A DNA stretch of 64,000 bases, from NCBI GenBank assembly GCA_951406725.2, contig OX597817.1:162378001-162442000 (forward strand). The letters are read 5' to 3'. The first letter of the stretch is position 1; the number at the start of each line of letters is the position of its first letter. A program made the translations under genes and the position numbers. Positions 1-64,000 of the stretch are shown piece after piece. The stretch comes from Octopus vulgaris. Taxonomy: Eukaryota. The notes beneath the pieces were generated by a model. That model was given only the letters and a program-made list of their open reading frames with translations. It did not search any database and had not been told where the DNA came from.

Positions 1-485
1 CACGGCATGATAGCCACAACTTCTACACGGCTAGTAACCGACTCTGCCACCTGACCCACAACATCTTGTTATAGAACTTACTATTGTGTACCTTATGAAA
101 TGGTAAACTAACTCTATCTTAACTCAATATGCTGAGAACTTATGCTCTGTATTCTGTATTTTCTGTTATACGCACACACCCTTGTCTGTACCTTTTGTCA
201 CACACACGAACACACAGACACAAACACTTGTCGCATGCACACATACACAACACTTCACTAGTACTTACACACACACTCTCTCTCTTTGTACACATTGTGA
301 ATAAAGTCTTCTTCTCTCTCAAACAGTAGAACGGTTTGTTGTCCTCATTCATTCCTTTGGCACTGTATTTTATATGTTATATTATGAATATGGCTTCTCA
401 TATTTTGTTAGGGAGCAACCGTGTGGCATTCAAAAGGAGACATTTCTGTCACCAACTCCTTTACGTACGGTCGTAAAACCCTACA
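1..485 (+). mobile_element. Probable 3' part of an LTR (truncated by the window edge)
   Basis: AATAAA near 300; ends ...aaaaccctaCA and abuts the middle of a family-C SINE (ggtatttcgtctg) whose head is missing, as expected for a nested insertion. Confidence 0.4.
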
Positions 486-699
486 GGTATTTCGTCTGTC
501 TTTACGTTCTGAGTTCAAATTCCGCCAAGGACGTCTTTGCCTTTTATCCTTTCGGTGTCGATGAATTAAGTACCAGTTGCGTACTGGAGTTGATCTAATT
601 GACTGACCCTCCTCCCTCAAAATTTCGGACGTTGTGTCTAGAGTAGAAAAAATGTAGAAAAGAATACTTGCAGCTATGTTTTCTTTGCGTTACAGTACA

Positions 700-1600
700 A
701 TCCTACCTTCCCCGATTCTTGCTCTAATCTGCTCGGCACCTCCTTTGCTTGATCTGTCCTCTCTGTTAGTAATGCCAGGTCATCAGCAGTGTCCTAGTCA
801 GTTACTGTTACTGCTTGATACCATCTACTTCTTTGCCTATGCAGTTTGAATTCCAGTTCTTCTTCCTTGCCATCGTACGTTTTACGCATTACATAGTCTA
901 GAACGATGGCGAAGAGATAAGGTGCTAGCGTGTCATCTTGTAATACACCGTCTTTGACTTCAAAGTATTCTGTCTCTCCACTAGGAGTGATCACTTTCGC
1001 TCTAGTGTTCTCATACAGTTTTTTGCTCTCAGAATTCTTGGTAGAATTTCATATGCTTTAAGTATCTTCATCATCATCCCTCTATGTACTGAATCAAACC
1101 CTTTTAAAGTCTACAAAGATAATGATAGCCTTCCTGCTATGGCTCTTAACTCCCTCTATCAGTCTTCTAATTGGGTCAATGAGATGTTGACCGTCCTGAT
1201 CTGAATCCATTTTGATTTGGTCACAATTGTTTGTCTATTTTATGTTGTATTCGGTTAAGTATCATCTTGTTGACCATTTTTGCAACAATGGATTACAGAC
1301 TGATCCCTCTGTAATTCCCAGTATCACTTAGGTCTCCAGTTTTGAGCAGCGGTAGCAATTCTATCTCAGACTATTTTTCTGGCTTCACATTGTCATTTAG
1401 TTGTTTGTTTGCAAATTCAAGGATGATGTCGTCTAAATCACATCTTTTTAGTACTTCTGGTGGGATGTTGTCAGGACCAATTTGTTTTCCTTCTTTCAGG
1501 TTATTTGCGGCTCTTTCTATTTCTTGTTTTGTGAAGTCTCCATCCTCGATTTGCAAACCGTCAAGTATCTTTGCTAATTCATTTTCTGTTTCACTGTCAT
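700..1600 (-). mobile_element. Decayed RTE-type LINE reverse-transcriptase fragment
   Basis: GDFTKQEIERAANNLKEGKQIGPDNIPPEVLK, GVLQDDTLAPYLFAIVLDYVMR (QGD motif) and ADDLALL-like motif, with stops and frameshifts. Confidence 0.85.
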
Positions 1601-1629
1601 GTAATTAATGTCATTTTAGTGTTATCCCA

Positions 1630-1923
1630 GTGGAGGCGCAATGGCCCAGTGGTTAGGGCAGCGGACTCACGGTCGGAGAATCGCGGTTTCGATTCCCAGA
1701 CTGAGCGTTGTGTGTGTTTATTGAGCGAAAACACCTAAAGTTCCACAATGCTCCGGCAGGGGGGGAGGCGACCCCTGTTTTACTCTTTCGCCCCAACTTT
1801 CTCTCACTCTTTCTTCCTGTTTCTTGAGTAACGCTGCGTCCAGCTGGGGGGAACACATACGCCATAGAAACCGGGAAACCGGGACCATGATCCTGGATAG
1901 GCTTGAAAAGGGCACATAAAAAA
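1630..1923 (+). mobile_element. tRNA-derived SINE, family A
   Basis: Head TGGCCCAGTGGTTAGG (A box) and GGTTTCGATTCC (B box); TSD TAGTGTTATC(C/T)CA at 1617 and 1924. Related copies at 11665-12040(-), 28373-28670(+), 37723-37970(+), 46056-46376(-), 58585-58850(+). Confidence 0.85.
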
Positions 1924-1974
1924 TAGTGTTATCTCATATATGCTTAATATTAGTTATATTAAAGATTAATAAAA

Positions 1975-2425
1975 CGGCAACCCGACAGAATCGTTACCGT
2001 ACCGGATAAAATGTTTATCGACATTTCTTACGACTTCACGTTTCAAGTTCAAATTTCACCGACATCTATTTTTGCCTCTCATCCTTTCCGGATCGATAAA
2101 ATAAATACCAATTGAGTACTGGGATCGATGGAATCGACTGAGCCCCCTCCTCTGAACTTGCTGGCCTTGTGCCAAAAATTGAAATCAATATTAGAAATTC
2201 ATTAAAGTACGAGCTAGCAGAATTGTTAGTATGCCGGGCAAAATGCTTAGCGACATTTCGTCCGTCTTCACGTTCTGAGTTCATTTCCGCCGAGGTCAAC
2301 TTTGCCTTCCATCTTTTCGGGGTCGATAGAATAAGTACCAGTTGATCAAAGGGAGTCGAAGTAATCGACTTACCTCTACCTTGAAATCGTTGGCCTTGGG
2401 CCAAAATCTGAAGCCAATATTAAAA
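1975..2425 (+). mobile_element. Two adjacent diverged family-C SINE copies
   Basis: Both match gagctggcagaa..ttagca..aaatgcttagc..ttctgagttcaaattccgccgaggtcgactttgcctttcatcc, with the ggccttgtgccaaaa tail. Confidence 0.75.
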
Positions 2426-3456
2426 ATTCATTAATTTTCTCATGGCAGATGGTAAACTTCACAGATTCTTATATAGTTCCAATTTGTTCCGGCTACTTAC
2501 AAAAACTTCCTCATCCTTGCTCTACGTGGTCGATCGACCAGCGAGAGGTAACAGCTGAATCTTCCCCAGTTTACGCTCAACTATCTTTACGAAAGGGACG
2601 TTACAGGCATGACCCATAAGAGGGGTGGTCAGCCGGTACATCCGGATCGAGGACCGGAGATAAATAGGAGCCATGACTATCTGTCAGGCTCTACTAAAAA
2701 ACAAATAATTTTTTGTTTTTGGAACGAGAGATCTCGAAGCACATAAAGCTATAAATAATAGCATGTAAATATTGGTTTGAAAAACCTTTTTGGATCGAAA
2801 AAAGTCGAAGGCTGCCCGTAGGACTCGAACCCACATCTCCAGTAGAATTATTTCACGTTCTCTCGAAAGTTCGGAAAAATTCTTATGACGTCAGTAATTA
2901 CAAATAATAGTGACCCCTAATATTTTGAGAAGGATCCATCATACCCGAGGCCCGAAAGAAGTCATGTTCCGTTTGACCAAATTTCTCTCGAATGCCTTGA
3001 TTCCAGGTTTATCTTGGGGATAAGATGGGGACAAATTGGACGATCATGGCTGGAATGTCTTAGGTCATTGGTTTGCTCCTTCAGAGCTGACAGCAGCAGT
3101 AGCAACAACAACAACAATAACAATTACTACCGCCACCACCATCACCATCACCATCAATACCACTTGAACTACCAACATATTAGCATCATCTCAACGGTAG
3201 CACCAACAGCCTCTACCACCATGCCACCCCCTAAAAGTGAGAACCAAAAGACTGTAAGAATTACACCATGCAATTACAACGATTTCATCAGTATGTTATA
3301 TAAGTGTAATGGCCTGGCTGATGTACCTTTCTTACAACCTCCCTCTGCTGACGTGTGTTGGCATCACATATATATGTTTCTACACGGTTGCACAATAGTC
3401 TTATTGCACGTCTTTTACAACTGGACTTGCGATTGGGGAGATGGTGTTAGGGATGA

Positions 3457-3499
<43 letters not shown>

Positions 3500-3854
3500 G
3501 GTGGTGGTGGTGGTGGTGGTGTTAGTGGTTGTAGTCCTCGGCGTCGTTGTAATTGAAGTGGCTTTGTTCGTGATGGCGATGGCGAAGATGTAGAGTGGTG
3601 GTCGTGGTGGTGGTCGTGGCGTGGCTACTTCTTAAGGTTGGTGGTGGCACTGGGCTTAGGTTGTAGTGGAGGTGGTGGTGGTTATTATGAGAAGACATCG
3701 ACGACGACGATGACGATGACGACGACGACGACGACGACGACGACGGTGATGATGATGATGATGATGATGATGATGGCAGCAGTGGTTGTCGTGATGGTAT
3801 AATACTAATTAGAGTAATGGTAGTTGTGTGTGGTTATTATGGTAATTTGGGGGC

Positions 3855-6800
3855 AATTGTTGTTGTTGTTGTTGTTGCGCTGAGGTTGCTGTTGTGGTGG
3901 TTAATGTGGTTGCTGTTGTTACAGTGGTTGTTGCTGTGGTAGTGGTTGTCGTTGCTGTGGTTGTTGTTGTTGATGTTGTGGTGGTGGTTGTTGTAGTGGT
4001 TATTGTTGTGGTATTGGTAGCGGTGTTGGTAGTAATGGTGGTGGTTGTGGTGATAATTGTTGTTGTTGTGGTGGTGGTGGTGGTTGTGATGACAGTTGTT
4101 GTTGTTGTAGTAGTGGTGATAGTAATTGTTGTTGTGGTGGTGGTAGTGGTGACAGTTGTTGTTGTTGTAGTAGTAGTGGTTGTAGTGGTGGTGGTGGTGG
4201 TGATAGTTATTGTTGTTGTGGTGGTGGTAGTGGTACCGGTAGTGACAGTGGTGGTGGTGGTTGTTGTGGTGATAGTTGTTGTTGTTGTTGTTGTGGTGGT
4301 GGTGGTGGTGGTGATAGTTATTGTTGTCGTGGTGGTGGTAGTGGCATGGTAGTTGTGGTGATAGTTGTTGTTGTTGTTATTGTGGTGGTGGTGGTTGTTG
4401 TAGTAGTGGTGATAGTTGTTATTGTGGTGACAGTTGTTGTTGTTGTAGTAGTGGTGATAGTAATTGTTGTTGTGGTGGTGTTGTTGTGGTTATTGTTATG
4501 TTGTTGTGGTGGTGGTTGTGGTGACAGTTGTTGTTGTAGTAATGGTGATAGTAATTGTTGTTGTGGTGGTGGTTGTGGTGATAGTTATTGTTGTTATGGT
4601 GGTGGTGGTGGTTGTGGTGACAGTTGTTGTTGTAGTAGTGGTGATAGTAATTGTTGTTGTGGTGATGGTTGTGGTGATAGTTATTGTTGTTGTTGTGGTG
4701 GTGGTGGTAGTGGTGGCAGTTGTTGTTGTTGTAGTAGTGGTGATAGTAATTGTTGTTGTGGTGGTGGTTGTGGTGATAGTTATTGTTGTTGTGGTGGTGG
4801 TTGTGGTGATAGTTATTGTTGTTGTGGTGGTGGTTGTGGTGATAGTTGTTGTTGTTGTGGTGGTGGTTGTGGTGATAGTAATTGTTGTTGTGGTGGTGGT
4901 TGTGGTGATAGTTATTGTTGTTGTGGTGGTGGTTGTGGTGATAGTTATTGTTGTTGTGGTGGTGGTTGTGGTGATAGTTATTGTTGTTGTGGTGGTGGTT
5001 GTGGTGATAGTTATTGTTGTTGTGGTGGTGGTTGTGGTGATAGTTGTTGTTGTTGTGGTGGTGGTTGTGGTGACAGTTGTTGTTTTAGTAGTGGTGATAG
5101 TAATTGTTGTTGTGGTGGTGGTTGTGGTGATAGTTATTGTTGTTGTGGTGGTGGTTGTGGTGACAGTTGTTGTTTTAGTAGTGGTGATAGTAATTGTTGT
5201 TGTGGTGGTGGTTGTGGTGATAGTTATTGTTTTAGTAGTGGTGATAGTAATTGTTGTTGTGGTGGTGGTTGTGGTGATAGTTATTGTTGTTGTGGTGGTG
5301 GTTGTGGTGACAGTTGATGTTTTAGTAGTGGTGATAGTAATTGTTGTTGTGGTGGTGGTTGTGGTGATAGTTATTGTTGTTGTGGTGGTGGTTGTGGTGA
5401 TAGTTGTTGTTGTTGTGGTGGTGGTTGTGGTGATAGTTGTTGTTGTTGTGGTGGTGGTTGTGGTGATAGTTATTGTTGTTGTGGTGGTGGTTGTGGTGAC
5501 AGTTGTTGTTTTAGTAGTGGTGATAGTAATTGTTGTTGTGGTGGTGGTTGTGGTGATAGTTATTGTTGTTGTGGTGGTGGTTGTGGTGATAGTTGTTGTT
5601 GTTGTGGTGGTGGTTGTGGTGATAGTTGTTGTTGTTGTGGTGGTGGTTGTGGTGATAGTTGTTGTTGTTGTGGTGGTGGTTGTGGTGACAGTTGTTGTTT
5701 TAGTAGTGGTGATAGTAATTGTTGTTGTGGTGGTGGTTGTGGTGATAGTTATTGTTTTAGTAGTGGTGATAGTAATTGTTGTTGTGGTGGTGGTTGTGGT
5801 GATAGTTATTGTTGTTGTGGTGGTGGTTGTGGTGACAGTTGTTGTTTTAGTAGTGGTGATAGTAATTGTTGTTGTGGTGGTGGTTGGTGGTGATAGTTAT
5901 TGTTGTTGTGGTGGTGGTTGTGGTGACAGTTGTTGTTGTGGTGGTGGTTGTGGTGATAGTTGTTGTTGTTGTGGTGGTGGTGGTGGTGGTGATAGTTGTT
6001 GTTGTTGTGGTGGTGGTTGTGGTGATAGTTGTTGTTGTTGTGGTGATAGTTGTTGTTGTTGTTGTGGTGGTGGTTGTGGTGATAGTTGTTGTTGTTGTGG
6101 TGGTGGTTGTGGTGATAGGTGATAGTTGTTGTTGTTGTAGTGGTGGTGATAGTAATTGTTGTTGTGGTGGTGGTTGTGGTGATAGTTATTGTTGTTGTGG
6201 TGGTGGTTGTGGTGATAGTTGTTGTTGTTGTGGTGTAGTTGTGGTGATAGTAATTGTTGTTGTGGTGGTGGTTGTGGTGATAGTTATTGTTGTTGGTGGT
6301 GGTGGTGGTTGTGGTGACAGTTGTTGTTGTAGTAGTGGTGATAGTAATTGTTGTTGTGGTGGTGGTTGTGGTGATAGTTATTGTTGTTGTGGTGGTGGTT
6401 GTGGTGGTAGTTGTTGTTGTTGTTGTAGTAGTGGTGATAGTAATTGTTGTTGTGGTGGTGGTTGTGGTGATAGTTATTGTTGTTGTGGTGGTGGTTGTGG
6501 TGACAGTTGTTGTTTTAGTAGTGGTGATAGTAATTGTTGTTGTGGTGGTGGTTGTGGTGATAGTTATTGTTGTTGTGGTGGTGGTTGTGGTGATAGTTGT
6601 TGTTGTTGGTGGTTGTGGTGATAGTTGTTGTTGTTGTGGTGGTGGTGGTGGTTGTGGTGACAGTTGTTGTTGTTGTTGTGGTGGTGATAGTAATTGTTAT
6701 TGTGGTGGTGGTGGTGGTGGTTGTTGTGATGATAGTTGTTGTGGTTGCCGTGGTAGTAGTGGTGGTGGTGATGGTAGTTGTGGTAATGGCTGTCGTGGTT

Positions 6801-6980
6801 ATTATTATTGCAGTGGTGGTTGTTGTTGTTGTAGTGGTAGTAGCTCTTTTGGTGGTTGTTGTGGTCGATGTTGCTGCAGTGGTTGATATTACTGTGGTGG
6901 TGGTTGTTTTTGTTGTATTGGTAGTGGTTGTAGTTGTTGTTGTGATGGTTGTTGAGGTGGTGGTTATCTGTTGTGGTTAG
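3855..6980. repeat. About 3.1-kb trinucleotide-derived compound minisatellite (33-bp core GGTGATAGTTATTGTTGTTGTGGTGGTGGTTGT, 57-bp variant)
   Basis: Tandem units directly visible; homogeneous centre, degenerate edges. Confidence 0.95.
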
Positions 6981-7211
6981 GTGCTAGCATAACAGTTCTG
7001 GGAAAGATAGTAGTCACATTGTTATGGTTATTAATGTGAGACGTTGTCGTGTGGTGGCAGCACTGGTGTTTTTCATAGCGCTCGTCTAACACGTGCGCGC
7101 GTGCGCATAGGTATATGTATCTAAGCACATACATGTGTCTTTCCTAACTCGCTCTTCCTGTTCAAATTCTATCTCTCTTACCCTGGTCTCTCACATAATA
7201 CACACACACAA

Positions 7212-7212
<1 letters not shown>

Positions 7213-7279
<67 letters not shown>

Positions 7280-7481
7280 TATACACATATATATATACAC
7301 ATATATATACACATATATATATATACACATATATATACACATATATATATACACATATACATTCGTATGTATATATATATATAATGTGTATATATATATG
7401 TGTGTACATATCTATGTATGTTTATATATATATACACACACACAAACACATTGTATGCATGTATGTACATATGCATATATA

Positions 7482-7520
<39 letters not shown>

Positions 7521-7643
7521 ACATATATGTATATATATGCATATGTATATATATATATGTATACATATATGTATATATATGCATATGTATATATATATAT
7601 ATGTATATATATATATGTGTATATGTATTTATATACATATATA

Positions 7644-7692
<49 letters not shown>

Positions 7693-8000
7693 GTATGTAT
7701 GTATATATATATGTGTGTGTGTGTGTGTGCGTGTGAAAATATATGTGTGTGTAGAGAGAGGGAGACAGAGGAAGAGGAAGAAGAGGTGGATAATCACATA
7801 AGCAGAATGAGAAAGTAAGAACGGAAAGAAAGAAGGAAGTTTACAGAAAAATAAGCAAAAGTAAGAAATAGCAAAGGCTGAACACAGAACCAGAGCGTGA
7901 CACACACATACACACACACATTCACACGCACACGCATACACACACACACATACACACACACACATACACACACATACACACACACATTCACACGCACACG

Positions 8001-8037
<37 letters not shown>

Positions 8038-8093
8038 ACACATACACACACACATTCACACGCATACACACACACATTCACACGCACACGCAT

Positions 8094-8125
<32 letters not shown>

Positions 8126-8154
8126 ACACACATTCACACGCACACGCATACACA

Positions 8155-8209
<55 letters not shown>

Positions 8210-8292
8210 ACACACATTCACACGCACACGCATACACACACACACATACACACACACACATACACACACATACACACACACATTCACACGCA

Positions 8293-8361
<69 letters not shown>

Positions 8362-8378
8362 ACACACATTCACACGCA

Positions 8379-8415
<37 letters not shown>

Positions 8416-8604
8416 TCACACGCACACACATACACACACACACACATACACACACACACATTCACACGCACACGCATACACACACACACATTCACACGCA
8501 CACACATACACACACATACACACACACATATACGCACGCGCACGCAGACATACAGACATTCGCACTCCCCCACATACTGACACACATATCTACATCTATC
8601 TATC

Positions 8605-8657
<53 letters not shown>

Positions 8658-8662
8658 ATATG

Positions 8663-8698
<36 letters not shown>

Positions 8699-8867
8699 TG
8701 TATATTATACAGATAAACATAGGCATGTTCTACAATATTACATTTTTCTTACGTGAACATTTAGGTTAAGCTGACATTTCTCTTCATTACAACTCCGTTG
8801 CTTTATGTGTGACAATCTCTTACATTTCTTATACTTATCTCTCTCTCCTTCCCTCCCTCCCTCCCTC

Positions 8868-8912
<45 letters not shown>

Positions 8913-9165
8913 CACGCACACATACATATATACAGACACATTTATATATATATATGATTGTACATATATGTACAAACATATGCATATATGTATGTATCTG
9001 TGTGTATATATATATATATATGTATATATATACTCATACATATACAGGTAGGTATGCATGTATGAATGTATGTATATCTATATGCATGTGTGTGTGGGGG
9101 TATTTTATGTGTGTGTGACCCTCCCTCTCTCTCTCTCTCTACTCTCTCTCTTACTCTCTCTCTTA

Positions 9166-9200
<35 letters not shown>

Positions 9201-9430
9201 CACGCACACATACATATATACAGACACATTTATATATATATATGATTGTACATATATGCACAAACATATGCATATATGTATGTATCTGTGTGTATATATA
9301 TATGTATATATATACTCACACATATACAGGTATGTATGCATGTATGAATGTATGTATGTCTGTATGCATGTGTGTGTGTGGGGGGTATTTTTATGTGTGT
9401 GTGAGCATGCGTGTGTGTGTGTGTGTGCAA
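7213..9430. repeat. Compound (TA)n/(CA)n/(TC)n microsatellite field, with a CA-rich minisatellite (7900-8530) and a 288-bp duplication (8870-9405)
   Basis: Direct inspection. Confidence 0.9.
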
Positions 9431-9896
9431 GCAATGTAACCTCTAGAAAACCTCTAAATTAGTATATCCTTTACCAGAAATGGAATCCCAATGAAGGACA
9501 ATTGCGAAATATCAACGAATGGTATAGATACATACAGCAAATCCACCATAAACGAAGACACCCTAAACCCTACGAGAACAAGGATTGCAAAGAAGGACAA
9601 GTTAGAACCACGAATACACAATTTACAAAAGGTTCGCTATGAACAAGCACATTAAACTCATTCTTCCATCATCAGCTGCCTAATTGATTTCATTATGGTT
9701 TCGACACCTGAATAGTACTACTCAATCTGTCAGTGTCAACAGTGTTAAAAACAAACGCTACTTGGGAATAGACAAGAAGCAAGATCAAGCCCAAGATCTC
9801 TTACTTGTAAAGTGAACGTTTTAACTATTCGGCCATACTGCACTACACTCACACAAATATATCACTATGTATATGTATATATATATGTATATGTGT

Positions 9897-9934
<38 letters not shown>

Positions 9935-10646
9935 TAGAGAAAAACCACTATTATGTAATTCAAACAATGATAGACATAAACCAAATCATAAAGAAAAAAT
10001 AAAATATATTATAAAACATATAACTAGATCACAAAAAGTGCAAAAATGTGAATAAACAATATATAATAAGTAAAAAGACTACGTACGTTTCGTGGCTATA
10101 ACTTCAATTCGAATTACAATTAAATCTATTCACCTGTCTCCACATGTGTGCGATTTTTTATGCGAATCCACCCAGCTGTTTGGCTGTGAACCTCAAGACA
10201 AGAAAGAATACAACGATCGCCCATGTCCAATTTATATTATAGATATGACGGACTTCTTTCAGTTTCGTTTACGAAATCCAGTCACAAGACTTTGGTCGGT
10301 TTGAGGCTATAGTAGAATACATTTGTCCAACGTGCCACACAGTGTGACTGAACCCAGAAACAAGTGGTTTGAAAGAAAATTTCTTACCACACAGCCATAC
10401 TGGTGCCTCTTTCCTTCTTATCTTTTATTTTATTCTTTTTTTTATGACTAATTAGATTCTTTGTTCTTCAAAGTTCTTTCAAGAAATTTTCTCTAAATTT
10501 TTTTTTATTGTAGGTCATTTTAAAATATAGTCGTTTCTTTAATCGATTTCTTCTTTGTTTATATTATGTAGCTATCTTCATTTTTTGGTTATTTTTGAAT
10601 GAGAAGCTCGTCCATGAAACACGTGACTATATATTTTACCGGTTTA

Positions 10647-10851
10647 CAGTAGTCCCTCGCCATATCGCGCTTCACCTATCGCGCACTCAGTACATCGTGG
10701 ATTTTTTCTGGCTAATATATGTAAATTTATAACGCGTACTCCTCAGTATATCCGGGTTTCTGCGGCCGATAGGTATTTATATATTTTAGATTTTAATTAT
10801 TTCTGTGGGAGGTTTTGGAACGTAACACCCGCGATAGTCGAGGAATTACTG
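10647..10851. mobile_element. pogo/Tigger-like MITE
   Basis: TIR CAGTAGTCCCTCGCCATATCGCG ... CGCGATAGTCGAGGAATTACTG with TA on both sides. Longer relative at 52233-53035. Confidence 0.85.
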
Positions 10852-11664
10852 TATACATACTGTTTCAATTTTTAGGTGGTCTTTCGTGCCTATTATTTCT
10901 AAGGATGTAAATGTTATGACTGAACTATAAACCTGAAGGCAGGATTTGAAGATGCATTAGTTAAAGTTAACAGTTCTCTCAGCTCAAGAAGTTGTCTAAA
11001 ATAGATGGAAATACCATCCTCCCTGATATAATCACAATAAAAATTGAACTTCGTTTGAGTTCGTTTGAGCTGCTTGAAATTCTTTATACTACTTTTTAAG
11101 CATTTATCAGATGTCTTTTCAATTACATCAACAAATTTTTCATTTTCTGTCCTAAGTCTTTGCTTCTTGCAACAGCTTCACATACCATGTCCATTTTATA
11201 ATAAACTTTATTTTAATTATGGCTCCACATTTTAAACATTCAGCATTTACTTTCCCAAATGGAATAAGAACCTAATCACGCTGAATCTCCCCGAGAATAA
11301 CGTTAAGAGTGCTCGTGTCTGTGGAGTTCTCGGCCACTTGCACGTTAATTCCACGAGGAGGCTGTTCCGTTGATGAGATCAACTGGAACATGCGTCGTCG
11401 TAACCGACGGAGTGCCAACAGCCGTGCATCAATCAAATCAGATAAACCCAATAATGGAAACGCAATGTTTCTACGTTCGCTCGTTTCTGGGATGAAGTTC
11501 TTCAGTCGGATATTCAAAGCGTTTTCATTGCCCACCCCCACTGCCTCCCACAAGAAATTTTTTGTGGGTGCGCTTACACCCACTGTTCCCGAGCCAAGCA
11601 GTGTATAAAATCTTGTTTGCAAAATAAGCAATACGATTAACTGTAAGCGTCAAAATCTTAAAGT

Positions 11665-12040
11665 GGAAGCACTCCGTCGGTTACGACGACGAGGGTTCCG
11701 GTTGATCCGATCAACGGAACAGCCTGCTCGTGAAATTAACGTGTAAGTGGCTGAGCACTCCACAGACACGTGTACCCTTAACGTAGTTCTCGGGGATATT
11801 CAGCGTGACACAGAGAGTGACAAGGCCGGCCCTTTGAAATACAGGTACAACAGAAACAGGAAGTAAGAGTGAGAGAAAGTTGTGGTGAAAGAGTACAGCA
11901 GGGATCACCACCATCCCCTGCCGGAGCGTCGTGGAGCTTTTAGGTGTTTTCGCTCAATAAACACTCACAACGCCCGCTCTGGGAATCGAAACCACGATCC
12001 TATGACCGCGAGTCCGCTGCCCTAACCATTGCGCCTCCAC
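11665..12040 (-). mobile_element. tRNA-derived SINE, family A (long-tail form)
   Basis: Reverse tRNA-like head at 11975-12040; TSD CTTAAAGT at 11657 and 12041. A tail-only copy in the opposite orientation lies at 11276-11417. Confidence 0.88.
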
Positions 12041-12552
12041 CTTAAAGTAAACGGTAATTAAAAAAACAAACTATGACTGAATGTAGGTAGAGCGCATAGG
12101 AGCTATAATTAAATTGAAATGATAATCAATGTGAAGCCGTAAGAAGCAAAGATTAAAGAAAGCGAAAGATTATTGATGTAATTGAGAAGATAAGTCAGCG
12201 AACACGTAACCAGATAAGTACTGGCGTAATTGCTATTGTAATAAGGAGTGATATGAAACACCTTAATGAATTTGAGTTTGTAATAATTAATTGATTGTCT
12301 GTTAAGTTGTTATCTGCTAAAACTTAATGAAAGAAGTGTGAGGAAATGAATAAAGATAAATACATGTAGTATCGCTATCGTCATTGTTTTATCAGAATTG
12401 AGATTTTGGATTTTATTGTTTTGAATTTTAAAAATATTCAAAGAATAAATACAGAAGGGTGTTATTAAGAAGACTAAATACGTATGTGTTTGCTTATATG
12501 TATTCATCACTATTAGACAAATTCCTTCTTCATTGTATGTATGTATGTATAT

Positions 12553-12975
12553 CTTAAGGCTGTATCATGCGCGGGGACATAGAAATAATCGGACTGAATA
12601 CCCGATCGCGCGGTTAAACCATTAGGATTGAAGGACTCCTAGCCTTTGTTAAGGCATCCTTCTAGGAGAAAGTAACTTAGGTAACTGGGATATCTCTGAC
12701 ATAAAACCTGCGGCTCAGTGGTTACCGATGATGTTGACTTGTTCTTCTTTTCGGATTATGGCTGCTGTTGCTTAGTGAGTGGGATTGACTCAGTGCACAG
12801 CCTTTCCTCACTTTAAAAAAATCTTCTTGCACAGGCATTGCACGATAACAACATTGATTAAGCTTCGTGCAATAGCCATACTCGATAACGAGGGGGCAGC
12901 CATGTATGTATGTATGTATGTATGTATGTATGTATGTATGTATGTATGTATGTATGTATGTATGTATGTATGTGT
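12553..12975 (+). mobile_element. Short non-autonomous retroposon with (TGTA)n tail, RTE-5'UTR-like motif
   Basis: Flanked by (TGTA)n on both sides; internal AGGCATCCTTCTAGGAGAAAGTAAC...AAAACCTG resembles the 5' UTR motif of RTE LINEs (from recall). Confidence 0.5.
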
Positions 12976-13269
12976 GTATGTATGTATGTATGTGTGTATG
13001 ATATTTATTTGTTCCCGAGCGTTATGAATAAATGTCTGTCGGTCAATCATTATGTAATATATATTATATGATCGATGTGACCGTTTCGCTGCTTGGTTTG
13101 TCGACCATACGTTATCGAAACAATTGTAAACCGTAGAATAAGATTAAAACCAGCGAATCGATTCTTCATTTGTTAATCCATCCATCCATCCATCCATCCA
13201 TACATACATACATATATGTGTGCGGGCGCGCAAATGAGTCAGAAGTATATACTCTCAAATCTATACACG

Positions 13270-13468
13270 TATAGTCATATAAATCAAGGGTTTTCGATGT
13301 CGGAACTATAAAGGATACAAAGGGTTCTAATCTAACTCGAGATATTTTTTAGCATAAGAGGTAAGAAGAGATTAATGCTAAAAAAAAAAAATAAGCGTAA
13401 ATAGGTGTGTTACACTAATTAAAAGAATGAATCAATCAAATTCGTTCCGTTATTGTTTTATCTATTTG

Positions 13469-13507
<39 letters not shown>

Positions 13508-16500
13508 AAAATGATTGTATATTTTGAGTTGATATTCTTTCTAAATATCTGTAGCGAATTGGTGCTTTGTTGAAAATAATTTCGAAATTGTGCATGAGTT
13601 TCATATCAGTTTACTTCTAGAATAAGCTGTTAGTCTTGTCAGAATGTTCTGTTTAAAGTTATATTACGTTTTTATTTTCCATAGCTCAAAAGGAAACCGG
13701 AGAGAGATTTGAAAATTTTTTTTGTACGTGTTTCGAAACTTGTTTCTAGTTGTCACGAAATTTTTGTGGATGTGAAGTAAGTTCCATATACGTATGCTTT
13801 AGATGTATTATTAATCTGTATAGCGCAGTGCTATATTATACATTTATCTCGACATTTGGAATCTATGGGGCAGTTGATAGGGATCATACAATTGCAGTTA
13901 TTTGTAGTCAGGTTAGTTGAGGGCTTATTGAAATTACAAAGTTGGTTTGATACATGCGTGTGAAAAAAATTGAAGTTGTGAAGTAGATTTTATTGGGGTT
14001 TTATTAAAGATATTTGAAGATATGTGATTAATACATGTTATGTAAAAAGTCTGGATAACATATTTGCGATTGAGTTTATAATAGTAAAATTTAAAAGGAG
14101 GATTATACCACGTAAATTCCATTTTCCTATTTATATGGGCTGTAATTATAATAATATTTTCAATGTACGTAATTTTCTTTTTGAAGTCACTTCTGAAAGA
14201 GAATTATTATAATAATTAGAAAAGTTCGTCAATATTTCTTTCTAGTTTCAGATATTTGCCACCTAAGTGAAATATTTTCAAACTAAATTAATACTCTTTG
14301 AATTGTTTGTTATTTGGGGTATATAGTTTAAATTTTCTTTTGTTTTACGATAGGGCGGAGGGAGAAATAGAGAGTTACGGAGATGTAAAACTGCATTCAT
14401 AAAATGAGTGGTAGAAAGATTAGTATCTGTAGAAGTTTTCTAAAGTTATTTGTTACAGTTATTCAGAACTAAGAGAATATTGTTTGCGTAAAGGTCGCCT
14501 TCGAGTTTGGGAAATTTACTTTTAAATTAGAACATATGTTTCTATAAGTTCGCTATTTTCAGCAGAGTTGTGGAGCCCATGTTAACACTAAAATAAATAT
14601 AAGACAGCTTTTTATTCACACAGTTATTAAAATTCTTAATAGTTTTTCGTAGATTTATCATAAAATTTATTTCGAAAACTGTAATATCTGTGACCGCTCT
14701 GGTGAAATTAAGATCGTTGATAAGTAATGTTTTAATGACCGAGTAGTAGCCATTTTTCATTTCAAATTGTACCAATCTGTTTTAAATTTTAGAATAGCTC
14801 TGAGCCATTCTAATAACTGAAATGGTGTTATTCCTTAATGATAACAATGTTACTTCCTTGAGTTCTGGAATGATTTTATTAAATATATGTTTATTAATAA
14901 TTATCCATAGGAGTGGCTGTGTGGTAAGTAGCTTGCTTACCAACCACATGGTTCCGGGTTCAGTCCCACTGCGTGGCACCTTTGGCCAGTGTCTTCAACT
15001 ATAGCCTCGGGCCGACCAAAGCCTTGTGAGTGGATTTGGTAGACGGAAACTGGAAGAAGCCCGTCGTATATATGTATATATGTGTATATATGTATATGTG
15101 TGTATATGTTTGTATGTCTGTGTTTGTCCCCCCAACATCGCTTGACAACCGGTGCTGGTGTGTTTATGTCCCCGTAACTTAGCGGTTCGGCAAAAGAGAC
15201 CGATAGAATAAGTACTAGGCTTACAAAGAATAAAGGCGATGATCCAGCATGGCCGCAGTCAAATGACTGAAAGAAGTAAAAAGAAAAAGAAAAAAAATAT
15301 CTGTTTTTGTAAATTATGGTTCTTAAATGTAAAGTATGGTTGTTACGGTGAAAGAGTTTTACTGCTATCATCACTACACAAATCACGGATAATCTTCTGG
15401 CCTTGGATATCTATTCTAATTCACCACAGAGGCATATAAGAGTCGGTAAAAGTAAAGTCGTGTGTTTTGCAAAGAATTTGGGTGTCATCTAATTGTATTT
15501 TCGAACTTTTAATTTCCGGAAATTTGGTGTTAAGTTTCTTCTGGTAACATTTGTTTATTTTATTTTATTTTACCTATTTTATTTATTTTTTTGTTTTAGT
15601 GGGTTTTAAATTAATAAAGGTACTTCACCTTTAAAAAGCTGGGGTACTTTATTGGTGAGTGTGCATGTATGTGCGTGTGTTTGTGGCGTATATGCATTGT
15701 CTACATGTGTGTGTGTGCGTACGCGCGCGCTTTTGAAGCCAAATTTGGATGTATTCGAATTGTTGCCCTTTTATCGAGAACAAAGGTTAAGTAACTTCGT
15801 CTTCAACGTCAAAGAACAGTTTTTTCCTCCCATTAAGTACTTCAGGTATTTTTTCCAAATGGGAATGACAATGTTCTTAGTAGATATCCCTATTCTTGGT
15901 TTCAGCATTTTAGAACAATGGTTTATTAAACAGATGCTTACTTAATATAGAAATTATTTGTTCGTTAAAACAAAGCTACAAGCTAGAAAAAAAAAAGGAA
16001 GTCTATTCTATTGTAGCAGAGTAAATAATTTCTTTTTAACGAATTGAATGTGACAAATATTCACTCTAATTTTCTCTCGGATAGATTTCGTCGAACTTTA
16101 ATTGAAAATTAGAAACTGTTCGCATGTTTAGGTTTATTGCAAGTAACGAAGGTAGAAAGAAAGAGAAGAGTAGGAGATGGGATGTCTTAATTGTTTATAG
16201 AGAACAGTTATGTGTTAGTTTGGGGTGGAGACTTACAGGATAATGATGAATGTGAGGTGTGAAAACTAAGCAATAAGCAACACGGTTAATTGTTAAAGAT
16301 AATGGTGAGTTCGCCTATGCTGTCTAATTCTAAAAGTAAACTGTGATTAAAAGTAATCTGTGATTGAATGTAGCAGGAGACCCATGAGAGCTACAACTAA
16401 AACGAAATTCAGAATTAATAGAATCGGTGTGTGAAACTGTAAGAGAGCTAAGATTAAGAAAGTGAAAATTAATAGATGTAATTGAGACGATAATCAGATA

Positions 16501-16590
16501 AACAAACGTGTAACTTGATGAACGGGTTAAAATATAATCTTACAGATTATTATTTAAAAAACATGAGTGACATGAAGTACCTTTGTGAAT
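13270..16590 (-). mobile_element. Highly decayed Penelope-like element (Naiad/Neptune-type RT + GIY-YIG)
   Basis: Minus-strand remnants in the correct order: LVQFEMKNGYYSV (FDI..FYPSI, ~14760), FSVNMGS (FDVTMGS, ~14585), WYNPPF (~14105), IFNKTPIKS (~14005), NCNCMIPINCPIDSKCRDKCII (Cys finger before GIY-YIG, ~13870). Confidence 0.75.
14908..15290 (+). mobile_element. tRNA-derived CORE-like SINE, family B
   Basis: GGAGTGGCTGTGTGGTAAG head, GGTTCAGTCCC B box, CCTTGGGCAAGTG CORE-like block, internal microsatellite, GTAAAAGA tail. Copies at 10246-10408(-), 17420-17885(-), 27620-28090(+), 40680-41068(-), 43230-43570(-), 51745-52112(+), 58970-59400(+). Confidence 0.85.
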
Positions 16591-16599
16591 TTCTATTTG

Positions 16600-17030
16600 G
16601 GATCTTTTCGGTTTGAACGGCAGTTTTTTCTAGCGGTGTCATATGAAATTGTCACCCATAATTATGACCCTACTATCGAGCTATTGCATTTCAATCTGTT
16701 TTAGGGTTAAGGTTAGTTAGGGTTAGGGTTAGGGTTAGGGGTGGGGGGAAGGGTATCTTTTTTTTCTTCAGAAATGTAAATAAACCCAATCTGTTTCTTA
16801 AACGAGGGACATTTTCATACGGCACAGAATTTTTCACCTCAATAGACATCATTGATTTGTTGAAATTGCAGAAAAAAAAACATTAAATATCTTACAAACT
16901 ATAGAATTTTCTCAATAAAGCCAGGAGAAATAGATGTTTTGTAAACACATTCTACCAGTATACGAAGTTTAAAAGTGTTTAGTTACGTGGAAATTATTTA
17001 AAAAAACTGCCGTTCAAACAGAAAATATCC
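16600..17030. mobile_element. MITE with GG-starting TIRs, 8-bp TSD and internal (TTAGGG)n (Merlin-like)
   Basis: TIR GGATCTTTTCGGTTTGAACGGCAGTTTTTT ... AAAAAACTGCCGTTCAAACAGAAAATATCC; TSD TCTATTTG at 16592 and 17031. Second copy at 52284-52686. Confidence 0.85.
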
Positions 17031-17419
17031 TCTATTTGTCATAATCCAATTGATTGCCAGTTAAATGGTTATGTATTAGAACTCAATGCATATAGGAAAT
17101 GTGAAAAAGTGAATAACGATTAATACAGGAAGTTTTAAACAGTCATTGTCTTCTGAGGTCAGATTTTAAAATGTATGAAAAGCATAAAGCCTAAAGGAGA
17201 TATAATTGAGAGTACGAAATATGTATGTATGCAAGTACGTACGCATGTATGAATGTATGTCCTGGGTATGACTTTAAACTTCATCTGATAGTGGAAACCC
17301 CTCTTAGCCATTATTATTCTCAGGTCCTTGTTAGGGTCTCTGTTAATTAACGTGTGAACTACTAGGAGTGCGGAACCCCTAGTAGTTATTAGAAATTCCT
17401 TCTAGAAGGTAAACTCATA

Positions 17420-17625
17420 CTCTTTTACTCTTTTACTTGTTTCAGTCATTTGACTGCGGCCATGCTGGAGCACCGCCTTTAGTCGACCAAATCGACCCCG
17501 GGACTTATTCTTTGTAAGCCCAGTACTTATTCTATCGGTCTCTTTTGCCGAACCGCTAAGTGACGGGGACGTAAACACACCAGCATCGGTTGTCAAGTAA
17601 TGCTTGGGGGACAAACACAGACACA

Positions 17626-17721
<96 letters not shown>

Positions 17722-17885
17722 TACGACAGGCTTCTTTCAGTTTCCGTCTACCAAATCCACTCACAAGGCATTGGTCGGCCCGGGGCTATAGCAGAAGACA
17801 CTTGCCCAAGGTGCCACGCAGTAGGACTGAACCCGGAACCATGTGGTTGGTTAGCAAGCTACTTACCACACAGCCACTCCTGCGC
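17420..17885 (-). mobile_element. Family-B SINE, full length
   Basis: Reverse complement of the 14908 family, with internal (CA)n(TA)n. Confidence 0.88.
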
Positions 17886-18158
17886 CTTATATATGAAAAG
17901 AAAACCTGAAGTGCAATTGGTTACTTCTCGTCTCAATCTTTGTTATGCCACTGGTGTTATTGCTGATGGTGCAGAAAAGTGAGTTCAGTGCTGTGCAGCA
18001 CTTAATCCACTCCAAACAAATTCATGCACAGGAACTTTTTGGACTCTTAAAACGTTTGCACGGACAAACTGACTTTAGGAAATGATTTTCCTCGGTCGCG
18101 AGTTTACTTCCACCATGTGTGTAGTTAGCTAAGTAGGAGATAGCTAGGGAGAGAGGTA

Positions 18159-18725
18159 TTGGGTTGTCCGGAAAGTTCATGCCGATTTTTAAAGGAAAGA
18201 AAAAGGTCCGTAAAATACTTGCCATTACATTTTTAATCAACCAAATATGAACCATTCTGTTGCACAATGCGTCTCCATCTTTCCTTTAACTTGAAAATAC
18301 CCTCTTCCCAAAATTGAGGTGGTTTCAAGGCAAAGAATTCATCAAGGTATCTTTTTACGTCATCCAAGGAATTGAAATTTTTACCATCAAGACTATTCTG
18401 CAGAGACCTGAATGAGTGGAAATGCGAAAGAGCAATATCTGGTGAATATGGAGGGTGGGGTAACACATCCCAGCTGAGCTGCAGCAATTTTTGTCTGGTT
18501 CCCAAAGCATCAAGTGCCGAAAATGAACTTTCTTATCTTCCATTTTAAAGGGTTACATAATTAACACAGGTTATAGGAACATAAATCTTCTTCCACGAAA
18601 AGATAGCTTAAACTGTGCTCTAAATGGAGGTGTAATCAAATCCTATTTTATGGACTCAGCCATGTTCTAAAATAAGTCGAAAGTTAAGCTGCTATAAATC
18701 GGCTCGAACTTTCCGGACAACCCAA
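18159..18725 (-). mobile_element. Internally deleted mariner transposon (567 bp)
   Basis: TIRs of about 30 bp (TTGGGTTGTCCGGAAAGTTC.../...GAACTTTCCGGACAACCCAA), TA TSD. Transposase N-terminus MEDKKVHFRHLMLW is fused out of frame to the C-terminus WDVLPHPPYSPDIA...GIFKLKERWRRIVQQNGSY. Confidence 0.95.
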
Positions 18726-18729
18726 TAGA

Positions 18730-19380
18730 TTCATAAGATGTGAGAAGCATCGGGTACAATTGTGCTTAAGTGAGTGTTAGCGTTAATGTTTGTAGTTAGC
18801 AAATACTGCGTGCATAATTGGGATCTCTGATTACATCTAGTGCAACTAGTTAGACTTTTGAACGAAGGTTTAAAAAACGATTGGTACGAGTTTCTCCATC
18901 TTCAAAGCTTCCATTGTGCTTCCTCGTGGCTACACATGGAAACTGGGAACCTCACAGCCTCAGTCTGAATAATAAGGAATCTGGGAAGAGAGATAGCCAT
19001 AGAGTTGCGACGCGCAGACCATCAATGTGGTCTGAAAAACATCTGATGGTTTAACAATTCTGAAGGGTCTGAAAAGTACCGGGCTGAGGTGATGCAAATA
19101 TTTGAACACAACTTGTTCAGAACTCTACTGCCGATCACATCGTCTTTGATAACGTGCCTGAATTTCCTTTGATGCATAACCTCAGTCTACCATCAGCCTT
19201 TGAGAAAGATCCATCAACGATCCGTTCTTTTAAGAACAAGTCCCTTGGTGTTGAAAATATTCTTGTTGAACTACAGAAGAGAGAAGAGTATGTGCACATA
19301 CGCACCTTCTACTTGTATTATATTATTGAGGTCTGACTGAAGACTAAAGTACCCCACTGGAATGGAAATGTGCAAGCAAC
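18730..19380 (+). mobile_element. Decayed RTE/BovB-like LINE fragment (probably continues left of the mariner)
   Basis: FDNVPEFPLMHNLSLPSAFEKDPSTIRSFKNKSLGVENILVELQK resembles the pre-RT EV..AI..LK..KAPG.D.IPAE segment. Confidence 0.5.
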
Positions 19381-19397
19381 GTAGTCATTTATATATA

Positions 19398-19778
19398 TCT
19401 TTATATATAAAAGTCAAGTTCTGTGTCTGTCTCCTACGATTTAGATTCCTAACTACTCCCACATTTTGCGGTGCAGTTTAACCAAAACCGGGTATCTTAT
19501 AGTCGTGATTCATATCGAGCTCTTCTGGGTATTAGCGCGCGTCTACGATGAGTCTACGATTAAAAAAAAAATTACCATCATTTTTTCCATTTTAATGCAT
19601 TTTTTTCGCTATTATATAAGGGAAGTAACTCTCTAAAAATGTCTACGATGAATCAACGATTTAAAAAATTTTTTCCATTTTAATGCATTTTTTTGCTATT
19701 TTTTGGCTATAACTCTCTAAAAATGCTTATATAGTTATTTCCCTTACAAACCCGAGCAACGCCGGGCGATACTGCTAG
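19398..19778 (+). mobile_element. Non-autonomous Helitron
   Basis: 5' TC, subterminal hairpin CCCGAGCAACGCCGGG, 3' CTAG, between A and T, no TSD. Second copy at 34242-34628(-). Confidence 0.85.
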
Positions 19779-19814
<36 letters not shown>

Positions 19815-20190
19815 TGACAAGTAAATCTATCTATCACTCCTTTCTATTGCTTGTATGGTCCTAGAAAAGTGAGAAGCTGATCAACAGCATCACTGAATGC
19901 TGCCTGACTCGAAGTGTGGATTTAGGAAGAAGAATTGCACGACCAACAGACCAGAATGACACTGCTATTTTAATTCCGCGAAGTTGCCTCCTCCAACTGG
20001 TTATTCAGCGCACTTTGCAATACATATGTATTCCCTTCTCTGGATCTTTCCTTCTCCTATGTTTCCGACGAAGAGTTCCGCTCGAAACGTTAAACCCTCC
20101 TTCTTTCCTGAGCGTCCAATAATACTATATTTGTTCCACGTCCTCGCGTTGTTGTGTTTTTTTTGTGCTTTCATGTTTGGATTAACTGTA
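19815..20190 (+). mobile_element. PLE-like terminal fragment with minimal hammerhead-like motif (20061-20095)
   Basis: GTTT-CCGACGA-A-GAG-ttccg-CTC-GAA-ACGT-T-AAAC; T-rich 3' end; flanked by TA repeats. Confidence 0.5.
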
Positions 20191-20229
20191 TATACATATA
20201 CATACATGTATATACAGATACATATATGT

Positions 20230-20294
<65 letters not shown>

Positions 20295-20554
20295 TGTATA
20301 TGTATATGAAATCATCATCATTTTAATATCCACATTTCCACGTTTGCACAAGTCAAACAGAATTTCTTGAGACTGATTTCCAACAGCCAGATGCTCTTCT
20401 TGTTGCCAAGTCTCATATCTGTTTCCAAGGAAGGTAATATTTTCCCATTGGTTGGACATGTTTCCTCGAGAGATTGGAAATGAATGATACCGTTGTATGG
20501 CAGTAACACAAACCGTTTACAACTATTGCACAGTTTCAAGACAAGAAGACACAA

Positions 20555-20595
<41 letters not shown>

Positions 20596-20660
20596 CACGC
20601 ATATGCATATATACACAAACATACATATATATATGCATGTGTATATGTGTGTGTATATAC

Positions 20661-20701
<41 letters not shown>

Positions 20702-20879
20702 CCTATATATATATAGGTATGTGTGTGTATGTGTGTGTGTGTGAGTGCGTGTGTGTGTGTGTGTGTGTGTTTGTTTGCATGTGTATGTGAGAGAGAGACA
20801 GTCTTCAGAATATAAGTTTTCATTCCTTCATAAAAGTTATCATATACCAAGAGTTCTGAACCACCACCCTTAATACCAA

Positions 20880-21290
20880 TGTCTGTCCTTGTTTGTCCCC
20901 TCTGTGTTTAGCCCCTTGTGGGTAATAAAGAAATAGGTATTTCGTCTGCCGTTACGTTCTGAGTTCAAATTCCGCCGAGGTCGATTTTGCCTTTCATCCT
21001 TTCGGGTTCGATTAAATAAGTACCAGTTACGCACTGGAGTCGATATAATCGACTTAATCCGTTTGTCTGTCCTTGTTTGTCCTCTCTGTGTTTAGCCCCT
21101 TGTGGGTAGTAAAGAAATAGGTATTTCTTCTACCATTACATTTTGAGTTCGAATTCCGCCGAGGTCGACTTTGCTTTTCATCCTTTCGGAGTCAGTAAAA
21201 TTAGTACCGGTTATTTACTGGGGATTGATGTAATCGACTTAATCCATTTCCCCCAAAATTTGAGGCCTTTTGCTTCCAGTAGAAAGGATT
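20880..21290 (+). mobile_element. 5'-truncated multimeric family-C SINE
   Basis: Tail, then a 184-bp unit, then a unit with the alternative tail, joined at AAAGAAATA|GGTATTTC. Confidence 0.8.
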
Positions 21291-21765
21291 ACATGTGTGT
21301 GTGTGTGTGTGTTCTAGTAGACGAGTTCATCATTTGTATGTGTATCAAGACAAAGAAAGCAAATTGCAAAGTATATGTGTGTGAGTTTATGTAATTAAAA
21401 GTGTCTTTGAGCTTTTTTGGAGCAGTTGCGTGCGTGTGTGTGTCTGTGCGTGGAACACAGAGGAAAGAGGAAAGTGGGAGAGAAAGAGAGAGAACAGGAA
21501 AAGATTCTATAAGAAAATTTCTCTACGTGGTTTCTTGACCTGTTAGAACTAACACCTAATTCTCCAAAGATGATAGCCTATCATCTAAAAAACTGGATGG
21601 ACGCATTGGATATTGAAGCCTTTATGCTATTCAAAAAAGACGAGATGGTCATGGTGGTAACGTCTTTGAACATAGGTCTTTTCAATCAGAACAGACCTGA
21701 TTTGGAGCTAAACAACATACAACAATCACAGTGAGAACGTAGTCTATCTGTATCTCCCCCCTCTT

Positions 21766-21858
<93 letters not shown>

Positions 21859-22780
21859 CTAAGAGAATGGACAAGAGATTAGTAAAAGTATTGTCTGTGA
21901 GTGTGAGAACGAATACAAAACGTGTAAAAGGAAGTCTATGTGCAAGCGTGAGCATGTGTGAATGGAATGAGTGTGTGTGTGTACATGCAAAAGAGAGTGA
22001 GTTGAGTTTATACAAAAGTGTATGTACGTTTGTATATGCGTGTGCGTGTGCGTGTGTGTGCTCATACATATGTGTATATGTGCGTGTGAAAAAAAAGAGT
22101 ATAAAGGGAGAGAGAAAGTATAAGTATGAAAGATAGTTTGTAGTAACAGAGAGAGAGGGGGGAGAGGGAGAGAAAGAGTAAGGAAAAGAAAGAGTGAGAG
22201 AGAAAATTTGAGCGCGCGGAAGGGAGATAGATAGCTTGATAGAGAAAGAAAATGTGATAGAAAGAGAGGGTGAGATTGAGAGTGCGTGAAAGACAGAAAC
22301 CTTGGGGGGAAAAAAACAGAAATAGTAAAACAAAAATGAAATAAATAAAACATTAAAAAAGAAATAAAAGCAATAGGAGAAAGAGATATAAACAGAGAAA
22401 GAGAGAGAGAGAGAGAGATGGGGAGAAAGAGGGAGAAAAAGAGAGTTAACTGAAGAAATTAAAGGAAAGAAAAAGAGAGACAAAATTAGAGAATGACAAA
22501 AGGAATGAGGAAGTGAGATAGAGAGATGAGAAAAGAGAATAAATTAGTGGACTGGGAAGGCGGGAAAAGACAAGGGATAGGGCGAAAGAGAAGATACATA
22601 GTGTGTGTGTGTGTGTGTGTGTGTGCGTGTGCGTGTGAGAGAGACAGACAGACAGATACAGAGAGTGAGGAAAAGATATATAGTGAGAGAGAGAGAGAGA
22701 GAGAGTGAAGAGAGAAAAAGAGAGAGTGAGAAAGAGCAGATACATGGTGAGAAAGGGGGAGCGAGAAAGAGAATACACAT

Positions 22781-22819
<39 letters not shown>

Positions 22820-23299
22820 GTAGATACATTGAGAGAGAGAGTGGGTGAGCAAGAGAAAGAGAAGACATACTAAGAGAGAGAGAGAGATTGAAAAAGAGAA
22901 GACATAGTAAGATAGAAAGAGAGAGGAGGTAGAGAGAGAGAGAGGGGGACAGAGTGGGGTATAAGGTCTGAGGTGTCTTTGTCAGTAAGTAAGAAATGTC
23001 GCCTGACAAAATGTCGTCTGCAAGCCTGAAACATCGACTGTAATTCTAAGTCGTGTCAAAAATTCCAGTGATAATATAAGACTGATAGGAACCAGTGATT
23101 TGCCGTTTGTATGTTTTTGTTACAGTCGCAGTGGTGGGGAGATAAAATAAGAAAAAAGGTCAGCACGAACCCCTGTACAGCCTTAGGGTAGGGTGGCGGC
23201 CATTGTGTCACCTTATTCATATACAGATACACACATACTCACACACACAGACACACACAACCATTCATATGCTTATAATTTCATTAATATGATGTAGAC

Positions 23300-23640
<341 letters not shown>

Positions 23641-23920
23641 GGCAGATATATACACTTACACCAACACTCACTGAAAGGCAAGCATGCCACACACACACAC
23701 ATACACACACAAACACACACACACACACAGCCATGTGTACCATACACTCATTAACATCTCTGGGTGTATGTGTGTGTTTGTGTGTGTTTATACACTTACA
23801 TATAAACATTAATGCACATGAAGATACACATACAACCATATATTTAAACATACACACACACGTATGTAATACACCACACACACTAACAAATTCACAAAAG
23901 TGTATGCACAACACTGACAA

Positions 23921-23973
<53 letters not shown>

Positions 23974-24184
23974 AATATAAACATCTGCATTCATACACAC
24001 ACACACATTTTCATACCAGGGCAAAACTATTATCATACATGCTGATGAACACTAGTACACATGTACACACATATAAATATCCACGCATACATACACTCCA
24101 ACATAGTCATACACATATACACTTACATTCTTTCATTGCATGTTATACGCAAATGCTTACACACACACACATACATGGACACAC

Positions 24185-25470
24185 ACACACACATAAATAT
24201 TTACTCACACACACATAAATATTCACTCACACACACATAAATATTCACTCACACACACATAAATATTCACTCACACACACATAAATATTCACTCACACAC
24301 ACATAAATATTCACTCACACACACATAAATATTCACTCACACACACATAAATATTCACTCACACACACATAAATATTCACACACACACACATAAATATTC
24401 ACTCACACACACATAAATATTCACTCACACACACATAAATATTCACTCACACACACATAAATATTCACACACACACACATAAATATTCACTCACACACAC
24501 ATAAATATTCACACACACACACATAAATATTCACTCACACACACATAAATATTCACACACACACACATAAATATTCACTCACACACACATAAATATTCAC
24601 TCACACACACATAAATATTCACTCACACACACATAAATATTCACACACACGCATGCACACAAATACACACATACACACATACATAAATATTCACACACAC
24701 ATTCACACACACATACACATACACATAAATATTCACACATACAAATATTCACATGCACACATGGACACACGCACGCGTGCACACATACACACACACACAC
24801 ACACATAAATATTCACAAACACACACACAGATAAACATTCACACATAACTATTCATACACACACGAATATTCACACGCACACATGTACACACACACACAC
24901 ACAAATATTCACACACTCACAAATATTCACACACACTCACACACACACACACACGTAAATATTCACACACACACATGCACACACACTCACACACACACAT
25001 AAATATTCACACACTCACAAATATTCACACGCACTCACACACACACACACGTAAATATTCACACACACACATGCACACACACTCACACACACACATAAAT
25101 ATTCACACACTCACAAATATTCACACGCACTCACACACACACACACGTAAATATTCACACACACACATGCACACACACACACACACACACATAAATATTC
25201 ACACACTCACAAATATTCACACGCACTCACACACACACACACGTAAATATTCACACACACACATGCACACACACTCACACACACACACAAATATTCACAC
25301 ACTCACAAATATTCACACGCACTCACACACACACACACGTAAATATTCACACACACACTCACACACACACATAAATATTCACACACTCACAAATATTCAC
25401 ACGCACTCATATACACACACACACACATAAATATTCACACACACACACACACACATGAATATTCACACAC
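24185..25470. repeat. 22-bp minisatellite (CACACACACATAAATATTCACT), passing into a higher-order repeat of about 96 bp
   Basis: About 20 near-perfect 22-mers at 24190-24645; recurring ATGCACACAC blocks at 24975, 25071, 25168 and 25263. Confidence 0.92.
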
Positions 25471-25532
25471 AAACACACACATATGTACACTCTAGCATAG
25501 CTTTATACATATACTCTTACAAGCATGTTATA

Positions 25533-25564
<32 letters not shown>

Positions 25565-26022
25565 ACACACACAGAAACACATATTCCACATACATAGGGA
25601 AGTAGCTCATCACACACACACACACACAGTAAAACATGGCTACACAATCAATGGACTCTGTCTTTCCTTGTTAAAACATCTATATATCTTGCACTGACAT
25701 TTAATAAAGATGGCAAAGGCAATGTTACTCTGCTGAGTGGCTGCAGCAGCAAAGGAAAAATAAAAAAAAAAAAAGAAAAGCTGTATGGTGGGCGAAGCTG
25801 ACCATTGCTGAGAGGCAATCAGTTCATCCTACAAGATAGTCACCTTGGACTATCACTTGGAAAAGGAGGAGGGTGAGAGGGAGGATTAACAGATGCAAAG
25901 ACAAATACATGGACAAAGCAGATAGGGAGAAAGGGAGAAATGTGTGTGTGTGTTGTGTGCATGTACAAACATGCATATAATTATATAATTACACATATGT
26001 GTATCTCTCTCTCTCCCTCTCA

Positions 26023-26455
<433 letters not shown>

Positions 26456-26724
26456 TTAAATATGTATATATATCATCATCATCATCATCATATATATATA
26501 TATATACATTCATCATCATCATCATCATCATTATCATCATTCAACGTCCATTTTCCATGCTGACATGAGCTGGATTGTTTGACAGGAACTGGTCAGCCAA
26601 GGAGCAGTCCACACTCCAGTTGTCTGTTGCGGCATGGTTTCTAAGCTGGATGCCCTTCTTAACATCAACCACTTTACAGAATGTGCTGGGTGCCTTTTCA
26701 CGCCACTGGTATGGGTGCACATAT

Positions 26725-26959
26725 AAGGCGGCGAGCTGGCAGAACCGTTACCACGCTGTGCGAAATGCTTTGTGGTATTTCATCTGCTGTGCTATGTTCT
26801 GAGTTCAAATTCTGCCGAGGTCGACTTTGCCTTTCATTCTTTCGGGGTCAATAAAATAAGTACCAATTACGCTCTGGGGTTGATATAATCGACTTAATCC
26901 ATGTGTCTGACCTTGTTTGTCCTCTCTGTGCTTAGCCCCTTGTGGGTAGTAAAGGAATA
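26725..26959 (+). mobile_element. Monomeric family-C SINE inserted in an RTE 3'-end repeat
   Basis: AAGGCGGCGAGCTGGCAG head; TSD GGTATGGGTGCAC at 26708 and 26960. Confidence 0.88.
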
Positions 26960-27133
26960 GGTATGGGTGCACTTACACAGCACCAACATAAATGCATTTT
27001 ATATACCACTGGCACCTGTAAAGGACAAGCCTATTTGTATGGATGATAGCTATTTTGCTTAGCTTGTCACATCTCAAGTACAGCAAATCACCACAACTCC
27101 CAATCCCTTATCATTTCCTTAATATATATGTAT

Positions 27134-27547
27134 AGTGGTGCAAGTGAGGACCCTCTTTTAATTCTACCCTTAGGTTCTAATTGCTAATAAGCCACCCCTT
27201 TTTAATTTGTTGTTTATACTTTTGCCATTTTGGAAATCAGCACATGTTTTCAATGGTTTTTCTCATCAGACTGACAGAGGTAGTCAAGTTTAACCCTAGG
27301 CATTAAGAACTGCTGATCAGGAATTAAGATGGTCTACATCAAAATCCAAAATCCCAATCCAGCTGTGTATGCTGGGGACTTACCTCCCTTTGTCAGTCAC
27401 TTAAGACGGTGTGTTTGTGGCTTTCAGTTAGTTTAACTCTTATTTTTAGCAAAAGCGGTGCTAGTCAGTACCTTCTGTCATTTTTGTGACTTCTATTAAT
27501 TTCGCCTTTGGGTTCTAATTGCTAATAAGCCACCCTTTTTAATTTAT
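27134..27547 (+). mobile_element. Old retrozyme/PLE-like element: 338-bp period with terminal direct repeat and hammerhead relic
   Basis: GGTTCTAATTGCTAATAAGCCACCC repeated at 27173 and 27511; degenerate hammerhead at 27310-27362; flanked by TA repeats. Confidence 0.5.
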
Positions 27548-27575
27548 TATATATATATATATATATATATATCAT

Positions 27576-27620
<45 letters not shown>

Positions 27621-27780
27621 TATAGGAGTAGCTGTGTGGTAAGTAGCTTGCTTACGAACCATATGGTTCTGGGTTCAGTCCCACTGGGTGGCACCTTGGG
27701 CAAGTGTCTTCTACTATAGCCTCGGGTTGACCAAAGCCTTGTGAGTGGATTTGGTAGACGGAAACTGAAAGAAGCTTGTC

Positions 27781-27863
<83 letters not shown>

Positions 27864-28229
27864 GTGTGTGTGTGTGTATATATATGTTTTGTGTGACTGT
27901 GTTTCTCCCCACCAATGCTGGTGTGTTTACATGCACATAACTTAGCAGTTCAGCAAAAGAGAGCAATAAATTAAGTACTATGCTTACAAAGAATAAGTCA
28001 TGGGGGCGATTTGCTCGACTAAAGATGGTGCTCCAGCATGACCACAGTCAAACGACTGAAACAAGTAAAAGAGTAAAAGAGAGTAAAAGAGTGTGTGTGT
28101 GTATGTATCTTTGTGCCTGTGTTTGTCCCCACCACCACCACCACCACCACCACCACTTGACAACCAGTGTAGGTGTGTTTATGTCCCCATAACTTAGCGG
28201 TTTGCCAAAAGAGACTTGTTCTCACACTA

Positions 28230-29430
28230 GATGGGAGCGGTGGGACCATTGGAACAAAGCAGTGATGTCCCATTTTGGAGATTGGTATAACTCTTGATGC
28301 CAAAGTTCGGTACCAAACCCTCTAGAATATTCCATATATATATATATATCACTGCATATCTCTCCTGTCTTTGTGGAGACACATGGCCAAGTGGTTAGAG
28401 CAGCGGACTCGCGGTTGAGGGATTGTGGGTTTGAATCTCAGACTGGGCGATATGTATGTTTATGAGTGAAACACCTAAGCTCCAGCAGAAGGTAATGGCG
28501 AACTTCTGCTGACCCTTTCGCCACAACTTTCTCTAACTCTTTCCTCCAGCATCTTGCAGCTCACCTGCGACGGACCGGCATCCCGTCCAGGCGGGGAACA
28601 CATACACCAAGGAAACTGGGAAACTGGCCCTTATGAGCCAGGCATGGCTCGAGAAGGAACAAACATATTATCTAGTAAGTCAAATATCTTCTGTCTTTGC
28701 TCAAGGAAGCAGAGTCATAACTCCTTCAGTCTTTCCCAGTAGTTCAGCTGTTCCATTAATGCAATCTTTCTTATGTAGCATCACTGAACTGCCCTAAGGT
28801 TCTCTATTAATTAGACACTTTGAGGTGACCACAGTGTTGAGAACACTAGTCCAGATGGCTGAGAACAAGTGTCCTCCATAGAACCAGTATAATTTCCTGG
28901 TCTCTTGTTCTAAAATTCTCAGAATCCATCCAGCCATTCACCTGCACATTCCTTTCTACTCTAGGCACAAGTCCCGAAATTTTGGGGGAAGGGGCCAGTC
29001 AATTAGATCAACCCTAGTATGCAACTGGTACTTAATCTATCAACCCCGAAAGGATGAAAGGCAAAGTTGACCTCAGCGGAATTTGAACTCAGATCGTAAA
29101 GACAGACAAAATACCTATTTCTTTACTACCCATAAGGGGCTAAACACAGAGAGGACAAACAAGGACAGACAAACAGATTAAGTCGATTATATCGACCCCA
29201 GTGCGTAACTCGATTATTTAATCGACCCCGAAAGGATGAAAGGCAAAGTCAACCTCGGCAGAATTTGAACTCAGAAGGTAGCAGCAGACAAAATACCGCT
29301 CAGCATTTCGCCCGGCATGCTAACGTTTCTGCCAGCTCGCCACCTTTATTCACCTGCACATTGTCACCATCTTGGTGATATGTACATGAAACCAGGCGTT
29401 GTTGCTCTTCTCAATCCCTAGATCATGCAT
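28230..29430 (-). mobile_element. Decayed CR1/L2-type LINE RT C-terminal fragment, interrupted by two SINEs
   Basis: With frameshifts: MAGWILR..RTRDQEIILVLWRTLVLSHLD*CSQ..WSP, LNYWERLKEL..LEQRQERYAVIY, IWNILEGLVPNFGI. Confidence 0.8.
28951..29347 (-). mobile_element. Dimeric family-C SINE
   Basis: One head and two body units with different tails inside a single 15-bp TSD ATTCACCTGCACATT (28936, 29348). Confidence 0.88.
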
Positions 29431-29909
29431 TTTACTTGACTCTGAGGTTGCCACTCCTTTTGCTTCGAAGTATCATCGCTGATAAGACCTAAATAGGCTG
29501 AAACATGTTTGGATTTGTCACCACACTTACCAAAGATGAGACTCACTCCCTTACTGCATTGTTCACACTTTATTTACAGTAAATTTTAATGTGATAATAT
29601 CTGTATTTCTTGCTCTGAATTAAACATTATGCAAATGATAATGACCTTCTCTTCACCATGTGTGCATTATAAATGAATTAAAAAGTCATGACTCATTACA
29701 AGAAGTATGTTAGCCCTGATCTTGTCATTTAGTTTTTATCTACACTCTAATATAATGATAGCCTTGAACTGAGGGACGGTTCGCAATTACCTGTTTGGTA
29801 CGCTCTGTCCAAAGTGGCTAGCTATTAATTATCAGTATCAGTAGTAATAGTAGTAGTAGTAGTGGTGGTGGTGGTGGTGGTGGTGGTGGTGGTAGTAGCA
29901 GCAGCAGCA

Positions 29910-30115
29910 GCCGTTCAAGAATTTGGACCTGGAGATTTCCATTTCCAGCGACTTCGAGGGCCACCTCCCAGTGGTCTTGGGTGTCAACGAAGATCCCTCG
30001 ACTACAACAAGACGACCAAAGTTTTTTTCTTTTTTTCCCGCCCCTAAACCCTAGATCATCACCTAATCACCCTTACCTGTCTTGTTTCTTAACAACAACA
30101 ACAACAACAACAACA
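29910..30115 (+). mobile_element. Short dispersed repeat with (AAC)n tail; second copy at 42305-42476
   Basis: Shared TTTGGACCTGGAGAT.TCCATTTCCAGC.ACTTCGAGGGCCACCTCCCAGTGGT...CACCTAATCACCCTTACCTGTCTTG. Confidence 0.75.
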
Positions 30116-31150
30116 GCAGCAGCAGCAGCCACCACCACCACCACCATCACCACCACCACCAAAGGCCCAGTGACTTGATTCACTTGTACTACATCTCCTG
30201 GTAATAACAACTACTCATACATCTACTGGCTTTGACTTTAGTATTTAGTTTGTGCTTCGCAGTTCATTAGTTAAGTTCGTTTAGATTCTGAGTTAAAATC
30301 CTGCCAAGGTTCACTTCATCTTTCATTCTTCTAGGATTGATAAAATTAGCAATAATCAATTCATCTCAACTGCATTATAGGTCCCTGGGCAAATCACTGC
30401 ACTGGGCCCTAAAGTATTTATTTATTTATTGACAGCAAGCCAGAGCATACATAGATCAGAATTGGATCCTTAGTTACATAAGATCACCAAGCAAATCAAT
30501 GCTCTGGCCCTAAAGTATTTATTTATTTATTGACAGCAAGCCACAACAGACATAGACCTTACCTTTCATCCTTTTGGGGTCGATAAATTAGCTACCAGTT
30601 GCATACTAGGGGTTGATCTAATTGACTGGGGCCCCCTCCTCAAAAATTTCAGGCCTTGTGCCTAGAATAGAAAGGAATACTTATTTATTGACAGCAAGCC
30701 ATAGCATACATCATCATCAGCATCAACATTTAATGCCTGTTTTCCATGCTGGCATTGGTTGGATGGCTTGACAGGAACTGGCAAGTCCAGGGGCCACATC
30801 AGGTTCCATAATCTGTTTTGGCTTGGTTTATACAGCTGGATACTCTTCCTAACACTAACACTTCACAGAGTATACTGAGTGCTTTCTACATGGCACCAGT
30901 ACCAGTGCTTTTTATGTGGCACCAGCACTGGTAGATTTTATGTGGCACTAGCACCCACACCAATGCTTTTTATATGGCACCTTGGTTTTAAGATCTCAAT
31001 TCTGTTGTGATGGACACCACTAAACCCATGCAGTCCTCAGGCAGATCAGTGCACTGAGCCCTTTAGTATTTATTAATTGACAGCAAATCTCAACTACATA
31101 GAGCAGAATTGGGTCCCTAGATCTGTGAGTACCACAGGCAACTGCCTTAA

Positions 31151-31371
31151 ACCTTTCATTACCAACCCGGCTGAAACTGGCTCTGGCTCTGTGGTACAAA
31201 TGTCTTGTTTTCATAAGTTTTGAATTAAAATCTTCCACCAAACCTTAGTCACAATTTATGTTCCTATCACTAGCTTAATGATAACCAAGTTATTTTACTA
31301 AATTCTTTGTCATATTTAAAGTGATTGAAAGGAACACAGAGTATCTCAAAATAAATACAGTAACAAAAGAG
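31151..31371. mobile_element. piggyBac-type MITE
   Basis: TTAA on both sides; degenerate TIR ACCTTTCATTAC / GTAACAAAAGAG. Confidence 0.7.
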
Positions 31372-32021
31372 TTAAGGTAGCAATAGCAACAGTCAGGTTT
31401 TGGAATGAATTTCTTTGACTCTACCCAACACCAAAATGTGGCCTTACGTCTATGTGAAAAAGCCTTATCATCAACATTAGTAACAGAATCAAGGGTAGCA
31501 AGCTGCTAGAATGATTAAAAGTGTTGGAAATAATACCTTGCAGTATTTCTTCCAGCTCTGTAAGTTCTAAGTTCAAATCCTGTCAAAGTCAACTTTGCCT
31601 TTTATCCTTTTAGGGTCGATGAAATAAAGTACAGTGAAGTAAATAAAGTGCAGTCAAGGGGTTGGTGGTACTAAATAACCCCTCCCTGCAAAATTCCTTG
31701 CTTAATGCCTAAATCAGAAACCATCAAGGTCAACTTTGCTTATCATCCTTTCAGTCACATAATCTTTTCTACTCTAGGCACAAGGCCTGAAATTTGGGGG
31801 GAGGGTGAAGGGGGCAGTCGATTAGATTGACCCAGTATGCAACTGGTACTTAATTTATCAACCCCAAAAAGATGAAATACAAAGTTAACCGTGGCAGAAT
31901 TTGAACTTAGAATGTAAAGACAGACGAAATACCACTAAGCATTTCGCCTGGCATGTGTAACTCAACACTGTATGGTATTTATTCGACTACTCTTTTGTAC
32001 CTGTATATATACTATGTACTA

Positions 32022-32254
32022 CAGGGTCGGCCAAAAGTCACCCGACAATACATCAAAATTCCATCAATACTTTCTGTAATTCTGTATTGACACCAATGCA
32101 AAAACGTGTTGCTCAAGAAGGTCTTCAGTTTGAACAATTTTCATGATGTTCCATATTTAAATGCTTTTATTAAATTCATTCAGTTGTTAAACATAAATAA
32201 ATCTTGGAATTAAATGGTTTTGATTTACTGTCATCTGACTTTTGATCAACTCTG
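32022..32254. mobile_element. Tc1/mariner-type MITE
   Basis: TIR CAGGGTCGGCCAAAAGTCACCCGACA / TGTCATCTGACTTTTGATCAACTCTG; TA TSD. Confidence 0.8.
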
Positions 32255-32281
32255 TATAACTGAACGCACGCGGACGAGTGA

Positions 32282-32314
<33 letters not shown>

Positions 32315-32505
32315 TCCTAATCTTAGGAAAACAAGGTAAGGGATATAATCCATGCGAATCTTACCCCAGGGGAGATAACGCAAACACTTTTATGGGGAGA
32401 TAATCAAGATCATTTTAATGCGAATTAAATGAATAGTTCGTTCGTGTCAGCGAGTGGGAATTTACGCTTTCTATCGATTAGTTCGAAATATCAACCGAAT
32501 TTCAC

Positions 32506-32539
<34 letters not shown>

Positions 32540-33174
32540 TGTGTGGGTGTGTGTGTATCTGACTAATGTAGTCAGTCCTACATATAACATCCGAAAGATA
32601 GTGATTATAGATCTGCTTCGTTCGAACTGACCTCTTCAGCGACTTTCTATCCCACGTGCCCTCTTCTATTCTGTTTAGTTCATTCTCTGAATGAGTCTCA
32701 GGATGTGTAACGAAACCTTTCAAACAACTCGAATCTTTACTGGGAAGTTACTTTAACATTATAATGGTTCGATGAATGTTTTATGGTAGAGTATATTTTA
32801 AATGCGAGCATATCACAAATGCTTATATTCCGCCTAATAAACGCGTTTGAACTACTGTTATCACGAAGTATTCTTATCAAATGAGTAAAAGATAGAACAA
32901 ATGAAAAGATCGAAATATGAGAAAATAAAGGTCTGTTAGCCAAATCAAGAACAGTAAAACATTTCAGTATGGACACTCGATAATAAGGATCCACTAGCTA
33001 GTAATAACGACCACTGAAACGAAACTGTTGCTTTGGTAGAAGAAGAACATCAACCATTGGATTTTGGATGTTCTCACAGCTGCGGAAATACTCAGAAATG
33101 TGTCGACTGCTCCTTGATGGCCATGACATACTAGATGAGATACTGTTAAGAATGTCTTGCGATTTAACTCCAGG

Positions 33175-33312
33175 CACTAGCGTAGCCAGAGAGGGGTAGA
33201 TATGGTCCACCCTAGGCTTTCTTTTGTAGGCAGTATGTGTTTTTTGTGTGGGGTCCAGGAGCGGCAAATAGAAGGGCCACCCGAAGCGTAACACACACTA
33301 GCTACGCTATTT
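33175..33312. mobile_element. 138-bp hAT-type MITE
   Basis: Perfect 8-bp TSD ACTCCAGG (33167, 33313); TIR CACTAGCGTAGC / GCTACGCTATTT. Confidence 0.8.
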
Positions 33313-33560
33313 ACTCCAGGTCATCCATAATCATGGAGATATGAGCAAAAGTCTTCCAAGTATGGTCATAAAAGCACTTTCGTTTTACAGCATATGTATG
33401 ACTACATTATTAAATGTAGCCTTCCTGTTTTATAACGTTGGAAAGCAGACATTCAATGATGATGATGATGTATCAGGTTGAGTGACTTTGTAAAGATTCA
33501 ATCTTTGGTTTGTTATAAGAAAGTTAATTATGATACAGAATCTCTGACAATATATATATA

Positions 33561-33968
33561 TCATCATCATCATCATCATCATCATCGTTTAACGTCCATT
33601 TTCCATGCTAGCATGGGTTGGACGGTTCAACCGATGTCTGGGAAGCCAGGAGGCTGCACCAAGCTCCAGTCTGATTTGGCAATGTTTCTACAGCTTGATG
33701 CCCTTCCTAACACCAACTACTCCGTGAGTGTAGTGGATGCTTTTTACGTGCCACCAGCACAGGGGCCAGGGAAGGCTGGCAGCGGTCACGATCGGTTGGT
33801 GCTTTTTACGTGCCACCAGCACAGAAGCCAGTCAATGCGGCACTGGCATCGGCCATGTTCGGATGGTGCTTTTTACGTGCCACCGGCACAGGTGTCACAA
33901 CTACAATTTCCATTTGATATTTATTTTGATGTTGATGTACTTCACTCAATAGGTCTCCTCAAGTACAG
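33561..33968 (-). mobile_element. RTE-like LINE 3'-end repeat with (ATG)n tail and internal subrepeats of about 45-50 bp
   Basis: (CAT)n-CGTTTAACGTCC..TTTCCATGCTAGCATGGGTTGGACG and repeated GGTGCTTTTTACGTGCCACC. Copies at 26510-27120, 30710-31020, 39510-39970, 47817-48150, 57146-57430, 57800-58425, 59575-59930, 61885-62335, 63098-63610. Confidence 0.75.
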
Positions 33969-34074
33969 GATAAAATCATGTAAATGATAATATCAAGTTG
34001 CCAACAGGTTATAAAATCTTGTGGTTAAATTATACTAAAATAATAATTATATATATAAATTATATAATTTATAT

Positions 34075-34216
34075 AACCCTGCTCCAACATGTTGTAAGAA
34101 TACACCAAAAAACGCTATAAAACCACCTTTAGCTCCTGTGAAAATATTTCTGCAGGAGCTAAAGGTGGTTTTATAATGTTTTTTGCCATATTCTTACAAC
34201 ATGTTGGATTAGGGTT
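34075..34216. repeat. Long near-perfect inverted repeat (arms of about 65 bp)
   Basis: AACCCT..TCCAACATGTTGTAAGAATA..TATAAAACCACCTTTAGCTCCTG / CAGGAGCTAAAGGTGGTTTTATA..TATTCTTACAACATGTTGGA..AGGGTT. Confidence 0.9.
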
Positions 34217-34241
34217 TTTTTCCTGTTCCCTTATATAATTA

Positions 34242-34628
34242 CTAGCAGTATCGCCCGGCGTTGCTCGGGTTTGTAAGGGAAATAACTATATAAGCATTTT
34301 TAGAGAGTTATAGCCAAAAGATAGCAAAAAAATGCATTAAAAATGGAAAAAAAATGATGGTAAATTTTTTTTAAATCGTTGACACTTTTAGAGAGTTACT
34401 TCCCTTATATAATAGCGAAAAATGCATTAAAATGGGAAAAAATGATGGTAAATTTTTTTTTAAATCGTAGACTCATCGTAGATGCACTAATACCCAGAAA
34501 GGTTCGATATGAATCACGACTATAAGATACCCGGTTTTGGTTAAACTGCACTGCAAAATGTGGGAGTAGTTAGGAATCTAAATCGTAGGAGACAGACACG
34601 CACACAACTTCACTTTTATATATAAAGA
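34242..34628 (-). mobile_element. Non-autonomous Helitron, second copy
   Basis: Reverse complement of 19398-19778 with the same termini. Confidence 0.85.
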
Positions 34629-36139
34629 TATAATTATTTTAGTATATGTATGTGTGTATGTGTGTATGTATGTATGAGAGAGAGAGGAGAGAAAGATAGT
34701 GAAGATGTGACAAAGTTAGAGCAGGGACCATATGCCCAAGTTACAGGGTTGTGTATAAGTGAACCTGGGTTTGGAGAAGATGAATGGGTGGGTGAGTTCA
34801 CAAGCTTTTGAAAGGAGTAGGGGCTAGACGTAGAAGAATATCAACTACTGAGGTTGCAAAAACAAAAGGACTTGCCCTCAACAGTATGCATCATACAGGG
34901 ACAGGTGTCTGCAATAGTATTTCCACACTTGTACACACTCCCCACATCAATAAGGTACCACTCTAGGGCAGTGGATTCATGGAATTATTAGCAGTACCTT
35001 CCAAAGTGGGGTAAAATATACAAAGCCCAGTATATTCCTCACCTCATCCACTTGGACCCCAAACCTATACACTTCCATAAAAGCATTCCATCACCTCTGC
35101 TACACTCCTCATTATTAGACTTCCAGGACAAGGTGCCTTGTAGAATCTGACGTGGTTCTTTGCATTCTGATTGGAAATTCTACTTAAGGTTTCAAATGTC
35201 GTTGATGACCAGAGTTAACCACCAAACCATGGGGCCATTATTTGATGTTGAAAAGCTGATGAGAGTTGCGATGAATGATGGAGGTTTGTGACTGTCTGCT
35301 ACAGCAGGTGTACAAAGATGATGGAAATTTTAGACACAGAAACAGAAAAGAGCAATAGATTCACCAAAAAATATGAAACATGCATCTATTGCTTATTGAA
35401 TGACTGCATTACTGACTCTACAACACAGCAACTACCATTCTCTCTTCTCATGTTAGGCATTATAAATTGTTTCTCTATTTTAATAATAGTATATTTTATC
35501 CATCATGTGCAATAGAAGTAGTAGTTTAAAACAGCAACTGGTATATCATACTTAAAACAGATACATCAATGAAAGCCTAATTATAGTCAAACAGTGTTAT
35601 CACAGTAAATTAGGCTTTTAATGATATATCTGCTTTAAGTATCATATACAGATTGCTATTTTATTTTATGTTCACAATGTCTCTATCAATAGGTCAGTTG
35701 CTCTTTCCTGTCTCAAATAAGTTTTGATAATACCACGTTAATATAATTATAGTTCTTATTCGTTTTCTCCATGCTAGCATATGTTGAATGAGGCTTATTG
35801 GGGTAGTATTCTACAGCTGGGTGTCCTTCCTTACAACAGCCTTATCTTGTTTTTCAAGTTAGGCACTTTATTTCACAACGCCATATGAACTGCTGAGCTG
35901 ATTTTTGTTGATGTGGGACATAAACACTGTTACACTAAGAAACTGTAACAATTTCATAATAAGGAAAGAAAAAAAAATACATAAGTGAATTCTATATAAC
36001 CTATTCCTCATAATTCCCTATTTTAAATTCAAATTTCTAATCCTTGTTGTGAAGGGATGGTTATCTCCCTTGTATTAACTGCCATCACTAGAGGGAGCTA
36101 CAATTTAACCATATTTTTTTTTAATCAAATGGATTAAAT

Positions 36140-36850
36140 AATAATAGAAATATTAAAATTACTAAGTCTCTCTAAAAGAGAACAGCGGCAGCGTTCCCGG
36201 AAAATAATAGTTATCGCCATACTAATATGGCATTCTTATAAAAATAAGAATAAAGCTGTCCGCTTATTAGCTCCATGAGGCCATCGCCTTAAGTTAGCTA
36301 TTTGATACACAAACTGTATCCATATAACCTTCGAACAAGGGAGGTCAGTCGCTCCACACTACTTGACCGGCAGCTACAGACACGTTTCGGGGTATTGCCC
36401 CTTTTCAATGCAGCGTAGCCAGCCAGTAGGTGTCGCTTCCGACAATCTCTGTTCGATGGTTTTATTTACCTAGTTTCCGTGGAATACATCCACTTGTTTT
36501 CAATAATAGAAATATTAAAATTACTAAGTCTCTCTAAAAGAGAACAGCGGCAGCGTTCCGGAAAATAATAGTTATCGCCATACTAATATGGCATTCTTAT
36601 AAAAATAAGAATAAAGCTGTCCGCTTATTAGCTCCATGAGGCCATCGCCTTAAGTTAGCTATTTGATACACAAACTTTATCCGGTCAAGTAGTGTGGAGC
36701 GACTGACCTCCCTTGTTCGAAGGTTATATGGATACAGTTTGTGTATCAAATAGCTAACTTAAGGCGATGGCCTCATGGAGCTAATAAGCGGACAGCTTTA
36801 TTCTTATTTTTATAAGAATGCCATATTAGTATGGCGATAACTATTATTTT
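36140..36850 (-). mobile_element. Retrozyme-like / non-autonomous Penelope-like element: 362-bp unit x1.5 plus 170-bp inverted copy
   Basis: 36140-36320 is repeated at 36502-36682; 36681-36850 is the reverse complement of 36201-36370; TSD TGGATTAAATAAT at 36130 and 36850; no ORF. Confidence 0.85.
36358..36430 (-). ncRNA. Type I hammerhead ribozyme, U3:A8 core variant; predicted cleavage after GUC (between 36379 and 36378)
   Basis: Minus strand GCUGCA-UUGAAAA-GGGG-caaua-CCCC-GAA-AC-gu-GU-C-UGUAGC; stem I extends via GGCUGGC/GCCGGUC and CUACU/AGUAG. Confidence 0.75.
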
Positions 36851-37319
36851 GGATTAAATAATGATATAATGATATAATTATTTCTAACATTGGCCCAGTG
36901 TTACACATTTATAGGAGAGATCCAAGTATTTAACTGATATAAGAAAGATAAAAAGGAAAAATTCACTCTGATAGAATTTAAACTTAATGGAATAAAATTC
37001 ATATATTTGTAGTGAAAGGCTATATTCAACAGAATCAAGTCCCAGTATATAACGGTACATATTTTATGAAGCCTAGCAGAATAAAACACAAAGTTGATCC
37101 TAATATATATATATATAATTGCTCGAAATACGAAGTAGAAAAGCAGCCAACAACTGATGAAGGGTCGTTTTTTTTTATGTTGCTTGTCTTGTTTTCCATT
37201 ATTTTCTTTCTTTATTTGCAAAAAAAAGTTTATAAAAAAGTTTATGTTTTCATAGTTCATATTCTATGTTGTTTTCACATTTCATGTTGTTTATGTTCTG
37301 TAGTGTTCTGTGCCCATAT

Positions 37320-37720
<401 letters not shown>

Positions 37721-37974
37721 TGTGTGGAGGTGCGTGGCTTAGTGGTTAGGGTGTCAGCATCATGATCGTGAGATTGTGGTTCCGATTCCTGGACTGGGCG
37801 ACGCGTTGTACTCTTGAGCAAAACACTTCATTTCACGTTGCTCCAGTCCACTCCGCTGGCAAAAATGAGTAACGCTGCGATAGACTGGCGTCCCATCCAG
37901 CTGGGGAACACATATGCCATAGAAACTGTGCCCGTGAGCCTGGCTAGGCTTTAAAAGGGCGCATTTATTATTTG

Positions 37975-38061
<87 letters not shown>

Positions 38062-38539
38062 TGTATATTTATACCGGTGTGTGTTTGTGTTTGTCCCCAA
38101 CCACTGCTTGACAACTAATGTTGGTGTGTTTACGTACCCATAATTTAGTAGTTTGGTAAAAAAGACTGACAGAATAAGTACAAAGCATAGAAAAAGATAC
38201 ATAGTGGAGTCAATTCATTTGACTAAAAATTCTTGAAGGCAGTGCCCCAGCATGGCCGCAGTCTAATGACTGAAATACATAAAAGATAAAAGACAGAAAC
38301 GTAGAGGACCATAATTATATATTTTCAGAGGTAATTAACTCAGTGTAATAAGGCTTCTCAGTAACGGCCCACATGATTATACACTGTTAACTGACTTTAA
38401 AAACAATCATAGAAACAAAAAAAAACAAAAAAATAGTGTTACATTAAGATTTAAAAAATTTTATTTTTCTTCTATGAAGACAACATATCTGATCACCCGT
38501 TGATGGATATCTCTGATCATGAAAGATCAGCCAACTGAA

Positions 38540-38549
38540 TTTATTTATT
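38540..38549 (-). promoter_or_regulatory. Candidate polyadenylation signals (overlapping AATAAA) of the ABCG gene
   Basis: tttatttatt on + gives two AATAAA on -, about 320 nt after the stop. The AT-rich context makes a chance match possible. Confidence 0.35.
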
Positions 38550-38864
38550 ATACATTTAAATGTGATACATATATATTCCTAGCAGGGAATAATGGTTCCA
38601 TTCAGGCAAGATGTTTTACCTGAAATACAATTGGGAATAACGCAGAGATCCAAATTCTGTTCTTATGTGGATGCTTTGCCAAATATACATACATACCACA
38701 TTGAATGGATCCTACTATTATATGTACCTTGGTTTTAATGCATATATATATATATACATACAGGAACCTACATATATATGTATATATATAAATATATATA
38801 TACACACACAGGAACCTACTGCTACATACCATGGTCTTAGATTATATATATATGGTACAAATGT

Positions 38865-39069
38865 TCATTTTGCTGTTACTGGTCTGTGTTTGAATCGTAG
38901 AATCAAATATCCAATGAACCGGATTATTACAAGAAGTGAGATTAGAAGAATGATATTGCCATAAAGTGGGATATCAATGTTGGCTGTTTCCACGACAGTG
39001 TAGCTTGGAACTGTGTCTACAGCATTTTTACAAGGCCCAAAGCTGCTTGCTGTAGTTAGATTCAGGCAC
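38865..39069 (-). CDS. ABCG terminal coding exon: (K)CLNLTTASSFGPCKN...IIRFIGYLILRFKHRPVTAK*
   Basis: Acceptor ttttgttacag; 205 nt from phase 2 to TGA. Encodes the extracellular Cys pair and the last TM with R-x-x-x-Y-x-x-L. The nine exons sum to 1134 nt = 377 aa + stop. Confidence 0.93.
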
Positions 39070-41613
39070 CTGTAACAAAAATGCATATTCAAGTTTACTA
39101 ACAGAAAAAGACAACAACAACAATAACAATGGTGGTGGTGGCAGCGGCAATGGCGATGATGATGATGATGATGAAATTATTGTATACAGTGCTCAGGTGC
39201 ACCACAACTTGTCAAAAGTGCATATAAAGTATATGCAGTAATGTACAAATGTCTGGAAAGCGAACAGTGTATGAATCAGATATATGCTTGCGTGTGTATG
39301 GAGGGGAGGCAGAGTGTTGGGCATGTCTGTAAGAGGGATTAGTATTGTTCTGGCAAGACTAATTTGGTCCCGCCTTGTTGCTAACAGATGTTGTAGGTCT
39401 GTGACATTTGGACACTTAGGTTATTCAACGTAACAACTATCTTCTTGAGAGGTATTGATTATCAATAAAGTTAGATTTTTGGTAAATTATTTTAACAACT
39501 CTGACACGATGACTGCCATCTGTGCTAGTGGAGCGCTAAGAGCACCATCCGAGCGTGATCGTTGCCAACTGGCTTCTGTGCCAGTGGCATGTAAAAAGCA
39601 CCATTCGAGCGTGATCACTACCAGGGTTGCCTTACTGGCACTTGTGCCAGTGGCACGTGAAAAAACATTCGAGCGAGGTCGTTGCCAGTGCCGCTGGACT
39701 GGCTCCTGTGCAGGTGGCATGTAAAAAACACCATTTGAGCGTAGCTGTTGCCAGTACCGCCTGACTGGCCCTTGTTCCGGTGGCACGTAAAAACACCCAC
39801 TACACTCTCGGACTGGTTGGCGTCAGGAAGGGCATCCAGCTGTAGAAACGCTGCCAGATCAAGATTGGAGTCTGGTGCAGCCATCTGGTTCGCCAGTCCT
39901 CAGTCAAATCGTCCAACCCATGCCAGCATGGAAAGCGGACGTTAAACGATGATGATGATGATGATGATGATAGTCAATCTGCAGCTATAGTAGAAGACAC
40001 TAGACAGTGTCCACACACTGGAAACAAACCCTAAATCAAACGGTTCTGAAGTCAGCTACTTAATTATCTGGTTATGTCTATATCATCATATTTTAATCAC
40101 TATTTAGCACCCATACTCCATGCTGGCATGGATTTAACAGTTAAATGGATCCCACAGGTCAGAAGATTGTGTCAAGTACCAATGTCTGTTGTGGTATAGC
40201 TTACATAAACAGAGTGTGTGTAGGTATGGTTAAGAAGCTGGCTTTGCAATCAAGTAGTTTGGGGTTTAGTCCGTCCCATTGTTCATCTTTGCGCAAGTGT
40301 CTTCATTATAATGATATCCCGTATGTATCTATTCGTAGAACCTATTTACGGCAAGGTGAATTGAGCAATTTCAGAAATTTTCGTTCAAACACAAGTGGAA
40401 ACAACTCCTGTATACAAACTATTTCCAAGAGGAAATAACTCTTCATCTTCAACTTGACTATTTTTGCAGGGTATCCCGACTGAGAGGATTCAAATAAATG
40501 AAGGGATGGGGCTATGTTAAAGAGCAGTCATTCCATAGGGGATATATAATGTATTGCCCGAATGTGGAATTTAGTGCTCAAAATTTGAAATATAGTAGTG
40601 ATATATGGAGTTGTGTCTGAACATTTTATCAACACTGTGAGAATATTTTATCAAATTAATAGATTCAGGCGTGGCTCTCTCTTTACTCTTGTTTCAGTCA
40701 TTTAACTGTGGCCATGCTGGAGCATCGCTTTTAGTCGAACAAATCGATCCCAGGACTTATTCTTTGTAAGCCTAGTACTTATTCTATTGGTCTCTTTTCT
40801 TGAACCGCTAAGTTATGGGGACGAAAATACACCGGCATCAATTGTCAAGTGATGTTGGGGAGACAAACACAGACACACAAACATATATATATATACATAT
40901 ATACGACGAGCTTCTTTCAGTTTCCGCCTACCAAATCCACTCACAAGGCTTTGGTCGACCCGAGGCTATAGTAGAAGACACTTGCCCAATATGCCATGCA
41001 GTGGGACTGAACCCGGAACCATGTGGTTGGTAAGCAAGCTACTTACCACACAGCCACTCCTGTGCCTATGTTTTTTTACATGGGGAATATTATTTTTCTG
41101 GGAAACAGAAGAGGGCTGATGACAGGAAAGGCATCCAGTTGTGCAGTAAAAGTTTGCTTCCCAACCACAAGGTCTTGGGTTCAGTCCCACTGCATGGTAC
41201 CTTGGACAAGTGTCTTCTATTATAGCCCTGGGCCAACCAAAGCTTTGTAAATGGATTTGGTAGACAGAAACTGAAAGAAGTTACTGTCTCTTTGCTTTGA
41301 CTTCATATGCTAGTTGTAAACGAGAATCACTGTTATGTAAGCGACGTCCTTCATTTCTATTCTTCTGTGAAAACATATCTGATCATGGGGAATATTATTT
41401 TTCTGGGAAGCAGACGAGGGCTGGCGACAGGAAAGGCATCCAGTTGTGAAAAATCCACCTCAACAAATTCTGTCCAATCCATGCAAGCATGGAAAAGTGG
41501 ATGATAAAACAATGATTAATACTGGTCAGGTTTACAACCAAAATGGAAGGAATCAGAGATTTAGAAAGGAGAAAAACAAAAAAATCTAATGTAGAAAAAC
41601 AAAGTATATTTAC

Positions 41614-41731
41614 TTGATAGGTATGTCATTTCCAAATTCTAGCATCACCAAAATGTTGTAAGAATACGCAATAAAAGACAGGTTCTTTAGCCATTGTAAC
41701 CATGGTGGGATCTTTTCTGCATAAAATCCAA
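41614..41731 (-). CDS. ABCG exon: (V)GFYAEKIPPWLQWLKNLSFIAYSYNILVMLEFGNDIPI(K)
   Basis: Acceptor ttctttcag, donor gtaaat; 118 nt, phase 1 to 2. Contains the GF...IP-x-W-x-x-W-x-x-x-LS...EF motif. Confidence 0.95.
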
Positions 41732-42947
41732 CTGAAAGAAACACAATTGTTATAGTAGTAGAAGTAATAATAATAATAATAATAATGGTTTCAAATTTTG
41801 CCACAAGGGCAACCACTTTGGAGAGGGGATGAGTCAATTACATCGACCCCATCAGTATTTCACTGGTACTTAATTTATCAAAATCTACCTTGGCAGAATT
41901 TGAACTCAAAAGGTAGCGACAGGCGAAATACTATTAAGCATTTCGTCCAGCATGCTAATGATTCTGCCAGCTCACTGCCTTAATAATAATAATAATAACA
42001 ACAACAACAATAACAATTTCAATAGGATGAATAATAATAATAGTTTCAAATTTTGGCACAAGGCCAGCAATTTCAAAGGAGGGAGTAAGTTGATTACATC
42101 AACCCCAGTGTTCAACTGGTACTTATTTTATCAAGTTTGAAAGGATGAAAGGCAAAGTTGACCTCCACAGAATTTGAACTCAGAACGTAAAGACAGACAA
42201 AATGCTGCTAAACATTTTGCCTGGTGCGCTAAAAATTTGGCCAGCCTACAGCCTCAACAACATCATCATCAACAACACCAGTAGCACCACCACCACCAAC
42301 AACAGCCATCCAAGAGTTTGGACCTGGAGATCTCCATTTCCAGCAACTTCGAGGGCCACCTCCCAGTGGTGTCGGGCGTCAATGAAGAGTCCTCGACTAC
42401 AAGACGACAACCAAAGTTTTTTTCACCTAATCACCCTTACCTGTCTTGTTGCTTAACAACAACCAACAACAACAACCTTTTCTATTATAGGTGCCTGCAA
42501 TTTTTGAGGTACAGTGTTTAAAAGTCAGGGTACATTATCTGGGTGGAGTACAGTATAAAAAGTCAGTGTCTATTAGACAGGTGAAGTAGAACATGACAAT
42601 CTGAGTTGCTGATTGTGTCTGATTCGCTGAAGCGTTGCATCTGGGAAGGCATGAGTGGGTTTTGGGTATGCACAAGGTACAATGCAACTGCTAATTTATT
42701 ATATGCATGGAGACATGATAATGATCATGATGATGATGTGGTGGTGGTGGAGGTAATGAGAGTAGTGTTGGTAATTGTGGCAATAGAAGTAATATGAGAG
42801 AGAGGGAACCTCCTGGTTTCCAAAGTAGAGCACGGATCATTATGCAGATGCAGTCATACCATGCATGCCTGCAATACAACATGATACTTTATTAAAAGAA
42901 CAAAATTGCAATGAGGTGACGACAGAGGTATTATATGTCTGACTTAC

Positions 42948-43038
42948 CAAACAACATACTGACTAATATGAAAACTGTAGAAAAGGTTAGACCCCACTGT
43001 ATATCCAGAAATACAACGCCAAATAGAAGACCCAAGCC
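42948..43038 (-). CDS. ABCG exon (TM4-5): GLGLLFGVVFLDIQWGLTFSTVFILVSMLF
   Basis: Acceptor ttctttttgcag, donor gtaagt; 91 nt, phase 0 to 1. Confidence 0.92.
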
Positions 43039-43073
43039 CTGCAAAAAGAAATCAACAAATTAAATTCATATAA

Positions 43074-43120
<47 letters not shown>

Positions 43121-43568
43121 TATATGTATGTATGTATGTTTATCTTCATTGCTGATTGTCAAAACACTGAAAACTAGATCATGTAACATAATCCTAGGAA
43201 TGCACATGTACACATACAGACATATATATACTCTTTTACTTGTTTCAGTCATTTGACTGCGGCCATGCTGGAGCACCGCCTTTAGTCGAGCAAATCGACC
43301 CCAGGACTTATTCTTAGTAAGCCTAGTACATATTCTATCAGTCTCTTTTGCCGAACCGCTAAATTACAGTACATATATATACACACACACACACACATAC
43401 ATATATACGACGGGCTTCTTTCAGTTTCCGTCTACCATATCCACTCACAAGGCTTTGGTCGGCCGGAGGCTATAGTAGAAGACACTTGCCCAAGGTGCCA
43501 CGCAGTGGAAATGAACCTGGAACCATGTGGTTGGTAAGCAAACTACTTACCACACAGCCACTCCTGTG

Positions 43569-43625
<57 letters not shown>

Positions 43626-43838
43626 GTGTGATTGTGTCTTTGTTTGTGTCTCCAACCATTGACTGACAACCGATGTTGGCATGTTTATGTCCCCATAACT
43701 TAGCAGTTCGGCAAAAGTAAGCAATAAAATAAGTACTAAGCTTACAAAGACTAAGTCCTGAGGTCAATTTCTTTGACTAAAACCCTTTAAGGCAGTGCTC
43801 CACCATGGCCACAGTCAAATGAATAAAACATGTAAAAG

Positions 43839-43869
<31 letters not shown>

Positions 43870-44244
43870 GAGAAAATGAAGAAAATGGAAAAAAATTGAT
43901 GTACAGACTATTTATTTAAAGACATTCAAATTCATGCAGAGATTTTCCTACCTACAGCTGTTTCGACATCCAATCAACTCAAGTACAGAAATATAATTCA
44001 AATTCCACTATTCGAAACCAGTCAATTGGGTATCCCTTCAGGGAGAATTTCCAAAAGGAAGTTACATTTTAATATGTAGGTTAACCTACGACAAACTCAG
44101 ATGTGTGTGTTTTCTTGAATGCAAGCGTTCCTTAAAAAAACCGTTATTACCATATATAAAGAAACACATTCAACATATTTGAGGTCATGCAAATATATTA
44201 CATTATTATTCTTATTCTTCTTAATAATAATAATAATAATAATA

Positions 44245-44616
44245 GACAATATGTGCATCTCTGATCACGAGCAGAAGTAGTGGGGGAGCATCATAGCCAT
44301 GTGTTGAGAGAGATTCTTTGGGATTTGAATAATTCACCTCTGGAAACATGAGTGATTTGTTCATCATCCTTAAACAACCCTTATTTAGGGACCTTTTGAG
44401 CAGGATGGGTTACTTGACCAGTTGAAAATTCTAACTGGGCCCCACCTGCAAGGTCATGTGCTGTTTATCTTGATATGAGATCACCATGTCGTGCACATAT
44501 GGTTGTAATGCATGTGTCTGGTGTACCCTTATCAAATGGGTAATCATGATGGGCAAACTGGGCTTCGTATATTTTATCCCAGTGTCACTTTGATGGCATG
44601 TACTGCTCTCTCCCTC

Positions 44617-44685
<69 letters not shown>

Positions 44686-44686
44686 C
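44245..44686 (+). mobile_element. Non-LTR retroposon 3' end with (TAA)n tail, inserted in a (TAA)n tract
   Basis: About 370 bp of complex sequence with TAA repeats on both sides (44222-44243 and 44617-44686). Confidence 0.55.
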
Positions 44687-44782
44687 AAATGGCTAGCAAG
44701 TTTAACCTATATAGGTAAAATATACAAATATATAAAGAAAAGTAATGTGATGAATATTTTGAAAAATAGATGAATACAGTGT

Positions 44783-44841
44783 TCTTGGCTAATGATCCTT
44801 GAGTACAAAGGTGCAAAAGGAGAAATCAGTTGATACCAAGA
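44783..44841 (+). ncRNA. Type I hammerhead relic (G5A core mutation) in a PLE-like terminal fragment
   Basis: UCUUGG-CUAAUGA-UCCUU-(16 nt)-AAGGA-GAA-AUC-aguu-GAU-A-CCAAGA: all three stems pair perfectly. Confidence 0.6.
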
Positions 44842-45766
44842 TATCAGTTTCTTGCTTTATGGTTTATACAAGGTGAGCCTGTTTTATTATATTCATTGCA
44901 TTCACTGTGTGTGTTTCTTAATAGTGAGAAATTTGTGGTTTTGGAGTGCTAGCTTCTCTTTCTAACAAGTGGTATTATATATATATATATATATATATAT
45001 AAACTTACTTGGAGGATAAGAAACGACGCGAGGCGCTCAGAGCCATCTGTGTATTGTACTTAATGTGAGAAGTGAAAGCAAATTTACAGTATTCATCCAG
45101 TGATGATATTTCTTATGGATTTACCGTGTTTACAAACACAATATATATCAGAGGCAGATGGAAATCATCCAACAGTCATTGGTTAGAATGTTACAAGCAG
45201 ATTTCTACATCATTGGGCATCATCAATAGCATGCACTCACTGCCAACAATATCCAAAGATGAAGTGTGGTTAGGGAGCTTGCTTCCTAGCTACATGGTTT
45301 CGGGTTCAGTCCCACTGCGTGGCACTTTGGGTAGGTGTCTTCCGCTATAGCCCCGAGCTGACCGGAGCTTTGTGATTGAATTCGGTAGGTGGAAGTTACT
45401 GCCGTGTGTGTATATGTGCGTGTAGGTGCTTGTGCTTCTCCGAAAGAGAGAGAGGGAGAGGGGGAAATCTGTTTCCACTGATGTAGAAAAACAGTGAACA
45501 AACAAACACTGGTATGGAAAATGGCCCCATGGTTGAATAAAAATTCATTTTCATTATATGCAACTGAATCTGTTATAAATTAAAACAGCCATCTGTGTAT
45601 CATACTAAATGTAAAGCGTTGAAAGGCAATTAACTGCAGTATTTGTTATGGTCATGCTGTTTAAAATATATTATACATTAGAAACACACCCAAAATAACA
45701 CAGAATGAAACATAAGACTAATGGATGGTACTAAATAAAGAGAGAGGGAAGACAAACAAAACTTAC

Positions 45767-45981
45767 CTGAGATAATATTGCATGAAGGACAATAATAATT
45801 ACAGACAAGGAGAGGACACCTGGATTGTCCAGCCCTGCCAACAGGCACACCAATAAAAAGCTGACCATTGGGAGAACAATTGCCAAAGGTGCTTCAACAA
45901 ACATCTTAGCCATGTAGTAGGCTGAGAGGCGGTAGTAACCAGCAGCACGCTCCTTCAACAGTAGATCTTTATCTTCAGGAA
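45767..45981 (-). CDS. ABCG exon (TM3-4): (V)PEDKDLLLKERAAGYYRLSAYYMAKMFVEAPLAIVLP...HAILSQ
   Basis: Acceptor attttccag, donor gtaagt; 215 nt, phase 1 to 0. KER-x-x-G-x-Y-R-L-S-A-Y-Y-x-A-K is an ABCG signature. Confidence 0.95.
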
Positions 45982-46455
45982 CTGGAAAATAAATATGAAA
46001 ATATGCTTGTATTTACTATGATGTTGATAAGGTCAATGTTCAGATAAACTATAAATGGTACTTTGTCGGTTAGGACTATGAGTGTTCCAGTTGCTCCAAT
46101 CAAAGGAACAGCCTGCTCGTGAAATTAATATGCAAGTGGCTGAGCGCTCCACAGACATGAGTACTCTTAATGTAGTTCTCGGGGAGATTCAGCATGGCAC
46201 AGAGTGTGACAAGGCTGGCCCTTTTGAAATACAGGTACAACTCATTTTTTCCAGCTGAGTTGACTGGAGCAACATGAAATAAAGTGTCTTGCTCAAGGAC
46301 GCAACACATCACCAGGTATTGAACTCAGGACCATATGATAGTGAGCTGAATACCCTAGCCACTAAGCCAAATGATTTCACAAGATAAACTATAGAGAAAG
46401 TGAAAGCTCAGAGAGAGAGAGAGAGAGAGAGCTGTAGCGGGTAGTAGGGATTGAA

Positions 46456-46824
46456 GCTTGAGAGGCGGTTGGATGGAACCTACACTCGCCTCCTTATGAG
46501 AGCTCAAAATCTCTCGTGGAGGCGCCATCCAACTAAAATGCAAATATATGGGAAATTACCACCTGTGTCATCTCTTGTGAAGGGTAGGAGAGTCCAGTTT
46601 GCTGGACATTGTTGTAGAGCTGAAAAAGAAGTAATTTCTACTCTTCTCCTCTGGAAGCCATCTACTCGCAACACCAGAGGGCGCACACTCTCCTACCCTG
46701 ATGTAATCTCCAGGGATACAGGCATCCAGCAACAGGACCTCCGTAATGCTATGATGGACCGTGAAGTCTGGCGCAACATGGTAAATTCCATTGTCTCGAC
46801 CACGGTCGAACAATGATGATGATG
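46456..46824 (+). mobile_element. Young 5'-truncated RTE-type LINE (intact C-terminal ORF)
   Basis: LERRLDGTYTRLLMRAQNLSWRRH...FAGHCCR...LLLWKP...AMMDREVWR; (TGA)n tail directly at the stop; perfect TSD AGGGATTGAA (46446, 46825). Confidence 0.92.
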
Positions 46825-47266
46825 AGGGATTGAAAGTAGGAATGCAATAAGTATTTAGCATGGAGTCTGGTATTTGAGAGAACAGTAGAGACGATGAGAG
46901 AAAAGACAGATTATGCTATATACACATGTACATAAATATATACATACACATATAGTATGTAGTCCCACCCATGCCAGCATAGCAGGCAGACTTTAAATGA
47001 TGATGTAGACATGTGCTGGTGATATGTTAAAGGCACCCACACCTCTATGGAATGGTTAGCATTAGGAAGAGCATCCAACCATAGAAACCAAGCCGAAACA
47101 GACCAGAGCCTGGTGTAATTCTCTAGCTTACAAGTTTTCAAGATGCTTGACTATCTAGCTTTAAAATACGCACTATGACAGGGTAACTTTTACCTTCTGT
47201 AATGATAACTGATTCATTGGCTTGCAGCATAGCTTCAGGAAGGATGATCTTCTGCCGAGATGACTT

Positions 47267-47683
47267 TAAGGCGGCGAGCTGGCAGAAACGTTAGCACGCC
47301 AGGCAAAATGCTAAGCGGTATTTCGTCTGCCGCTATGTTCTGAGTTCAAATTCTGTCGAGGTCGACTTTGCCTTTCATCCTTTCGGGGTCGATTAAATAA
47401 GTACCAGTTATGCACTGGGGTCGATATAATTGACTTAATCCGTTTGTCTGTCCTTGTTTGTCCCCTCTGTGTGTAGCCCCTTGTGGGCAGCAAAGAAATA
47501 GGTATTTCGTCTGCCGCTATGTTCTGAGTTCAAATTCGCCGAGGTTGACTTTGCCTTTCATCCTTTCGGGGTTGATTAAATAAGTACCAGTTACGCACTG
47601 GGGTCGATATAATCGGCTTAATCCGTTTGTCTGTCCTTGTTTGTCCCCTCTGTGTTTAGCCCCTTGTGGGTAGTAAAGAAATA
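47267..47683 (+). mobile_element. Dimeric family-C SINE
   Basis: Head plus two units of about 184 bp; TSD AGATGACTT on both sides. Confidence 0.88.
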
Positions 47684-48950
47684 AGATGACTTGCCCCAGA
47701 CAAGCTATACAGAGATGAAGTCCCTCTTGGTGTCCCAAACACTCAAGTCATGGAAATCAGTGTGAAATATTTATCTTGAACATCCATGCTATTTTCATCA
47801 TCTCCTTTGTTATACATCATCATCATCATCATCGTTTAGCGTCCGTTTTCCGCGCTAGCACGGGTTGGACGGTTTGACCAGGGTCTGGGAAGCCAGGGGC
47901 TGCACCAGGCTCCAGTCTGATCTGGCAGTGTTTCTACAGCCGGATACCCTTCTTAACGCCAAACACTCCGCGAGTGTAGTGGGTGCTTTTTACGTGCCAC
48001 CTGCACAGGTGCCAGGGGAGTCTGGCATCGGCCACGATCGGTTGGTGCATTTAACGTGCCACCGACACGGAAGCCAGCCAAGGCGGCGCTGGCATCGGCC
48101 ACGTTCGGATGGTGCTTTTTATGTGTCACCGGCACAGAAGCCAGTCGAGGTCATCTAATGCATTTTATGTTCAGCTGCTTCATCAACTCACTTATGCACA
48201 TCATTGTCATTACCACTGCAAGCACTGCCACAGTGCCACCATCATGCCACTGCCACCACTACTGTTGCACCACTGCCACTGCCAGAAACACCACCACCAC
48301 CATCATAACATTCCTTTTCCATGCTTGCATGAGTTGAAGAAAATTTGTTGAGGTAGATTTTTTAATGACCAGATGCACTTCCTGATTCCAACCCTCACCT
48401 GGTATCCCTAATTCCAACCCTTACCTGTATCCGAATTAGGTAATATTTCTCCATGACCAGGCATGTTTTTATGGATGATTGGAAATGAAGGACACCTCTT
48501 GCATGATGATAACGTTTGTGACTATCATGCAAATTATGGCAAGGAAACAGTAATACACACACACATACACATACAACAGGTTTCATTCAGTTTTTGTCCA
48601 CCAAATCCACTCCTGACTGTCATAGTACAGGACACTGGCCCAAGGTGCCTTGTAGTAGGACTAAACCTAAAATCGTGTGGTTGGGAAGCAAACTCACCAC
48701 ATAGCCATGTCAGCAAACAGTTTCTTATAATCATAGTCTATCTAAAGTATTACAATCTATTCGTTTCTCTCTGACCATATATTTTCTACATTTACTACCT
48801 TCATTATGCACTGCTGGTCAATGTCTCACTCTTCACACATGCTTCATGGAGTGTACCTTAGATAGAACGAGAAGAGAAGTCTATGTTGTTGTTTGGTTCC
48901 AGGTCAATATCTCCACCTCAGTTCCTAAAATGGTAAGGTGAAATTCAAGT

Positions 48951-50471
48951 TAGGCAGCAAGATGGCAGAATCATTAGCACACTGGGTGAAATGCTTAGCG
49001 GTATTTCATCTGCCATTACGTTCTGAGTTCAAATTCTGCCGAGGTTGACTTTGCCTTTCATCCTTTCAGGGTCGATAAATTAAGTACCAGTTACGCATTG
49101 GGGTCGATCTAATCGACTTAATCCGTTTGTCTGTCCTTGTTTGTCCCCTCTGTGTTTAGCCCCTTGTGGGTAATAAAGAAATAGGTATTTCATCTGCCAT
49201 TACGTTCTGAGTTCAAATTCCGCCGAGGTTGACTTTGCCTTTCATCCTTTCAGGGTCGATAAATTAAGTACCAGTTACGCACTGGGGTCGATGTAATCGA
49301 CTTAATACCTATGTCTGTCCTTGTTTGTCCCCTCTGTGTTTAGCCCCTTGTGGGTAATAAAGAAATAGGTATTTCATCTGCCATTACGTTCTGAGTTCAA
49401 ATTCCGCCGAGGTTGACTTTGCCTTTCATCCTTTCAGGGTCGATAAATTAAGTACCAGTTACGCATTGGGGTCGATGTAATCGACTTAATCCGTTTGTCT
49501 GTCCTTGTTTGTCCCCTCTGTGTTTAGCCCCTTGTGGGTAATAAAGAAATAGGTATTTCATCTGCCATTACGTTCTGAGTTCAAATTCCGCCGAGGTTGA
49601 CTTTGCCTTTCATCCTTTCAGGGTCGATAAATTAAGTACCAGTTACGCACTGGGGTCGATGTAATCGACTTAATACCTATGTCTGTCCTTGTTTGTCCCC
49701 TCTGTGTTTAGCCCCTTGTGGGTAATAAAGAAATAGGTATTTCATCTGCCATTACGTTCTGAGTTCAAATTCCGCCGAGGTTGACTTTGCCTTTCATCCT
49801 TTCAGGGTCGATAAATTAAGTACCAGTTACGCACTGGGGTCGATGTAATCGACTTAATACCTATGTCTGTCCTTGTTTGTCCCCTCTGTGTTTAGCCCCT
49901 TGTGGGTAATAAAGAAATAGGTATTTCATCTGCCGTTACGTTCTGAGTTCAAATTCCGCCGAGGTTGACTTTGCCTTTCATCCTTTCAGGGTCGATAAAT
50001 TAAGTACCAGTTACGCACTGGGGTCGATGTAATCAACTTAATACCTATGTCTGTCCTTGTTTGTCCCCTCTGTGTTTAGCCCCTTGTGGGTAATAAAGAA
50101 ATAGGTATTTCATCTGCCGTTACGTTCTGAGTTCAAATTCCGCCGAGGTTGACTTTGCCTTTCATCCTTTCAGGGTCGATAAATTAAGTACCAGTTACGC
50201 ACTGGGGTCGATGTAATCAACTTAATACCTATGTCTGTCCTTGTTTGTCCCCTCTGTGTTTAGCCCCTTGTGGGTAATAAAGAAATAGGTATTTCATCTG
50301 CCATTACGTTCTGAGTTCAAATTCCGCCGAGGTTGACTTTGCCTTTCATCCTTTCAGGGTCGATAAATTAAGTACCAGTTACGCATTGGGGTCGATGTAA
50401 TCGACTTAATCCGTTTGTCTGTCCTTGTTTGTCCCCTCTGTGTTTAGCCCCTTGTGGGTAGTAAAGAAATA
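48951..50471 (+). repeat. Family-C SINE expanded into 8 tandem 184-bp units
   Basis: Units start at 49000, 49184, 49368, 49552, 49736, 49920, 50104, 50288; single head; 19-bp TSD GGTA(A/G)GGTGAAATTCAAGT at 48932 and 50472. Confidence 0.95.
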
Positions 50472-52144
50472 GGTAGGGTGAAATTCAAGTGAGAATTTTT
50501 CTCCATGGCAAACTGCAGTAAAAATGGCCTTTTTACAGGTCAAATATCTCCCAAATATATTTGAACTAATCTGAAAGCGTGTTCAAACAATCCTTCACAT
50601 GCAAACCAAGTACAATCTCTATAATAATCTGCTTGTTTGTTTACCTATTACACATTAGAGAGGTGGAGGTGGAGTGAGTGAGAGGTGGAGTTAGAGTGAA
50701 AGAAAGAGAGAGGGAGGAATGAAGAAAGAAGAGAGGAAGAGACAGAGAAAGGATATTAATATTAATACACTTAGGCCAAATGGTCACATGGTCAGCTGAA
50801 GGTAGAGGCAAAGAACAAGAGAAAAAAGGGGAGAGAGGAGTATTAACAATGTGCAGTGGGGTGGGAAAGGAATACTTATTATGTGGTAAAAAGTTAGCTG
50901 AAGGGAAAAGTAGATAGAGGGAGATGGACAGGGAAGGTAGTTATACACAGAGAGAGGGAGAGAGAGAATGTGGGGAGAGACAGAGAGAAAGAGAGAGAAA
51001 CAGATGGTGGTGGTGGTGGTGGTGGTGGAGTGTTCATACTGGAAAGTATTTTTTGTTACTGAACTAATTTTTTACAGCAACCATCATCTATGCATAAGTG
51101 CAATTATTTTATTGTCTGCTCGCTTAAAAAAATTGATATTTGTTTATAAAGGTTAATTTAGTCTAAATTCTGGATTCACAAGAAATATGGTTGCAAGCTG
51201 CCCAAGAAAGGATGCACAGATACAGAGCATGGATCAGAGAGGAACAGTGAGAAGATATAATAAAAAGAGGGAAAAAAACAAAACTGACGGAAACATGAGG
51301 AAATGAATATAACCAAACGTCAAGAATATTTTTAAAAAAAGCTAAATTATGAATGCTATAAAAAATGTAAATCATTCTTTCTTTGCATAAGTGCAATTAT
51401 TTGTCATCTGATCACTTAAAAAATTGATATTTGTTTATAGAAAGTCATCAGGTCATCAGTGCCTAATAAATAGACTTGCTAAATAAACATTAGCACAACC
51501 TTTCTTTCTTTCACACAACTGCAATGTTCTTGAACCTTCTTAAACTACGATATTGCAACATTGCAAGAATGGACATTAAATCCTATAATCACATCAGACT
51601 CGAGTTCTCAGACTATGAGGTAAATCTGAAAAGGTTGTTAGTCCCCTTTCACTCAACAGCAGCACAAATAATAGAAGAAATACCCCCCAAAAAGAAAAAG
51701 TTAGGCATGAACACACAGATAAAAAAAACAGAACCATCTATGTATGGCTTTAGAAGCTGACTTTGCAACCATGTGGTTTTGGGTTCAGTTCCAAAGAGTG
51801 ACACTTTGAGCAAGTGTTTTCTCTTATTTCCTTTGGCTGACTGATGTCTTGTGAGTGAATCTGGAAGATGGAAACTGTGAGGAAGCCTGTTATGTGTGTC
51901 TTTGTGTTGTTTGTTCTCATGTCTCCATGGCAATTAGTGTTGGTTTAATTACGTTCCAATAACTTAGCAGTTTCGCAAAAGAGACTCATAGGATAAGTAG
52001 CAAACTTAAAACTTTTAACTACTAGGGGGCGATCTATTCAACTAAACCGTTCAAAGTGGTGCCCCAGCATGGCTACAGTCCAATAACTAAAACTAACAAA
52101 AGATAAAAAGATATGCTTTGAGCTGAGAGGGGTGTATAACTTAC

Positions 52145-52202
52145 CGGCGAGTATAGCTTCTACCAGAGGCTGGAATGACCACTGCACCACCAGGAAAAAC
52201 AG
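52145..52202 (-). CDS. ABCG exon (TM2): LFFLVVQWSFQPLVEAILA
   Basis: Acceptor tttacttctag, donor gtaagt; 58 nt, phase 0 to 1. Continues G-L-LFF in frame. Confidence 0.92.
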
Positions 52203-52232
52203 CTAGAAGTAAAGAAATAATTTATATTGATA

Positions 52233-53035
52233 CAGTAATCACTTGTCATCTATTGCATCCTCAGTACATTGTATATTTTTATGGGATCTTTTCGGTTTGA
52301 ATGGCAGTTTTTTCTAGCGGTATCATATGAAATTGTCACCCATAATTAGTATTGATCTATTGCATTTCAATATCTTTTAGGGTTAGGGGTGGGGGGAGGG
52401 TATCTTTTTTTCTTCACAAATATAAATAAACCCAATCTGTTTCTTAAACGAGGGACATATTCATACGGCACAGAATGTTTTACACCTCAATAGACGTCAC
52501 TGATTGGTTGAAATTGCAGAAACTAAAGAAAAAAAACAACAAATATCTTACAAACTATAGAATTTTCTCAATAAAGCCAAGAGAAAAAGATGTTTTATAA
52601 ACACATTCTACCAGTATACGAAGTTTTAAATTTTTAAGTTACCTAGAAATTATGTTAAAAACTGCAGTTCAAACCGAAAAGATCCTTTTTCTGGCTAGTA
52701 TATGTAAATTTATATCAAGTATATTCCAACGGTCAATAGGTATTTATATTCTTTTAATTATTTCTGTGGTGAAATAAAGAAAATATGTAATGTACTGTAA
52801 GATGAGTAAACAAAGAAGCGCACATACTGTATGGAAAACGAAACTTGGGAGGCCAGTTGTTGGTGTTGTTTTGCATTTGTGTGTAAAATTATGAATTTAT
52901 TTCAAGCCCTGTAGTGTCGCCCAAATGTTCTGCACCTTCTAAATATATACAGTACAGTACTGTTTCTACTTTGCGGATTATCACCTATTACAGGGGGTTC
53001 GGAACATAAGACCCATGATAGTTGAGGGATTACTG
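52233..53035. mobile_element. pogo/Tigger-like MITE carrying a nested Merlin-like MITE (52284-52686)
   Basis: TA-CAGTAATC ... GAGGGATTACTG-TA; internal similarity to 10647-10851; nested GGATCTTTTCGGTTTGAA ... TTCAAACCGAAAAGATCC. Confidence 0.8.
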
Positions 53036-53141
53036 TATATTAAATTTTGGCACAGGGCCAGCAATTCTGCGGGAGGAGGCAAGTCAATTACACTGACCCC
53101 AGTATTTAACTGGTACTTATTTTATCAACCTCTGAAAGAAT

Positions 53142-56100
53142 TGTAGCAGAGTTACATATTACATAGTTATATGTGAGTCGGCTTGAACAGCAGACGAATA
53201 TATCGATGAGGTGTCTAATCTCACTTTGATACAGTAGCCTTGTTCTGAGTCACTAACCTTGTTGTAAACTACACTGTAGAAAAGACCTCAGTTCCTACCA
53301 GGCTTTGGTCAAAGACACATGCCTTCTCTGCAGCTCCACATGCAATCTCCCATGTGCGACTCACATGTCTATTCACCTTGACACAAGATACATGGTTCGT
53401 AAACAAAGATATTTTATCACACACACACATTCTCAAAATGACTTCTCATTACACACATGCATACATACTGTAATACAAATATTATATGTTACTTCTTTCA
53501 GTGCAAAAGCAAAAATCAAAACTTTCTTTGTATGTAAACACACACGTTTTTGTATCATAATACATGCTTCCACCACAAAAGGTGAACACAGAATAAACAA
53601 TAGATTTATACACAAAAATGTCATATGGTGATTCATACTAACTGCATTTCCATTTAATAACATGCACTTGAACAGCTAACGACAGCTGCTATAAAATGGT
53701 GACCTTGATATAAAAAAAATATATACGTATATAGTGGTTAGTTGGCTACCTTATTCAAAGAAAAATACATGTTACTAAATCATTTACAAACACACTGCAC
53801 TTACACCAACACATTTTCATATATGAACAATTTGTTGCTAGGATGTCGGCACCCAAAAAATAATTCACTTTTGTTCTTAATGTTTCTTTTGGAAATAGCC
53901 AAATGTTCTTTTTATCTCTTGCCCATGTGAATTGATACACCATGCAGCTCATCGCAATTTTTTCTTTCTTCACAAACTTTGACGCTATTTCTCGAGTTAC
54001 ACATGCGTGTTAATTTTAAATGCCCCATGTGGACACAAGACAGCTGCCTGAGCTATCTGTTACATCTAACAGCACAGTCACATGCCATTTTACAAACTTT
54101 TCCCCAGTAAGTGTGGTTTGTACAGATCAAATCAACATTTGCCGCGAACAATATTGCCTCCAAAGCCCAACAGCTCCATATATTACTTCGCATAATACCA
54201 CTGTCCCTGACAGCCACTGTGAGGGACCTGATAACTAAACCTCCACATGATACCATGTATAGGAGATTCTTCAACACATGTCCTTGTCAGAAGAAAGAAA
54301 TTTTCAATCCCTCGTCAATGAGGAGAGCACTTGAGCAACCATAAACTTTCACAACTTCTGTGCTGCATGAAGGAATTGGCCCCAAATGCACTTGCTGATA
54401 GTGCTTTATTGAAACAACTATTTTTTTTCCCAGTTGCCCTCTAACATCCAACCCATCCTTGCTTCCATTGTGGAGATGACTCCTGTCAAGCAAAGAGCCC
54501 CCAACGCTGACAGAATCATAGAGTATACCAGCAACACCACCAAGCTGACCCCAGTACCACCGGATACCTCTGCACACCCACCAGTAGCGTCAGTTACCCC
54601 TGATAATGACCTTGCCGTGGCTGCTATCCTAAAGGTGATAACTGAATTAACGAGAGAAGTGCAGTTCCTTCGCACTTCCAGGTGATGTTCACCCAGATAG
54701 AATTCTTTCGATTGCTTCTTTTCTTCTCGCCGTCGCTCATCCCCTGCTCATTCATCCATAAGCTGGTGCCATGCCAAGTTTGGAGTTTCAGCATGTAAAT
54801 GTACCCAACCCTGTACTTTTTCTCAACAGAAAAACAACCAACCAGAGAACTAAGCATAGCACATTCTTTGCAGCAGCCAATGGCCAACCATGCATTTTTC
54901 ATAACAGACCAGATATCCCACTCCCGCTGCCTTGTAGATACAGGTGCTGCCTGCAGTATCTTGCAGTTAAAACTCCTCGCAGATAAACTGCTGTTATCAC
55001 CAGTGACTCTACAGGCAGTGAACCATTCACCAATTCCAACTTTCAGCCAAGACATTGATTCTTGGACCCATGTGTTTCTATGAAATGGCACTATGAAAAC
55101 CCCTCTCACACCTCCATATACAGGACCCTATCGCATCCTGTTGCACAAAGGCAAACTATATACCACAGGCATTGATGGTAAAAAGGAAACTGTCTCAATA
55201 GACATGCTTAAGCGGGCATACACAGAGAGTGATACAACACCACCTCATGCACCTCCCTCATTCACAGTACGATATAAAACAAATGCTACTCCACTGCAAC
55301 CACCACCACCAACATCACACACACCAACCCCTCTTCCATCTACATACATCACTATGGCTCATAGTGGTTGCCGTGTACATTGGCCCACCAAGCTGTCTAA
55401 AACTATACACATCTGAACTATAATGAACTATTTGTGAACTTACCAAAGACTTTTCATCACATATCACCAACAACACAGTTTTGTTCTTCACAATATTCCT
55501 TTGAACTTTACCTAACCAACTAGAACATTTTGCTTATTTCTTTGTGTTCATATTCTGTTTACCCTTACCATGCTTTGCCTTTTCATTTCAGCTTCTCATT
55601 TTTTGCTGTATTGCATCTTTCTGATTGTATTCCATGTTCTTACCTGCTTTTTGCACTTCATATTTACATACGCCGTCTCTACATTTTTATGACTTTTTCA
55701 AGTCTAGCAGGAGGCTATGTAGCAGAGCTACATATTACATAGTAATAAAATGTGAGTCGAGCTGCACAGCAGTCAAATATATCGATGAGATGTCTAACTT
55801 CACTTTGATACAGTAGCCTCGTTCTGAGATACTAGCCTCATTCTGAGTAACACTGTAAAAACGGCCCCAGTTCCTGCCAGGCTTTGGTCAAAGACACATA
55901 TCTTTTCTGCAGCTCCACGTGCAATCTCCCTCATGCAACTCACATGTCTATTCACCTCGACACAATACATATGGTTTGTAAAGGAAGATATTTTATCAAA
56001 CACACATTCTCAAACTAACTGTTCTCATTACACACATGCATACATACTGTAATACAAATATTATATGTTACTTTTTTCAGTGCAAAAGCAAAAATCAAAA

Positions 56101-56272
56101 CTTTCTTTGTATGTAAACACACATGTTTTTGTATCATACTACATGCTTCCACCACAAAAAGTGAACACAGAATAAACAATATATTCGTACATAAAAATGT
56201 CTTATGGTGATTCATATTAACTGCTTTTCCATTTAATAACACACAATTGAACAGCCAACGACAGCTGCTATA
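53142..56272 (+). mobile_element. Internally deleted Ty3/Gypsy LTR retrotransposon
   Basis: LTRs 53142-53693 and 55718-56272 (TGTAGCAG...CTGCTATA); TSD GAAT; PBS TGGTGACC at 53697; gag remnants (WFVQIKSTF..VRDLITKPP; WCHAKFGVSACKCTQPC), protease LVDTGAACSI, integrase tail PPYTGPYRIL..VSIDMLKRAY. Confidence 0.93.
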
Positions 56273-56797
56273 GAATGAAAGGCAAAATTGACCTGAGCAG
56301 AATTTGAACTCAGAACACAAAGTCAGACGAAATGCTGCTAAGCATTTTATCTGGTGTGCTAACGATTCTGCCAGCTTGCTGCCTTACTTGATATTACAGG
56401 GAATTTCATACATACATATACAAGTGGAATAAGATTTGAAAGCTATATATATAAGAAAAGACAAACAGACAGAGACAGATAAGTAGATAGATAGACAAAC
56501 AGATAGACAGATAGGCCTATGGATAGGTAGACAAAGGTAAGGTAAAGTATATGACTAGAGAGACATGTAGACTGAGGGAAGGTAATATATATATATAAAC
56601 AGACAGATCAGTATTTAAAATGGTTAGCTTGATAGACAACAAAGACAGCTAACTATAAAGATAGATAGATACTGCGCAACTACTACCAAAACATTTATTA
56701 TCAACATCTCTTATGTTTAAAAAATAAATGAAGAATGCAATTGCTGGAAACTGATTACAAAAAAAAAAAAGGTGTCAGTTCTGACCCCATTTCATAC

Positions 56798-57039
56798 CAA
56801 TCCTTTAACATCTCTGATTCTGTCTTCTGTCCTTTCAGTTTGAAAATATAATAGACCAATAGCTATCCCTAAAGAAATTGTCCGAAATATTTCAAATTTT
56901 GAAACAATTCTGGTTTTTGATTGTTTGAAATTTCTCCATGCTAGCCAGCGGAACTGTGTCCAAAATGACGTTGGCCATTTTTCTGTGTCTTCTTCCTGTG
57001 TTGAAATTAAAAGCGTTACTTCTCCATTAGGGCTGGGAC
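56798..57039 (-). CDS. ABCG exon, start of ABC2 membrane domain: GPSPNG...KWPTSFWTQFRWLAWRNFKQ...GLLYFQ...IRDVKGL
   Basis: Acceptor ctattttag, donor gtatga; 242 nt, phase 1 to 0. Contains the S-FWxQF-x-L-x-RNF motif and TM1 of ABCG. Confidence 0.93.
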
Positions 57040-59897
57040 CTAAAATAGACCACATAAAAATAAGAGGTGAGAATTGTTATTATAACATGCGTCTATGTGT
57101 TTTTAATATAGATCTGTATTAAAATCATGGCAAAACAGATAGTATCATCATCATCATCATCATCGTCGTTTAACGTCCGTTCTCCATGCTAGCATGGGTT
57201 GGACGGTTCGACCGGGGATCTGGGAAGCCAGAAGGCTGCACCAGGCTCCAGTCTTATCTGGCAGTGTTTCTACAGCTGGATGCCCTTCCTAACGCCAACC
57301 ACTCCGTGAGTGTAGTGGGTGCTTTTTACGTGCCACCTGCACAGGTGCCAGGCGAGGCTGGCAATGGCCACGGTCGGATTGGTGTATTTTATGTGCCACC
57401 GGCACAGAAGCCAGATGAGGCGGTGCTGGCATATTCACTCAAGCAAAAACTAGGTTGCTTTGTCTAGAACTTCACAAACTAAAATCAATTTTATGACTAA
57501 TATATAAAAATTGTGTGGAAGAGATTTCATTATTATAACAACCAGTTGCTATTATAAATGTCAAGTCATGCAAATACATATTGCAGGTGGATGTAACTTT
57601 CTTGAATAAATTTTGTTACTTTTCAAAGAAATGAAAACTATAGCAGAAATAGTTGTATGTTTGGTCTTCTGAGCTTGCAGACTGGTTACAAACATGTCTG
57701 AGAAATAAAAAGAGGCTACTGCGGTACAATGAAGTGTAAGAGTCGGGGAGAAGAGGGAGATGTGTTTAACAAAGATAATTGAGAAATAGTGATTAGGAAG
57801 GGGTGATTGAAAATATGCTGTGCTTGAGAAGACCCGGCAAGTCAAGTGAGACCATAACCTTGTGGCCTATATGCCAGGGGTGTAACCAGCCCACTTATGC
57901 CTACCTTTCCTTCATTGGACACTAAACTCTGCTTGCGAAGACCTGTTGAGGCAAGTGAAATCGAAACCAAATTCAATGACAGGCATCTGTGCTAGTGGAG
58001 CACTAACAGCTCCATCCAAGCGGGATCACTGCCAGAGCAGCTAACTGGCTTCCATGCCGGTGGCATGTAAAAAGCACCATTCGAGCGTGGTCGTTACCAG
58101 CGTCGCCTTATTGGCACGTGAAAAAACATGCAAGTGAGGTCATTGCCTGTGCCACTGGACCGGCTCCTGTGCAAGTGGTACATAAAAAAGAACACCATTT
58201 GAGCATCGCCATTGCCAGTACCACCTAACTGGCTCTCGTGCCAGTGGCATGTAAAAGCACCCACTACACTCTCGGAGTGGTTGGCGTTAAGAAGGGCATC
58301 CAGCTGTAGAAACTCTGCCAGATCAGATTGGAGCCTGGTGCAGCCATCTGGTTCGCCAGTCCTCAGTCAAATTGTCCAACCCATGCTAGCATGGAAAGCA
58401 GACGTTAAATGATGATGATGATGATTACTAATATTTTTGTTTAAATTCACTGCTTTTGTTTCAAATGATTTTGAAAATAACAAAGAATTTAATAAGAACC
58501 AGGGACAGTCTTAGACAAGTTGGTATCAAAGAGATTAAAAGAGAAAGCTGTGGAAAAGTAAGGAAGCATACAAAAAGAGTGGGTGAAAGTGTGTGAGCTA
58601 GTGGCTACGGTGTTGCACTCACTGTCATGAGATTGTGGTTTCAATTCCTGGACCAGGTAGTGCATTGTGTTCTTGAGCAAAACACTTCATTTCACATTGC
58701 TGCAGTCCACTCAGCTGTAAATGAATTCCAATAATAGCTGGGAAGTTAACCTTGAGATGGACCAGCATCCATTTCAGAGAGAGAGAAGTTGTAATCTCAG
58801 TCATATGCCATGAGAACTGGGTTAAACCCTACCCTTATGAGTTTTAGGGTCCATGAAAAAGTGGAGATAAAAAGGTCAAGAAAAGAGAAAAAAAAACAAA
58901 AAAAACAATTTAATGCTTTTTTATTTTGTCTGTTTGATATGATTTGAACTCATGATAGAAACAGATGATAGGCACAGGTGTGGCTGTGTAGTAACTAGCT
59001 TGCTTTCCAACCACATGGTTCAGGGTTCAATCCCACTGTGTGGAATCTTGGGCAAGTGTCTTCTACTATAGCCTTGGGCTGTCCAAGGCCTTTTGAGTAG
59101 ATTTGTTAGACAGAAACTGACTAAAGCCCTCTGTAAAGGTATGTATGTATGCACACAGACACACACACATATTGTTATATTTCGGGATGGTAATTTGGTG
59201 GGGGGTGTAAACACATTTTTTTATGGGGATGTAAACACTTGACAACTGGTGTTGGTGTGTTTACATCCCCATAACTTAGAGGTTAAGCAAAAGAGACTGA
59301 CAGAATAAGTACTAGGCTTAAAAAATAAGTCCTGGGGTTGATTTGTAAAGTGGTGCTCCAGCATGACCACAGATTGAAACAAGTAAAAGAATAAAAGAAG
59401 AATAAAGCCACTCCTTTGAAGATGAGGGGAAAGGCTACCTCAACTGAAATCAAACCCGAGTATTTGGCTGGTGTTTCATTTCATTGTTGGAATGATGGAC
59501 AGTAAGTGAACAAAGTTATTAAGGTAAAGTTGACCCTGGCAGGATCTGAACCCAGAGTATAAAAAGATATAACTTGCCAGCGCTGCCCCGACTGGCCTCG
59601 TGCCGGTGGCACGTAAAAAGCACCATCCGTTCGTGTCCGTTGCCAGCCTTGCCTGGCCCCCGTGCCGGTGGCACATAAAAAGCACCATCCGTTCGTGGCC
59701 GTTTGCCAGCTCTGTCTGGCACCTGTGCAGGTGGCACGTAAAAAGCACTCACTACACTCACGGAGTGGTTGGCGTTAGGAAGGGCATCCAGCCGTAGAAA
59801 CACTGCCAGATCTGACTGGGCCTGATGAAGCCTTCCAGCTTCACAGACCCCAGTTGAACCGTCCAACCCGTGCTAGCATGGAAAGCGGACGCTAAAC

Positions 59898-59930
<33 letters not shown>

Positions 59931-60022
59931 ATACTGCTCAGAATTTTGTCACATGCTATACCAATTCTGATAATTTACAGTTGCACTTTATTCTGTTAGC
60001 ATAATGACTTAATTAAGCTTAC

Positions 60023-60069
60023 CTTCGTCATTCTCTGTGGCAATGCTATCTGAGTATAATGAGTTCTGG
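60023..60069 (-). CDS. ABCG linker exon: (N)QNSLYSDSIATENDE(G)
   Basis: Acceptor tctttctctttccag, donor gtaagc; 47 nt, phase 2 to 1, exactly what is needed to bridge the flanking exons. Confidence 0.8.
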
Positions 60070-60759
60070 CTGGAAAGAGAAAGATAATCATTGACACAAT
60101 ACTCTCACTGGCCACAAATATAATTCAAGGAGTTGGCAATGAAAACAAAAGTGAGATGGAATTAAAAGTTGATTAATGAAGAATTAGAGAAAAAAAAGTA
60201 AACTTCATTAAATATTTAAATGCCTGACATGAGATATTGAGAATACAATTATGATTTTTTTGTATTATTAGTCTCATCTTTAAAAATAAAAACAGTTTTA
60301 ATATCGCTGTTATATTTCAGGGTGGGGATTGTTTTCACCACAACTTTCTCTCACTCTTTCTTCCTACTTCTGCCACATAGCAGAGGAACCATGGTGTAAC
60401 CCACTATGGTGTCTCTGTACCCCAAGATGGTTCAGCTCTCCACCCATTAAAAGCCACCCTTTATGGAATGAGGATAACAACGTAGTTTTTGCGCCCGTGC
60501 AACCGCTAGTCTATTGCTTGTGGTGGGTGGATCTTCAAGATGCCACATGCATTCTGAGTAGCTTAGAGTAGGCTCAAATTAGAGATTATTCTTTGTGGCT
60601 AATGATGTGAGTCCTGACTGGAAGAAGAAGAAAGAGGAGGAGGAGGAGACAACAACAACAACAACCTTATAAGTGTGAGAGGAATTTGGAAAGCAACAGA
60701 CACTGCTCTTCTTCTTTAGATTAGAGAGAAAGCAAAAATAATAAAATGCTATGTAATTC

Positions 60760-61166
60760 TTAATTTTGGTTCAAAACCAGAAATTTTAGAGGGAGCGGTT
60801 AGTCAATTATGTTGACTCCAGTACTTGACTGGTACTTTATTTATTGACCCCAAAAAGATGAAAAGCAAAGATGACCTCAGAGTATGACATAACAGGCCAG
60901 AATGAATGGCTACCAAGCATTTTGTCTGATACACTAATGATTCTTATTTCTTTATTGCCCACAAGGGGCTAAACATAGAGGGGACAAACAAGGACAGACA
61001 AAGGGATTAAGTCGATTACATCGACCCTAGTGTGTAATTGGTACTTAATTTATCGATGAAAAGCAAAGTCAACCTTGGTGGAATTTGAACACAGAATGTA
61101 ACAACAGACGAAATACCGCTAAGCAGTTTGCCTGGTGTGCTAATGATTCTGCCAGCTCACCACTTA
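60760..61166 (-). mobile_element. Two adjacent family-C SINE copies
   Basis: A long-tail copy (60944-61166) abuts the head region of a short-tail copy (60760-60943). Confidence 0.7.
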
Positions 61167-61283
61167 AATAAATTGCTTCAAAATACCATTTAGTAATGAG
61201 TGTCTAAAAATAAATAATAGCTAAGAAACATCCATTTCTATTGTATCAGGGACCCAACAAACCAATGTAAACATGTTTCTTAC

Positions 61284-61347
61284 TTGGCTTCCTGAGCATA
61301 TTCTATTAATTTCATCACCTTCTGACTATGGCCCTGGACAGAATCCA
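61284..61347 (-). CDS. ABCG exon: (L)DSVQGHSQKVMKLIEYAQEA(N)
   Basis: Acceptor ttccctttcag, donor gtaaga; 64 nt, phase 1 to 2. Completes NPADFILD in frame with the previous exon. Confidence 0.88.
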
Positions 61348-63796
61348 CTGAAAGGGAACAGAAAAAAGAATTAATAAAATAAAATGAAATGAAATAAATA
61401 AGAAATGTATCAAACAATAAAAGTAAAAAATATTTCGTTTTTGGATTTGGTTTGCAAGATTCTTTATATGATTTCGTGTGTTGAAGCATTATTCTGTTGT
61501 GTCTGGGGAGAGTCATTTTCTTTTTGTGCCTTATTATGTAACACACTCACCGGTAAAATTTCCACTTTTTTCTTATCGTTATTGTCCTAAAATTTTCGTT
61601 GCATCTTGCAACCTTTTCAATAGGTTTTCAATAGTTTCAACAAAACTCTTTGCACATACATACAGACACTGACAAACAAGTACATATTTTTAAGGCATAA
61701 AGCCATAAATCAAAGTACCCTAGTTGATTTAATGACCCCTGTGCTCAATTGGTACTTATTTTATCGATCCTGAAAGGCAAAGGCAAAGATGACCTCAATA
61801 GAATTTGAACTCAGAACATAAACATAGAGGAAGTGCCACTAAGCATTTTGTCTAGCATACAAACAATTCTGCTAACACACCACCATCATCATCATCATCA
61901 TCATCATCGTTCAACGTCCGCTTTCCATGCTAGCATGGGCTGGACGATTTGACTGAGGACTGGCGAACCAGATGGCTGCACTAGGCTTCAATCTTGATCT
62001 AGCAGAGTTTCTACAGCTGGATGCCCTTCCTAACGCCAACCATGCTGAGAGTGTAGTGGGTGCTTTTTACGTGCCACTGGCACGGGGCCAGTCAGGCGGT
62101 ACTGGCAATGACCTCACTCGAATCTTTTTACACATGCCACCAGCACAGGTGCCAGTAAGGCGATGCTGGTAACAATCACGCTCGAATGGTGTCTTTTACA
62201 TTCCACTGGCATGGAGGCCAGATAGCCGCTCTGGCAACGATCACGCTCGGATGGTGCTCTTAACACCCTACTAGCACAGGGCTCGAGTGCCAGTAAGGCA
62301 ACGCTGGTAATGATCACACTCGAATGGTGCCTTTTAATAATAACTAAGGCAGTAAGCTGGTAGAATTGTTAGCAGACCAGGCAAAATGTTTAGTGGCAGT
62401 TCATTCATCTTTACTTTCTGAGTTCAAATTCTGCTGAGGTCAAATTTGCCTTTCATCCTTCCAGGGTCAGTAAAATATGTACCAGTTGATGCAATTGACT
62501 TGTCCCACTCCAAAAGTTGGTGGCTGTTTGCCAAAATTTGAAACCAATATTAACAACTAGATTCTCATTTTGGCACAAGGCCAGCAATTTTGAGCAGTGG
62601 CGATTAGTGAATACCATCAACCCCAGTACATGACTGGTACTTTATTTGACCTCAGCAGCATTTGAAGTCAGAACATAATAAGCAGAACCAAACACTGCAA
62701 AGCACTCTTTCTGACACTTTAACGAGTCTACCAGCTAAATGGCTTATAATTGTTACCAATAATTCTTTCTTTTATACATGCAAACCCTGAAGTATTTGGG
62801 GGTGAGGGCTAGTTGATTACATCAACCCTAACACCTACTTGGTACTTATTTTATTGACCCCAAAAAATTGAAAGACAAAGTCAACCTGGGCAGAATTTGA
62901 GCTCAGAATGTAAAGACAGATGAAATATCATTAAGCATTTCATCTGGCATGCTAACGATTCTGCCAGCACATCCACCTTATAATTATTATCATTAATAAT
63001 GCTTTCTACATTGGTATAAGACCAGACAATTTTAGCTTGGTTGATTAATTCACAAATGTTCTCTCTTGGGTTTATAATCTCAAAAGCAAAAATACTATCA
63101 TCATCATCATCATCGTTTAATGTCCGCTTTCCATGCTAGTATGGGTTGGACAATTTGGCTGAGGGCTGGCGAACCAGATGGCTGCACCAGGCTCCAATCT
63201 TGATCTGGTAGAGTTTCTACAGCTAGATGCCCTTCCTAATGCCAACCACTCCGAGAGTGTAGTGGGTGCTTTTTATGTGCCAATCAGGCGGTACTGGCAA
63301 TGACCTCCCTCAAATCTTTTACACATGCCACTGGCACAGGTGCCAGTAAGGTGATGCTGGTAATGATAACGCTCGAATGGTGTCTTTTACGTGCCACTGA
63401 CACAGAGGCCAGATAGCCACTCTGGCAATGATTATGCTTGGATGGTACTCTTAACACCCTACTAGCACAGGGCTTGAGTGCCAGTAAGGCAACGCTGGTA
63501 ATGATCACACTTGAATGGTGCCTTTTATGTGCCACTGGCATGGAAGCCGGTTAGCCACTCTGTCAACGATCACACTCGTATGGTGCTCTTTGCACCCTGC
63601 TAGCACGGACCTTATATAGAATTAATTTATATTCTTTATAGAATATTACACACTTTTCCTTGTAGTGATATTGGAAGTCTGGCAACTAGGTTTGGAAGAG
63701 GTTGTAAAATGGGGGCCTAGAGACATGCAAGTTATTCTGCAGTCACCCATCTCTCAATGTTAAAAAAAAGAAACAATAAGAAGAAATAAAGCTTAC

Positions 63797-63890
63797 AGAT
63801 GAAGTCAGCAGGGTTGTAGTGTTCAGCACAGTATAGACCATGTTCTGAAAAAACATCTAGAGTGTTCTTTGCATCTCCATGGTATACAAT
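63797..63890 (-). CDS. ABCG half-transporter, internal exon (end of nucleotide-binding domain): IVYHGDAKNTLDVFSEHGLYCAEHYNPADFI
   Basis: Acceptor ...ctcaatctag, donor gtaagc; 94 nt, phase 0 to 1. Encodes the Y-x-G and NPADF motifs typical of ABCG proteins. Upstream exons are outside the window. Confidence 0.93.
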
Positions 63891-64000
63891 CTAGATTGAG
63901 AAGATAGAAGGAGATAACAATATAATGTTAAAGATCAAATTATGGAACATATGTTGAGAGAAAAGGACAGAAATGAAGGAGATTTAGCAGGTGTAAAATG

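Follow-up and report, generated by a model that had tools for sequence, protein, structure and literature searches.

The closest described relatives of the repeat reported here are the retrozymes of the mussel Mytilus galloprovincialis, which are built of non-coding, 350–390-bp tandem units with one type I hammerhead each and are further characterized by low GC content, thousands of copies, long target site duplications (TSDs), strongly self-paired RNA, and co-existing Penelope-like elements (PLEs) (PMC7229834). The octopus repeat resembles them in all of these respects. It is set apart from the mussel elements, as they are described in that paper, by a U3:A8 core, a (TA)n target, two fixed ends, and inverted arms; moreover, RNA and circles were demonstrated for the mussel retrozymes (PMC7229834), whereas for the octopus family they are predicted.

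Hammerheads also occur in PLEs. The minimal hammerheads of PLE pseudo-LTRs, among them the variant of the Cercyon elements of Schistosoma mansoni, share with the octopus motif a U3-A8 core and a palindromic stem III, for which a dimer model has been put forward (PMC4209133; PMC6765202), and about 1,300 hits with U3-A8 were reported for hammerheads of PLE pseudo-LTRs (PMC4209133). The octopus motif differs from these minimal forms in its 6-bp stem I, 4-bp stem II, and long extension, and it lies in tandem non-coding units, whereas the PLE hammerheads of that account are mostly single motifs (PMC4209133). PLE insertions comprise partial tandems, an inverted 5'-truncated arm, and a 30–40-bp tail at one end, and the manner in which PLEs make tandem and inverted insertions has been described as an open question (PMC8557442). 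Two internal reverse transcriptase (RT) start sites were found in PLE insertion (PMC11167929; Frangieh et al., 2024). The two-end layout described below for the octopus elements matches this tail and these start sites, and also the 34-bp repeat known from Penelope (PMC2377424).

The insertion and its hammerhead motif

The window, a 64,000-nucleotide stretch of Octopus vulgaris DNA, contains at 36130–36862 an insertion that is best explained, with a probability of roughly 0.78, as a recent copy of a non-coding 362-nt repeat with a U3:A8 hammerhead motif, presumably a non-LTR retrozyme mobilized by Neptune-type PLE proteins. A full 362-nt unit, a tandem partial unit, and an inverted arm lie between two copies of the 13-bp TSD TGGATTAAATAAT (36130–36142 and 36850–36862, both on the plus strand), which the element ends overlap by 3 nt on the left and 1 nt on the right. 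The full unit occupies 36140–36501 on the minus strand (unit position p = 36502 − coordinate, in window numbering), and its outer end is the priming end termed E2 (positions 354–362, ...CTATTAT). Adjoining it at 36502–36682, on the same strand, is a 5'-truncated copy of positions 181–362 without ribozyme; the two direct copies are 98.9% identical by BLAST at a spacing of 361–362 and together form a 543-nt arm that ends at E2. The other arm (36681–36850, plus strand, positions 132–301) lacks the ribozyme core and ends at the second priming end, E1; its 170 nt are 100% complementary to 36201–36370. The E1–E2 interval makes up a "tail" of ~60 nt (36140–36200, minus strand), and the arms meet in a 2-nt microhomology (36681–36682). 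Unit, partial direct copy, 170-bp inverted copy, and 13-bp TSD had all been proposed in a first-pass annotation and are present as claimed; the inverted copy is not an accessory 5' piece, both outer ends being ribozyme-sense 3' ends. The window copy, like few other sampled insertions, did not land in a microsatellite, and for that reason its TSD is visible. A Pfam search of the 13 open reading frames of the window gave no match, and the contigs of two deep sequencing runs end at 36074, before the insertion.

The minus strand bears a type I hammerhead motif at 36373–36414, with stems, core, and cleavage site as first annotated. GCUGCA (36414–36409) pairs with UGUAGC (36378–36373) in stem I, the core UUGAAAA (36408–36402) corresponds to U3-U4-G5-A6-A7-A8-A9, and the motif is completed by stem II (GGGG/CCCC), GAA, the stem III sequence ACGUGU (36385–36380), and C17 at 36379; the cleavage site is GUC, and the cut is predicted between 36379 and 36378, at unit position 123/124. 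A U3:A8 pair is tolerated biochemically in hammerheads. No hammerhead family of Rfam was detected in the window motif at E ≤ 1 or at the gathering score, as expected for a variant core. In the predicted fold both stem I and stem II form, and the former is continued by a long extension (36324–36474, minus strand), whose distal pairs covary between subfamilies; the z-score of the fold is −4.61 over 131 nt (equaled by 0 of 200 shuffles), and that of the whole unit is −7.76 (0 of 100).

The ACGUGU ascribed to stem III is indeed found in the window, but its interpretation as an intramolecular AC-gu-GU hairpin could not be sustained: a 2-nt loop cannot close, and the form typical of the young subfamily is the palindrome ACGCGU, with C at the relevant column in 138 of 144 segments. 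Stem III is thus best read as an intermolecular 6-bp palindrome, and the ribozyme, likely a dimer worker, is predicted to cut in pairs. The older subfamily carries the palindrome ACAUGU instead, with AU in place of GC as the central pair. The ACGUGU of the window is a rare private change, at which deep sequencing runs carry the family letter, and its self-pairing is weaker than that of the family form (−3.1 vs. −7.5 kcal/mol). With a single ribozyme and a weakened palindrome, the window copy is likely unable to release a monomer and probably represents a dead end. Release would be possible from 42 of the 113 insertions sampled below, which hold at least two ribozymes on one strand.

Conservation of the family and the anatomy of its insertions

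The genome searched comprised 2.8 Gb in 227 contigs. The best 40 of 950 candidates yielded 170 matches to the unit, the full-length ones being 94–100% identical, and exact motifs numbered 2,520 for the E1 terminus and 1,596 for the ribozyme core, each with a count of 0 in the reversed control. Judged from these matches and counts, the family is young and has ~2,500 units of 362 bases in the genome. Arrays extend to 10.6 units, repeating every 362 bp without an intervening ORF. Numerous multimeric or permuted young copies, a conserved core, and covarying stems had been predicted beforehand, and all three were observed. Among the 1,596 cores, the 3:8 pair is U3:A8 in 1,587 (by subtraction), C3:A8 in 5, U3:G8 in 4, and C3:G8 in 0. 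The core of older subfamilies (80–87% identity) reads UUGAUAA or UUGACAA, so that variation is confined to the free position 7, where A, U, C, and G all occur. As a sign of purifying selection within the young subfamily, the share of changed letters, 0.51% in the core (11 of 2,143) as against 0.99% (734 of 73,824), is a weak difference in which CpG effects are possible. With non-coding 362-bp units, which lie within 150–450 bp, one hammerhead per unit, and dispersed insertions with TSDs longer than 4 bp, the family falls by its genomic features among the non-LTR retrozymes as delimited in the accounts consulted (PMC7229834; bioRxiv 10.64898/2026.07.22.740005). The unit is contained in 20 of 23 sequencing-record rows, none of them recorded as RNA; a closed 392-nt contig was obtained from two of four runs guessed to be RNA and likewise from two of four of unknown kind, and tandem-repeat genomic DNA at a low level yields the same.

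Covariation was assessed on 24 of 32 clustered representatives; the other eight were excluded for indels, truncated flanks, or damage, and the counts therefore lean upward. Pairing was found in 94.7% of 528 cells, compared with 22–53% in slid controls, and double changes in 5 of 22 pairs. The central pair of stem III is GC in 10, AU in 13, and GU in 1 of the representatives; one pair of stem I is GC in 11, GU in 11, and AU in 2, and one of stem II is GC in 10, AU in 9, and GU in 5. In paired cells and covariation score the alignment exceeded 500 of 500 shuffles, whereas 30 of the 500 reached its number of double-change pairs; a few events at the subfamily level account for the changes. Covariation between subfamilies in this alignment supports stems I–III.

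The anatomy of 113 insertions was then compared, a non-random set drawn from best matches, first-listed pattern matches on C1, and hand-picked arrays, and including a few fragments or duplicates. (TA)n is contacted by 97 of them, and 78 have an inverted layout. The outer ends of the latter are ribozyme-sense 3' ends, E1 (290–303) or E2 (354–362), which both finish in CTATTAT and lie ~60 nt apart. Both ends belong to these classes in 66 of the 78 (the other 12 have an end outside them), in the combinations E1+E2 (65), E2+E2 (1), and E1+E1 (0). Arm junctions (n = 78) show an overlap of 1–6 nt in 46 cases, a gap in 19, a blunt join in 6, and a longer overlap in 7. The two arms overlap in content; L1 twin priming produces arms without such overlap. 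TSD-like matches of 12 bp were found at two further sites outside microsatellites (L152 and L167). In its two 3' ends, its tail at one end, the priming of both strands, and an AT-rich target, the family is like PLEs (PMC8557442; PMC11167929). Relative to PLE anatomy as described there, its tail measures ~60 nt, and its start sites have short homology to the target. Its rule of one end of each kind is nearly strict (65 of 66 insertions; all nine and three of four, respectively, for the two octopus PLEs treated below), whereas start sites did not differ between strands in vitro (PMC11167929).

Divergence is 0.50% between units of one insertion and 1.46% between insertions. Of 156 cases in which a variant is seen in at least two units of an insertion, 143 have it in every unit that covers the position, some of them across both arms; variant 262G, for example, occurs in four of four segments of one insertion. 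This uniformity points to the repeated use of one monomer sequence as template, whether in a rolling circle or through template jumping. The genome itself shows the number of copies, the preference for a target, the two ends with their one-of-each pairing, junction microhomology, within-insertion uniformity, and covariation; to these, the cycle that we propose would add transcription, cleavage, a circle, and a driver, each of which we infer. Arrays with at least two units would be transcribed, whereupon neighboring hammerheads would pair via the palindromic stem III and cut, and the released 362-nt monomer would be ligated to a circle. At an AT-rich site, in most cases (TA)n, a dimer of a PLE RT/GIY-YIG protein would introduce nicks 12–13 bp apart in the two strands, priming on one at E1 of the RNA and on the other at E2. 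Each RT would then travel around the template, covering 0.2 to 10 units, and the two cDNAs would be joined by short microhomology, giving the head-to-head layout of the window copy.

The alternative that survives best, although we regard it as unlikely, is a non-autonomous PLE copied from linear, uncleaved multimeric transcripts, with no circle and with the hammerhead retained for trimming or RNP folding. In vitro, insertion of a lizard PLE was independent of hammerhead cleavage: the element inserted equally well with a dead hammerhead, and reads ending at the cut site were absent from the experiments described (PMC11167929). In the octopus, cDNAs traverse the cut site repeatedly within arrays, and 5' truncation points show no clear peak there; those adjoining the predicted cut (124–127) number 7 of 185, one of several equal minor peaks, and the main peak, at 159–168, falls within the long stem, on its 3' strand. 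A linear template is countered by the variant sharing just described (143 of 156), which extends across inverted arms and indicates a monomer bottleneck followed by multimerization at insertion, as well as by arrays of up to 10.6 units and by the mussel retrozymes, which at 350–390 bp do form circles (PMC7229834).

Penelope-like elements as candidate drivers

The best 150 of 6,136 GIY-YIG candidates and the best 131 of 14,080 RT candidates were sampled, and two young autonomous PLE families were found in the genome, PLE-781 (781 aa) and PLE-775. PLE-781 comprises RVT_1 and, at its C-terminus, a GIY-YIG domain according to Pfam, with CGRPNCGIC preceding the nuclease, and its ORF diverges by 0.13–1.45% among eight copies. 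It is a candidate Neptune-type element by its order of RT and GIY-YIG, its (TA)n target, and its CX2-5CxxC linker, a Neptune motif upstream of GIY-YIG that is common to Nematis as well (PMC8557442). Its hammerhead is minimal, with core UUGAUAA, the palindrome ACAUGU, and a weak stem I, and 607 such motifs were counted by exact pattern. Its insertions end at two sites separated by 34 nt, with CCTATTAT as the outer one, and inverted insertions combine E1 with E2 in three of four cases. PLE-775 is represented by at least 131 copies with 99–100% protein identity; its core reads CCGAAGA (by eye), its ends lie ~40 nt apart, and all nine of its inverted insertions are E1+E2. The link to PLEs suggested at the outset was strengthened in that both young families share the target and the two-end rule of the repeat.

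The expectation of an autonomous PLE with shared termini was borne out only in part. PLE-781 has in common with the unit its U3:A8 core, a stem III palindrome, and the CTATTAT end, but no wider homology: alignments of the unit with the terminal regions of both PLEs remained at shuffle level (scores of 22–25 vs. means of 24–25.5), and the tails differ in length (~60 nt in the unit vs. 34 and ~40 nt in PLE-781 and PLE-775, respectively). Among 55 GIY-YIG loci, 43 further hammerhead loci, and 16 PLE-775 loci, a partner with a homologous terminus was absent. The common core, palindrome, and end motif favor PLE-781, which we consider the best candidate for the driver at slightly better than even odds. 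A heterodimer between the ribozymes of subfamily A and PLE-781 was also considered and is unlikely for A, its duplex being predicted at −0.8 kcal/mol, compared with −7.5 and −4.6 kcal/mol for the respective homodimers.

Far less probable than a linear template is that the unit is the pseudo-LTR of an unsampled autonomous PLE and its copies are truncated PLEs. The number of candidates scored, a small share of those present, leaves room for such an element, and of the 57 retrozyme families of Xenopus, 24 match known transposable elements, mostly PLE termini, according to the preprint (bioRxiv 10.64898/2026.07.22.740005). However, the unit recurs at a 362-bp period, free of ORFs, up to 10 times in a row, and it was not the pseudo-LTR of any sampled PLE; in only 1 of the 55 GIY-YIG loci was it present, as a copy nested in a TA tract. 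Matches to PLE proteins close to these 113 insertions, five in number, are all unrelated neighbors or targets, and PLE fragments beside L070 and L189, considered as chimeras, proved to be older targets or neighbors. The interpretation as a retrozyme mobilized by PLE proteins, which the first-pass annotation had offered, is supported.

A LINE with a fixed site in the unit

Among LINEs, insertion into other transposons is a known habit of the Tx1 clade (PMC4494074; PMC8869645); Tx1 inserts into the piggyBac element Tx1D and Tx1-Mar into Mariner-N4, and Keno inserts into U2 genes (PMC4494074). A comparable element was discovered in the octopus through two arrays that give way to the same foreign sequence at unit position 78. 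It is 5.35 kb long and carries its own AATAAA; ORF1 contains a zinc knuckle (Pfam zf-CCHC), and the 1,140-aa ORF2 has an APE-RT-zinc finger layout (Exo_endo_phos, RVT_1, and zf-RVT), its best solved relative being human L1 ORF2p (E = 1.6e-66). By domain layout and target specificity, it may be called L1/Tx1-like. Its ends were located among sampled young copies with patterns from the LINE interior, blind to the flanks. Position 78 comes just before each of the 16 full 5' ends (13 in the unit and 3 in LINE tandems), and all 19 3' ends precede position 62 (16 leading to the ribozyme and 3 to the next LINE); two further 3' ends agree, for a total of 21 of 21. Unit positions 62–78 are accordingly duplicated as a 17-bp TSD, and the corresponding site in the window copy (36424–36440, minus strand) is vacant. 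The LINE has the orientation of the unit, and its end lies 62 nt upstream of where the cut is predicted. The LINE resembles Tx1-clade elements in APE-RT, zinc-knuckle ORF1, fixed site in another repeat, tandems, and long TSD, and differs from the examples given in that its target is a ribozyme-bearing retrozyme (PMC4494074).

That this LINE, rather than a PLE, mobilizes the repeat, or that the two move as a composite, is barely credible. The LINE is young (97–100% identity), every sampled copy is linked to the unit, and at L321 its sequence continues into the arm junction. A reading of L321 as a PLE copy of a LINE–retrozyme RNA was rejected, target deletions, at L322 and L326, being simpler. 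Against a LINE driver stand the numbers (~20 LINE copies vs. ~2,500 units) and the ends, (TA)n target, and E1/E2 rule of the repeat, which are those of PLEs. Furthermore, LINE-free units on the two sides of the LINE share subtype or private variants at all 10 loci with both ends, and 5'-truncated LINEs at the common site have their own junctions (L316, L323, and L326), indicating that the LINEs inserted independently into arrays already present, which belong to three subtypes, and largely refuting this alternative. A dispersed satellite with a chance or dead hammerhead motif is virtually dismissed by the compensatory changes in all three stems, the invariant 3:8 pair, the TSDs, and the fixed ends.

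The repeat probably offers the LINE a safe target that is present in many copies. More tentatively, and with considerable doubt, a three-tier system of parasites may be envisaged, in which an active Neptune-type PLE would serve a circular-RNA retrozyme that arose from its U3:A8 lineage and is primed at two sites with strict asymmetry, and the LINE would land just upstream of the retrozyme hammerhead so that the ribozymes on either side cut out its transcript and process the ends; R2 has an HDV-like ribozyme for this task, whereas the LINE would borrow that of its target. In the openly accessible papers covered, no report of a cephalopod retrozyme, of the end rule, or of a retrozyme-targeting LINE was found; subscription journals, Repbase, or supplements may contain these families.

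No individual part of the system constitutes a new class, since U3-A8 has been published for PLE hammerheads and retrozymes are known; the unexpected part, as far as the sampled copies tell, is a young LINE with one exact site in the repeat. Entire retrozyme families of this kind escape Rfam and surveys based on CUGANGA. The 362-nt template, the two coeval intact PLE proteins, and the rule of one arm per priming site can be tested directly in vitro, and would link the mobility of retrozymes to the machinery of PLEs through a mechanism instead of through co-occurrence. With the LINE, a ribozyme-bearing retrozyme joins the targets of sequence-specific LINEs, and an endonuclease specificity that leaves a 17-bp TSD is added to those known.

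Penelope-like families and further hammerhead motifs

Downstream of its 781-aa ORF, the young autonomous Penelope-like element (PLE) family PLE-781 carries repeated CCAAT-like and TGACGTC motifs together with a TATA-like box (loci L036-L044). This array likely serves as a promoter; an array of this type is absent from the retrozyme unit. A second, very young family, PLE-775 (775 aa; L264:4334-5090), is represented by at least 131 near-identical copies. Its hammerhead-like motif has a core read as CCGAAGA, with C at position 4, and the palindrome AGUACU. Genome-wide, a pattern search detected 8,873 relaxed hammerhead motifs versus 1,136 in the control, with listed loci comprising L196-L198, L203, L209, L211, L218, L225, and L234. 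At least two more repeat families possess canonical CUGANGA cores and a palindromic stem III.

A LINE inserted into the retrozyme

Positions 62-78 of the 362-nt retrozyme unit are the target of a young L1/Tx1-like LINE, found at L300:239-5608, at L301:191-5545, and on genomic contig C2 (~73.04-73.07 Mb), where at least six copies are stacked in tandem. The 3' end of the LINE is similar to the retrozyme target sequence displaced by its insertion. At locus L321, an inverted retrozyme insertion carrying both fixed priming ends (E2+E1), one arm leaves the unit, continues as 697 bp of LINE sequence and stops at the arm junction; this structure could reflect either a chimeric RNA copied by a PLE or a LINE insertion combined with a deletion.

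Tandem repeats and hairpin potential in the window

Tandem arrays of a 183-184-bp unit, which we take to be SINE-like, occupy window positions 49000-50475, 47317-47683, and 20880-21249, the largest comprising eight copies (98%). Mutually related 62-67-bp tandem repeats at 33738-33891, 39568-39793, 59585-59748, and 63340-63606 have in common a GCCAGTGGCACGTAAAA-like motif. A strand-skewed 3-kb (TTG/GTG)n array (3857-6954) displays higher-order periods of 24, 33, and 90 bp, and a 447-aa frame tested from it yielded no Pfam match.

The retrozyme insertion in the window has an inverted layout common to most insertions of the family. Any transcript crossing it would be expected to form a perfect 170-bp hairpin (36201-36850), and such an RNA may possibly undergo A-to-I editing or enter a small-RNA silencing pathway.
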